Shown: in pieces, positions 1-64,000 of the stretch
Numbering within the stretch: the first letter of the stretch is position 1
How the letters are laid out: each line of letters begins with the position of its first letter
NCBI GenBank assembly: GCA_002104945.1
Contig: MCFH01000009.1
Coordinates: 62,001-126,000, forward strand
Source of the DNA: Piromyces finnis finn
Lineage: Eukaryota; Fungi; Neocallimastigomycota
Direction of reading: 5' to 3'
Length of the DNA: 64,000 nt
Program-made: the position numbers and the translations under genes
Notes under the pieces: model-generated
What the model was told of the DNA's origin: nothing
The model's database searches: none
What the model saw: only the letters and a program-made list of their open reading frames with translations

Positions 1-296
1 TTTGTTAAAAATAGAATTAATAGTATTTATTATTAAATATAATCTTTGAAAAGGAAAATAATTATTAATCGTTGATATATTAATTTAAAAATCCTGTTTA
101 TATTGTAGTATTTAAACAATAAAATAATATACATAATAAAACCTATATTTACGTCAAATAAATTAATAATACATAAATCTTATTCAAAATCATTTTATTA
201 TTAACTAAAATCAATAATATATAGCAAATAACAATAAAAGAAATTATACTTCTATATATAGTTTTATGTTAATAATGATATAACGGGGTAAAGAAA

Positions 297-329
<33 letters not shown>

Positions 330-551
330 TTCTAATAACAAAATTTTATGAAAAATAAAGTCAAAATAGAAAAAAAAAAAAATTTAAATATAAAAAATGA
401 ACAATTATTTTTTTTTATTTTATCTATTTTAATTATTGCTATCTTTATTGCAGAGTATTTAAAAATTAAGAATTTAAACTAAAGAAAATTAAAAAACAAC
501 ATAAAAAATAGATGCTAAAGTGTGATTTTAAAGAATTTTAATGTATATGTA

Positions 552-584
<33 letters not shown>

Positions 585-671
585 CACAGATAAATTTTAT
601 GAATTTATCTTATTTGTATATTATTAATTAAATATTTATATATATATTTGATATAATTAAGAATGTTATAT

Positions 672-1639
672 CTAATCTTCATCCTCTTCATCATCATCAT
701 TTCCACAATTTTTAACACTTAAACCAGATATCCATATTCTTTGAGAATTTTGATCATTCTTAATATTTTGCCACCAGATAATGTTGTTTTTACATGTACT
801 TTCTTCTGATGGATTTAAGAAAATAGTGGTATCAGATGACTATATAATGTATTTAAATATTCATATATTTTATTATTATTATTATTTTTTTTAAAATTTA
901 TTAGTTTTATTAGAATTAATAGAAAATTATATTACTATGCTTGGAAGAGAAAGAAATTAAACAATACTTACAATCGTAATTTCTGGGTATTCTTCAGCAA
1001 GATTCCATTCATGACAAATACTAACATCTTTAGTTTGTTCATTGTAAACTCCAACATAAACCATCCAATCAGCAGAATCACTCTATTATATAAATATATA
1101 ATATCATTATGATTAATATAATAATAAGTAAAAGACATAATTATAAACTATAATATATATGTATATAATGTTTATTAAATAAATTAATAGAGATTAACCT
1201 TCATCTTGAATGCAATAGAAAAATCATCGGTAAAGTAATTATTTCTTCCTCTATCATTATATTTTTTAAATTGTAATGCAAGTGTATTTAAATAGACAGT
1301 ATTATTAAGATTAATTATATCGTTACCGATATATTTTTCATTTAAGTGATCCCATGAAATATCTTTCCAAATTAATGTATTTTTAAAAGCTGTACATTCA
1401 TCCTCATCTCTCTTTATAAAAGTCTTTTATATATACATTGATTTTTTTATTTATATATTATCATTAACTTTAGATATATTTTTCTTTTTCAATTTATATG
1501 TTATAATATTATTAATTGTTTTATTGTTTCATAATATACCTTTTCAAGTTTAACATTAGCAATTTCACCAGCATTATTATTATTTGAAATCCATACAATT
1601 GCATTTATATTATTTGCATTTGTTAAGAGTTTATATTGC

Positions 1640-1687
<48 letters not shown>

Positions 1688-2369
1688 ATGATAATATAAA
1701 AATATTTAGATACTATAAATGTTTAATGGAGAATAATAAATATTAATGAAAAAAAAATTACATTATCTTTTTTAGTAATACTTGGCTTATTAGTAGAATC
1801 AATAGATAAACTTTGTTTGTTCCATTGACCTATAGAAATATCCCAATCTTCAATATTTGAGTTCTTATGAATATTAAATATTTTTTTAAAAATATTGTTT
1901 ATTATATAAATACAACTATTAGTATTTTCTGATTTTAAACAAATTTATTTTTGTTCAGATTAAATAGTGACTTTAAAAATTTAATTATTCTCATATGTAC
2001 ATTAATACATTTTTCTATAAACATAACTATTTCTTATATTATTATAATGTCTTTTTTTTTTTTTTTTTTTTTTCAGTTTGATATTAACTTTATAAAATTT
2101 TTGTAATATATTATAAAAATCCTTCTTTATATATATTAATAATAAATGATTATCCTAATTATTTATAATCATACTTTAATATCAAAAGTAGCTTCTTGAA
2201 TAGTATTTCTTTTTAAAAATGAACAATAAATATTATCTCTTCCAGTAAACACTGTCTTCTTCTCTCCCATTTTTGTTAATTGTTGTAAACATTCTGACGG
2301 GGAAAAAGCATAAGCATTCTTGCTAACAGCTGATAATAAAAATAAACCTAGAAAGAATGGTGAACGCAT
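672..2369 (-). CDS. Multi-exon predicted secreted protein of unknown function
   Basis: ATG at 2369 gives a signal-peptide-like start, MRSPFFLGLFLLSAVSKNAYA. Six GT-AG bounded coding segments follow, e.g. NSNIEDWDISIGQW, KTFIKRDEDECTAFKNTLIWKDISWDHL, DSADWMVYVGVYN and CKNNIIWWQNI. The protein ends in an acidic tail DDDEEDED with TAG at 672-674. No family recognised. Confidence 0.7.
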
Positions 2370-2792
2370 CCTTAACTTTTTATGTATGTATATCAAGATT
2401 TTCCTTTATTTTTAAAACTTTTTCTATTTTTTTTATAGTTTCTTAATAGGTAAAACAGAATTTAAGATAAAATCAAAATAAATTAAAAGTATGGTATAAT
2501 AAAAAGTTTATTAAAAGAACACTATAATAATAATTATATTAATATTAATTTAAATTTTATATAATTAAAGTGTTTTTGAATTAGGTAAATGTTTATTTTT
2601 TTTTAAAAAATATTACAATTTTTATTTATATTAAATATTAAAATATAAAGTATTGAAAACTCATTTTTTTATTAATATAAATTCTTATAACATTTTATTT
2701 TAATTATATTTAAAGTTTTAATATTTTAATTTATTTTTTTATAATTTTAAATAAAGTTAAGAATTAAATATAAATAATAAAATGACTTTTAA

Positions 2793-2925
2793 TTTTTTTT
2801 ATTTTATAATTCTACCTCCTAGCTACTAGGATGGATTTAATATTTTTTATTTTATAATTCTACCTCCTAGCTACTAGGATAGATTTAATATTTTTTATTT
2901 TATAATTCTACTAGAATAGATTTAA
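2793..2925. repeat. 48-bp tandem repeat (2 full copies plus 1 internally deleted copy)
   Basis: TCTACCTCCTAGCTACTAGG occurs at 2811 and 2859 (period 48). The third copy at about 2907 lacks the CCTCCTAGCTA core. Confidence 0.85.
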
Positions 2926-4333
2926 TCAACACTAAAATATATTCAGTTGGTTAATAGAACTCATAAATAATAGATATACTAATAGATATATATATATAAA
3001 CATTTAAATTGTATTTTTATTAGATATATGTTTTGAATCAAAATACTATAAAAATTTTTATTAAACATTTTAAAAAAGGTTTTTAAACTATATTAACTTT
3101 TTGAATTTATTATATATGATTTTTTTTAATATATAAAAGGAATAACACATTTAAAATTAAATATTTAAAATAAAAATAAAAAAGCATCAATTTATTTTTA
3201 TAATAAGAAGATATATTTAATAACATAACCCTTTATGTTATATATATTTCAAAAAAACAAAGTTTTTTTTTTTTTTTAAATAGTTTCTTTCTTTATAGTA
3301 ATATTATATAGTAAATAGTAAATTTTATAATAATATAAATAAAGTAATATTTAAAATACTTTTGATTTATATATAACTAAAGTAATACAATAATAAAATT
3401 TTTATATTACAATTAATAAATATGAAAGAAAAACTAAGCAATAAATATATAGTGGATTTCTTATTTTCTCTTTTTTCATTTATAGCAAATAAACAATTAA
3501 ATTATTCATGTAATAACTAATGATAAAGAGAACCATAATTATTTACATTGTATACATTATTTCTACATATTTATGTATTATATGTACAATTTACTCATTA
3601 ATTTTTATATAATAAAATTTTATTATTAATTAAAGTTGAGTCAGATACATGATATATATGATATATGTATGATTTATATATTAAATACATTTTTTTAGTA
3701 TTTATATACTTATTTTTGTAATTTTAGAAACGATTAAAAACACAATCTATTATAATTTAATTGATTTTATTTATATTTATCTTTTTTTTTTTTTCTTAAA
3801 AAAATAAAAGTATTTATCCTGGTGATATTATATATTTCAATTTTTTTTTTAAAAAAAGTAATTATATCAGCCTTTAATTAACTCTATATTATTAGTTATA
3901 TAATAGAATAGATAAGATAATTATTACTATAATATAATTTAAAATATAAACAGATTAGAAATAATTTTCAATTAAATAAACAATTAACAGTATTCTATAT
4001 TAATTAAAACTTATTGTGTTCCTTTTTTTTTTATAAAAATAAATAAAATCGAAATATCTTTAATTTTTTTTTAATAATTTAATATGTTATACAAAAATTA
4101 TTAACTTTTTTAATATATATTCTTTAAATTCTTTTATTTTATTTTATATATTTTCGGAATAAATGATGGGTCATTCTATTATAAATAATAAACACAATTT
4201 GATATTTTTAATGTTCAATAATAACATGGAATAATATAATATAGAACAGACAAATAATAGTCAAAGATAAAAATAAAAAATCTAAAAAATAATAAAAATA
4301 ACATTTTAAAAAACTTTTAAAGCATATTTAAAT

Positions 4334-4562
4334 ATGGGAAAGTTTTATAAAACCTGGAGCATAGTATTAGCTTTTGTCTGTTTAATCAGTGGAATTACCG
4401 CTTTAACTGACGAAGAATATGAAGAAGCTAACAAGAAATTATTCTTTTTAAATTCTGAAAACTTCAAAACTTCTATTAGTAATGGTATATGGATAGTTTT
4501 CTTCGGTGCTACATGGTGTCCACATTGTAGACAGTAATATATGTTATTTTTTTTTTTTTATG

Positions 4563-4638
<76 letters not shown>

Positions 4639-7600
4639 TTCCAAAAATATATAATTCAAAGAAATTATATGGATCTTTTTTATTTTATTTTATTCTATTA
4701 TATTTTAATTTTAATTATATTTTATATACCAACATTATTATTTATATAAATAAAATAATTATTTTTTTTTTATAAATATATAAAATTATTGAAAATTAGC
4801 TTGACTCCAGATTGGGCTAAGTTCCAAGCTGAAGCTGAGGAAAAAGAATTAGAAAGTAAATATGATTTCCATATTGCAAAGGTTGAATGTACTGAAAGTG
4901 AAGGTAATGTTAATATAAAAACAATATTATTGAAAAATTTATCATATAATTGATTTTCAAAAATATCTTTGAAATAAATATTAAATATTTTATAAATTTA
5001 TTTATTTATTATTTAAATTTCTTCAGATATTTGTAGAGAACAAGGTTTAAGAGGTTACCCTACTATTTACTTGTAAGTATATTATCAAGGAAGAGAAATA
5101 GTAATATAAAATATAGATTTATAATACAAAATAAAGATAAGTAAATAAAATATTAATACATAGAAATACTTTTCTATCAATGAAATAAACAGATTTAACA
5201 ATGGTGAAAGAAAGGATGAAGCTAACGAAAGATCACCAGAATATTTAATGAGTTTTGCTCAAAAGAATATTGATTTATATTACAAGGATAATTTAAAGTA
5301 TGGCTACAAGAGACTTTCTGAAGAAAAACTTACAGCTGATCTTTCAGAAAAAGTCCCATTAGAAATTGGTGAAAAGAACAACAAAATTAACCCAGAAGGA
5401 CAAATTGTTCACTTAACTGATGAAACATTCCAAGATGTAAGAGTATAGTTAAAAATTATATATTATAGAATTCATTAATTTTAAATATATTCTATCTTGT
5501 ACAATATTATTATATAATATTTAGGCTATTGATAAGAGTACTTGGTTTATTGTAATATCAATATTTATATATTTATTTAATAAATAAACTTAATAAATTA
5601 AAGTTTATATATTTACTAATTTAAATTTAATAGATGTTCCATGCTCCATGGTGTGGCCACTGTAGAAGAGTAAAATAATAATAATAAAAAAAAAATCATT
5701 AATTTTATTAATATTTTTTAAAATATTATAATCGTTTTAATAAAAATTATTATTATATTAATGCAGTTTGCACCAACCTGGGAAGAATTTGCTGCTAAAA
5801 TGAAAAACAAAATGAATATCGGTAAAGTTGATTGTACCGTTTATACAGGTAATGTCATATTCTTATTTTTACATTTTACTATTATGATTATTATTATTGG
5901 GAGGTGCATATTTATCTGTATTTTAATTGAAAAATAATTGTTCATATAAACCTTTATTTTATAGATATTTGTAATAAATACGGTGTTACAGGATACCCAA
6001 CCTTGAAAATGTAAATATTCATAAATATAAAAATAATTATTTGATAATGATTAATTATTAGCATATTAAAATTTTAATTCTTTTGTAATGTTTTATTATT
6101 TAATTATAAGTATTGATCAACATGAAGTTAATGATTTTAAGGGTATAAGAAGAATGGAAGATTTAGAAAAGTTTGTTGAAGGTTATATTAGGTAAGACTT
6201 AAACAAACAAACAAACAACTTAATAATAATTTTAAAAGAAAATTAAACAAAATATATAACAAAATATTTATAAATAATATTTTTAATTTAAAATATAATA
6301 ATATTTTTAAATAAATAAAGTTCAGGTCTTCAAGTTGCCAAGGCTGAAACAATTAGAGAAACTATGAAAAATGAGGAAGTTGTCTTTTTTCTTTATTATG
6401 ATTATTCTAATCCAAATGTTGATGAAATAGTAAATATTGTCAATGAAATAATAATTTTGTGCATATTTATAATTGTTTATTCATTAACTCATATATTTAT
6501 TATCATATTTAATAATTAGAAACTTTTCATTAGCGTTATTAATGAACTTAATATTATGTCTGCAAAGATCTATTTGACTCCAGATGAAGAATTAATGACA
6601 TCTTTCAACATTGATAGCGGAACTACTGGTATTGTTGTATCTCGTGATTTCGGTAGAGGCTTCTACAAATATGAAGGTGGCTTCAATTCTGAAGAACTTA
6701 AGCCATGGATTACAAAGTATATGTATCCATTTGTTATCGAAATCACTCCATTGAACAGTGAACAATACTTAAATAGTGAAAACTATGTTGTTTTAGCAAT
6801 TTTCCCAACTAGTGATACTAAATCTGTTATTTATGATAATGTTAGAATTGCTTCTCGTGCTTGGGCTGCTCAACATGAAGTTGATCCAACTTTACGTCAA
6901 TCTGAAAAATATATTCATGCTGATTTTGTCTGGCTTGATGGATCTAAATTCCCAAAGTACATTCAAAGTAGTTTTGGTATTAGTGTTGCTGAATTACCAC
7001 GTGTATTTATTCTTAACCCAAGTGTAAGTATATATATATGCATTTTTTTTTTTTTTTTGATATTTTTTAAGCATTAAAATTATGTTAGTGATTATTTATG
7101 AAATAATATATTAAATTGATTTTGATTATATTAATATATATTTAAACAATAATATTTTTAGGCTGGTAAATATTATGACAAAGGTGTAAGTGGTAAATAT
7201 TTACATGATGAAAATATTAGTGTTTCTCTTTCAGCTGCTATGAATCAACAATTAAAGGCAAACAATATGAAGGGTGGTTACTTTGATGTTATCAAGGAAG
7301 TATGTTTAGAACATAGAATAAAAAATGATAATATATATAATTATATATTGATTATTGTATTTCTTGAAAATTTTAATATTAATTTTTATTTATCTTTTTA
7401 TTTTTATTCAATTAAATATTAGAATACCTCTGTAAGTAAAAAATATAAATATGAATATAATTATATAAAATTACATCATCAATTAATTCTTATATAACTT
7501 TTTTAAATTTATTTTTATAGATTCAAATTGTTTTAATCATCGTTGTTGTTTTATTTGCTGTTTTAATGTACCTTGTTTGCTTCAATAATAAAAAGAAGGA

Positions 7601-7646
7601 AGTTGAATATTATCTCCCAATTAAGATGGATAATAAGCAAGCTTAA
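4334..7646 (+). CDS. ER transmembrane protein disulfide isomerase family protein (Eps1/TMX-like), about 14 exons
   Basis: Signal peptide; thioredoxin domain 1 with WCPHC (4513-4527); domain 2 with APWCGHC (about 5644-5663); KVDCT and GYPTL motifs; a b-type domain in ORF 6556-7023. The last exon 7521-7646 encodes a TM helix (IQIVLIIVVVLFAVLMYLVCF) and a short tail ending KMDNKQA*. The CPHC plus C-terminal TM architecture resembles yeast Eps1. Confidence 0.88.
4564..4634. repeat. (TAT)n microsatellite in PDI intron 1
   Basis: Direct reading; it produces the spurious poly-Tyr ORF 4506-4775. Confidence 0.9.
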
Positions 7647-9342
7647 AAAAAAAAAAGATAATTATATTAGACATCATAGAAAGAATATTAATAATTATTA
7701 AATATCAATGATATATAGTTGTATAAAAAAATTAATAAGAATTGAAATAAAAATTAAAAATTAAAATAACATAAATACATAAATGCTTTCTTATAAAATA
7801 TACAGTAATTTTCTAATTCATTTTTTTAAATAAAATATCTATTTTTTTTTTATATTTTAAATGTCTAAATAATAGAATGATAATTAAATGAAATAAAAAA
7901 AAAAAGATAAAAATAGAATGGATAGACAAATAAATAATAAAAACTAAAATAAAATAATTATATAATTTATGTAATATATAGTATGCTGAATAAATATATG
8001 TTTGTATATCTATATCAATAAATATCATGATATACATATAAAATTAATGTTTTTTATAAAAGATATTTTTAAGTATGGATAGTGAAATGAAAGCAAGTAT
8101 ATTTAAATTTTTAAAATTTATTCAATTTGAAGATAGTGTGAATTTTTTTATAAATTTTATATGTGTCATTAATAATAATTTATTGTTTATTTAGTGTATT
8201 TTTCAACTGAACATTCATAAAAAAATGTAAAGTATTAATTATTTTTTATTAATATATTATTGGCTGAAAAATATTTTATATGAAATTATTGGTAAGTGAT
8301 TAATAATTATAATATATTTTATATATATTATGTATCATCATTATTATATGTTAATATTTACATTTATCATTAAAATTTTATAATTTTTAATATTTACTGT
8401 TTATTTTTAGTATATTTTAAATATTACTATATATAAAGTTAAAAAGACTTTTTTGTTATTTTTTTTTCTTTTTTTTATTTATTTTTTTAATGGAATAATA
8501 GGAGTGAAAAAAATAAGAGGAAAGGAAAGAAATTGAAATATTTGTAAATAGACATAATAAATATTATTTAAAAAGGAAAAAGAAAAAAAAAAGCCATTTT
8601 ATTTCTTTGCTATTTTTATATAAATTTATTATTGTTAATTTATATTCTATTTCTTAATTTATATAAGATATTAGAAAACATATAACAGAAATACACAGTG
8701 AAAAGTAATTCAATAATTTATTTATTTATTTATACATATATTATAAATATTATAAATATATTTTTTAAAAGAAAAGTGAAGAAAATATTACATGATAATT
8801 CATCATAACATTGGATAAATAATGGAAATATATAAATACCAGATCATTTATTTTATTTATAATGAGATTGAAAAATTCTTTTATATTAACATTTTGGACA
8901 AATAAATGTTTATAAGATTGTAGTCAGAGTATAGGGAATATTGCAAGATTTAGAAGAATAAAGAAAAAATGAATAATATAATTTCATTATGTTTATTTTT
9001 TTTCTTGAAAATTGAATGTTTATGTTAAATAAATATAAGATAGTATAAATAATATAAAATATTATTTAAAACGATAATGAAAATGAGGATAATTACAAAA
9101 GATTCATGAATAACTCTCAAATATTCCTTGATATAAAGATATTAAAAATTAAAAATAAACAATGTTGTAGATGCGATTTAATGATTAATTATTTATTTGT
9201 TTTTACATTCATAAAACAACATTATTTTATGTATTATATAATGCAAATATTAATTTTTTATTCAATTCTAATATATATATTCATTCTAAATAAAGGTTTA
9301 TTTATATTTTAAGTTTCAGAATAATTAAAGCAATAAGATAAA

Positions 9343-12300
9343 ATGAGTAATAAATCAAATTGGAAAAGGAAATCAGCGAATTGGATTTGCCAAGAATGTG
9401 GTAAGGATAATTTCCCTGAAAGAAAATTTTGCAAATTCTGTCAGGCGAGCAGGCAGAATCTAGGTGGTGGTAATAATAATCGGGATGATAGAAGAAATGT
9501 AAGAAATAACTATAATGATAGGAATGATAATAATAGAAGAAGAAATAACTGGAAAGGTAATAATTCAAGAGATCAATTTTCAAATAGTGATTCCAATTTT
9601 AGAGGAAGAAATAATTATAATAATAACAATAATAACTATAATAATAGAAGTAATCAGAATTATGATAATAAAAGAGGTGATATTAAATCAAGATTAGGTG
9701 TACCAAATAATAATTATTTAAATAGGAATAGAAATTTTAATGATAGAGAAAGGTCGTTTGATAATAGCGATAACAGAAATCAAAGGAATAATAATTCGTA
9801 TGACAGCAATAATTCATATGATAATAATAATTCGTTTGATAGAAATAATAATGGATATCAACAGTCAGATCAGAGTTTTGTGGGTGCTAGTGATGAAAAT
9901 AAGGGTGGAATAAGTATTGTTAATAGCAGTTTAAATGCTAATAATCCACCTTTAGAAAATAATGTTAATAATAACAATGATTCATTTAATTCTAATAATA
10001 ATTATCCAAATAATAATGTAAATTATACCCAAATTAGAAATCAACAGGTAGATAATGTTTCAAGAAACTACAATGATAGTAGTTCATTTGATAGTAGAAG
10101 AAACAATAATTTTAATTCAAGAAAAGAAGGACAACGCATTGTTGAAATGAAAAATCCAAATAATATTGAAATAACAAAAGAAAGGGATAGTTTTAGAAGA
10201 GATAATGATAATTCTATGAATGAATCTAATTATCAACAGCAATCTTTTGATCAGAATGAAAATAAAACCAATGATGATTCTAGAAATTTTTCTCAAATGA
10301 ATAATAATAATAATGATAATAATAGTTCTCCAAACAAAAATTATTCTCAGAATTCATATAATAATGAAAATGATTTAAATAAAATAGATAATAATAGTTC
10401 GTTTAGAAATTCAAATTCAGTAAATAATAGAGAAGATGATAATGGAAATAATCATAATTCTGATTATAGTAATGGTCAAAACCGTAGTCCTGAAAGATCA
10501 TATTCAGAAAATAGGTATGATAAACGTAATAATAATTCTCGTTCTCGTGAAAGATATGAAAATAGGGAACATAGCAGAGATCGTTATGATAATAATAGAA
10601 ATAAATATAATGATGAAAGAAGAGATCGTAGTTATAGTCGTGATCGTGGAAATAGTAATTATGGAATGGATAGAAGAGATCGTAGTCATGATCGTTATGA
10701 TAGAAATGAAAGAAACAACTATGATAATGATAGGGATGAAAGAAGAGACCATAATCGTAGTCGTAGTCGTAGTCGTAATCGTAATAACAACAACAATAAT
10801 TATAATTTAGATAGAAGAGGCCGTAGTCGCAGCCGTAGCCGTAGTCGTAGCCATGGTCGCTATGATAATAATAGAAGAGACCATAGCCATGATCATTATT
10901 ATAACAATAATAATAATAGAAGTAATCATAGTAGAGACAGAAGTCGTAGTACAGATAATTACAATAGAAATAATTATAACAATAAAGGTAATAGAGATAA
11001 TAGAGAACACAGTAATGAAAGAAGAAATTATAATCAAAACAGAAATAATGATAATATGAATAGAAGAGATTCCAATAGAGATAGAAGAAACAGAAGTCAA
11101 GAAAGGGATCGCATTAATAATTCAAATAATGACAATAGAAATGATCGTAGAAATAATCATAGAAATGATCATAGAAATGACCATAGGAACGATTATAGAA
11201 ATGATCGCAGAAGTAATAGTCGTGATAAAAATAGAAATTATGATAGCGATTCATTTAATAATCAAAATAATTATAATAATAATAATTATTCAGATAGAGA
11301 TCGCTCTAGAAGTAGAAGTATAAGTAAAAGAAATAATTATGACCGCAATAATAATGATAGCAGAGGAAGAAGTCGTAGCATTTCAAAAGATAGAAGAAAT
11401 AACGGTAGAAATCAATATGATGATTATTCAAATAATAATTCATACGATAATGCTTATAGAAATAATGGAAATAATGAAAGAAGATATGATAGGAATGAAA
11501 GACGTTCTATTTCAAGAGGAAGAAGTAGAAGTAGGGATAGATATCATTTTAATGATAGAAATGATTATAATCGCAGTAATTCCAGAGGAAGAGATATGGA
11601 TAAAAATAATAGATATTATAACAACGATAATAACAATGATCAAGATAGAAATAATACTTATAATAATAATAACAATAGGTATAATAAATATGATAGATAT
11701 GATAATAGAAATGATAATCATAATCGTAGTCCATATCGTGAATATAGAGAAAATAATTCTAATAGTAATAATTATAATGAGCAAAGAGATTCTTATGGCA
11801 ATTATAGATTATCAGATGATAAAGATAAGGGAAACTTTAATAATAATGAAGACAACTATCATGAAAAACAAACAGACATAGAAGATCAACAAATGGATGC
11901 AATGAGTTATTCCAAAGATTCAACAGAAAATGTTAATGAAAAAGAAAATTTAAATAATAATAATAAAAATTATGACAGCAATGATTCAATTAAAGAAATA
12001 ACTGAAAATAATCAAGAATCAATGGATGTAGATGACCACTCAAATGATGCTGCTGGTAGTATGAATAATGATTCTAATGATATAAATAAAAATGAAGCAA
12101 TTAATAATTCAAATGATTTAGTTTCAAAGGATAAAAATTATAATGATCAACAATCAAATGTAACAGATAAACAAAGGGATGTAACAAATCATTCATTGAA
12201 CCCATCAGATAGTACTAACGAGAAACAAAGCTTAAAGGACAACAATTATGATGGTGTTGAATCAACAAAAGAATCAACAGAAAATAACCAAGAAAATATG

Positions 12301-12744
12301 AATGTAGATGATCAATCAAATAATAATACTAATAAAGAAATAAATAATGAATTTTTAGATACTAATTCAGATAAGAATACTAATAATGATAATAATAAAA
12401 ACAATACAAGTAATAATGAAAATAAAGATGTAGATAATAATTTAATAAGAAAGGATACTAATATTGATAATGAAAAAAATAATACTAACAATGAAGTAGA
12501 ACAAGAAAATATGAATGATGGTCAAGATAACTATAAAAATGATAATACCAATTTAGGTCATGATAATAATTATGAACATAATGTACAAGATAAAGATAAT
12601 GATTATTGTTCAAGAAATCAAACTATGAACGATTATAATGATCATGACAAATATAATGATAATAATAATTATGATGATTATAATAATTATAATAATTATA
12701 ATTATAATGATAATAACAATAATAGTTACAATGATGATAATGGT

Positions 12745-12786
<42 letters not shown>

Positions 12787-12882
12787 TATAATTATAATAA
12801 TAATAATAATAACTATAATAACAACAATAATAATTATAATAATTATAATAATAATAATAATAATTATAGTGATGATAACTAT

Positions 12883-12918
<36 letters not shown>

Positions 12919-14408
12919 TATTCGAGAAATTCCCGTGATGAAAATCATAGTAGATATGATGATAGGAATAGAAATGACCAATATCAAAGAGATGAATATA
13001 ATAAATATGATGATCATTATCATAACAATAATAGAAGTAGAAGTAGAAGTAGACACAGTAGAAGTAGGAGTAGACACAATAGAAGTAGGAGTAGAAGTAG
13101 GAATATGAATAGGAACAGAAGAAGCAGAAGCAGAAGTATGGATAGAAATAATAACAATAGAAATAGGAACAGAAGCAGAAGTATAAACAGTGATAGAAGT
13201 CGTAGCGGAAATAGAGACAGAAATAGAAGCATGAATAGAAATAATGACAATAGATATAGGAGCAGAAGTAGATCATTTGACAATGGAAGAAATCGTTATG
13301 ATAGAAATAATAGATCAGATAGAAATAGTAAAGATAATAGAAATCAATATAATCGTGATGGTAACAATAGATACCAAAATAACAATAACAATAATAGATA
13401 CAATAATAATGATAATAATCATAATGGTCAAGGCTATGGTAGAAGAAATGATAATCGCTATGAAAACAATAATAGATATAATAACAGAAATGATAGATAT
13501 GGTAAAAAGCGTGATAGATCCGACTCTCGCGATTCAAGAGATAAGAAAAGAGGTAAATACAATAACAATGGTAATTATGGAAGAAATAATAGAAATAATC
13601 GCAATAATAATCGTAATAATAATCGTAACAATTGGGAATGTCCAAACTGTAGTTTCTCAAATTGGTAAATATGAGATTTTTTTTAATTTCTAGGGTTTTA
13701 ATAGGATATAATAATAATAAAAATAATAATAACAAATGTTAATATTAAAATTTAAAATAATTATAAAAAATAGGGAAAATAGAGTCGTATGCTATAAATG
13801 TCGAACAAAGAAACCAGAAAATTTTTCAAGTAACAATATGAATAACAATAACAATTATTCATATGGTAAATATATTTAATTTTTTTTTAAAAAAAATAAA
13901 ATTAATAATATTATATATATTAAATTATATAAAAAAAATTATATAGTATTTTGAATATAATTGTTAACGTTGTTAATATATTAAATATTTTATTATTATT
14001 ATTTTTAAAAATAAATATTTGATAGATAATAATAACAGAAATTTCGATTATACAAATAATCGTAATAGAGCTGAACGTACAATAAATGATGATGATGATG
14101 ATGGAGATTACAGATGGAATAACAATGATTATGAACAAAACAATAGTAATCGTATAATGAATCAAAATATGGAGGATTATAATAATATGAATAATTATGA
14201 TCAAGATAATAACATTTACAGAGGAAATGAAGAAGATGGAATATATGAAAATAACATTGATAACAATAACAACTATTCAACAAATAATAATGATTTTAAT
14301 TATGAACAAAATGAAAATGCAAATGAAAATGTAAATATTCAAACTTCTTATGATCCTGCTAATCCAAATGTGATTGATTTTGAAGTTAATGAGTCTGATA
14401 ATATCTAA
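9343..14408 (+). CDS. Very large Asn/Arg/Ser/Asp low-complexity protein with RS repeats and two RanBP2-type zinc fingers
   Basis: Exon 1 (9343-13664) starts with NWICQECGKDNFPERKFCKFC. A second finger, NWECPNCSFSNW|ENRVVCYKC, is restored by splicing 13664 to 13774. Exon 2 is 13774-13865 and exon 3 is 14026-14408; all phases are consistent. Confidence 0.85.
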
Positions 14409-15371
14409 TAGCTAATTTAATAGTATAGTTATATTTTCAAGAAAAAAAACATTATTATCATTATTATTAGTAGTAATTACATTTAATATAGTTTATAATT
14501 AATATGAAGTTTCTATATTTATCACTTCATTTTTTGCTTGTAATATTATTATTTTATTTAGTTATACTTTTCTAGTTTTTTTTAATTTTCTTTTATTATT
14601 TAAAAAAATATTTTATTTTATTAGAGATTTAATAATATATATATACTAAAAATAAAAATAAAAATAAAATAAAAATAAAATAAATTCATTTTTTGCTTGT
14701 AATATTATTATTTTAATTGGTTTTATACTTTTCTAGTTTTTTTAATTTTCTTTTATTATTTTAAATGATTATTCTAGTGTGTGCAGTAAAATATTTAAAT
14801 CCCTTCTTGGAGGAAGAAGTTTTAATAATATCAATTACAATTCAAGGAAATGGAAAGAACTTTGCAAGTGTCAGATTCAATCTAGCACTAAGTCAAATAC
14901 AATTATACTTAGGCTTTCTTATTTTAATTACTAGAATATATTATAACTAATTTTCTATTCATTTGTGTTTATTTAAACCTATTTTTTTTTAACTTTTATT
15001 TTTGTTTTTTTTTTATAATTAAATTAATAATAAATTTTAAAAATATTTGATGTCGTTATAAAAAAAAAAAAATTATTTTATTAGAGATTTAATAATCTAT
15101 ACTAAAAATAAAAATAACAATAAAAATAAAAATTATAATTACAAATTTATAAATTATAAATTGACATAAAAAAAAATTCTATTCAAATATCAAAAAAGGA
15201 ATATAGCATTTTATTTTATTTTATTTTATTATTTTTATTATTATCATATTATCATATAAAACAATTTAAGATAAAAAGATTTTATAATTATTTTTTTTTT
15301 ACTATTTCAATTATTATTATTATTATTATTATATTATAGGATCTAAATATCTTATATTAATATATTTTATA

Positions 15372-15929
15372 TTATTCATTATTATAAAATTGATCAATTA
15401 AACTATTGATACGTTCTTCTGTATTACGACAACTATTATTATTTTCTTCTAATTTGAATTCTTTAATATTTAGATAATTTAAAAAATCAATTTTTGTATA
15501 AAAATTATATTCATCTTTAATTACATAGTCAAATATCTTTTTCATTGTTTTTTGTGAGAGTATATGATCTGGATTATTTTTATTAATAATGGCGTATTTT
15601 AATTCATTAGGTAATTTTTCAAAAAAATTCTTTTTTGATTCAGATTTTAATCTTGATTTAGATGTGGTTTCAAATTGTCCAATACATTCAATAATTTCTT
15701 CAATTTCGAGAGATGAAATGGATTTATTGTCCGTATAGTCTTCCATTTCTGGAAAATGGATAGTCTCTATTGAACTTGATGTTGTTAAAGAATGATAACT
15801 AGAACAATATGGTATTCCTTGTGTTGTATCTTTATCGATTGATATGGTGTTATTTCCTCTATTTATTGATGCTTCATCCTGTGAAGATGACCAATGAATT
15901 TGTTCTGTATTTATATTATCATTCATTTC

Positions 15930-15961
<32 letters not shown>

Positions 15962-17930
15962 CAAATGAATCAATACCATTGAAATTATTAAGTAAAATGG
16001 AAAGTAAAGAATTAGTTTCATCGATAGTTTCATCGATATCTAATTGTTCACTAGAAATAGTTTTAAATAAAGTATTATTACTATTCTTTAATTTTATAGA
16101 ATTTTGAATTTTGAATTTATTCGATAATAAATAACGAGAAGCCTTTAAAACATCTAAAGCAATACTTGCTTCTAATCTTTTTGCAACGGATTTAATATTA
16201 TTTCTATATGCTAAAGTATAATACTTTTTAGCTAATCTCTCATTTCGACATACTTTAATACCCGTATCATGAATAACAGCCAAGGTTAAATAAGAATTTC
16301 CATGACCTTGTAAACCTGCTAATTCAAACCATTTTATAGCAGTAAAAGTATTTTTTTCAATTCCAATGCCATATAAAAAGCAACGTCCTAAATTATATTG
16401 TCCAAAAGGTGAACCTTTAGAAGCAGCTTTAGAATAATATTTAAATGCCATTATCTTATTCTACGGGAAAAAATTATTTAATATTATTAATATATACATT
16501 TCATTGTTATTAAAATTTATATTTTATAAAAAATAGATGTAATATTTGTAAAATTAATATATTAATATTGATTATTATATTTTTATAACTCACTTTTTCA
16601 GTACCAATACCATGTTCATGAAAGAAACCTATAATGTTGGTACCACTTATTGATCCAAAATCAGAAGCCATTTTATAATCTATTAAATATAATATATATA
16701 TAATATATATATTATATTTAAATAATGATATGAATTAAATTTTAAATTAATATATCTAATTAAAATATTATAATAAATGAGTATAACTGAAAGAATAATT
16801 AATAATATTAAATATACTATATTTAAAAAATAAAAATGCAAGTTTTTATTATTCAACAACTCTATATAATTAATAATACTAAATTATATATATATATAAA
16901 ATTATATTATAATGATTTACATTTAAAGGCTTCATTATAATTTTGCATAACAACGATTCCATTTTCATATAGCATAGCCAAATTATATAATGCTGCAGCT
17001 TCATTAGAATTAGCAGCTTTACGATACCATTTTAAAGCCATTTCTTCATTTTTTTCTAATGTCTCAGTTCCTTCATAGTTTATCATACCTATTAAATTTT
17101 GAGCACCAGAATGACCATATTCTGCTGCAATTTTTGCAAAATTATAGGCTTTTTCAACATTACGTTCTACACCTAATCCGTTATAATATGATGATGCAAC
17201 AATAAATAGAGAACTTATATGTTCTAATTTTGCTAATGACTCTAACCAGTGTAAGGTAATATATGGCCCTAAATTTTTTGATTGTTTTTTGTATTTTTTT
17301 GAAATACATTGATTAATTACGATACCAGGTCTACCATATTGTTTTAAAAAACCTAATCTATATATATAAAATTATATATTTTATTATTTTTTAAATTATT
17401 AATTAAAGGATAATAAATAAGAAAATAATTCTATGTTTAATTATTATAATATACAATTGTATAATACGAATGCTTTCTTACCTTATTAATGATAAGCCAA
17501 CAGGTGATTTACAATAATAATTTAATTTATTATTTCCTAATCCTAAAGTATAATAACGCTCTGCTTTGTAATAATTAATAGGAAGTCCAGCCAGACCATT
17601 TTCATAATAATAGCCTATGATTGCAAAAGCAATCGGGCATCCTAAAATAGCAGCTTCTTTATACAATACTAAAGCCTTCTTTTCAATATTAATAACTTCT
17701 TCACATGAACTATAGTAACTAGATATGTATACTTTTGCACGATAACGTCTTTCATTTTTTATTGTTTGTAAACCATTAAACAGTATTTTATTAGCCATTA
17801 TTATTTTTGTAATAGCGTATAATTTTGGGAAATTACATTTTTTTGTTACATTTGTTGTAGTTGTATTTTCTGATATTGAATACTTTGGTGGTGACAGTAT
17901 ATTTACTTTTAACCAAAACCAATCGTTCAT
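15372..17930 (-). CDS. Sel1-like repeat (SLR) protein, 4 exons
   Basis: Repeated SLR motifs: AFAIIGYYYENG, SSYYNGLGVERNVEKA, ALYNLAMLYENG, GFFHEHGIGTEK and GQYNLGRCFLYGIGIEKN. Exons are at about 17930-17483, 17357-16919, 16680-16592 and 16460-15372. Confidence 0.88.
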
Positions 17931-20900
17931 ATTTTATTTTGTCTTTTAAATAAAAATATTATAAATATAAATATAATATCTATTGTTTTTATTATTAGAT
18001 AAGCCTTTTATATAATGATTCTTCAAATATAATTAAAATATTAATTTATTTAATGTGTGTAAGTTTATTACTGTATTAAAGGATTAATGCAATTTTTAAA
18101 TTATGAAGCATAAAAATGCAAAAATTGTAGTATATAATTAACCTTTAGGGTTTTGTATTATTATATACTACTAATCATTAATTATTAAAATATTGCTTTT
18201 TAAATAATTATAGGTTTTTTTTAATGATATTCTTATTTACAAAAAATGATATTTTAAATTTTTAAATAATTATTATAATATCTTAATTTTTCGTTTATAA
18301 AAGCATTTTTATTTTGTTTTATTTGAAAAAAAAGAAAAAAATAGTAGTAACAAGTAATAAATATTTGTATATATTATGCGATTAATATTATAAGCTATGT
18401 TATTATTATTATTATTCATAATGGTAATCTTTAACTTATTCGACGATTTATTTATAGAATTAATATTCATATTTTATGATTTGATTTTATTAAATTATAA
18501 TAGAATAATTAATAAATTTTAAATTGTTTTAAAATTTTATAAAAATATTAAATTTACTATACATGATTATTAAGTAAATAATTACTAAAAATTTTATATT
18601 TAATTTATTATAAAGAATTGAAAAAAACTTGAATTTTAAATTTATTTATGATCTAAATATTAATATTTTTTTAATATACTATCTAATACCAAAAATATTT
18701 AATTATATTTATTTTATTTTAGTTTTATAATGATATAACAATTAAAACAATAACTCGTTAGTGTGTTTAGTGTGTACTAAAAATAGTAGTGATTTTTTAA
18801 ACAATAAAAATTATTAATTTATTGATTACTATAAATAAATAAAATTAAATTAATTATTTTTTGTCATACATTTCTTAATTATCAAGAATAATTATTTTTA
18901 ATAGATAAATAAACTATTATTGATTTAAATAAAAAATATAAAGTTAAAACGATAGAGTTATTTTATTATTTATTATACTAAAATTCAATGAATTAATTCA
19001 AGAATAATTAACTAATAATAAATATTTCAAAATGGTATCTACATTAACCGATTATAATATTAATTATTATTTGAATTAATAATTTTTTCTGTCAATTCAT
19101 TTTAATGAGTTTTACTATATCATTTAAAATGAACTGACTATTTGAAATAGATAAAAAAAAATACATTTTAGAAGAATTTGGTCATTCTTTTTTTTTTTCC
19201 AAATATATGTTTTTTTTAATTAAATAAATAATACATCTTTTCTTATAATAACTTATAATTATAAATAAATAAAAAAAAAGAATATTTATATATGTATTTT
19301 ATCAATTAAATTGATTTTTTTTTTTATTGAATTGCATTAATAACTAATTATGTAAATAATATTATATGTATTACAAAAGAGAATAAAAATATTTTTTTTT
19401 TTCTTACAAATCTTTAGACTATAAATATTACTAATGACTTTCATGAGTATTAAATATTATTTTAATTAAGGCCTTTAATTAACTAGATCATTTTATAAAT
19501 TCTTAGAATTACCATAAAATACAAATAATAATAATAAAAAAATGAAAAGTTTTTCTTTTTTACGATTTTTATAACTAACTAAATGTTTATATTTAAATTG
19601 TATTTTACATTTTGATACATTACAATATTTTTATAATTGTAATTAAAAAATTTCTTTAATAGTCAATATTAAAATATTTGAATAAAAAAGGTAATACAAT
19701 TTCTTTACTACAACAAAAGAATATTTAAAGCATTAAAATAATATTTATTAAAGTTTACATAAAAGAATATTAAATTAACATGTAACCAATAGACTAGAAT
19801 ATATATTTAAAATATATTATAATATATAGTCATATATTGATAAATTATATTAAAATCTAAAATTACTTTGTATGGAATTATAAATAATTATCCAATAAAT
19901 ATATAAAAAATAAATTAAAACGGTAAATATACATATTTAATATACTGTAATATATTACCAAAAAGTTTTTTTTATTATATAGAAATTTTAAAAGAAAAAA
20001 GTGGTGTTTCGTAACAACAAATATGAAAAAGAAAGTAATGCGTCTTTGAAAGAATATATAAAAAATAAAGGAAATGTTTAGTGCTATTTTATGTTACTAA
20101 TCATTATATCTATATACATATTAAAAGTATAATATATTTACGATAAATAGTATCCAACATATTATAACATTTTATGATTATAATTTTAGTCCATTTAGAA
20201 CTTTTTATTTGACCTATTATTAATTTAATATCTAAAAATATTTTTTAAACATAAAAAATACAAGCCATAAATAATATAAATAGTTTAAATGTATACCCTA
20301 CATTAAATTATTAAATTATTACAATAAAGTGTTAATTTATACTACATTAAAATGTTATTTATTACATAAGTAATAAAGCCACGATTAAAAATATTTACTC
20401 AATTTACTCCTATTTTACAAAAGTTCTAATGTTTAGAATTAAAGGAAATGTAAACATTTATTAAGGAAAGAATTAAGTATATAATATTATTTTCATCCTT
20501 ACAGAAACTATATAATTGTATGTAGAGTTATAATAGTTAAATCTTTAACAGAAATAAAGTGGTAATAAAAATAAAAGCTGTGGCAAATCCAATACTGAAT
20601 ATCTAAAATTTCAATATATAAAAAAGAATAATTATTAATAATAGTTTTTTTTGATATTACTTTTTAAAGATTTAATTTAATTTAAATATATATCAATATA
20701 TTTCAATATATAATATTTTAATATAAATAATATATTATTTATATAAATAAAAAATTCAATGACTTGTAATGAGAAAATATAGAAATCATATTTTAATATA
20801 AAATATTATATAAAGAAATAATTTAATAATTAATAAATTTTTACCAAAACTTTTTTTTCTCTTTAAAGAAAAAAAAAAATACAAAAAATAATATAAAATA

Positions 20901-21718
20901 AATAAAAAAAATAAATATTTTTTTTATATATATTATAATATTTTCCAAATAAATTTATAAAATAAATTATAAATTGGCAAGAAAAAAAACAACAAATAAA
21001 AAAAAATAACAAAAAAAATATAATAAAAAAAGAAAAACATATTTATAGAATAAATATTAAAGTTTTTTTTTTTTATTACAAAAAAGTAAAGAAATAAATA
21101 ATTTAAACAGTGAAATTACTTATTTCTTTTCTTTTTTATTACTTTATGTTATATATTATAAATACGAATTTCTTATTTATTTTGTAAATACGTTTTTAAT
21201 AAATAAGTAAAGATTCTATAAATAAAAAAAAAAAAAGAGAGAATCTTTAGTAAATTAAATATAACAATTTAACAAAATTAACAGTATATAATACTTTTAA
21301 TTAACACTTCAAAAATCCACAAATTAAAAGGTTATTTAACTAGTAATTTTTCTCATTTATATATATAATATTACACAATAATGTACTTTTATTTGAAAAA
21401 ACTATTTTAATATTTATTCAATCTATTTTAAGCAACACATATTAACCCTCTTTTATATATAAATTCTTTTTTTTTTTCAATCCAATAAATTAACAATTTA
21501 TTGAATAATTTATAAATAATAACAAAAAAAATTCAATTAATAGAATTAAAAATCAATTTTTTTATATAATAGAATTTATATTTTTCTATTTTTAGTGTTA
21601 TAATTATCTCAAACTAGTCTTTAATTGATATTTATCAGTTATAATATTCAAAATACAAAATTAAAAATAATATCTTTTGATATAAATCTAAATCAATACA
21701 ATATTAACTGTGGTAACA

Positions 21719-24700
21719 ATGTTAACAACTGAAAATTTTGAAGAAGTTAATCAAGTTGAATCAGCAAATACTAAACTTAAAAATCCAGTTTCTGTTGATG
21801 GTAATACCTCACAAATTCAGATTGTTGATGAAAACAAACAATTCACGTAAGTATTTAAAGGCAATTAAGTATTTATATTTATTAATTTTATTATAATAAA
21901 AAATAAAGAAATTCCGATATGTTTTTAATTAATAATAAATAAAAAATATGCATATAACAACTATAATAGTAAGATTTTATCAGAATCTATGAAAAATGTT
22001 TGGGGATTGGAACAAAATGGATTTAACTATCATATTCTTTCAATTTTTGGTTCTCAAAGTACTGGTAAAAGTAAGTATTTTCATTATAATTTTATATTTA
22101 AATTAAAAAATATCTAATTATTTATAATTGTTATTTGAATAGGTACTTTATTAAATAAACTTTTTAACACCAAGTTTCAAGTTATGAACGAAAAAAGTAG
22201 ACAACAAACAACCAAGGGTATCTGGATAAGTCAAGGTGAAAACTCAAATTTATTAATTTTAGATGTCGAAGGTACTGATGGTCGCGAACGTGGTGAAGAA
22301 CAAGTATGTATTAAATATTTTCTTAGCTTTCAAAGTGATCATTTTTCATGCGACTAACCTATATAAAAATATTTATTTTTGTAAATTAGGAATTCGAAAG
22401 AAAGAGTGCTCTTTTCACTTTAGCTATTTCAGAAGTTTTAGTAATAAATATTTGGGAAAATATGGTTGGTCTTTATCAAGGTGCTAATATGGGCTTATTA
22501 AAAACTGTCTTTGAAGTCAATATGCAACTTTTCTTACAACAACAAGGGTAAATAAATAAATATTAAACAAAGAGATTTTGTATTAATAAAAAAATATATA
22601 TAATTTTTGGGAAAAAAATTAAATTGATATTTCTAGAACTAATTATAAATTTTTTATAATAAAATACAAAAATAATAGTAAAATCAAAACTTTACTTTTA
22701 TTTGTTATTCGTGATTTCACTGCAAGAACACCATTAAGTAATCTATCAGAAGTTTTAACAAATGAATTAAACAAGATGTGGAAAGATATTTCTAAGGTAA
22801 TAATAATAATAATATAATAAAGATATATAAATTAAAATAATAATAAATATTAATAATAATTTAAATTAATCATATAAACAGCCAGAAGAATATAGTGAAA
22901 GTAACCTCTCTGACTACTTTGACTTAATGTTTACAACATTACCACATAAAATTTACCTACCTGAGCAATTTGAAAATGAAGTTCTTCAATTAAAAGAAAG
23001 GTAATAAAAAATATTAGATTATAAATATAATAATTATAATGTATATATTGTTAAATGTAATAAAATATTATTAATACTTTATTAATTTTATTATTTGTAC
23101 TATTTAATATAATAAAGATTTTACAATACTGAAGATCCAAACTATGTATTTAAACCAAAATATCATAGAGGTATTCCAGCTGATGGATTCTCTAGTTATG
23201 CAGAAAACATTTGGGTAAATATTACAACTAATCATAATAAAAGAAAAAGAAAAGATTAATAAAGAAAAATAGAAGTAATTAATAATCTGAAATTTTATCA
23301 TTTATTATATTAGGATCAAGTAGCATATAATCATGATCTTGATATTCCAACTCAACAACAACTTTTAGCTGAATATAGATGTGATGAAATTGCAAAGGTA
23401 AATTAAGTTTAAGCTAAAAAGGATATACTGATTTATTTATTTTTATCTTAATAAAGAAATGATATTTACAAAATATTAATAATAAATTTGTTATATCTTA
23501 AAATATTTACAATTATAATCATAGGCTATTATAGACGAATTTCAAATTGATATTACTAAATATAAAGAAAAGTTAGAAGACGGTGAAATTTTAGAAGATA
23601 TGGGAAAAATCTTTAATGAGGTTAGAGACAGATCATTAGAATTATATGACCACAGTGCAGGAAGATATAGAAAGGAAGTTTACAATCGTAAAAGAATAGA
23701 ATTCATTGAAAAAATGAATACTTATTTACATGTTTACTACTTATTACAACTCCGTAATGTAGAAAAGAAGGCTTATGCTGACTTCAAAAATAAAATAACA
23801 GAAGCCATTAAAGATGATTCATTATATTTTGTTGAAATTCTTGAAAAACAGAAATCCAAAAGTATTGAATTCTTTAATCAAGTTGCTGAAGATTCAAAGT
23901 TAATCGATACCAACTGGGTATTCACTGACCATCTTAGTCAATTAACTAAGGAAATTAATGAATACGGTAAAATAACTAAGGATCAACAATTAAATAAGAT
24001 AAAGAAGAATTCTGAAGTAAATATATCAAATTTGTTATAAATATATATATATTTATTAATATTTATTAATACTAATAATTTTTTATATTGAAAATGTTAA
24101 ATAGAAAAATACATTCAACTTATTAGCTGCTTCAGTGCCACAAAAGATGAATAATGTTCGTGATCATCTTTGGGATGAATTAGGTAATGATTTAGAAAAG
24201 GCTTTAACTAATTCTATTGAATCATACAAGACCTTAATTAATGGTTATGACTGTACGGATGAAGAAATTAATGATAATGTAAAATCTATTCGAAAGAATG
24301 GTTGGAATGCTTTCTGTAACTTAGTCGCTGAAGAAACTACAGATAACATTATATTAGTTCACCTTCGTGAAAAATTCGAAGAAATCTTCCGTTATGATAA
24401 ATCTGGTCTTCCAAGAATTTGGAACAATAATGATGATATTGATTCATTCTTTAAAAAGGCTAAAGATGAAGCTTTAGCACTAATCTCTCTCTTTACTTTT
24501 ATTGATATTTCAGAACAAAAGATAAGAAAAATTACTGGTATTGAAGAAGTAAGTATATTATTAATGATATAATTAATATACATTGTTATAAATAGATATA
24601 AAAGATTTTAAATATTGAAATGTTTATTAAATATGTATTTTTAAATATATTTTTTTTCGAAAAAAAAAAGCTTCAAAAAGAAGATTTAACCATCATTGAT

Positions 24701-25135
24701 GCTGATCGTTCTAAAAAAATTTTAAATAAATTCTTAAGAGATATAGAACTTCAATATATTGATGCAAAACGTTCTGTCGTTAGAACTACTTCAAAAGTTC
24801 CACCATGGTTTATCATCTTAACAATGGCTTTAGGTTATAATGAATTCCTTTCTATCTTAAAGAACCCAATATATTTAATTGGTATTGTTTTGATAAGTGT
24901 ATTTATATACGTCTTATATATTACTAATTTATTAAAACCTGTTATTCATGTTGGACAAGTTATTGTACAAGATATTTTGTTACAATTAAAAGCCAAAACA
25001 GAAAAAAAACATAAAACTAACAAAGTCGATACTGATAATATCAGTTACTTTGATGAAGATATTCCATTATCAAAATTAAATAGACGTAAGAATAAGAATA
25101 ATTTTGATTCTAACGCTACTTTAGTTAACTTTTAA
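21719..25135 (+). CDS. SEY1: SEY1/RHD3 atlastin-like ER fusion GTPase, multi-exon
   Basis: The spliced product has the P-loop [15 protein letters not shown], plus [21 protein letters not shown] and [19 protein letters not shown]. The C-terminal hairpin membrane segment is [17 protein letters not shown]. Confidence 0.95.
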
Positions 25136-27350
25136 CTCAATTAACAACGAAATCATTTTTAACTTTTTTTTTTTCTAATTAATAAATAAATTTTTTTTTA
25201 ATTCTTTTAGTTTAGTTAACTTTTTTTTTTTTCTTTTCTTATCTTATTCTTAATGAAAATGAATAAAAATAAAACTATTAGTTTTTTAATTTTTTAAGTA
25301 TAGAATTATCTATGACTACAATTTAATTGTATTCATTCAAATATCATATTATAAAAGAAAAGAAAAAAAAAAAAAAAAAATAAATGAAATTAATATTATA
25401 ATACAATATAAAAATTGAAATTATAAAAATTAATAATATAATAAATAAAAATTATAAAAAATTAATAAAAAAAAATATAAACATAAAGTGTATTCTAATT
25501 TCATATATGAAAAATATGAATGCAATCATATTTGAATATAAAAGAATGATAAATATTCTTGACGAAAACAACTAGGATAATTAAAAATATATTTTTATAA
25601 AAGAATGAATTTGATAAATATATATAATGAACATTTAACTTTAAGATACGAATTCTTCCAATAAAAATATATATGGAGGACAATCAATTATAAATTGTCA
25701 ATAATTTTATAGGAAATGGATGGCTAAGTCTATTAGTTTTATAAAATATGGAAAATAAGAACTAATAAAAAATATTATACTATTTTTTATAGTTCCCAGA
25801 AATTATAAGGATGAAAAAAAAAGAAAAAAAAAAAAGAAAAGAAAAAAAGAAAAAAAAAAACTGAAAATTGAAAAAGAAAAGGTATAAGTATAATTGAAAT
25901 AAATTCTACAATATTAAAAAGAAAAATAACACTTATCAGTTATAAAACAAAAATGATAAAGATAAAATATATAACATATATGCTTTATAGTTAAAAATAT
26001 ACTATTATGTACTTAATGGAGTTAAAAATTAATAGAATAAAATTATTATAAATATCATTTAAAGAATATAATAACATTTGCTTTTTGAAATATTAATAAT
26101 AAAAAATGTCAAGAGTTTTTAAAAATATTAATCAGTACGAAATGTAATAATGTAGATAAATAAAAAAAAATTATCTTGGAAAAAAAGATACTTGGATGAA
26201 AAAAAATAAAAGCAGTATTATACATTTTATTTTAATATCTATAGGCATTTACCTAATGTCTAGTTTTATTTTATATTTTTTATATAAACATAAATCTTAT
26301 TTGGTAATTATAAATATTATTTATTTCTGTTTTTACAGACTTTTTTTTTAATATAAACTATTTATTAGTTTTTTTTTTATGTATTTGATTAATTATTTTA
26401 ATAGCAATTTATTATGCAAGAAAATAAAATTCTTAGTTTTTACATTAATGAAATATAAATATTTTTTCATTCTTTAACAATAAAAAAATGTTTGTTATAA
26501 GAAAGGTGTTAAAATTTCATTATGTTAATTATTTGTTATTGAATTATCCTCTTTAACTACTTCTTCATAAAGTCATTCTTTTGTTCTTTTTTCCTTTTAT
26601 ATAATTATTGCTATGAAATTTTATGTTTATGAAATGTATTTTTTTATTCTATATAGAATAGATTAATTATATATTATGACAATATAAAATGAGTTTTTAT
26701 AATATAAAAGTTTCATGTATTAAGTGCGGAAAGTAATACAAAAAAAATAAAATAATAACTCATATTCTATATATATTAAAATATTTTCATATAAATTAAT
26801 ATTATATATATTATATTTTTTTTAACTTATTTTTTGATAATAAAATATTTATATTATATATTATTATAAATATATTATAAATATATATATACTATTTTAT
26901 ATATATAATATATTATATATATTTTTGTTGTAATGTTTTTGAATTAACCGCATATTTTAATATATGACAAATTAAAATTTAATTAAATAATTGTTATAAA
27001 TTTTAAAACTTTAAAATAATATATATTAAAAAAAGAAGATCAATAAAATTTTTTTAAAAAAAATAATTTTATTTATTATTAAATAAATTGAAAAATTACA
27101 TTTAAGGAAAGAACTTTTTTTTTTATTATTAAATATATATTTTTTAATAATCTATTAATAAATATTATATTAATTAATATCGACAAAAAAAATTGAACAA
27201 TATAAAAAAGACTAAAAATCTCTAAAATTATTCATTAACAATAATTATATTTTTTAGAAATTTTTATTATATTTGTATATAATTCATTTATTAATATTGT
27301 AAAAAAATAAAATAAAAATTAATTATCGTTAAAATATTATAAATATTAAA

Positions 27351-28622
27351 ATGAAATTATCAACAGTACTTCCATTTGTTTTTTCATTAACTTCATCATT
27401 ACTTGTTAATGGTCAAAGTTTCTGTAGTAATGCTAGTCACTCTGGTCAAAGTGTTAAAGTAACCGGAAATAAGGTTGGTTCCATTGGAGGAATTGGTTAT
27501 GAATTATGGTTTGAAGGTGGTAATAACAGTGCTACATTCTACTCTGATGGTTCATTCTCTTGTTCTTTTCAAAGTTCAAAGGATTATTTATGTCGTACTG
27601 GTCTTTCCTTTGACAGTACTAAAACCCATAGTCAATTAGGTCATATGTATGCTGATTTCAAACTTGTTAAGCAAAATATTCATAATGTTGATTACTCATA
27701 CGTTGGTATTTATGGTTGGACTAGAAACCCACTTGTTGAATTTTATGTTGTCGATAACTGGCTTAGTCCAGGTCGTCCAGGTGATTGGGTTGGTAACAGA
27801 AAACATGGTGATTTTACTATTGATGGTGCTCAATATACTGTATACGAAAATACTCGTTACGGTCCATCTATTGATGGTAACACTAATTTCAAACAATATT
27901 TCAGTATTCGTAAGCAAGCTCGTGATTGTGGTACCATTGATATTACTGCTCACTTCCAACAATGGGAAAAACTTGGAATGAACCTTGGTAAAATGCATGA
28001 AGCTAAGGTATTAGGTGAAGCTGGTAGTAACGGTGGCGGTACTAGTGGTACTGCTGATTTCCCATATGCTAAGGTTTACATTGGAAACAAGTCAAACAAT
28101 GATAATAATACTAATAATACTCCACCAGCTAATAACAATCCACCAGCTAATAATAACAACAACAATAATAACAATAACAATGGTTTTGATAACCCATGGG
28201 GTGGTAATAACCAATGGGGAAACATGTGGGGCAATGGTGGTAATAACCAATGGGGTAACATGTGGGGCAATGGTGGTAATGGTGGTGCTCAAAAGACTAC
28301 TACTACTAAAAAAACTACCACAACTATTAAGAAAACTACCACTACTAAAAGTAATACTCAACAAACCAGTTCCAACAGTGGAAGTTGCTCTTCCAAAATT
28401 ACCCAACAAGGTTACAAATGTTGTTCAAAGAACTGTGTCGTCTATTACACTGATAGTGATGGTAACTGGGGTTATGAAAACGACTGGTGTGGTTGTGCCA
28501 ACGTTGCTAAATCCTGCAGAGGAATAAATGGTTATCCATGTTGTAAAACTAATAAGACAGTTGTATTCACTGATGAATACGGAAAATGGAGTGTTGAAAA
28601 TAACGATTGGTGTTTAATTTAA
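27351..28622 (+). CDS. Secreted GH11 endo-1,4-beta-xylanase with two C-terminal fungal dockerin (CBM10-like/NCDD) domains; intronless
   Basis: Signal peptide; GH11 motifs YVGIYGWTRNPLVEFYVVDNW, PSIDGNTNFKQYFSIR and KVLGEAG; an N/G/T-rich linker; two Cys-rich modules (GYKCC...GNWGYENDWCGC and GYPCC...GKWSVENNDWC). Confidence 0.96.
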   Translation: MKLSTVLPFVFSLTSSLLVNGQSFCSNASHSGQSVKVTGNKVGSIGGIGYELWFEGGNNSATFYSDGSFSCSFQSSKDYLCRTGLSFDSTKTHSQLGHMYADFKLVKQNIHNVDYSYVGIYGWTRNPLVEFYVVDNWLSPGRPGDWVGNRKHGDFTIDGAQYTVYENTRYGPSIDGNTNFKQYFSIRKQARDCGTIDITAHFQQWEKLGMNLGKMHEAKVLGEAGSNGGGTSGTADFPYAKVYIGNKSNNDNNTNNTPPANNNPPANNNNNNNNNNNGFDNPWGGNNQWGNMWGNGGNNQWGNMWGNGGNGGAQKTTTTKKTTTTIKKTTTTKSNTQQTSSNSGSCSSKITQQGYKCCSKNCVVYYTDSDGNWGYENDWCGCANVAKSCRGINGYPCCKTNKTVVFTDEYGKWSVENNDWCLI

Positions 28623-28990
28623 AATTTAAATTAATTTATTTTTTTTCATTGTTTTACTGTAAAATATTAATTTATAAAATACATTTTTAAAGAAAAATGT
28701 TTATATATTATTTTTAATTTGTTATAAATAGAATGTAGATTTAATATTCAATAAAAAATAAAAGTAATTAAAAAAAAGATAATTTTAAAATTTATTTAAA
28801 AAGTCATTGTATAATTTAAGAAAAGTATTGATGTTTATAAATTTTTATCTTTATATAATTTATTTGGTTTTTTTATTTATTTCAATTTTTAAATTATTAA
28901 AAAATGAATTAATCCATCAATTAAAAGAATTTTATTTTTTTATTTTTTTATTTTTAAATAATTTTGTTTTATAGTTAGTTAATTAGTAAT

Positions 28991-30957
28991 TTATATAAGT
29001 TCACCAATGCATGCTAATAAAAGATTTTTGTAATCCTTGTCGCTAATTTTACCATCAATACGTTCAGCTAATGTCTTATTATATAGTTTTTGATAATCTT
29101 TTTTAATTCTTTCCATAAGTGCTGGTTCGCGGTAACAGACTATTAATCTTATTAATTTGTCATTTCTTGTTCCTAATCCCTTCATTGAATTTTCAATTCT
29201 GTTTCAATAGACAATATTTTTTTTATTAGGATATTTGATAATATTTAGAATGTATAATATTATTTTTTTTTTTTTTGACTTACTGTTCAGCAATATATTG
29301 ACTTAAGTTTTTTGTAGTTTTCACTATATTATTTGAATTTATAAATATTTTTTATATATTAATATTATATTTGTTTAATGAAAAAAAATCTAAATTAAAA
29401 TTATTAAAAAAAAAAAAAAAAAAGTATTTTATACCTATGGCTAGTAAAGTTTTTTTAATATCTCCAGAAAATTCGCTTTTAATAGCACTTTCCATTGAAT
29501 TGGAATACTTTTGTTGATACATTTCGAATATTTGTATTAAATGACTGTAAGGACGATTAGTAAGAATTTCACTAAATATAATTTTTGAATTTTGATTTTA
29601 AAATATAAAAATAATATAAATATTATATATTTATAACATTTTTTTTAAAAATATATATTATTAGTATATTTACATAAAAACATCTTCATCAGTCCCAACT
29701 TTTCCTTCTCCCGATCTATATAATGTAAAAACATCTTCAGAAGCATCTTTATCATTGAATTGGAAATCATTTTCATTTCTATTTGCTTTAAGAATACTGA
29801 CTAATGCATTTCTATAATCACCACTAGTATCTCCTCTTACATCTTCTTCAAGATTTTTATTATAAGTTTCTTTATAAGTCTTGTTTAATAATGCAATATC
29901 AGAATTACGCAATCATCATCTGTACCTAAACCTTTAATCGCATTTCTAAGATACCAAACATCATTTTCTAATACGGTTCTTGATAATGATGAACATAATT
30001 TTTCAAAATCCCCTTTAGTTACTTCTTTAACATATGATTCTAAAGTTCTTTCTTCTTTTTTTTTTTTTTTGAAAAAAAAATTAAAATTATTTTATTAATT
30101 ATAAATAGTGTTATTCATTAATTGAAGAGAAAAGTTATGAAATTTAATGATTTTCTTTTATTTATACATACTATCTTCTTTTTTAAATTCAATAATGATT
30201 TGATTCATAACTAATGGTAGATATCTTGATAAAAAGTCTATTAATTTCTATAATAAATAATAGAGATAATATTAATATTACATATATTTATATATATAAT
30301 CATATTTTAATGTACATATCACATACACTATAATCTCTCATATCCTTTTTTGTATTTTTTAAAGAAGAATAAATCTCTCTAAATTCATTAAAAATAATTG
30401 GAAAATCAGAGGAATTTAATGGTATTCTATAATTTATTTTTGTTTGTTTTTTTGACTTTTTTTTAAAAATTTTACTTACTGATTAGTATCAGCATAATTC
30501 ATTGCAACACCATAATTAGGATTAGCATTAATATCCTTATATAAAGTATCAAGATTATTGGTTAAAAGAGAATTGTTCAAAGATATACTACCTATACCAT
30601 TTTGGATTTGTAGTTGTTGAAGATATTGTAATTTTAATTGTAATTGTTGCACATTTTTTTGATCATCTATTGCTAATACTGGACTTATCATAGTTGGTGA
30701 ACCTGCCATTGTTAATTGTTGGTTTTGTTGTTATTGTTGTATCATTTGAATTCTACTTTGTAAATTTTGAATTTCATTTTGTATAATTTGAAGTTGGATA
30801 TTATTATCATTATTATTTTGATTTAGATTTAATACACCAAATTGTGAACTGAAAGAAAGTTGATAACCGAAACTTGTACTATGAGGAATGCCTGATAAAA
30901 CATAATTATTCATAGATATGAAACTATTTTGAGTAAGGTTTCCATCATAAGTTATAC
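28991..30957 (-). pseudogene. Annexin (4 repeats, Gln-rich N-terminus) with a frameshift and an in-frame stop
   Basis: Annexin motifs AIKGLGTDDD, GDTSGDYRNAL, GEGKVGTDEDVF, SEFSGDIKKTLLAI and MKGLGTRNDKLIRLIV lie across 7 spliceable exons. The frame breaks at about 29911, right after GTDDD(C), and a TAA sits in a CAA run at 30731-30733. An assembly error is not excluded. Confidence 0.7.
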
Positions 30958-31773
30958 CTTTATATTTTTTTTTAATTTAATTTTTAATAATTAAAAGTGT
31001 TTTATTGTTTTATTAATTATTTTTTCCTTCATCCTTCCTCTCTCTTCTTGATCTAATATCAAAAGAAAAAGAAAAAAAATAATTTTACTTTTATTGAGGA
31101 AGAATAATATTATATATAATATTAAAAGATGCTTTCTAATAAAAAACAAATAGAGTACACATAATTATTAAAAATAAAAAAGACTAGTGAAATATTTAAA
31201 TAATAAGTATGCTAGATAGATCACAGAATTATATTTTATATTTTCCAATGAATAAAAAGTAAATTATTACTTTTTTTTTTCCCCCTTTTTCTTTGTTTTA
31301 ATTATTTTTAAAAAAATTTTTAAGACATTTTGCCATGTATTTTAACACAATAGTATATAGAACATAACTTTGTTATTCTTTTGTTATACCAGTAATGGTG
31401 TCAGTGGTCTCAATACCCGAAAACAAGGGTAGTTTGACTTTGACAGATATTCCCCATTAACAATTCCTTTTTGAGAACCGGACTTCATACCATTCAACAT
31501 CCTGCAGATAATGAAAACGATATCATAATTTTCAGATGACTAACAAATGAGATAGTATATGAAATTTTAAATTGTCCTTTTAGGTTTAGGCAAACTTATA
31601 CTTGACTGTAATTTTTAAATTGTGATTAATCCATATTTATTTAAAAATATTTTAATATAGCCCATTAATTTTAAATTTTATAAAAAAATTTAATTAAAAA
31701 AAAAAAAAAAGTTAATTTAATAAAGATTTTATATATATTTTTAAAGTTTTAATTTTTTTTCTTATAAGAAAAA

Positions 31774-32012
31774 ATGAAAACTGTTCAACTTTACGACATT
31801 CCAAAATTTGACCAAATTATTGAAGAGCAAGTAGCTACTGGAAATCCAGTTTTTACTGTATTTTTATGTAACGTCAAGCTAATAAAAAAAGAATATAAAA
31901 ATATGTATTATTAAATTAAAAGAAAAAAAATAAAATAATAATAAAAAAATTTTCAAAATTTCATTTTCATATTTCATTCTAATTCCATTTTAAAATTTCA
32001 TTTTATCATGAA

Positions 32013-32082
<70 letters not shown>

Positions 32083-33143
32083 TTTTCTCCTTCAATATTA
32101 TTATACATTTTTAAAAATTACTATAAATAATATTACTTTCTACAGCTGATATTGACCCAGAAACCAGCCAATATTGGTGTCCAGATTGTGTTCAAGGTAT
32201 GAAATTTTAATGGTTTTTTTCTTTTATTATTTTTAGTTATTTTATAAAAATAAAAAGAAAAATAAATAAAGATAATGATAAAATATATGCGAGCATTTTA
32301 TTGTAAAAGCAATAAAATAAATGTATTTTAAAATAATGATAAAATTACATTATATATGTCAAATTGTTTTTTTTTTATATATATTTGTAATTTATAATTA
32401 TTTGTATATGATATATTCTATTTTTATTTATTTATTTGTTATTACTTGTTATCACTATTATCATTGTATTATATTTATGTTATATTAAATATAAATATTA
32501 TAAATATTTATTATATTTCATTTATATTAATAGCTGACCCATACATTCGTAAAGCTGTTGGTAGTATTGACAATGCCATTTTAGTTGAATGCTTTGTTGG
32601 ACCAAAATCAGGGTAAAGGATAATTAATAAATAACAAATATTTTCCATATCAAATTTATAGGATAGATTTGATATTTCTCTTGAAATAGACTTTGATATA
32701 TATTATATATATATATATATCGTTCTTTTAACCTATAAACAAATTATTATCTTTTTAAAATATTTCAATACTAGTTACAAAAATGTTCCAACCCATCCTT
32801 ATCGTGTTCACCCAAAAGTTCAATTAAAAGCTATTCCAACTATTATGTTATGGAACAAGGTAAAAAATAAAATATATAGAAACTGATAAAATATAATATA
32901 AAATATTAAAAAAAAAAAAATAAAAGTATATCTGTTAATATTATATATAAATATTTATATTTATATTATTTATTCGTATTATTAATAAATTTATATCTAT
33001 ATTTTATATCTCATATTTATTCATATTCCCTCCCTTTTTTTTTTTTTTTTTTTTCGATATAGGATGGTTTAGTGAAATCCTTAATTATTGAAACTATAGA
33101 ACAATGTGAAATGTTGGATGAATTTGTTAAATCAATTAATTAA
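31774..33143 (+). CDS. Thioredoxin-domain protein 17-like (TRP14/DUF953 type), 5 exons
   Basis: Spliced protein: MKTVQLYDIPKF...SDIDPETSQYWCPDCVQADPYIRK...HPKVQLKAIPTIMLW...EFVKSIN*. The WCPDC active site is characteristic of this family. Confidence 0.88.
32021..32081. repeat. (AAT)n microsatellite in an intron
   Basis: Direct reading. Confidence 0.9.
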
Positions 33144-33480
33144 AATTGTTAAATTTATAGAATTAACAATATGAATAATATAAAATGTTCACACGAAAAC
33201 CAAAAAAGCTCTCTTTCAAATTTTGGTTAATAATAGTATATATATAAGATTTAATTATTAAATATTATTTGCAAGTTTTATTAAAAAAAAATTTTTTTTT
33301 CTTAAATAAATTATATTTATGTACAACATTTTTTTAAGACTATAAACATATGAAATTGATGTGTTTTAATAAGCATTTTAAAATAATTAAAAAATGATTA
33401 TTAAATGTTGTTTTAATTGTTATATATATTACTAAAAATTATTATTACTTATTTACAAAAAATAAGATGATAATCTATAT

Positions 33481-33518
<38 letters not shown>

Positions 33519-33789
33519 TGGTGACTTGAAACTAAATAAAAAAAATATATAAACATTTTTTAAAATTTTAAAAAAGAAAAGTTATTATAAAAATCATATA
33601 AATTTATAAGAGTTTGATATATTTTTTGTGTATAAATATATGAAATAATATAGCTGCAGCAACAATATAAAAAAAAAAAAGATAAAAAGAAAAAGATAGA
33701 AAATTATTGTTAATTTTTTTTTCTCATAATAATACTGTATATTTTGTATCTTATGAAAATATATATATATATATTCTTATAATTTTTTT

Positions 33790-36700
33790 TTAATTTCTTT
33801 TTAATAAAGCTTTAAGTCTTTTTAATAATTGCCTTTCCTTAATATTATTTTCCGGTGGATTATTGACATTGCCTTCAAATATAGAATTATATTTTGATAA
33901 TTTTTCATCTTCATCTTCATCATTACCATTATCAAAACCTCTTTCTTCATCATCATCATTATCTTGGTCTTCTTTAAATGGATCATTTGGATAGTCACTA
34001 TTATCATCATCATATCCTTCATCATTTGTGGTGGTGACAGTATTTGGACAAACAACGCCAGATTCCATAGATTGAATTTCATCATAATCATCGTTATCCA
34101 TACCAAAAATTTGACCATCAAAACCAGAATTATATTTTTGTTCTGATACTTGCGTGGTGTTGGAAGATTTATCATCAATCATCATCTGACTGTTTTTTTC
34201 TTCAGTTTCAGGAACAACGGAATCATGATCAATCATCATTTGATCCTCTTCATGAATAGATGTAGTAGTAATGTGAGTAAGGTGGGTATGGGATTGAGAA
34301 TGACGACGACTTCTACCGCCAGAAGAGTTTACAGGTGATCGAAGAATTGAGCCATCTTCAGTATATTGCATTAATTCTGGATGTATTTTCATTTGATGTG
34401 TTTTTAAATTACCTGATTGAGTAAAAGTCTTATCACACCATTCACAAACAAATGGACGAACTCCTTGATGAACTAATTCATGTTGTTTTAAATTACCAGA
34501 TTGAGTAAACGTTTTGAAACAAATAGGACAAGTAAATGGTCTTTCTCCTGTATGTTTTCTCTGATGAGTTTTCAAATTACCTTGTTGAGCAAAAGATTTA
34601 TTACAATAAGAACAAACAAATGGTCTTTCTCCTGTATGTTTTCTTTGGTGAATTCTTAAATGAGCCAATTGAACAAAACATTTATTTGGCTTACAAAGTT
34701 CACAAACATAATCCTTGGAGCAACTCATGCTACGACTCTTTCTTCTTTGAAGAGCAGTATGTGGAACTGGGTGACCATTGTGATAAAGTTTTGGAGATGT
34801 TGAAGATGAAGAAGAAGTGGAAGATGAAGCAGATGGTGATTGAGGAGAAGATGGAATGGTAGAAGCAGTGAAACTATGGAGAATAGGCTTTTTATCCATG
34901 GCATTTTTATTATTAATAGTATTGATAGTAATGGTTGGGAGTGACATTGGTGGTATTGATATTGGCATTGGAAGAGACATTGCTAGATTAGTGGAATTAG
35001 TTATTTCTGGTTTTTTATCTTCATCCATGTCATTACCCTTACTCGTTGTCGATTCAATGTTGTTCATCTTTTTTCCATTTTCCATTATTTTTTGACTTTG
35101 AATATTTTTAGTGAGAAGTGAAGAAGAAGATGTATTACGATTACAAGTATCTAATTTAGAAAAGATATTAGTATCCTTACAAAAGCCCTTTTCATTTTCC
35201 TCTTCTTTAATGGAAGATGGTAGAGAAGTATAATTACTATTCTTTTCTTCAGAAGAATTTTGTGGTATAAAAAGCTTAGCTTCTTGGGAAGCTACAGTAC
35301 AAAGGGTAGATAAACTTGAAGCCGGTAAAGTATTTGATTTCATTACAGGAGAAGATCCAGAATTAGAATGAATATTTAAATTGGAAAAAGGTATAGAAAT
35401 AGGGAGAAGTGGAGAGGTAGCCATATTAGTAGAAGGTGATGTAGATTCTAAACCAACCATATCATGATCCTTATTACCTTGATCATTTTCTCTTTTTATA
35501 TTAGTGGTATTATTAATACCATTATTTAATTTATTAATATTATTTACATTGTTAGTATTGATCATATTGAATAAAGAATTAACTGTAGAACTCTTTGGAT
35601 CATAACTATGAGAAATAGAAGTTCTTCTATGATTTTTAGATATAGTCATTGGATCTTTTTTAATTGGCAACTTTTTTTTGGATTTAGTATTTGGAGAAGT
35701 TGATAGTTTTGAATTTTTAAATTTTAGAGATGATGAAGAATGTTTTGATTTTGTCTTGTTAGATGGGAATGAACTATTAATATTAATTGGATTAGTGGTA
35801 GAACTAGCATTTAACCCATTATGTAAAATGGAATGTGAAGAAGGTATAGTAAATGGGTTAACAATAAGTGGATTATTTGGCTGTTGTTGTTGCTGTTGTT
35901 GTAAAAACTGAATAAATTGATTAGTTAATAAACTATTATTTAATAACAAAGCTATAAACCCAATATACATATATTATTATAATAGTATGGATCAATATTA
36001 TATATATATATAAATAAATAAAAACATACAATTATTAGGAATATTTAAGAAAAATACTTTTTTTTTTTATAATATACTTTTAGTATTTACCATTTGTAGC
36101 TACATTATCTGATTTAGGGAGTAAAGATGAATTGATTTGTGGTGATGGATTTATTTTAGTATCTTTTGATGAGTTTTTATTAGTAGAAGATGGATTAGTT
36201 GATTGAGTATTAGTTGTTTTATTAGTTTTATTATTTCCACCATTTAATATTTGCTGGTTAGCATTAGCTAAAGCAGCAGCAAGATAAGGTAAACTAATAT
36301 TAGGAGGTAGGAACGATAGTGGATTTGGAGGAATTGTACTTGGTGCTGAACTAGCTAACTTTGTTTTGGATGTAGCATTATTAGTAGCTTCAGAAGAGGT
36401 GGTTGGCATTGATACTGGATTTGAGGTAGTAGATGGAATATTGGTATCATTAGCTGTATTATTTCTAGAAGGATCGGCAGTGCTATTGGAAGTTATTGGT
36501 GTATCGACAGCATTATTGGCAGTATTAGTATTATTTTTATTTACAAAAGTATTACCTGAATTTGAATTATTTGCGTTAATTGAAGCTAAAGCTTGAGCAA
36601 AGTAAGGAGAAGACATAAGGAGCTGTAGTGAAAAAAGTTGTTGTTGCGCTGCTACAACAGCAGAATTAGTATTTGAATAAACAAATGGTGATTGACATGG

Positions 36701-36859
36701 TAATATAAAAGGATGTGATGGTTTTGGTTGTATATTGACTAAATTTTTAGTAGAAGAGGAAAAAGCCGCTGACTTACTCTTATTATTGTGTTTTTTAGAG
36801 TGTGAGAGTTTGGCTTTAGTACTATTTATTCCATTATCGGATTTTACTACAATGGTCAT
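33790..36859 (-). CDS. C2H2 zinc-finger transcription factor, 4 fingers, Azf1-like; 2 exons
   Basis: Exon 1 (36859-36091) joins exon 2 (35951-33790) in phase. Four fingers have TGERP-type linkers and helices QLAHL, QQGNL, QSGNL and QSGNL, flanked by S/N/Q-rich and acidic regions. Confidence 0.9.
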
Positions 36860-39800
36860 TTTGTATTTAAGTTAAAGTAGAAACAACAAAATATTTTTTT
36901 ATAATATTATTTATAAAAATATTGTTTTGTTTTTTTCTTAAAAAAAAAGTTAATAATATTCTTTTTCCTGTTAACTATCAAAGTTTTTTTGGTTGATATT
37001 ATTTTATTTGTTTTTCTTTTTTCAATTGTATTCTTTTTTTAAAAAAAAAAAAAAAGTGATAAATAAATATATAAAAGTATATAATAAAAAAATAAAAAAA
37101 GGTTATTCATAATTGTTTTTAATATTTAGAGTTTTACTATACATAAAAAATAACAAAAAAAAAAAAAAATAGGAAAGAATTGTAAATTATATTATTATTT
37201 CAATTTTTACTTTTTTTATTTTTATTATTTGTTGCTAATAGCTTTGATATACCTATGCTATTACAGCATTTATTGTAATGAATATTTTTTATTCTTTTTA
37301 TTTATTAATATAAATAATAAACTATTTAACCACTATTATATATTCTTTTTAATTCTATTTATAAAAACCATTTATAAAATATATTTATTTCGAATATTTT
37401 TTTATTAAAAGTATTCTTTCTCTGTTTTTATGATACTTTTATTTGCTTTGTATTTCCTTCTTCCTTCTCTTTTCAATAAAAATATTTTTTATCTGTATAT
37501 TAAATTTGCTTGTAATATTTCTTTTTATCCATAATTTCTTGAAATAAATATTTTCAATTAATAATACATTTTTTCTTTTTTTTTCAATTACGTTTCTCTT
37601 TTAAATATATTTATTGCTTTTAATATTTATATAACTTTAATAAAGATATTTACATTTATATAATATTTATTTTATTAATAAATAAAAATGAAATTGTTTC
37701 AATTGACAGATGAAAAAGAAATATACTTTTAAAAAAAAAATTATAAAAACCAAATCAATTAATATTTATTTAAATTTTTTTTTTTTAATTTGATATTACC
37801 AAAAAAAATAAATAAATAAAAACAATTTTTGTACTTAATCAATAAATGGAAAAAGTGTCCAAAAAAAAGAATCATCATTTCAATAATTAATAAATAAAAT
37901 TACATAATAAAAAATAAGAAAATAAAAACGAATCATTCATATATAAACTTTAAAATATATAAACCATATATAATAAATAGTATTAATATATTTATTTATT
38001 CACATTACTTATATATTAATATATATTATTAAATATATTATCATTAGTTTTATGACTTTTTTAGATAGAAAACTTTATTTCCTAATATTTTAAATTTATT
38101 TTGGCAGAGACACACTTCAAATTTTTCATTTAATTAATAGTTTATATTATAATTAATTGAATAATATATTATATATTAATATTTATTCAATAATATTATA
38201 TCAATATTGGCAATATATTAATAGATATACTAATAAAATTCACTAAAACTTTATTGTATATAAAATTAAATTATATTGTTTAGTATATTAAAATTCTATT
38301 GAGTTTATCATTTATTAAATAAAATAATAAATTTAATATATTATGTTTCAATTAATAATATTAAAAAAACGAATGGAAATGAAAAAATAAAAAAAAAACC
38401 TCATGAATCATTGCCTACTAAATACTATTAATTAGCCTGAAAGTCAGCCTACTCAACAGCTAACCAACAAAAAATCATTAAAGCCTACTTTTGAAATAAA
38501 AAAATAAATAAATAAAACTATTATAGCTCCTATAATAGCATTACTTCTTTAATGTATTGTTCTTACCAACAACTTTAATAGCCTTTATATTTAAAAAGTG
38601 ATAAGAAATAATTAAATTAACCCTAATTCCAATTCCATAATTGATAAAAAAATCACTAAAAATAAATAATGATAATAATCAACTATAAAAAATAAGCGAA
38701 TGAATATTATAATAGTTAAATAAATGATGGAGAATAGGAAATTTTTTACCTCCTTATATCATTATCAAAAGAAAATACTTTACCAAATTCTTATCATTTT
38801 TTTAGCGTATTACTATTTCTTTCTTTTAATAACTTTTGTTTTGTCACAAGTATCGAATTTTAATTAGTTTTAATATAGTCTATGATCATACTTTTATGCT
38901 CAGGAGATATAAAAGCGTGAACATGAACCATTTAGAATAAAACAAACTAAAAAAAAGTTTTAAATTCATTAAATAGCATCACAAGAATGCATAATACAAA
39001 AATTAACACCAAAAAACGATAAAATAAATCAATGGATGAATAAATATATAAATTAATAAATAATTTGAAATTATAGAAAAGAATAAATTAATTTTCATGA
39101 TAATAAATTGAAATTTAAAAAAATGAAATTGTAGAAATATTTAGAATGTAATAGAATATGAATATATTGTTTAATATATTATATGATATATTAATTTACA
39201 TTGATTAGTATAATTTATGATAAAAATTCGTTCATTTTTTTCTTAACTCGTATATCAATCTAAAGTTGAATTAATTTTATTATATACATTATTAATATTA
39301 TATTATATTATAATATTTAATTTATTATTTACATATATTAAAAGTTTAAAAAGTTAATAAAAATAATATGTTATTTTGACAGAGTATTTATTAATTAATT
39401 TAATCATATAATGAATATATTAGGAAAGTTTAAATTAAAAAAGTATAATTTTAATTAAATATATTCATTCTTTATTTAATATAATTAACTCTTATTTTAT
39501 GGTAATTATATTTAATTATTTATTTTTCATATATTATAATATATTATTATTAATCAAACAATTCAACTATAAATCATACATCTCACCCGGTGAATTCTAC
39601 AATATAATAGAATAGAATGTGATAATATAAATTAAAACTAATAAAATATATTTTAATATATTTTAATATATTAGAATTGAATAAATGAATGAATACTCTT
39701 TTTTTTAATTATAATAAACAAAAATCAAATTTAATATTAAACCAGGCCATGATACCATATGATACACTAGGCTAACTTATAGAAAGGAAGAATTCAAAGG

Positions 39801-41554
39801 TATAGAAGAAAGAGCACCTTTCTATTTTATCACTGTTTAAATAATATAAACCTTTTTATATCAATTAGAAACTAAAAGAAAAAAAAACTATTTTATTTAA
39901 TTATTTTTTAATAAACTTTAAAAAAAGAGTTTAATTTTTTTCTAATAAATTTTTCAATCATCAAAGTTACTTCACCCAATCATTTCTTGTTTATCGCCTG
40001 TTCTTTATTGAGTAGAATTTTTTAAAGTATTTTAAAATGAACTTTAAAAGAAAATGGTTATCAATCTTTAAGGCACAGGGATTGGTAGAGAGAAAAAAAG
40101 ATGTTTTATAATGATTTATTATTTGTTTTTTTTTTTTTTTTAAAAAAAAAATAAACTTTTAGAATATAAATATAAATCTTAAGATAAAAATAAAAACTAA
40201 AAATAATCTTGAATGAAATATTATTTCTTTATATATGAATATTAATACAGTATTTTCGATGCATGGTTCAACTTTTTTTTTACCTTTATTAAACTCTAGG
40301 ATTACAAAATTTCTATTTCTTTTTTTCATTTTTACAAAAAATATTGAACCTTCCTTCTTTTTACCTTTTAGGATAGTAGTTATAGTAGTTGGTGGTACAA
40401 AAAAAAGTAATATTTTTTTCATTATTGATTTATTTATATATAAATGTATCCATTTATTTTAATTATAATATTAATCCACATTCTATAATTCATTGATTTA
40501 TATAAGCATGATGTATATCACATGATTTAACTCATGATATAAGTTTCTTTTATGTTGTAGTAATTTAATATTAGTTTATTTATAATTTATTATATTAGGT
40601 GAAAAATATTTTATTACTATTAACTTCTCTCTTATTAATAATTTCACTTATACTATTTTCTTATTAATTATTAAAACTCTTCTCTCTAATTATTAATTAT
40701 TTTTACATGAATATTTTTATATTATAAAATTCCTATAATTGAATATCAATTATATAATGTAATGTATTCATAATATATGAATAATAATTAAATAGGATAT
40801 AGTATAATATATTTTACATTTTATATGAAATATTACTATATAAGGAAAGGTAATGTAATACAAATAAGTATTACAATAAAATTAATACTAATATATAATA
40901 TTAATATTTAAGAATATAATGAAATATGTACATGAATTCTATAACTAATATATAAATAATGTATTATAATATATATCAATTATTATATTATTATTATGAA
41001 ATATTATATATAAATTTCTAAAGATGAAATTGAATATTTTAAATAATAAAAATTATTTTAAATATTGGCTAATATGTAGCTAGACATATTAATTTCATAT
41101 CACTCATCACTACATAAATATTTCATATAAATTAATTAAACATAATTATAAATAATATATCTAATATAATAAATTAATTAAATAAATAATAATAAATGCA
41201 TTTATTTTCTTAATGTCACATTTATTATATTATTATAAAAAATAAAATATTATCTAAAAAAGGAAATAATGTAAAATAAAGAAATAAATAATTTTTTTAA
41301 CTATTCTATTAAAAAGAATAATCATAGGAAAATCCATTCATTCGATAAAAAAAAAAAAGAAATGAAAGAATAAGCAAAAAAGACTAATCACAAATACATT
41401 TTATGAATAAAATGTAATTTATTCAAACTGTAAAATTACTATTACTAATTAATTATATTAAATACTATTTTAAATACTGTTAGTGATAATTGACTTTTTA
41501 TATTATTAGAATGATGAATGACTGTTTTAATATAACTTAATTTGATTTTGTTTG

Positions 41555-41681
41555 AATATATTAATTTATATATTATTATATATAAGTAATATTTATTAAT
41601 AGTATTTAAACATGATTTTAAATATATTAATTTATATATTATTATATATAAGTAATATTTATTAATAATATTTAAACATGA
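41555..41681. repeat. About 66-bp direct tandem duplication
   Basis: AATATATTAATTTATATATTATTATATATAAGTAATATTTATTAAT(AG/AA)TATTTAAACATGA starts at about 41555 and about 41621. Confidence 0.75.
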
Positions 41682-41765
41682 GTAGAAAAAAAGAAGTTTG
41701 GTAATTAATATATGGAATATAATTTTTATTAATTAATATATATTATTATATATGTTATTGATATA

Positions 41766-41786
41766 TTTATTTATTTATTTATTTAC

Positions 41787-41845
<59 letters not shown>

Positions 41846-41848
41846 TTT
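41766..41848. repeat. (TTTA)n-type microsatellite
   Basis: Direct reading. Confidence 0.8.
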
Positions 41849-42371
41849 TTCTAGCTATTTATCCACCACCTTCTCTGGCAGATCTTACAATCTGATTAGC
41901 TAGATAATAATGTTAAATTAATCCTAAATTTTAACTGTCTATAAATATTGGTTCATCATAGTAGACTAATTTTATCTTCCGCCATATAAGAAAAAAAAAC
42001 TTAAAAATAATATTTCAGTTTAAAAAATAAATATTTATTTTAAACTTTTTATTATTATTTTCTTTTTTTTTATCTTTTTCTAGTATTATTATTATTATTT
42101 CTCTTTTTTTTTATTCTTATACATTTATTTATAATCAATCATATTTAGTTATGATGATAAAACAAGCCTCTTAACAACAAAACCATAATACTATTTAATA
42201 TAATAATAATGTCAAAAAAAAATTAATTAAAAATAAATATATCAAATAACTTTAAAAATCTAGTATTGTTATTTTATTAATAATCATATGAAGAGAAATA
42301 TTAATATTATTATTAGTAGCAGTATTGTTATTATTAACTATCATCACTACCTTTATTAGTAATAATTAATA

Positions 42372-42392
42372 CTAATTATTATTATGATTATG

Positions 42393-42427
<35 letters not shown>

Positions 42428-42485
42428 GTTTATGTTTATTATTATTATGTTTATTATGTTTATTATGTTTATTATTATTATTATG

Positions 42486-42541
<56 letters not shown>

Positions 42542-42563
42542 GTTTATTATTATTATTATTATG

Positions 42564-42628
<65 letters not shown>

Positions 42629-42629
42629 G

Positions 42630-42673
<44 letters not shown>

Positions 42674-42674
42674 G

Positions 42675-42712
<38 letters not shown>

Positions 42713-42765
42713 GTTTATTATTATTATTATTATGTTTACTATGTTTATTATTATTATTATTATTA
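42372..42765. repeat. Compound microsatellite: (ATT)n punctuated by ATGTTT
   Basis: About 390 bp of ATT runs repeatedly interrupted by ATGTTT. It produces the poly-Ile and poly-Asn ORFs in the track. Confidence 0.92.
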
Positions 42766-44382
42766 GTGGAAAGGATCAAAAAATCAAATTAAAATTAAAC
42801 TTCAATTTTTATATAAAAATAGTATTATTAAAAAATGAAGAACAGCATATGTAAATAATTTAGATTTATTAAAAATATGTATAATCCTAAGGATTAAAAA
42901 AATAAACAATACTAAAATATATATATATATATATCAACCAATAATTAAATAAATATCTATTTAATTCAAAAGAAAAAATAATAATAATAATAATAAACCA
43001 TAAAAACCTTTTTTATAATTATTATTCTATTATGACATTTTGTTTGATGTTTTTTTATTATTATATTTTATAGTTTTTTGTTTTTTAATACTCAAAAATA
43101 ATTAATTTTAATTATAATATGTCTTTTATTTACTTTTAAAAAGTTAATCATCAAAAAATTACTACATTAAAAATAGTCAAACAAATAGTCCTTATTCAAT
43201 TATTAATTCATTTATTCTCATTAAAAATAACTTGAAATTTCGGTAGATAAAATTTTGAAAAGTATACAATATTTATATAAAAATTATTATTCTTTAATTA
43301 TATAAAAAACACATAATAAAATTAGTTGTATTACTTTGAAAATACTCAACTTTTAATGATTTATCTATTGAATATCAAATGCTTTTTTCGTTTATTAAAT
43401 AATTATAGTTGAATTAATTCATTAATATTATATTTAAAATCTTGATCTTTTTTTTTTATATCCCTTTTTTAAATTAATTTTTTATTAATTCAAAAAAAAA
43501 AAAAATGGTTGAAATTTAAAATTTAATTTATCTATAAAAGGTTAAATTTGAGCTAGATTTTTTTAATAGTTGGGTGAAAAGATGTGAATCGTATAATGAA
43601 TACTATGACTTTTTTAATTTTATTTAACAATTCATTTCATTACTATATTAAATTAAAATAATAATAATAATAATAATTAGTTATTTAATTATCATTTATT
43701 ATTTATTATATTTAATTCTTTAATGTTTATTTATTATTATAATATTATTTTTTAATTAATTAAATAAGTAATTAATGTTTCTATTAGATTAAAAAAAAAT
43801 CAAAACAATAATAGTAAATCAAAAAAAAAAAAAAAAAAGTAAACTTTTAATAATAATTAAAATTATATTTAATTTGCTTCGATTAAATCTACAAAACATA
43901 CACCTATATTATAATAATAAATATAAATTTAATTAAAAAAAAAAAAAAAAAGAAATGTAAGCAATCATCATGAATCACTTCAATATTCTTTTAACAAAAT
44001 TACTAATCAAAATGAAAAGAATTTTCAAAATTTAATCATGAACTAATAATTATATATCATTATGTTAAAAAAAAAAAAAAAAAACTTTAAAAAATATATA
44101 ATTATATAATCAATAATAACTTAAGTGAACTTTCTGGGCATGGCTACTAACCAAATATTTTTTTAAAAAAACCCATAAATCAGTCTAAAAAGGAATTTAA
44201 ATGCTTTTTGATTAGAAAATTTTTAATATATAAATAAGAATACCAATAATGAATAAAAATATTATAAATATTACATTTTATTTATAAAAATTAGAAGTTT
44301 CTACAAAAAGGATATATAACATAATAAATTTTAATATCTAATTACTTTATGGTCTAACCACATTCTTTTTTGAAATTGTTAT

Positions 44383-44490
44383 TGTTATCAGATTTATTAA
44401 TAAGATTTTATTTATTTATATTTACTTTTTATTATATAAATATTGTTAACTTCTTAAATCTTTTGAAATAACCAGAGTAATATAAATTTT
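44383..44490 (-). mobile_element. Degenerate LTR fragment related to the adjacent copia LTR
   Basis: TTTTATTTATTTATATTTAC...TATAAATATTGTTAACTTCTTAAATCTTTTGAAATAACCAGAG aligns by eye to the LTR core TTTTATTTATTTATATTTA...TATAAATATTGTAACTTTCTTAAAATCTTTT...AATAACCAAAG. Confidence 0.55.
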
Positions 44491-44692
44491 TTTAAAAAAA
44501 TTATAAAACTAAGATATTAATATTTTTTTTGCTTATATTATTATGTTAAAAACTTTTAAACTGCAGCCTCTTTATTTTATATAAATAATAAACAATTATA
44601 ATTTAATACAAATTTCATACTATTTACAGTAGGAAATATATGTATTATTCATTAAAAAATAGTATGATATGAAATATAAAAAATATTTAGTT

Positions 44693-44927
44693 TGTCAGAT
44701 AAATTTAGTTTACACTTAAATTTATTTATAAAACTATTTGGGTTTTTATAATCTTTTATTTATTTATATTTATTTTATAATATAAATATTGTAACTTTCT
44801 TAAAATCTTTTTATTAAAAAATAACCAAAGAATAAAAATGTAGTACAATATTAATTTATAATTTTATAAAATACAAATACATAAAAAATACATAAAATAT
44901 TATTTTGGAATGTATTTTATTTTCACA
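44693..44927 (-). repeat. 3' LTR (235 bp)
   Basis: On the minus strand it reads TGTGAAAA...ATCTGACA. I saw no mismatch to the 5' LTR on manual comparison. Confidence 0.96.
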
Positions 44928-44934
44928 CTCCCCC
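44928..44934 (-). promoter_or_regulatory. Polypurine tract
   Basis: GGGGGAG on the minus strand directly abuts the 3' LTR. Confidence 0.9.
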
Positions 44935-44949
44935 AAAGTTATAAATTCA

Positions 44950-47900
44950 TTATTTGTATTTATATAATAAACTATCTCTAAATATTTTCATTTTATTTTT
45001 ATTCAAGTATTTAGTAAAACCATCTGCTAAATTTTCTTCTGATTTTATATATTCTAGACTGATTTTATTTTCTTTAATTAATTCTCTTACTTTATGGTAC
45101 TTAATATCAATATGTTTTGACTTTGGATTAATCGTTTCATTATTTGCGTTGTAAATAGTTGCTTGATTATCAATATTGATTTTTAAGCATTCTTCCTTTA
45201 TTTTTAATTCACTAAAAATATTTCTATACCACAGAGCTTGCTTTGAGCATTCACAAAGTCCATAATATTCTGCTTCGGCGGTTGAAGTTGATACACATTT
45301 TTGCAGTTTTGAGTACCAGCTTGTTGGTCCATTTCCCAATAAAAATACAAATCCAGTGGTAGATTTTCTTGTTTCTTCATCTCCCCCATAGTCTGAATCT
45401 ACAAAAATCTTCAAATTTAAGTTTCTTTCAAAACGGATTCCATAATGAGGATTTTCTTTCAGATATTTGAATATTTGTAATACATTCTTCCAATTTTGGA
45501 TAGTAGGATTTTGTGAGAACCTAGATGCTTTGGTTACTGAAAATAAGATATCTGGACGAGTACCTATGGCTAAATATAAAAGACTTCCTATTGCAGCTCT
45601 ATAAGTAGTAGGGTCAAAAGGCTGATTGAGTTGTTCATCATTCTTGATTGGTGTAGTTGTCTTTGATCCTCTGCAGTTTTCTAAACCAAATTTGTGTAAT
45701 ATATCCTTTAAATACCTTTCTTGATGTAACAAATACCCATCTTTTAACGTTTCTACTTTGATTCCTATGATGAAATTTGCATCACCAACATCCGTGATAA
45801 CATATTTCTCTTTAATTAATTTAATAGTTTTATCTATTTCTTCCTTTTTACCAGTTATTAGGATGTCATCAACATATATTCCAACTAAACATACTAATTT
45901 ATTGTTTTTGGTCTTTATAAATATGCATGGTTCGCTAACTAATTTCTGAAATCCTAGTTCAATGAGAGTATTGCTGATGTTGTTATTCCATTCTCTTGCT
46001 GCTTGTTTTAAGCCATATAATGCTTTATTTAATTTCCATAATCCTTTTTTATACATTTTATCTCCTTCAGGTGCTTTCATATATATATCTTCCTTTAAAT
46101 CTGCATACAAATATGCGGCCTTAACATCTAATTGATGGATTTTATAGTTATTAATTGCAGCTATTCCTATTAGGATTCTTAATGAGTCTTGTTTTAGAGT
46201 AGGAGAAAAGGTCTCATTGTAGTCTTCTCCATATTCTTGTGTAAAACCTCTGGCTACAAGTCTAGCTTTGTATTTTTCTATCTCACCAGTGCTATTCCTT
46301 TTTATCTTAAATACCCATCTTGAATCAATAATATTGGCGTCTTCTGGAACTTCATCTATTCTTTTGAACACTTTTCTTTCTTTCATATTTAGCAATTCGG
46401 CTTCTATTGCTTTTATCCACTTATCCTTATCTTTTCTTTTAAATATATCATTATAGGAATTTGGCTCCTTGATTTGTGCTATAGTTAGCGCCACTTCCTT
46501 AATTTTCTTCTTTTCTGGTTCATGTTCATGTGGCTTACTAAATTTTTCTTCTATGACATCTTCACTTGGAACAAGTTTCCGCTTTCTTGGGAATTTTTCT
46601 TCCTTTGGTGGATGATTTTCATTTAATTTAAAATTTTTATTGGATTTTAATTTTCTATTTAGATTTCTCTTATTCAAAAAATTTTGTTTTGATAATAACT
46701 TTTTCTTATCAAAAAATTTTTTCTTAGATTTATCTTTATTGATTGGATCTTTAATTTCATTTTTATTTTTTAAATTTCTCAAATTATATTCCTTTTTATT
46801 TTGATTATTTAAATTACTTTCTTTTTCATCAGAAATATTTTTAAATTTGGACTTTTCTTCAGGAATATTGATATTTTCTTTATTCAAATTTCTTCTTATT
46901 TCATTCTCATTAATAGGTATGTAATTTTTCTTATAATATTCTTCATTCTTATAATTTACTTTTACATTTGAATAATTATTTTCTATTTCTTTTCTATTAT
47001 TTTTATTTATATTATTTTTGACACTCTCAATATTTTCAAAATCAATTTTCTTTCTTGTTCCTAAATCAATGTCAGGACTCAGGATATTTAAAAAATCATT
47101 ATTGTCAATTTCTCCAGTTAAATCATTTATCTCCATTTCTGATGGTGTTTTTAATACTTCTTCAATTAATTCATTTTTATTTACAATGTCTGAATTTTCT
47201 TCTATAAAATAAACATTTCCTTTTGCATTCAGGTATTTATTATTCCTTTTATTATCCTTTGATATATTTGAATTGTCTTTACTGTTTATATTTTTATTTT
47301 TCTTGTCGTCATTTCTCTTTATATTCACTTCTTTAATTTCACAAATTTCAGTTTCGTCAGCACTATTATATTTTAAATTATTATATTTTAAATTATTTTC
47401 TTCCAAGGTAAAGTTATTTATATTGCCGTCGTTACTTCCTGAAATGTCATTATTGTTTTCTTTTTCTTTATTGGTTTCACTTACAGATTCCATTGAAGTA
47501 CTTATTTTAATTTCTTTATTTTCTTCCATTTCTTCAATTTTCTGGTAATTATTTTTGTTCAAACGTTCTTTTTTCTTTTCTTTTAGTTTAATATAGTCTA
47601 AGAGATTTAAGTCTTCTTCTTCTGAGTCTTCTATACTCATATTACTATCATTAGTGTCCTCGCAGACTTGCATAAAACTTTCAGAACTATTATTTTTTTC
47701 TTTATTTAATAGTGACGTGAGCTTATCCAGCTTTTCTTCTATATTTCTAAATTTTTCTTCATAATTTACTTCTTTTAAGTCTTCTTTATTACTAGTTTTA
47801 TCATTGAGTGTTTCTAGGTTTTCATTCATTAATTTATCATTTTCATTTGAAATGTCCTTTTCTTTTTTGTCTTTATTGTTATTGTTTTCATTTTCTTTAT

Positions 47901-50403
47901 CATACATATAATTAAAGTTCCTTACTTGAAAAGTTTCTGTATCTTGACTATATGTTTCATTATTATTTTCTTTTTCTAAATTATAATTGTAGTCACCAGG
48001 TTCTTCTTCTAAAAAACCTACGACTCTTTTCACTTTAATTTTCCTTGATTTTATGTCGAATATTCTGTATCCTACTGAAGATTCATCATATCCGATAAAG
48101 ATTCCCTCCTTAGTTTTGTCTTGAAATTTTGGAATGTTACTGTCATCTAAATAATACACTTTACATCCAAATACTCTTAAATTTTTATAATCAACTTTTC
48201 TGTTGTACATTAATTCAAATGGTATTTCACCATTAATTCCACTGTGCGGAACTCGATTATGAACATAGTTCGCTGTTTTCACAGCATCTTCCCAAAAGCG
48301 ACGACATAACCTTGCGTCCATTAACATTGCAGTAGCAGTTTTTATTAACTTTCCATTGAATCTTTCTGCTCTTCCATTCTGCTCCGGATTTCCAGGGACG
48401 GTGAATTGTTGAGTTATTCCATATTCGTTACATAACTCCTTGAAGTTATTAGAAGTGAATTCAGTTCCATTATCGCTTCTAAGATATTTTACTTTGGATG
48501 ATAATTCATTAGTAGTTTTATTCAGCCAATTTCCAAATTCTTTGAAAACATCACTTTTATTCTTGACAAATATTACCCATCCATATCGACTGTAATCATC
48601 TAAGATACTTAAAAAGTATACGTTGTCATGAATTGATGGTGTGATTGGACCTACCAAATCGATGTGTACTAGTTCCAAAACACTTGATGCTCTACTATCT
48701 GACCTTTTATGAGGGATTTCTTTCATTTTGCTTCTCATGCATATTGTACAATTGTGAATATTGTTCTTTTCATCATTATTGTTGAAATTCAGATGCCCTA
48801 TTCTTCTATGCCAGTATTCACCATTGTTTCGTACATTATCGCACATTGAGTAATTATTAACTACATTACCTTCTTTGATGTACAAATTGAATACATCATA
48901 TTCATTTGCTTTAACTTCGTATACATTATCTGTTTTCTTATCTTTTATATATGCAAATACATTATTGTTCTTCTCATCAAAGATTATTTGGTAGCCACTT
49001 TTAACTAACTTGGCAACAGAAATTAAATTTCGTTTTACATCTGGGATGTACATTACATCTTCTAATTTTATTGGTTCTTCATTAATAGATCCATTTACTT
49101 CACCCATATGTGTTGACTTTGTAGTCGCTCCATTTGCATAATTGATTGGTTCTACATGTTCAAAAACATTTTTGAGAATTCCTATATCTTTGGTAATATG
49201 ATTAGAAGCACCAGAATCTAAAGTCCATGTAGTAAAACTTGTAGGTACATTTTCACAAGATACGTAATTGCATGATTTATTATTACATTCATCATTGTTA
49301 TTGTCAAATAATGTATTGTAATCAACTGTAAACAAATCTTGATATCCAACTTCTGGTTCAAAGTCTTCAGTGGTTTGTTTATTTACTATTTCACCTGTTG
49401 CTAAAAATGCTTCCTTGCCTTTATTTTTCTCTTTTCTTAGCCTTCTTGTAACTTCTTCTGAAAGTTCTTTTTGAATACGACATTGTTTTACAGTATGTCC
49501 TTTTTGATGACAAAAATAACATGTAATGTTTTGTTTATTTTTGTTATTCCAATTTCTTTCTTCATTGGACTTTTCTTTTCCTTTATTTGTATTTTTATTA
49601 TGATTATTACTTTGTTTGTTGCGGTAGTATTTAGTACTTTCCTTTCTTTTATCACCTTTGTAACTACCTTCAACACTAAAGATATGTCTAATTCCGAAGG
49701 TTTCAGATTTCTCTTTCGGATCAAATTTGTTCATCTTATCTATCATTCTTGCTGTGTCCTTTTTGCATTCTTCCCAGTCTTCATGCTTAAGGACTGTGAC
49801 TTTCCTATATTTTTCTGGTAAGGCTTGATACAGTAAACCAATTTTTTCTTCATCATCTATTTTCACATTTAGTTGTTCTAACTTATTAAAGTTGGAATTT
49901 AACTTATTTACAAATCTTGAGAAACTTTCTTTCGGGTCGTATTTTAAGGAGTTTGTTTCCTTAATAAGCCTATTCTTTCTTTCTATTTTATCCCCTAAAT
50001 AAATGTCTTCTAATAGTTTCCACATTTCGTAGCTTGTTAAAGACCTATCTTGGATATCTTGTTGGCAGTTTGGGCCTAAAGTATACCTAATTAAAAATTG
50101 GATATTCCTATCTGTTTTTAAGTCATCTTCGGTTACGTTCTTATCATAGTAGGTATTGATTTCAAAAGGTGCCTTTAGATATTCTTCTCCGTCGATATCC
50201 ATTCCTTCGTCACTTTTGATCTTTGGGGTTTTGTTTTCATCAACCCAATCTTCAAGACCATAATAATTTAAAATATTCCTCATAAACATTTGCCACGTTA
50301 TGAAATTTTTATTGTTCAATTCATAAGTGACCTTTCCTAGCATAACGGTAGGATCGAATATAGGAATTGATCCAGTATCTCCGTTAGATTTTCTTTTTGA
50401 CAT
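44950..50403 (-). CDS. Copia Gag-Pol polyprotein (about 1817 aa from the first ATG)
   Basis: Zinc knuckle CYFCHQKGHTVKQC; protease WTLDSGASNH; WHRRIGH...CTIC; integrase VHIDLVGP / LDDYSRY / QNGRAERFN; RT QLDVKAAYL and YVDDILI; RNase H FVDSDYGGD, EAEY and NLADGFTK. No stops or frameshifts. Confidence 0.97.
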   Translation of the reverse strand: MSKRKSNGDTGSIPIFDPTVMLGKVTYELNNKNFITWQMFMRNILNYYGLEDWVDENKTPKIKSDEGMDIDGEEYLKAPFEINTYYDKNVTEDDLKTDRNIQFLIRYTLGPNCQQDIQDRSLTSYEMWKLLEDIYLGDKIERKNRLIKETNSLKYDPKESFSRFVNKLNSNFNKLEQLNVKIDDEEKIGLLYQALPEKYRKVTVLKHEDWEECKKDTARMIDKMNKFDPKEKSETFGIRHIFSVEGSYKGDKRKESTKYYRNKQSNNHNKNTNKGKEKSNEERNWNNKNKQNITCYFCHQKGHTVKQCRIQKELSEEVTRRLRKEKNKGKEAFLATGEIVNKQTTEDFEPEVGYQDLFTVDYNTLFDNNNDECNNKSCNYVSCENVPTSFTTWTLDSGASNHITKDIGILKNVFEHVEPINYANGATTKSTHMGEVNGSINEEPIKLEDVMYIPDVKRNLISVAKLVKSGYQIIFDEKNNNVFAYIKDKKTDNVYEVKANEYDVFNLYIKEGNVVNNYSMCDNVRNNGEYWHRRIGHLNFNNNDEKNNIHNCTICMRSKMKEIPHKRSDSRASSVLELVHIDLVGPITPSIHDNVYFLSILDDYSRYGWVIFVKNKSDVFKEFGNWLNKTTNELSSKVKYLRSDNGTEFTSNNFKELCNEYGITQQFTVPGNPEQNGRAERFNGKLIKTATAMLMDARLCRRFWEDAVKTANYVHNRVPHSGINGEIPFELMYNRKVDYKNLRVFGCKVYYLDDSNIPKFQDKTKEGIFIGYDESSVGYRIFDIKSRKIKVKRVVGFLEEEPGDYNYNLEKENNNETYSQDTETFQVRNFNYMYDKENENNNNKDKKEKDISNENDKLMNENLETLNDKTSNKEDLKEVNYEEKFRNIEEKLDKLTSLLNKEKNNSSESFMQVCEDTNDSNMSIEDSEEEDLNLLDYIKLKEKKKERLNKNNYQKIEEMEENKEIKISTSMESVSETNKEKENNNDISGSNDGNINNFTLEENNLKYNNLKYNSADETEICEIKEVNIKRNDDKKNKNINSKDNSNISKDNKRNNKYLNAKGNVYFIEENSDIVNKNELIEEVLKTPSEMEINDLTGEIDNNDFLNILSPDIDLGTRKKIDFENIESVKNNINKNNRKEIENNYSNVKVNYKNEEYYKKNYIPINENEIRRNLNKENINIPEEKSKFKNISDEKESNLNNQNKKEYNLRNLKNKNEIKDPINKDKSKKKFFDKKKLLSKQNFLNKRNLNRKLKSNKNFKLNENHPPKEEKFPRKRKLVPSEDVIEEKFSKPHEHEPEKKKIKEVALTIAQIKEPNSYNDIFKRKDKDKWIKAIEAELLNMKERKVFKRIDEVPEDANIIDSRWVFKIKRNSTGEIEKYKARLVARGFTQEYGEDYNETFSPTLKQDSLRILIGIAAINNYKIHQLDVKAAYLYADLKEDIYMKAPEGDKMYKKGLWKLNKALYGLKQAAREWNNNISNTLIELGFQKLVSEPCIFIKTKNNKLVCLVGIYVDDILITGKKEEIDKTIKLIKEKYVITDVGDANFIIGIKVETLKDGYLLHQERYLKDILHKFGLENCRGSKTTTPIKNDEQLNQPFDPTTYRAAIGSLLYLAIGTRPDILFSVTKASRFSQNPTIQNWKNVLQIFKYLKENPHYGIRFERNLNLKIFVDSDYGGDEETRKSTTGFVFLLGNGPTSWYSKLQKCVSTSTAEAEYYGLCECSKQALWYRNIFSELKIKEECLKINIDNQATIYNANNETINPKSKHIDIKYHKVRELIKENKISLEYIKSEENLADGFTKYLNKNKMKIFRDSLLYKYK

Positions 50404-50430
50404 ATTAAAAAAAAACTTACTTAAATATAA

Positions 50431-50451
50431 GAGCAATTGAGACTCTTAATC
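50431..50451 (-). promoter_or_regulatory. Primer-binding site complementary to the tRNA-Lys(CUU) anticodon arm (half-tRNA type)
   Basis: The plus strand reads GAGCAATTGAGACTCTTAATC and directly abuts the 5' LTR. GAGACTCTTAATC matches the eukaryotic tRNA-Lys(CTT) anticodon stem-loop as recalled from memory. There is no TGG-type PBS. Confidence 0.75.
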
Positions 50452-50686
50452 TGTCAGATAAATTTAGTTTACACTTAAATTTATTTATAAAACTATTTGG
50501 GTTTTTATAATCTTTTATTTATTTATATTTATTTTATAATATAAATATTGTAACTTTCTTAAAATCTTTTTATTAAAAAATAACCAAAGAATAAAAATGT
50601 AGTACAATATTAATTTATAATTTTATAAAATACAAATACATAAAAAATACATAAAATATTATTTTGGAATGTATTTTATTTTCACA
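50452..50686 (-). repeat. 5' LTR (235 bp)
   Basis: Same sequence as 44693-44927, followed by the TSD TAGTT. Confidence 0.96.
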
Positions 50687-51330
50687 TAGTTTTTTAGTAT
50701 ACTAAAATCTAACCCTAACTTTTATATAAATATTTTATTTTTTATTTATAAAGGTTTCACAATTTTTATATTTGCCTTTAACAATAGATTAATGATCAAT
50801 TATTAATTATTTGTAACTTGAATAGAAATGTATTATGGGTTAAAAGAAAAGATTAATTTTTCGTTATAAAGACGTTATTTTATTGAAATGTGAAATGATA
50901 AAGCACTTTTATTTCTTCATTTTCTTTCGCTTTTTTTTTTTTTTTTAATTTAAAATTGTTTTTATTTCTTTTTTTAGAATAAAAAAATAAAAAATGATAG
51001 TATTAAAAGTTACAACTTTTCTGAACACTATTATCAATATAAATTATAAAAATTCATTTATTGATACATATATATTATATATTTTTAAAGTTTAATTTTA
51101 ATTTATAAATACTTTGATGAAATAGCAATATATAAAAGTTATCATAAATTACATAAATAAATTTATAAATAATAATAATAATTAGAAAAAATAAAATAAA
51201 AAAAGGGGAATCGTATTGTAGATTTTCTATTTTTATATAAGGAAACCATTTTTAATTTTAGGCAAATTATTCAATCAAGCAAGTAAACAAAATTCATCAA
51301 GCCATTGAATTCTTTTTCAAATACTATCAT

Positions 51331-51364
<34 letters not shown>

Positions 51365-51429
51365 TTCGTACTATACATCTTTAATATATGTAACATGAAA
51401 TAACATGAAATATATTAAAGTTGCATAAA

Positions 51430-51840
51430 CGTTCAATGAACTCTATAATTTGTACTGTGTGGGATTAGTCTCTACCTAATAAATTAAATGAAATAAAAAA
51501 GAAAAGTAGCATCAGGTATGGTAATGTGGTGTCTACTAAACTCTTCAATGAGTTCATCATGTTTTCATTCGTAAAAAGATTAACATTGAATCCTGTGTAC
51601 GGAATATTTGTAGTGTTCCTTTGCCATATCGGTACGACGTTGTTGGTGCACTTTAGGTGTCTTACTAAACCTATTAAAAAGTAGCTTCATTGAGCTGCTG
51701 ATGATAGAGATTGTTTTAGTAAGAAATAACATCAGACCCTTTACATATAGAACATGAGATCTCGAGGAGTTGTAAAGTTGTTTATTCAAATATCTTTGTT
51801 CCGCCTTATCGATTTGTAGCTCATCATAAGCTAGAATTCC
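51430..51840 (-). pseudogene. GC-richer decayed coding fragment, possibly a Ty3/gypsy RNase H region
   Basis: The minus frame LAYDELQIDKAEQRY has the spacing of the gypsy motif IAYxSxxLxxAExxY, and KEHYKYSVHR resembles EYxFxIxHR. In-frame stops follow. Recognised by eye only. Confidence 0.3.
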
Positions 51841-52010
51841 ACCAAGAAAGAATGTATTATTAACAATTAATAAAGATACACACACAGAAAAAAAAAAAAT
51901 AAAATAAAAATAAAAGCAAAAAAATTATCATTCTTTTTACAACTAATAGTTTATTTTTATTATTATTTTTATTATTGTTGTTATGATTGTTGTTATTATC
52001 CTTATTATTG

Positions 52011-52046
<36 letters not shown>

Positions 52047-52222
52047 TAATAAATAAAAAGAAAAAAAATTAAATAGAATTAAAAACTATTTAATCTTTTT
52101 TTTTTTAAAATATTATTCTATAGATAAATTTATAAAATACAAAGTGTTGCATCCATGTATTTAAATCTGTTTCATTGAATTATATACTTTTAAAAATAGA
52201 GTTGAGATAATAAAATTGAAAT

Positions 52223-53809
52223 TTAAAACACGGTTCCTCCATGAGCAGATTCTAAGAACTGTGAATTTTATATAATAATAATAATAATAATAATTATAAT
52301 AATAATGATAATAATAAAAAGAGATTAGTAATATGTTATTTATTATTATTCATTATTATTATATGTTTAGATATTAATAATTATTTACAGTTTTTGGTTG
52401 TTCAAATGTAAGCCAGTCTGACGTTGTGGTTGGTAAAACACCTAATGATGAACATTTATATATACCAACTAAAAGTTGGGCAATACTTAATGCGATATAA
52501 GTTAATTTTGGTTTTAATAAAAATGAATTATCACCATCTTCTTCTTCAAATTCCTTGAAAACTATTATGTTCATGCATAATAATGTTATTATAATAGATA
52601 CATAAAAATTAATAACTTTTTTTTTTATTTTTTGCAAATAATAATAACAATTATTAAAATATTTCATAATACCTTCGTTGGTTTGCTTGAGAGCCTTAAT
52701 TGGATTACTGAAAAGCATACCAACAATAATGATGGTAAATTGATTAATAGAATTACCAGACATGAACATCATAACAACATTCATAAAGATACCCTTAACA
52801 GAATTAAAAGCTTTTTCATAAGCTCTCTATTTAACCCAAAATAAAAAAATCAGCATTAATAAAAATTTATAATGATTATTATTTTTGTTTATTTAACAGG
52901 TTGAATCAAATATCATCATAGCATTGTTTTAAAAAATAATTTTATATAAATATTATTTTAATTACCTTGACTTTTAATTTTTTTAAATCATTTTCATCTT
53001 TTGCTTGTTGTTGTTCTGGATTCTTTTTCTATATTTAATTAATAAAAAATTATTATTCATTTCTAATTATGGATTATGTTTTTTTTTTTTTTTACCAACC
53101 TTATTAAATTTTTCATTCTTGGTTACAACAAAACCAGCTGGAGTAGCAGAAGAAGCCTTGATACGACTTTATTATTAAAAGTATTATATAATTTAAAATT
53201 AAATGTTAGTATATTCAAATATAAATTAATTAGGCATTTCTTTACATATAATTAAAATAATTTTATTAATTTGTGAAACATAAAGACCCATTTTTTAAAT
53301 ATATTTTTTGTTTATAGTGACTTTTTATTATACATTTATGTGATAGTATGATGATATATTTCTAGAAATTATTTTTTATTATTTCATTTAATAATACTAT
53401 ATATATTGCTATATATATTGTATATATATTTTTAAAATTATTTTTCTTAATTTTGTATAGAAAACAAAAAAACTTTACTCCTTTGAATAGAATCAATTAT
53501 AACATTATGATATATATATTTTTTTATCATCATCCATAATATATTATTTTTTAAATTGCATAATTTTGTGATTTTTTAAATTTGTTTATTGGTATTGCTT
53601 TATTTTATCACTCATATTATTTTCCAGTATATATATATATATAAACAATCATATAATTGATTGAATATACTAATTTATTATTTTGCTTTTATTTTAATTA
53701 TTAAATTCACTATTTTCATTTCTGTATCTTTTATTTATTTATTTTATAAATATAATATATACTTTGAGGTATCAATAGTTTTGTAATTAAGATTCCATTT
53801 ACTTTCCAT
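52223..53809 (-). CDS. EMC4: ER membrane protein complex subunit 4, 6 exons
   Basis: Spliced protein: MESKWNLNY...TPAGF...KLKVKRAYEKAFNSVKGIFMNVVMMFMSGNSINQF...KCSSLGVLPTTTSDWL...FLESAHGGTVF*. Confidence 0.9.
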
Positions 53810-55100
53810 TACTTTTTTTTTATAAAAAAATACATTGATGGTGATTGTTTTAATACATAAATATATATATTGAAAAATTCGTATTATATATAAATTAATA
53901 TGATATTATAGTAAATAAATATATAAGAGAATTAATAGTATGGTTAGTATAAAGTTGTTTTTATTTATAAATAATATTAAAAATATTAAAAAGTAATAAA
54001 ACACAATTTTTTAAAAGAATGGTATAGTAGATGTTTATCCATTTATTTTAGTAAAATCAATATAGTATTTATTTAGAATAATAGTATTAAAATTATTATT
54101 ATTATTATCATTATTTTTAATGTGATATTTAAAATCCAAAGATAATATTAATCAATTTTCTAATTATATATATATTATTATTTAAAAACATTGAAGTGGT
54201 ATTGTTAAATAATAAAACTTACTTTCTATTTCTATTAAATTTTTTTTTTTTTTTTTTCTTTATATATATATATATTTTAAAAAATATGTCTTTATCTTTT
54301 TTTTTTATTTTGTTTTTAAATATATATATTTCTTTTTTTTTTTTTTTTTTTTTTTTTTGTATTACTTTTTTAAAATATCTTTTATATTAGCTATTTTCTA
54401 TTATTATATATATTCTATATTTTTTTTTTGCTAACTTTTTAAAGAAAAAGAAAAAAAAAAAATAAAAATTTTATTTATTTAATTATTATTTATTTATATT
54501 ACTTTGGTAGATTAAATTGATTCTTTTTGTTTCTTTATGATTTAAACATTAAAGATAATGTATACATTATATACATTATATACATTAAGCTTTATTTTAT
54601 TATTTACTTTTACCCTACTACCATAAAAACATGCCTACCATAAAATATGCCTACATGTGATGTATATATTAATTTATTTAATTTATAAAATGATAAAACA
54701 TTAATGTTTTTGCATTAAACAACAAATAAATATATCTATAGAAATATTTAAAAATCTCAAAACTTTAGTCCTTATATCTTTTTCACCAAAGATTTTTTTT
54801 TTTTTTTACCAACAACAACATCAACAACAATAAATAAAAAAAACTTTTTATAATAATTTCGTTTTTCGTTTGATTAAAATAGGTTTTATTTAATCTTATT
54901 TTAAACAAATTTTGAAAAAAGGAATCCTTATTTAAACCAACAATATCCTTTTTTAAATAAGTTGTACATCTACATATTTAATATTAATTATTATTATTTA
55001 TTTATTATGACATAATAAATGGTATATAATAATTAAGATATTAAATGTGGTTTTTTATGCTTTAAATAATAAAAAAAGGTTGCAAGGTTGAATAACAAAC

Positions 55101-56491
55101 TTAGATTTCAGCTAATTCACGAAGACGTCTAATGGTACTTCTGACAGTAACGGCAGCAGTAGTACTAAAAAATGAAAAAAAAAAAAAAAAACAATTAATA
55201 ATAGAAATTTTTATATTTGCCAATAACTTCCATAATAATACTTTTTTAAAAAGATGAAAAAGAAAAAAGCATTTTTCATTATTAATTCTTACCTAACTGA
55301 CCAAGCACCTCCAGCAATAGACTTACGACAACCCTTGCATTCCCAGATACCAACAGCAGTACGCTTGATAGCATCCTATTTTTATTACATTATATATTAA
55401 TATTTATAATTGTTAATTAATAGAATAAGTTGATATATTATAACTATTGTTTTAAGAATATTGTTATATTTTAAAGAAAACATTTATAATTTCTATTATT
55501 TACCTTTCCGCAGAATGGGCAGGTGTAACGAGAGTGTTGACTGATTTCAATCTTCTTGATTTGTTTTCTTAAGGAAGCACCATAACGAGTACCGTACTTA
55601 CCACAAACTCCAACCTTTCTAGTACGCTGTTATTATTATTATTATTTTTTTTAATTAAAACAATTTTTATTAGTACTTTCCCCTAATTATTAATTTATTT
55701 TTGATTAATATTAATATTTATTTACCTTGGCCTGATTATTAATTTTTTAAAAAACATATAAGAAATTTGAAATTTATAGATTAAAAAAAAAAAAAAAATT
55801 TAGATTAGTATATATATTAGAAATTTGATTTATTATTATTATTATTACTTTTTTTATAATATTAACATTATATTTATTTATTATTCCTAAAAAAAGCACA
55901 TATTATAAATATATTCCTAACTAAAATACAATATATTAAATAAATCTATAATCTTTGATTTTTAAATCTTCATCATTTATATAAATAATTTCATTTATTT
56001 AAAAAAGTATAGCAAATCTCGATTATATTATACTTTTTTTCTTTAAAAATGATTTTCTCTACTCTATATGTAATATTTTTTTTTTTTTTTTTTTTTTTTT
56101 ATTGATAATGAAATATTGAAATGTATATTTTAATTTCTTCCTTCTTTGTCCTTTTATGTTACATTGATTTTTATAAGAAAAAGATTGAATACATTGTAAT
56201 ATTCTTTATATATAAATATTTAAACATTGAGTGCGCATTTTTACAACTTTTATTTCCTGTTACTATTATTAATATACTTTGCATTAATTATAATCATCGA
56301 TTCCTTATTCTTTTTTTTTTTTTTTTTTTTTATATATATAAATTGTAACTAATATATTATAATATATTATCTTTTTAATAAAACAATTTAATTTAATATA
56401 TATAAAATTCCATAATTATATGAAATTACATATATAATAAATATATTCAAAATAAATTATCTATATATATATTTTTTTTAATTTTTACCAT
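55101..56491 (-). CDS. RPL43: 60S ribosomal protein eL43 (L37a), 5 coding exons
   Basis: Spliced protein: [60 protein letters not shown]...RRLRELAEI*. Exons are ATG (56489-56491, inferred), GCCAAG (55726-55731), 55504-55626, about 55292-55377 and about 55101-55164. Confidence 0.95.
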
Positions 56492-56780
56492 TTCTATTAA
56501 ATTATAAAAAATGTAAAAAGAAAGATTTAACTTGGCTCACGAATTCTAACAATATTTAATCATGACAAAATTTTTTTAAAAATTGTATTGTATTTATGTA
56601 CAATTTAAGTTTAGATCAAGGTTAGTGGACCACAATATAAACATGTATACATGATTTTTATCATCTGTATATCATATGAAACAAATATTATTAAACATAA
56701 ATATATGTATATTATATAAGTATTTAATTAAGTTTAAACTAAATACTTTTTTTTTGTTAATTGTAAAAGGAATATAGAAT

Positions 56781-57431
56781 ATGTCAGAAATAAATGCAAA
56801 AGAAATTTCAAAGCAAGCCAACGACTTGGTAAAGAAATAAATCTAATAAAATAATTTTATTTTCAGTTCCATTTTTTTTTAAAAGAAAGAGTATAAATTT
56901 CTAGATAAAAAAAATAATTTGTATAAATATATAATAATATTGAAATTTAAAATTTCTAGGGAACAAAAATTATTGAAGAAATTGATAAGGATAATCTTCA
57001 TTTTACCATTAATAAGTAATATAAATGAATATAGATAAAATAAAATAAAAAATATAATCATATTTAAATTAATTATAAAGAAATTAATAAATTAACATTA
57101 TTAATTTAAAATTATTTTATTTATATATTAAATAAAAAAGTGTAAATTACAATATTGAATTATATACAATTGATAATCTTCCAACAACATTATTCGATAA
57201 ATTATTCCAAATATTAAAGACTAATATGAAAAAACAATATCAAGCAGCCAATATAGGTTGGAATCAAAAGAAAAAAATAAAGGAAATGAAAGAAAAAGAT
57301 GCACATTATTTAGTCGTTACTACAGATAACAAGGAAATTGTTGGTTTCTTATATTTCCAATTTTCAACTGAAATGGATATGAAGGATGTAGAATATCCTG
57401 TATTTTATATGTAAATATTCAGAAATGCTTA

Positions 57432-57462
<31 letters not shown>

Positions 57463-57877
57463 TTGTCGTTATTGTTATTAGTATTTATTGTGTGAATTAA
57501 CAATATAATTTTAAAATGTTCAATTTATAGTATGGAAATTCAGCTTGTTAAAAAAGTAAGGAATCTTGGTATTGGGAAAAAGTTAATGGATATTGGTGAA
57601 CAATGGTCAAAATTACATAAATTCCAGAGACTTATGTTGACTGTATTTCTAAGTATATATGTGATATGATAAATAGGATAATTATAATTCATTTTAAATT
57701 TTTATAAATATTTAATTTATTTTTTTGTATGTATTAATTAAATAAGAAAATAAAGATGCCTATAGATTTTATGAAAAGCTCGGTTTTGTACCAGATGAAA
57801 TATCACCAAGTCAATGTTTAGATCCTGAAGAAGCTAAAGAATATGATTATGAAATTATGAGTAAAATGGTTGAATGA
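56781..57877 (+). CDS. NAT4: N-alpha-acetyltransferase 40 (NatD, GNAT fold)
   Basis: ILKTNMKKQYQAANIGW...KEMKEKDAHYLV...VGFLYFQFSTE, MEIQLVKKVRNLGIGKKLM, LMLTVFL and FYEKLGFVPDEISPS follow the Naa40/Nat4 pattern. The 5' exon structure is uncertain. Confidence 0.85.
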
Positions 57878-59692
57878 AAAACAGTAGTGATAATGATAAT
57901 AACAATATACTAATTTGTATCAATAGTTATTTTTTCATACTTAAGAAACTATTATTTGATCCTTTTTTAAATTATTTTATATCTTATACCCGAAAAAAAT
58001 AAATATTAATAAAATAATATATATTTTATAAATGATAAATTTTATAACATCATTTAATTTATCATGGTATGGCACAAATTTAAGTGATAATTAATGCAGT
58101 ATTTTTTGTAGAGTTTTATATATATATATATGTTAATTCTTTGGTATCCAAATTTAAAACAAAAATCCTATTAAATTAAATGATTAATTATCATTTAAAG
58201 TTTTTTAAATTAATAAAAGTAACAAAATTTTAGTTTTCCATATTTCCATATTAATAAATAATTACATATAATTACACTTAATCTTTATGTATTTGTGATA
58301 TATATATATATATATATTTTTCTTTCATTGTGGTATAATTAAGAATGTCGAAACTGAAACTGAATAGTATTATTATTATTATTATTTCATACAATTGCTA
58401 CTAAAAAGTAATATAAACAAGTTTGAGAACATGTTCATAAATTTTATTAAATAATTTTATTGTATTAGTAAAAAAAAAAAAAATATTTTGGCTATTTTAA
58501 TATAATATTTAAGATTGATAAGATAGATATTCATATAAAAAAAAAAGCAAAATGATTACTTATTTAAATATGTATATTAAAACTAATTTTAATAGTGGTT
58601 ATATTTTAAGGAAAGATAATAAAATATATATTGTTTTTAGCTTTTTAAAAATTTACTATTATAAGTAAACTTGATATATTGAATAATAGTTTACTAATAC
58701 TATAATACTATAGTCTTAATTTTTTTTTTTTTTTAATTATTTATCATATATCTTTTTTTTTTTTTTAATAAAAAGAATTTTAAATTAATTTTTATATTAA
58801 TCCAATTAAAATTAAAAATAATTAAAATTTAAAAAAAAAATTAATTATTTTACTTTGGAAAAAAAAAAATTAATTAAATGCTGAAAGTGAAAGTGTTAAA
58901 AATAACACTAGTAGTGGAAAAGAATGAAATTTCAAAAATATATTTCAATATAAATACAGTACTTTACAATTATTAACTTATACTATTAGTATAGTTTTAA
59001 AATCAATAAATTATATTTATAAGATACTTCAGATAAACATATCATATTCAAGTTATACTTTTTTTTTAATATCTTTTAACTTCGACAAACTAATATTCAT
59101 ATATAATAAACCTTCTTTGATTTATATATCAAAAATTACATTTCGTATAAACCACCATAATAAATTATAGTATTAAGATACAACATAACTATTCATATTT
59201 ATATTAATTATAATTTCATTTGATAAAAATAATAAGAAGATTTATAGGTATAATTCGTAATAATTAAAATATATTGAAAATAAAAAAAAAAAAAAAGTAA
59301 TTATCATTTTTAAATTAGAAAGTAAATAAATAATTAAACATATATTTTTATTAAGTATTAATTTACCTATACAAAGATTTATATATTTTTATTCCTTTCA
59401 CAGTTTATATAACAAATTTTCACAGTTATTATTTTGTTAATTAATTGTGGTAAAAGTTAACATTTTCATTTTTTATATTAAATGACAATTGACTGACAAT
59501 TATAAAAAATTATAGAAATAAAATAATGATATTAATAAATAATAACATTATGAAAAATATACAGTATATATTTATGATATAAAATAAAAAAAAATTCACA
59601 AATATTAAACATATAATAATAACTTTAATTAATATAAAATAATTACAAATTTGAGTTATTTGACTGAAATTTCAATAATATTATATACAAAC

Positions 59693-61111
<1,419 letters not shown>

Positions 61112-62681
61112 ATTTCATAATTAAAGTAATAAATCATTCTTAAACCAGATATTAATATTACTATATAAAAATATTATTATAGCAACACAAGAACATCAAT
61201 AAATATTTTATTAACAATTTAATTTATTTTTAACTTTATATAATTAACATTTATTTTCTAATTTCTAAATTAATATTTATTATGAAACTTTTATAAAAGT
61301 ATATATAATAATATACATATATAATTATATGGTAAATATATTTATAATATTTATAGATAATGTTTTATAATTATTTTTTATTCTGTCAATGAAAATTAAA
61401 CTATAGATTATTTATATAATATTTTATTTTTTTTTTTTTTTTTTAAAAATAATATTAATCAAAATTAAATATTTAATTGTTAAAAAAAAATAAAATAATA
61501 ATATAATGGAATAAAAGATATAAGTAAAAAAGAAAAAATTAATCAAAATTATTATTTAAAACTAATTTTAACTATTTTATGAATAACTAAAGGTCAGATA
61601 AAATGAAATAATACGTGTGACTAAATTAAAGAATTATGTATACCTTTGGTTTACAAAATAATTTACATTAGTAATTAAGCTAATTATAAAAACATTAATA
61701 ATTAAAATTATAACATAAAAACTTTAATTTATTTTGTTTTGCTTATTAAATATTCATTTTTTTTTAATCAGTGTTAATATTTAATTATTTAATAATATTT
61801 ATAAAGTATAAAATAATATGAATATCTTCATTATCTACTACTTTAATTATTATAAAGACTTATATCTTTTTTTTTTTTTTTTTAATTATTCTTTTTTCTT
61901 TTTTTTTTAAACATAATATATTATTATTTGAAAAATTTTTCTTCTCATTCTTGTTCTATTATAATTATTCTTAGTTAACGATTGTGAAAAGAAAGTTTAA
62001 TGAATAATGTAATTTAATATTAAAAATATAAAAATATTAAATATTTTAAAATTTGACATTGTCAAAAAAATCATTTAGCATAACTACCAATATTCATTCA
62101 TTTCATTATTTTAATGTAATTAAATTTAAACTTTAAATTATGATATTTATAATTATGGTTGACTTTATACTATGAAGATAACATTATAATTTTTAAATGA
62201 TATTAATAAAAGAAGACTTTTTGAATTTTAAATTTGAATTTAAAATTTGATTTAACCTATTATATAAAAGAGTAATAATTAATTCAATATAATTTTAAAG
62301 ATTATTTTTTTTTTTTATTTTTTTTTTTTCAATTGCTAATTAACGCTTTTTTATTCATGTTTAATACTTTTTTTTAAAATAAATAAATTATAAAAATGTA
62401 TATATAATTTTTATTTTTAAAAAAGAAATTATAAAATCTATTAACATAAAAATATATATGAATTATTTCTAAATTCAGTTATTGTTATTATTTTTGAAAT
62501 TTTACCAAAATATTTTCAAAATCACTAATAGTTAATTTTGAAGAATACCTTTTTTTTTTAACGAAAATCTATTATAATTAATTTAAAGAAAAATCTTTAA
62601 AATAATTTTAGTATTATATAAGTAAACTTAATTCAACAAAACATACATAACATTTATTTTATATAAAAATATTATAAAAAA

Positions 62682-64000
62682 ATGACTGAGGTTGATACAA
62701 GACCAACAAATCTTCATTTTATTAGAAGAATGGTATATTCTCTTTTTTTTTTTTTTTTTTTTATAATATTAAATAATTCTATTGGAATATAAAGGATCAT
62801 GGATTAAAAAATAATCATTATTATAATATATTATTATAATAGTGTTAAAAAATATGTTAATAGATAATATTAAATTAATTGTTGTTAAGAATATATATAC
62901 ATATGTTATTTTTATGATATACGTATATAATAGTATATATTATCCATTAAACCTTTTTAAGATTTAATATATATTAATACATGCATATAAACCCCAATTA
63001 TGTTCAATAATACCATAATTTATAGCAATATTGAATCTAATATATAGATACTATTATAATTAAAAATAATATCAACTTTAATCAAACATATATAAAAAAT
63101 ATAATTATGATATATAATGAATTTTTTTAATTATTAAAAGTTATATTATATAAGAAATATACATAATTAATAATTTTTATATATGTTTTGAAATATAGTT
63201 TGGTTCAAGTTCTGGAAGTATTTCAAATGATTCATCACTTAAGGATAAAGATAAACAAAAAAGTAATAGTCAAGAAATTAACAAATCAGCAATTGCATCT
63301 GATTTAAAATTAGGTAGACCAGAACATAAAAATGTTCCATTGAAAAATAGAAAAAAATTAGTAGTAGTAGGAGATGGTGCTTGTGGAAAAACTTCACTTT
63401 TATTAGTACAAAGTGGAAAACCTTTCCCAGAGGTATATCTAATTAATTCTATTACTATTAAAATAACATTACTATATTATCATAATTCCATAAAAACTTA
63501 TAAAATTTTAATTATATGCATTTCATTTTATTCATACTAAATACTAATATATATTTTCATAATTATTATATTATTTTAACATTTTATTATTAAAGGGTTA
63601 TGTTCCAACAGTGTTTGAAAATTATTTATCAGCTTTTTGGGTCGATAATAAACCAGTAGAATTAGCATTATGGGATACAGCAGGTCAAGAAGACTATGAT
63701 AGATTAAGACCTCTTTCCTATCCAGATGCTGATATTGTTTTAATTTGCTTCTCAATAGGATATCCAGAATCATATTATAATGTGGATGAAAAAGTAAGTA
63801 GATAAAAAACAAAGTTTAATATTTTATAACATCATAATTATATTATACAAATATATTCATTATATTATTAAAATATTATTTTTTTTAACATATTGAAATA
63901 ATAATATTTTGTAGTGGCATCCTGAAACAAGACATTTTTGTGATGATGTCCCAACCATCTTAGTTGGTTTAAAGAAAGATTTAAGAGATGATACTGATGT
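62682..64000 (+). CDS. Rho-family GTPase with N-terminal extension (Rho4-like), truncated by the window end
   Basis: [47 protein letters not shown] and [10 protein letters not shown]. About 65 extra N-terminal residues come from exon 62682-62732 and the start of the exon at 63200. Confidence 0.9.

Follow-up and report, generated by a model that had tools for sequence, protein, structure and literature searches.

Half-tRNA primers in Ty1/copia-type retrotransposons

In Drosophila copia and yeast Ty5, both members of Hemivirus (Pseudoviridae), the primer for reverse transcription is the 5' half of tRNA-iMet. The ICTV bases the genus Hemivirus on half-tRNA priming (PMC8515867), and other tRNAs serve in the same way in other Copia elements. 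Tca2, a Copia element of fungi, draws on an internal tRNA region, in its case of a tRNA other than the initiator (PMC4139406), and its gag and pol are split by a UGA stop (PMC2194720). Among plant lineages, Bianca uses a 1/2 tRNA-Ile while Osser, Bryco, and Gymco-II use a 1/2 tRNA-Met, the choice being a clade character that holds lineage-wide (PMC6317226). In Puccinia, Copia elements and Helenus TRIMs have anticodon-loop primers of tRNA-Tyr, Ile, Asp, Asn, and iMet; the Copia elements have switched half-tRNAs repeatedly, and non-autonomous partners share their PBS (PMC10886601). The half-tRNA donors already documented are iMet, Arg, Ile, Tyr, Asp, and Asn (PMC6317226, PMC10886601, PMC4139406). 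Half-tRNA priming is, therefore, an already known mechanism; what is new here is the tRNA, Lys(CUU), because our search of the open-access literature, made without Repbase, returned neither a Lys half-tRNA primer nor, in a retrotransposon context, the motif described below. Two further points are added, i.e. clade-wide fixation of this PBS in anaerobic fungi and its recurrence elsewhere.

A complete Copia element with a PBS adjoining the 5' LTR

The window, i.e. the whole stretch of 64,000 nucleotides that was analyzed, carries on its minus strand a complete Copia element with an LTR pair, a TSD, a PPT, and one gag-pol ORF. A repeat search together with an alignment of the two LTR regions placed the 5' LTR (235 nt, TGTG...GACA) at 50452..50686 and the 3' LTR (235 nt) at 44693..44927 of the minus strand, and in the alignment the two are identical across all 235 nt. 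The same five nucleotides, AACTA, lie beside both LTRs and form the TSD (50687..50691 on the 5' side and, from the LTR-region alignment, 44688..44692 on the 3' side, minus strand), while the PPT, GGGGGAG, is at 44928..44934 (minus strand), directly before the 3' LTR. Direct LTRs of the form TG...CA, a 5-bp TSD, and a PPT preceding the 3' LTR are the features of Pseudoviridae. The gag-pol ORF, which was delimited by its open frame and its Pfam domains, has 1817 codons (44950..50403, minus strand, with the ATG at 50403) and encodes Retrotran_gag_2 (aa 101-202), Pol_BBD (the barrel of the protease region, aa 392-470), rve (aa 576-672), SH3_retrovirus (aa 732-801), and RVT_2 (aa 1348-1581). The resulting order of Gag, protease, integrase, and an RT with RVT_2 is that of Ty1/copia elements. 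At least 31 copies of the 5' LTR, PBS, and leader of this family are present and are 97-100% identical. Because the LTRs are identical, the ORF is intact, and there are at least 31 near-identical copies, the family appears to have been active recently, and we conclude that the window element is an intact, recently inserted LTR retrotransposon of the Ty1/copia type.

The 5' LTR ends in CTGACA, and the PBS, GATTAAGAGTCTCA (50438..50451, minus strand), starts at the next base and is followed by ATTGCTC; read on the minus strand, the junction runs ...TTTATCTGACA and then immediately GATTAAGAGTCTCAATTGCTC. The roughly 50 nt from the 5' LTR to the ATG at 50403 contain no TGG and, hence, no PBS of the TGG type. 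A preliminary description of this locus had noted that the PBS follows the LTR without a gap and that a motif for a tRNA 3'-CCA primer is lacking, and both statements agree with the LTR alignment, in which the LTR ends at 50452 and the PBS begins at 50451, and with the sequence up to the ATG.

Three minor features of the element and its surroundings are recorded here. Between integrase and RT, the polyprotein contains ~450 aa of low-complexity sequence rich in Asn, Lys, and Glu (window 46600-48000, minus strand), which makes it ~400 aa longer than the polyproteins of its relatives; this insert is not common to family C (see below), in which tblastn skips aa 808-1269. At window 44397-44487, ~200 bp past the 3' LTR, lies a fragment that is ~80% identical to the middle of the LTR of the window family and that may have been left by a related, earlier insertion. 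Finally, positions 42246-42900 are occupied by a long imperfect ATT/ATGTTT microsatellite array with a period of 9-12.

The PBS is complementary to the anticodon arm of a host tRNA-Lys(CUU)

Searching the host assembly (56.46 Mb, 232 contigs) with a pattern combining the Lys(CTT) anticodon loop with the T-arm, we found one tRNA-Lys(CTT) gene, near the end of contig C227 (L031:1489-1562, minus strand), which ARAGORN calls as tRNA-Lys(ctt) and which has a T-run downstream. Nucleotides 27-40 of this tRNA, TGAGACTCTTAATC, are the exact reverse complement of the PBS GATTAAGAGTCTCA in all 14 positions. They comprise the 5' side of the anticodon stem as well as the loop and reach the second base of the 3' side. 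Because the PBS pairs with nt 27-40, the primer would end at C40, i.e. at anticodon+4. The PBS is, thus, of the hemivirus type, being complementary to an internal segment of the anticodon arm and not to the 3' CCA end. The full 17-nt anticodon arm occurs once in the genome, every match to it with one mismatch is an LTR junction, and BLAST with the tRNA-Lys(CTT) gene returned only the gene itself. ARAGORN found no tRNA gene in the window.

The preliminary description had identified the complement of the PBS as the anticodon arm of tRNA-Lys(CTT) ending at anticodon+4, and this identification is borne out by the host gene, which contains the motif and in which the complement ends at nt 40. Its suggestion that the complementarity runs on into the D-stem (GAGCA...) was rejected because the host tRNA reads GAGCGTGAGAC while the complement of the element reads GAGCAATTGAGAC, so that the match is not contiguous, and because this extension is not conserved between families, conservation ending after base 14. 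As for a better match to the 3' end of another tRNA, the lack of a TGG-type PBS speaks against one, and a genome-wide Rfam tRNA search scored 63 of 2914 first-look candidates. These 63 candidates included 34 matches of 74 nt with one and the same score and 24 of 72 nt likewise sharing a score, and fetched samples were tRNA-Arg(TCT) and tRNA-Thr(TGT).

With its Copia gene order, single gag-pol ORF, PBS adjoining the LTR, and PBS start at anticodon+4 of an anticodon stem-loop, the window element resembles copia and Ty5, but the tRNA is Lys(CUU) instead of iMet. Its PBS differs from the iMet-half PBS GGTTATGRGCCC, which sets the element apart from the users of a 1/2 tRNA-iMet, and the whole genome contains no match for CAGGTTATGRGCCC, the usual iMet-half PBS. 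Similar to Tca2, it is a fungal Copia element with an internal region of a non-initiator tRNA, yet the tRNA is a different one and gag and pol form one ORF in place of two parts separated by a stop. Lys(CUU) is absent from the list of tRNAs used in Puccinia, and the present host belongs to the early-diverging, anaerobic fungi.

The PBS is conserved across divergent Copia families of the host

The 13-mer core of the PBS has 166 matches in the genome, compared to none for the reversed control. All of the sampled sites (55 of 55) read as an LTR end and then the motif. We also considered that the 13-mer matches could be tRNA genes and rejected this possibility, since ARAGORN placed a tRNA at the motif in 0 of 30 scanned loci. 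The 55 sites fall into 15 context clusters, between which the flanks cannot be aligned either upstream or downstream of the motif. Base 14 is always A, base 15 is A, G, T, or C, and conservation stops sharply after base 14; depending on the cluster, the LTR end that precedes the PBS is CA, TA, or AA. Conservation of the motif, which the preliminary description had proposed to examine in sister copies, therefore holds there and also in at least 15 diverged sequence contexts.

Every family with the Lys-half PBS that could be classified is Copia. Complete Copia elements, each flanked by a TSD of its own, represent families A (the window element), C, H, and I; C, H, and I also have their own LTR pairs and PPTs, and their Pol proteins are 30-63% identical to that of the window element. 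In families B, E, and F, the Copia sequence is fragmentary or interrupted by nested Gypsy inserts. In several Copia families (L059, L064, L065), the LTR termini are TG...AA or TG...TA, and these boundaries were confirmed by TSDs and PPTs.

Relatives of the element carry an iMet-half PBS or, in more than one lineage, a Lys-half PBS

Low-GC contigs from metagenomes and assemblies encode proteins with 52-60% identity to the window element over the RT region, and one Orpinomyces protein is among these; where flanking DNA is present, these low-GC relatives read ...CA directly followed by GATTAAGAGTCTCA. The next relatives, outside this AT-rich clade and 31-40% identical over the RT region, have an LTR followed by GGTTATGRGCCCRG, the classical iMet-half PBS. 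They were found in Fusarium, Cladosporium, Exserohilum, one NCBI assembly (GC 0.37), and one ENA assembly contig; in the Fusarium element the motif lies 14 nt downstream of the LTR end as defined by BLAST, and a Golovinomyces contig, which stops short of the PBS, lies outside this comparison. In these relatives the iMet-half PBS consists of 14 conserved nt starting at anticodon+4 and, therefore, has the same register and the same length as the Lys PBS; specifically, the 14 nt of the window element equal the length seen in the iMet-half relatives L071, L194, L195, and L198. Given the iMet-half PBS of its relatives, the window element probably belongs with the Copia elements that a half-tRNA primes, and the choice of tRNA sets it apart from these. 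The hemivirus-like character proposed in the preliminary description is strengthened by this shared register and length.

In a tree of the RT-RNase H region, all nine low-GC Lys users and the Orpinomyces protein form one clade with an SH-aLRT of 100. The nearest relatives outside the Lys clade include iMet-half users, in a tree whose backbone has an SH-aLRT of 8 and which contains no copia, Ty5, or Tca2 sequences. The clade is comparable to the plant lineages in that one group of AT-rich Copia elements shares one half-tRNA, here Lys, while the hosts and the tRNAs are different.

A scan of metagenomes with the junction 16-mer gave mostly chance matches inside unrelated genes and, in addition, Copia elements on contigs with a GC content of 0.40-0.53. 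Two of these environmental Copia elements (GC 0.43-0.47) have the same Lys-half PBS and lie outside the gut-fungal clade in the tree, one of them in a group of ascomycete elements that are otherwise iMet-half users. One of these two elements is complete, with 166-nt LTRs, a PPT, the PBS next to ...TTTTACA, and an ORF of 1475 aa, and the other has LTRs of the form TGTTG...CAACA. The half-tRNA-Lys(CUU) PBS is, therefore, not peculiar to gut fungi, since environmental Copia elements with a GC content of 0.43-0.47 carry it. A single clade of all Lys users was rejected in an AU test that was chosen after the tree had been seen (p = 0.008). The position of the two environmental elements outside the clade and this rejection together argue that the Lys(CUU) half was taken up on more than one occasion. 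These data indicate that, within one fungal phylum, an entire Copia clade can hold to one primer despite deep divergence, and that the same primer can be chosen again elsewhere.

A model for priming by a tRNA-Lys(CUU) fragment

Based on the sequence comparisons above, we consider it very probable that the window element starts its minus-strand DNA from a 5' piece of the host tRNA-Lys(CUU) with C40 at its end instead of from a tRNA 3' CCA end. Specifically, nt 27-40 of the tRNA would pair with the 14-nt PBS after the 5' LTR. The 3'-OH would come from cleavage just past nt 40, the second base on the 3' side of the anticodon stem, and from there the RT would extend into U5-R in the manner described for Drosophila copia and Ty5 of yeast. 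The primer would, thus, be a putative cleavage product, the 40-nt 5' fragment of tRNA-Lys(CUU). In a fourth step, plus-strand strong-stop DNA would copy the primer back to nt 27 only, with a presumed stop at a modified G26. In eukaryotic tRNAs G26 is commonly m2,2G, and m2,2G blocks RT. If copying back to nt 27 occurred in every cycle, the same 14 nt would be rewritten each time, which would explain why they are invariant amid flanks that cannot be aligned. The sharp limit at 14 nt, which Lys and iMet users have in common, would fit such a copy-back stop at nt 27. Two observations count against the priming model: the search found a single tRNA-Lys(CTT) gene, which lies at a contig end, and t6A is the normal form of A37 in the Lys and iMet tRNAs of eukaryotes and would be expected to destabilize the PBS duplex. 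Copia and Ty5 face the latter problem as well. If the model is correct, tRNA-Lys(CUU) would join the tRNAs known as half-tRNA primers.

How the 3' end at nt 40 is made bears on the first alternative, in which the full-length tRNA-Lys(CUU) or its precursor anneals via its anticodon arm in the particle and is cut after nt 40 by the RNase H of the element or by a packaged nuclease, much like the Tf1 self-primer. We regard this as possible but rather unlikely. Two unrelated tRNAs in related elements share the end at nt 40 and the length of 14 nt, and measuring or cutting on the side of the element explains this shared register more easily than two tRNA-specific cleavages by the host; moreover, none of our observations requires a free cellular tRNA half. 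However, an RNA:RNA duplex is not a usual substrate of RNase H. A study by Kikuchi in 1986 reportedly described a 39-nt fragment in copia particles, an account that is said not to give the maker of the cut. Because two different tRNAs have the same end point, a cut defined by the element or by tRNA structure is at least as likely as a Lys-specific cleavage by the host.

A broader proposal builds on priming by the 5' fragment, and we advance it tentatively, as somewhat less than an even prospect. Two or more unrelated Copia lineages may each have captured the tRNA-Lys(CUU) 5' fragment ending at nt 40 on their own, among them the whole Copia clade of gut fungi, which appears to have dropped the iMet half; the common end at nt 40 and the common 14 nt would then mean that the element or tRNA architecture, and not tRNA identity, fixes the cut site. 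If this were true, the primer-cleavage step of hemiviruses would become open to comparative study, and the constant register and length of 14 nt in two tRNAs offer a handle on how the 3' end of the primer is formed and how far it is copied back.

A second alternative concerns the identity of the tRNA, the primer being tRNA-Lys(UUU) or a mixture of Lys isoacceptors in place of Lys(CUU). In its favor, GATTAAAAGTCTC, with an A opposite the wobble base, is present at three LTR junctions of the form LTR(...AACA) (L066, L068, L069). Against this, the genome contains four UUU-type matches vs. 166 of the CUU type. None of the four is a tRNA gene, which implies that a host tRNA with the matching anticodon arm, TGAGACTTTTAATC, is absent from the assembly. 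This argument is tempered in that three patterns for a tRNA-Lys(TTT) gene of any kind gave nothing above the control in the genome, although the genome is AT-rich. We consider Lys(UUU) or a mixture of isoacceptors as the primer highly improbable, and the GATTAAAAGTCTC junctions represent either a tolerated mismatch or a decayed PBS. Even less credible is that the conserved 14-mer is some other cis element (a packaging, dimerization, or translation signal) that matches tRNA-Lys by coincidence while priming occurs elsewhere or by self-priming, as predicted for some Copia lineages (PMC6317226), given that the motif adjoins the LTR in every family, which is the position of a PBS, is an exact 14/14 complement of a host tRNA anticodon arm, has the register of the iMet-half PBS of relatives, and is found at the same place in unrelated Copia lineages of other organisms.

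Annotation pipelines for LTR elements that seek only a PBS for tRNA 3' ends will miss or misjudge such elements, which are abundant in gut fungi.

Non-autonomous and nested elements associated with the Lys-half PBS

Family D (L060:1415-5974) is a 4.4-kb LTR element with the Lys-half PBS; a comparison over 120 nt gave ~98% identity between its LTRs. ORFs of at least 150 aa are lacking, as is similarity to Pol, which makes family D a probable non-autonomous partner of the Copia families; as a non-coding element with the same PBS, it parallels the PBS-sharing non-autonomous partners of Puccinia Copia. A CotH-CBM10 gene lies directly downstream.

In families E and F, Tf1/sushi-like Gypsy elements with their own LTRs are nested inside the Copia sequence. 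We considered that the Gypsy element of family F might share the Lys-half PBS; this was rejected because it is nested within a Copia leader and gag and has its own 606-nt LTRs. The Tf1/sushi-like chromovirus at L062:1704-8005, nested in a Copia leader, has 606-nt LTRs, the TSD TCCAA, and RVT_1, RNase H, integrase, SH3_Tf2-1, and chromodomain regions. In this element ATTACAATAACA spans the end of the 5' LTR and is the reverse complement of TGTTATTGTAAT, which lies ~50 nt upstream inside the LTR, and this potential pairing looks like a self-priming arrangement of the Tf1 style.
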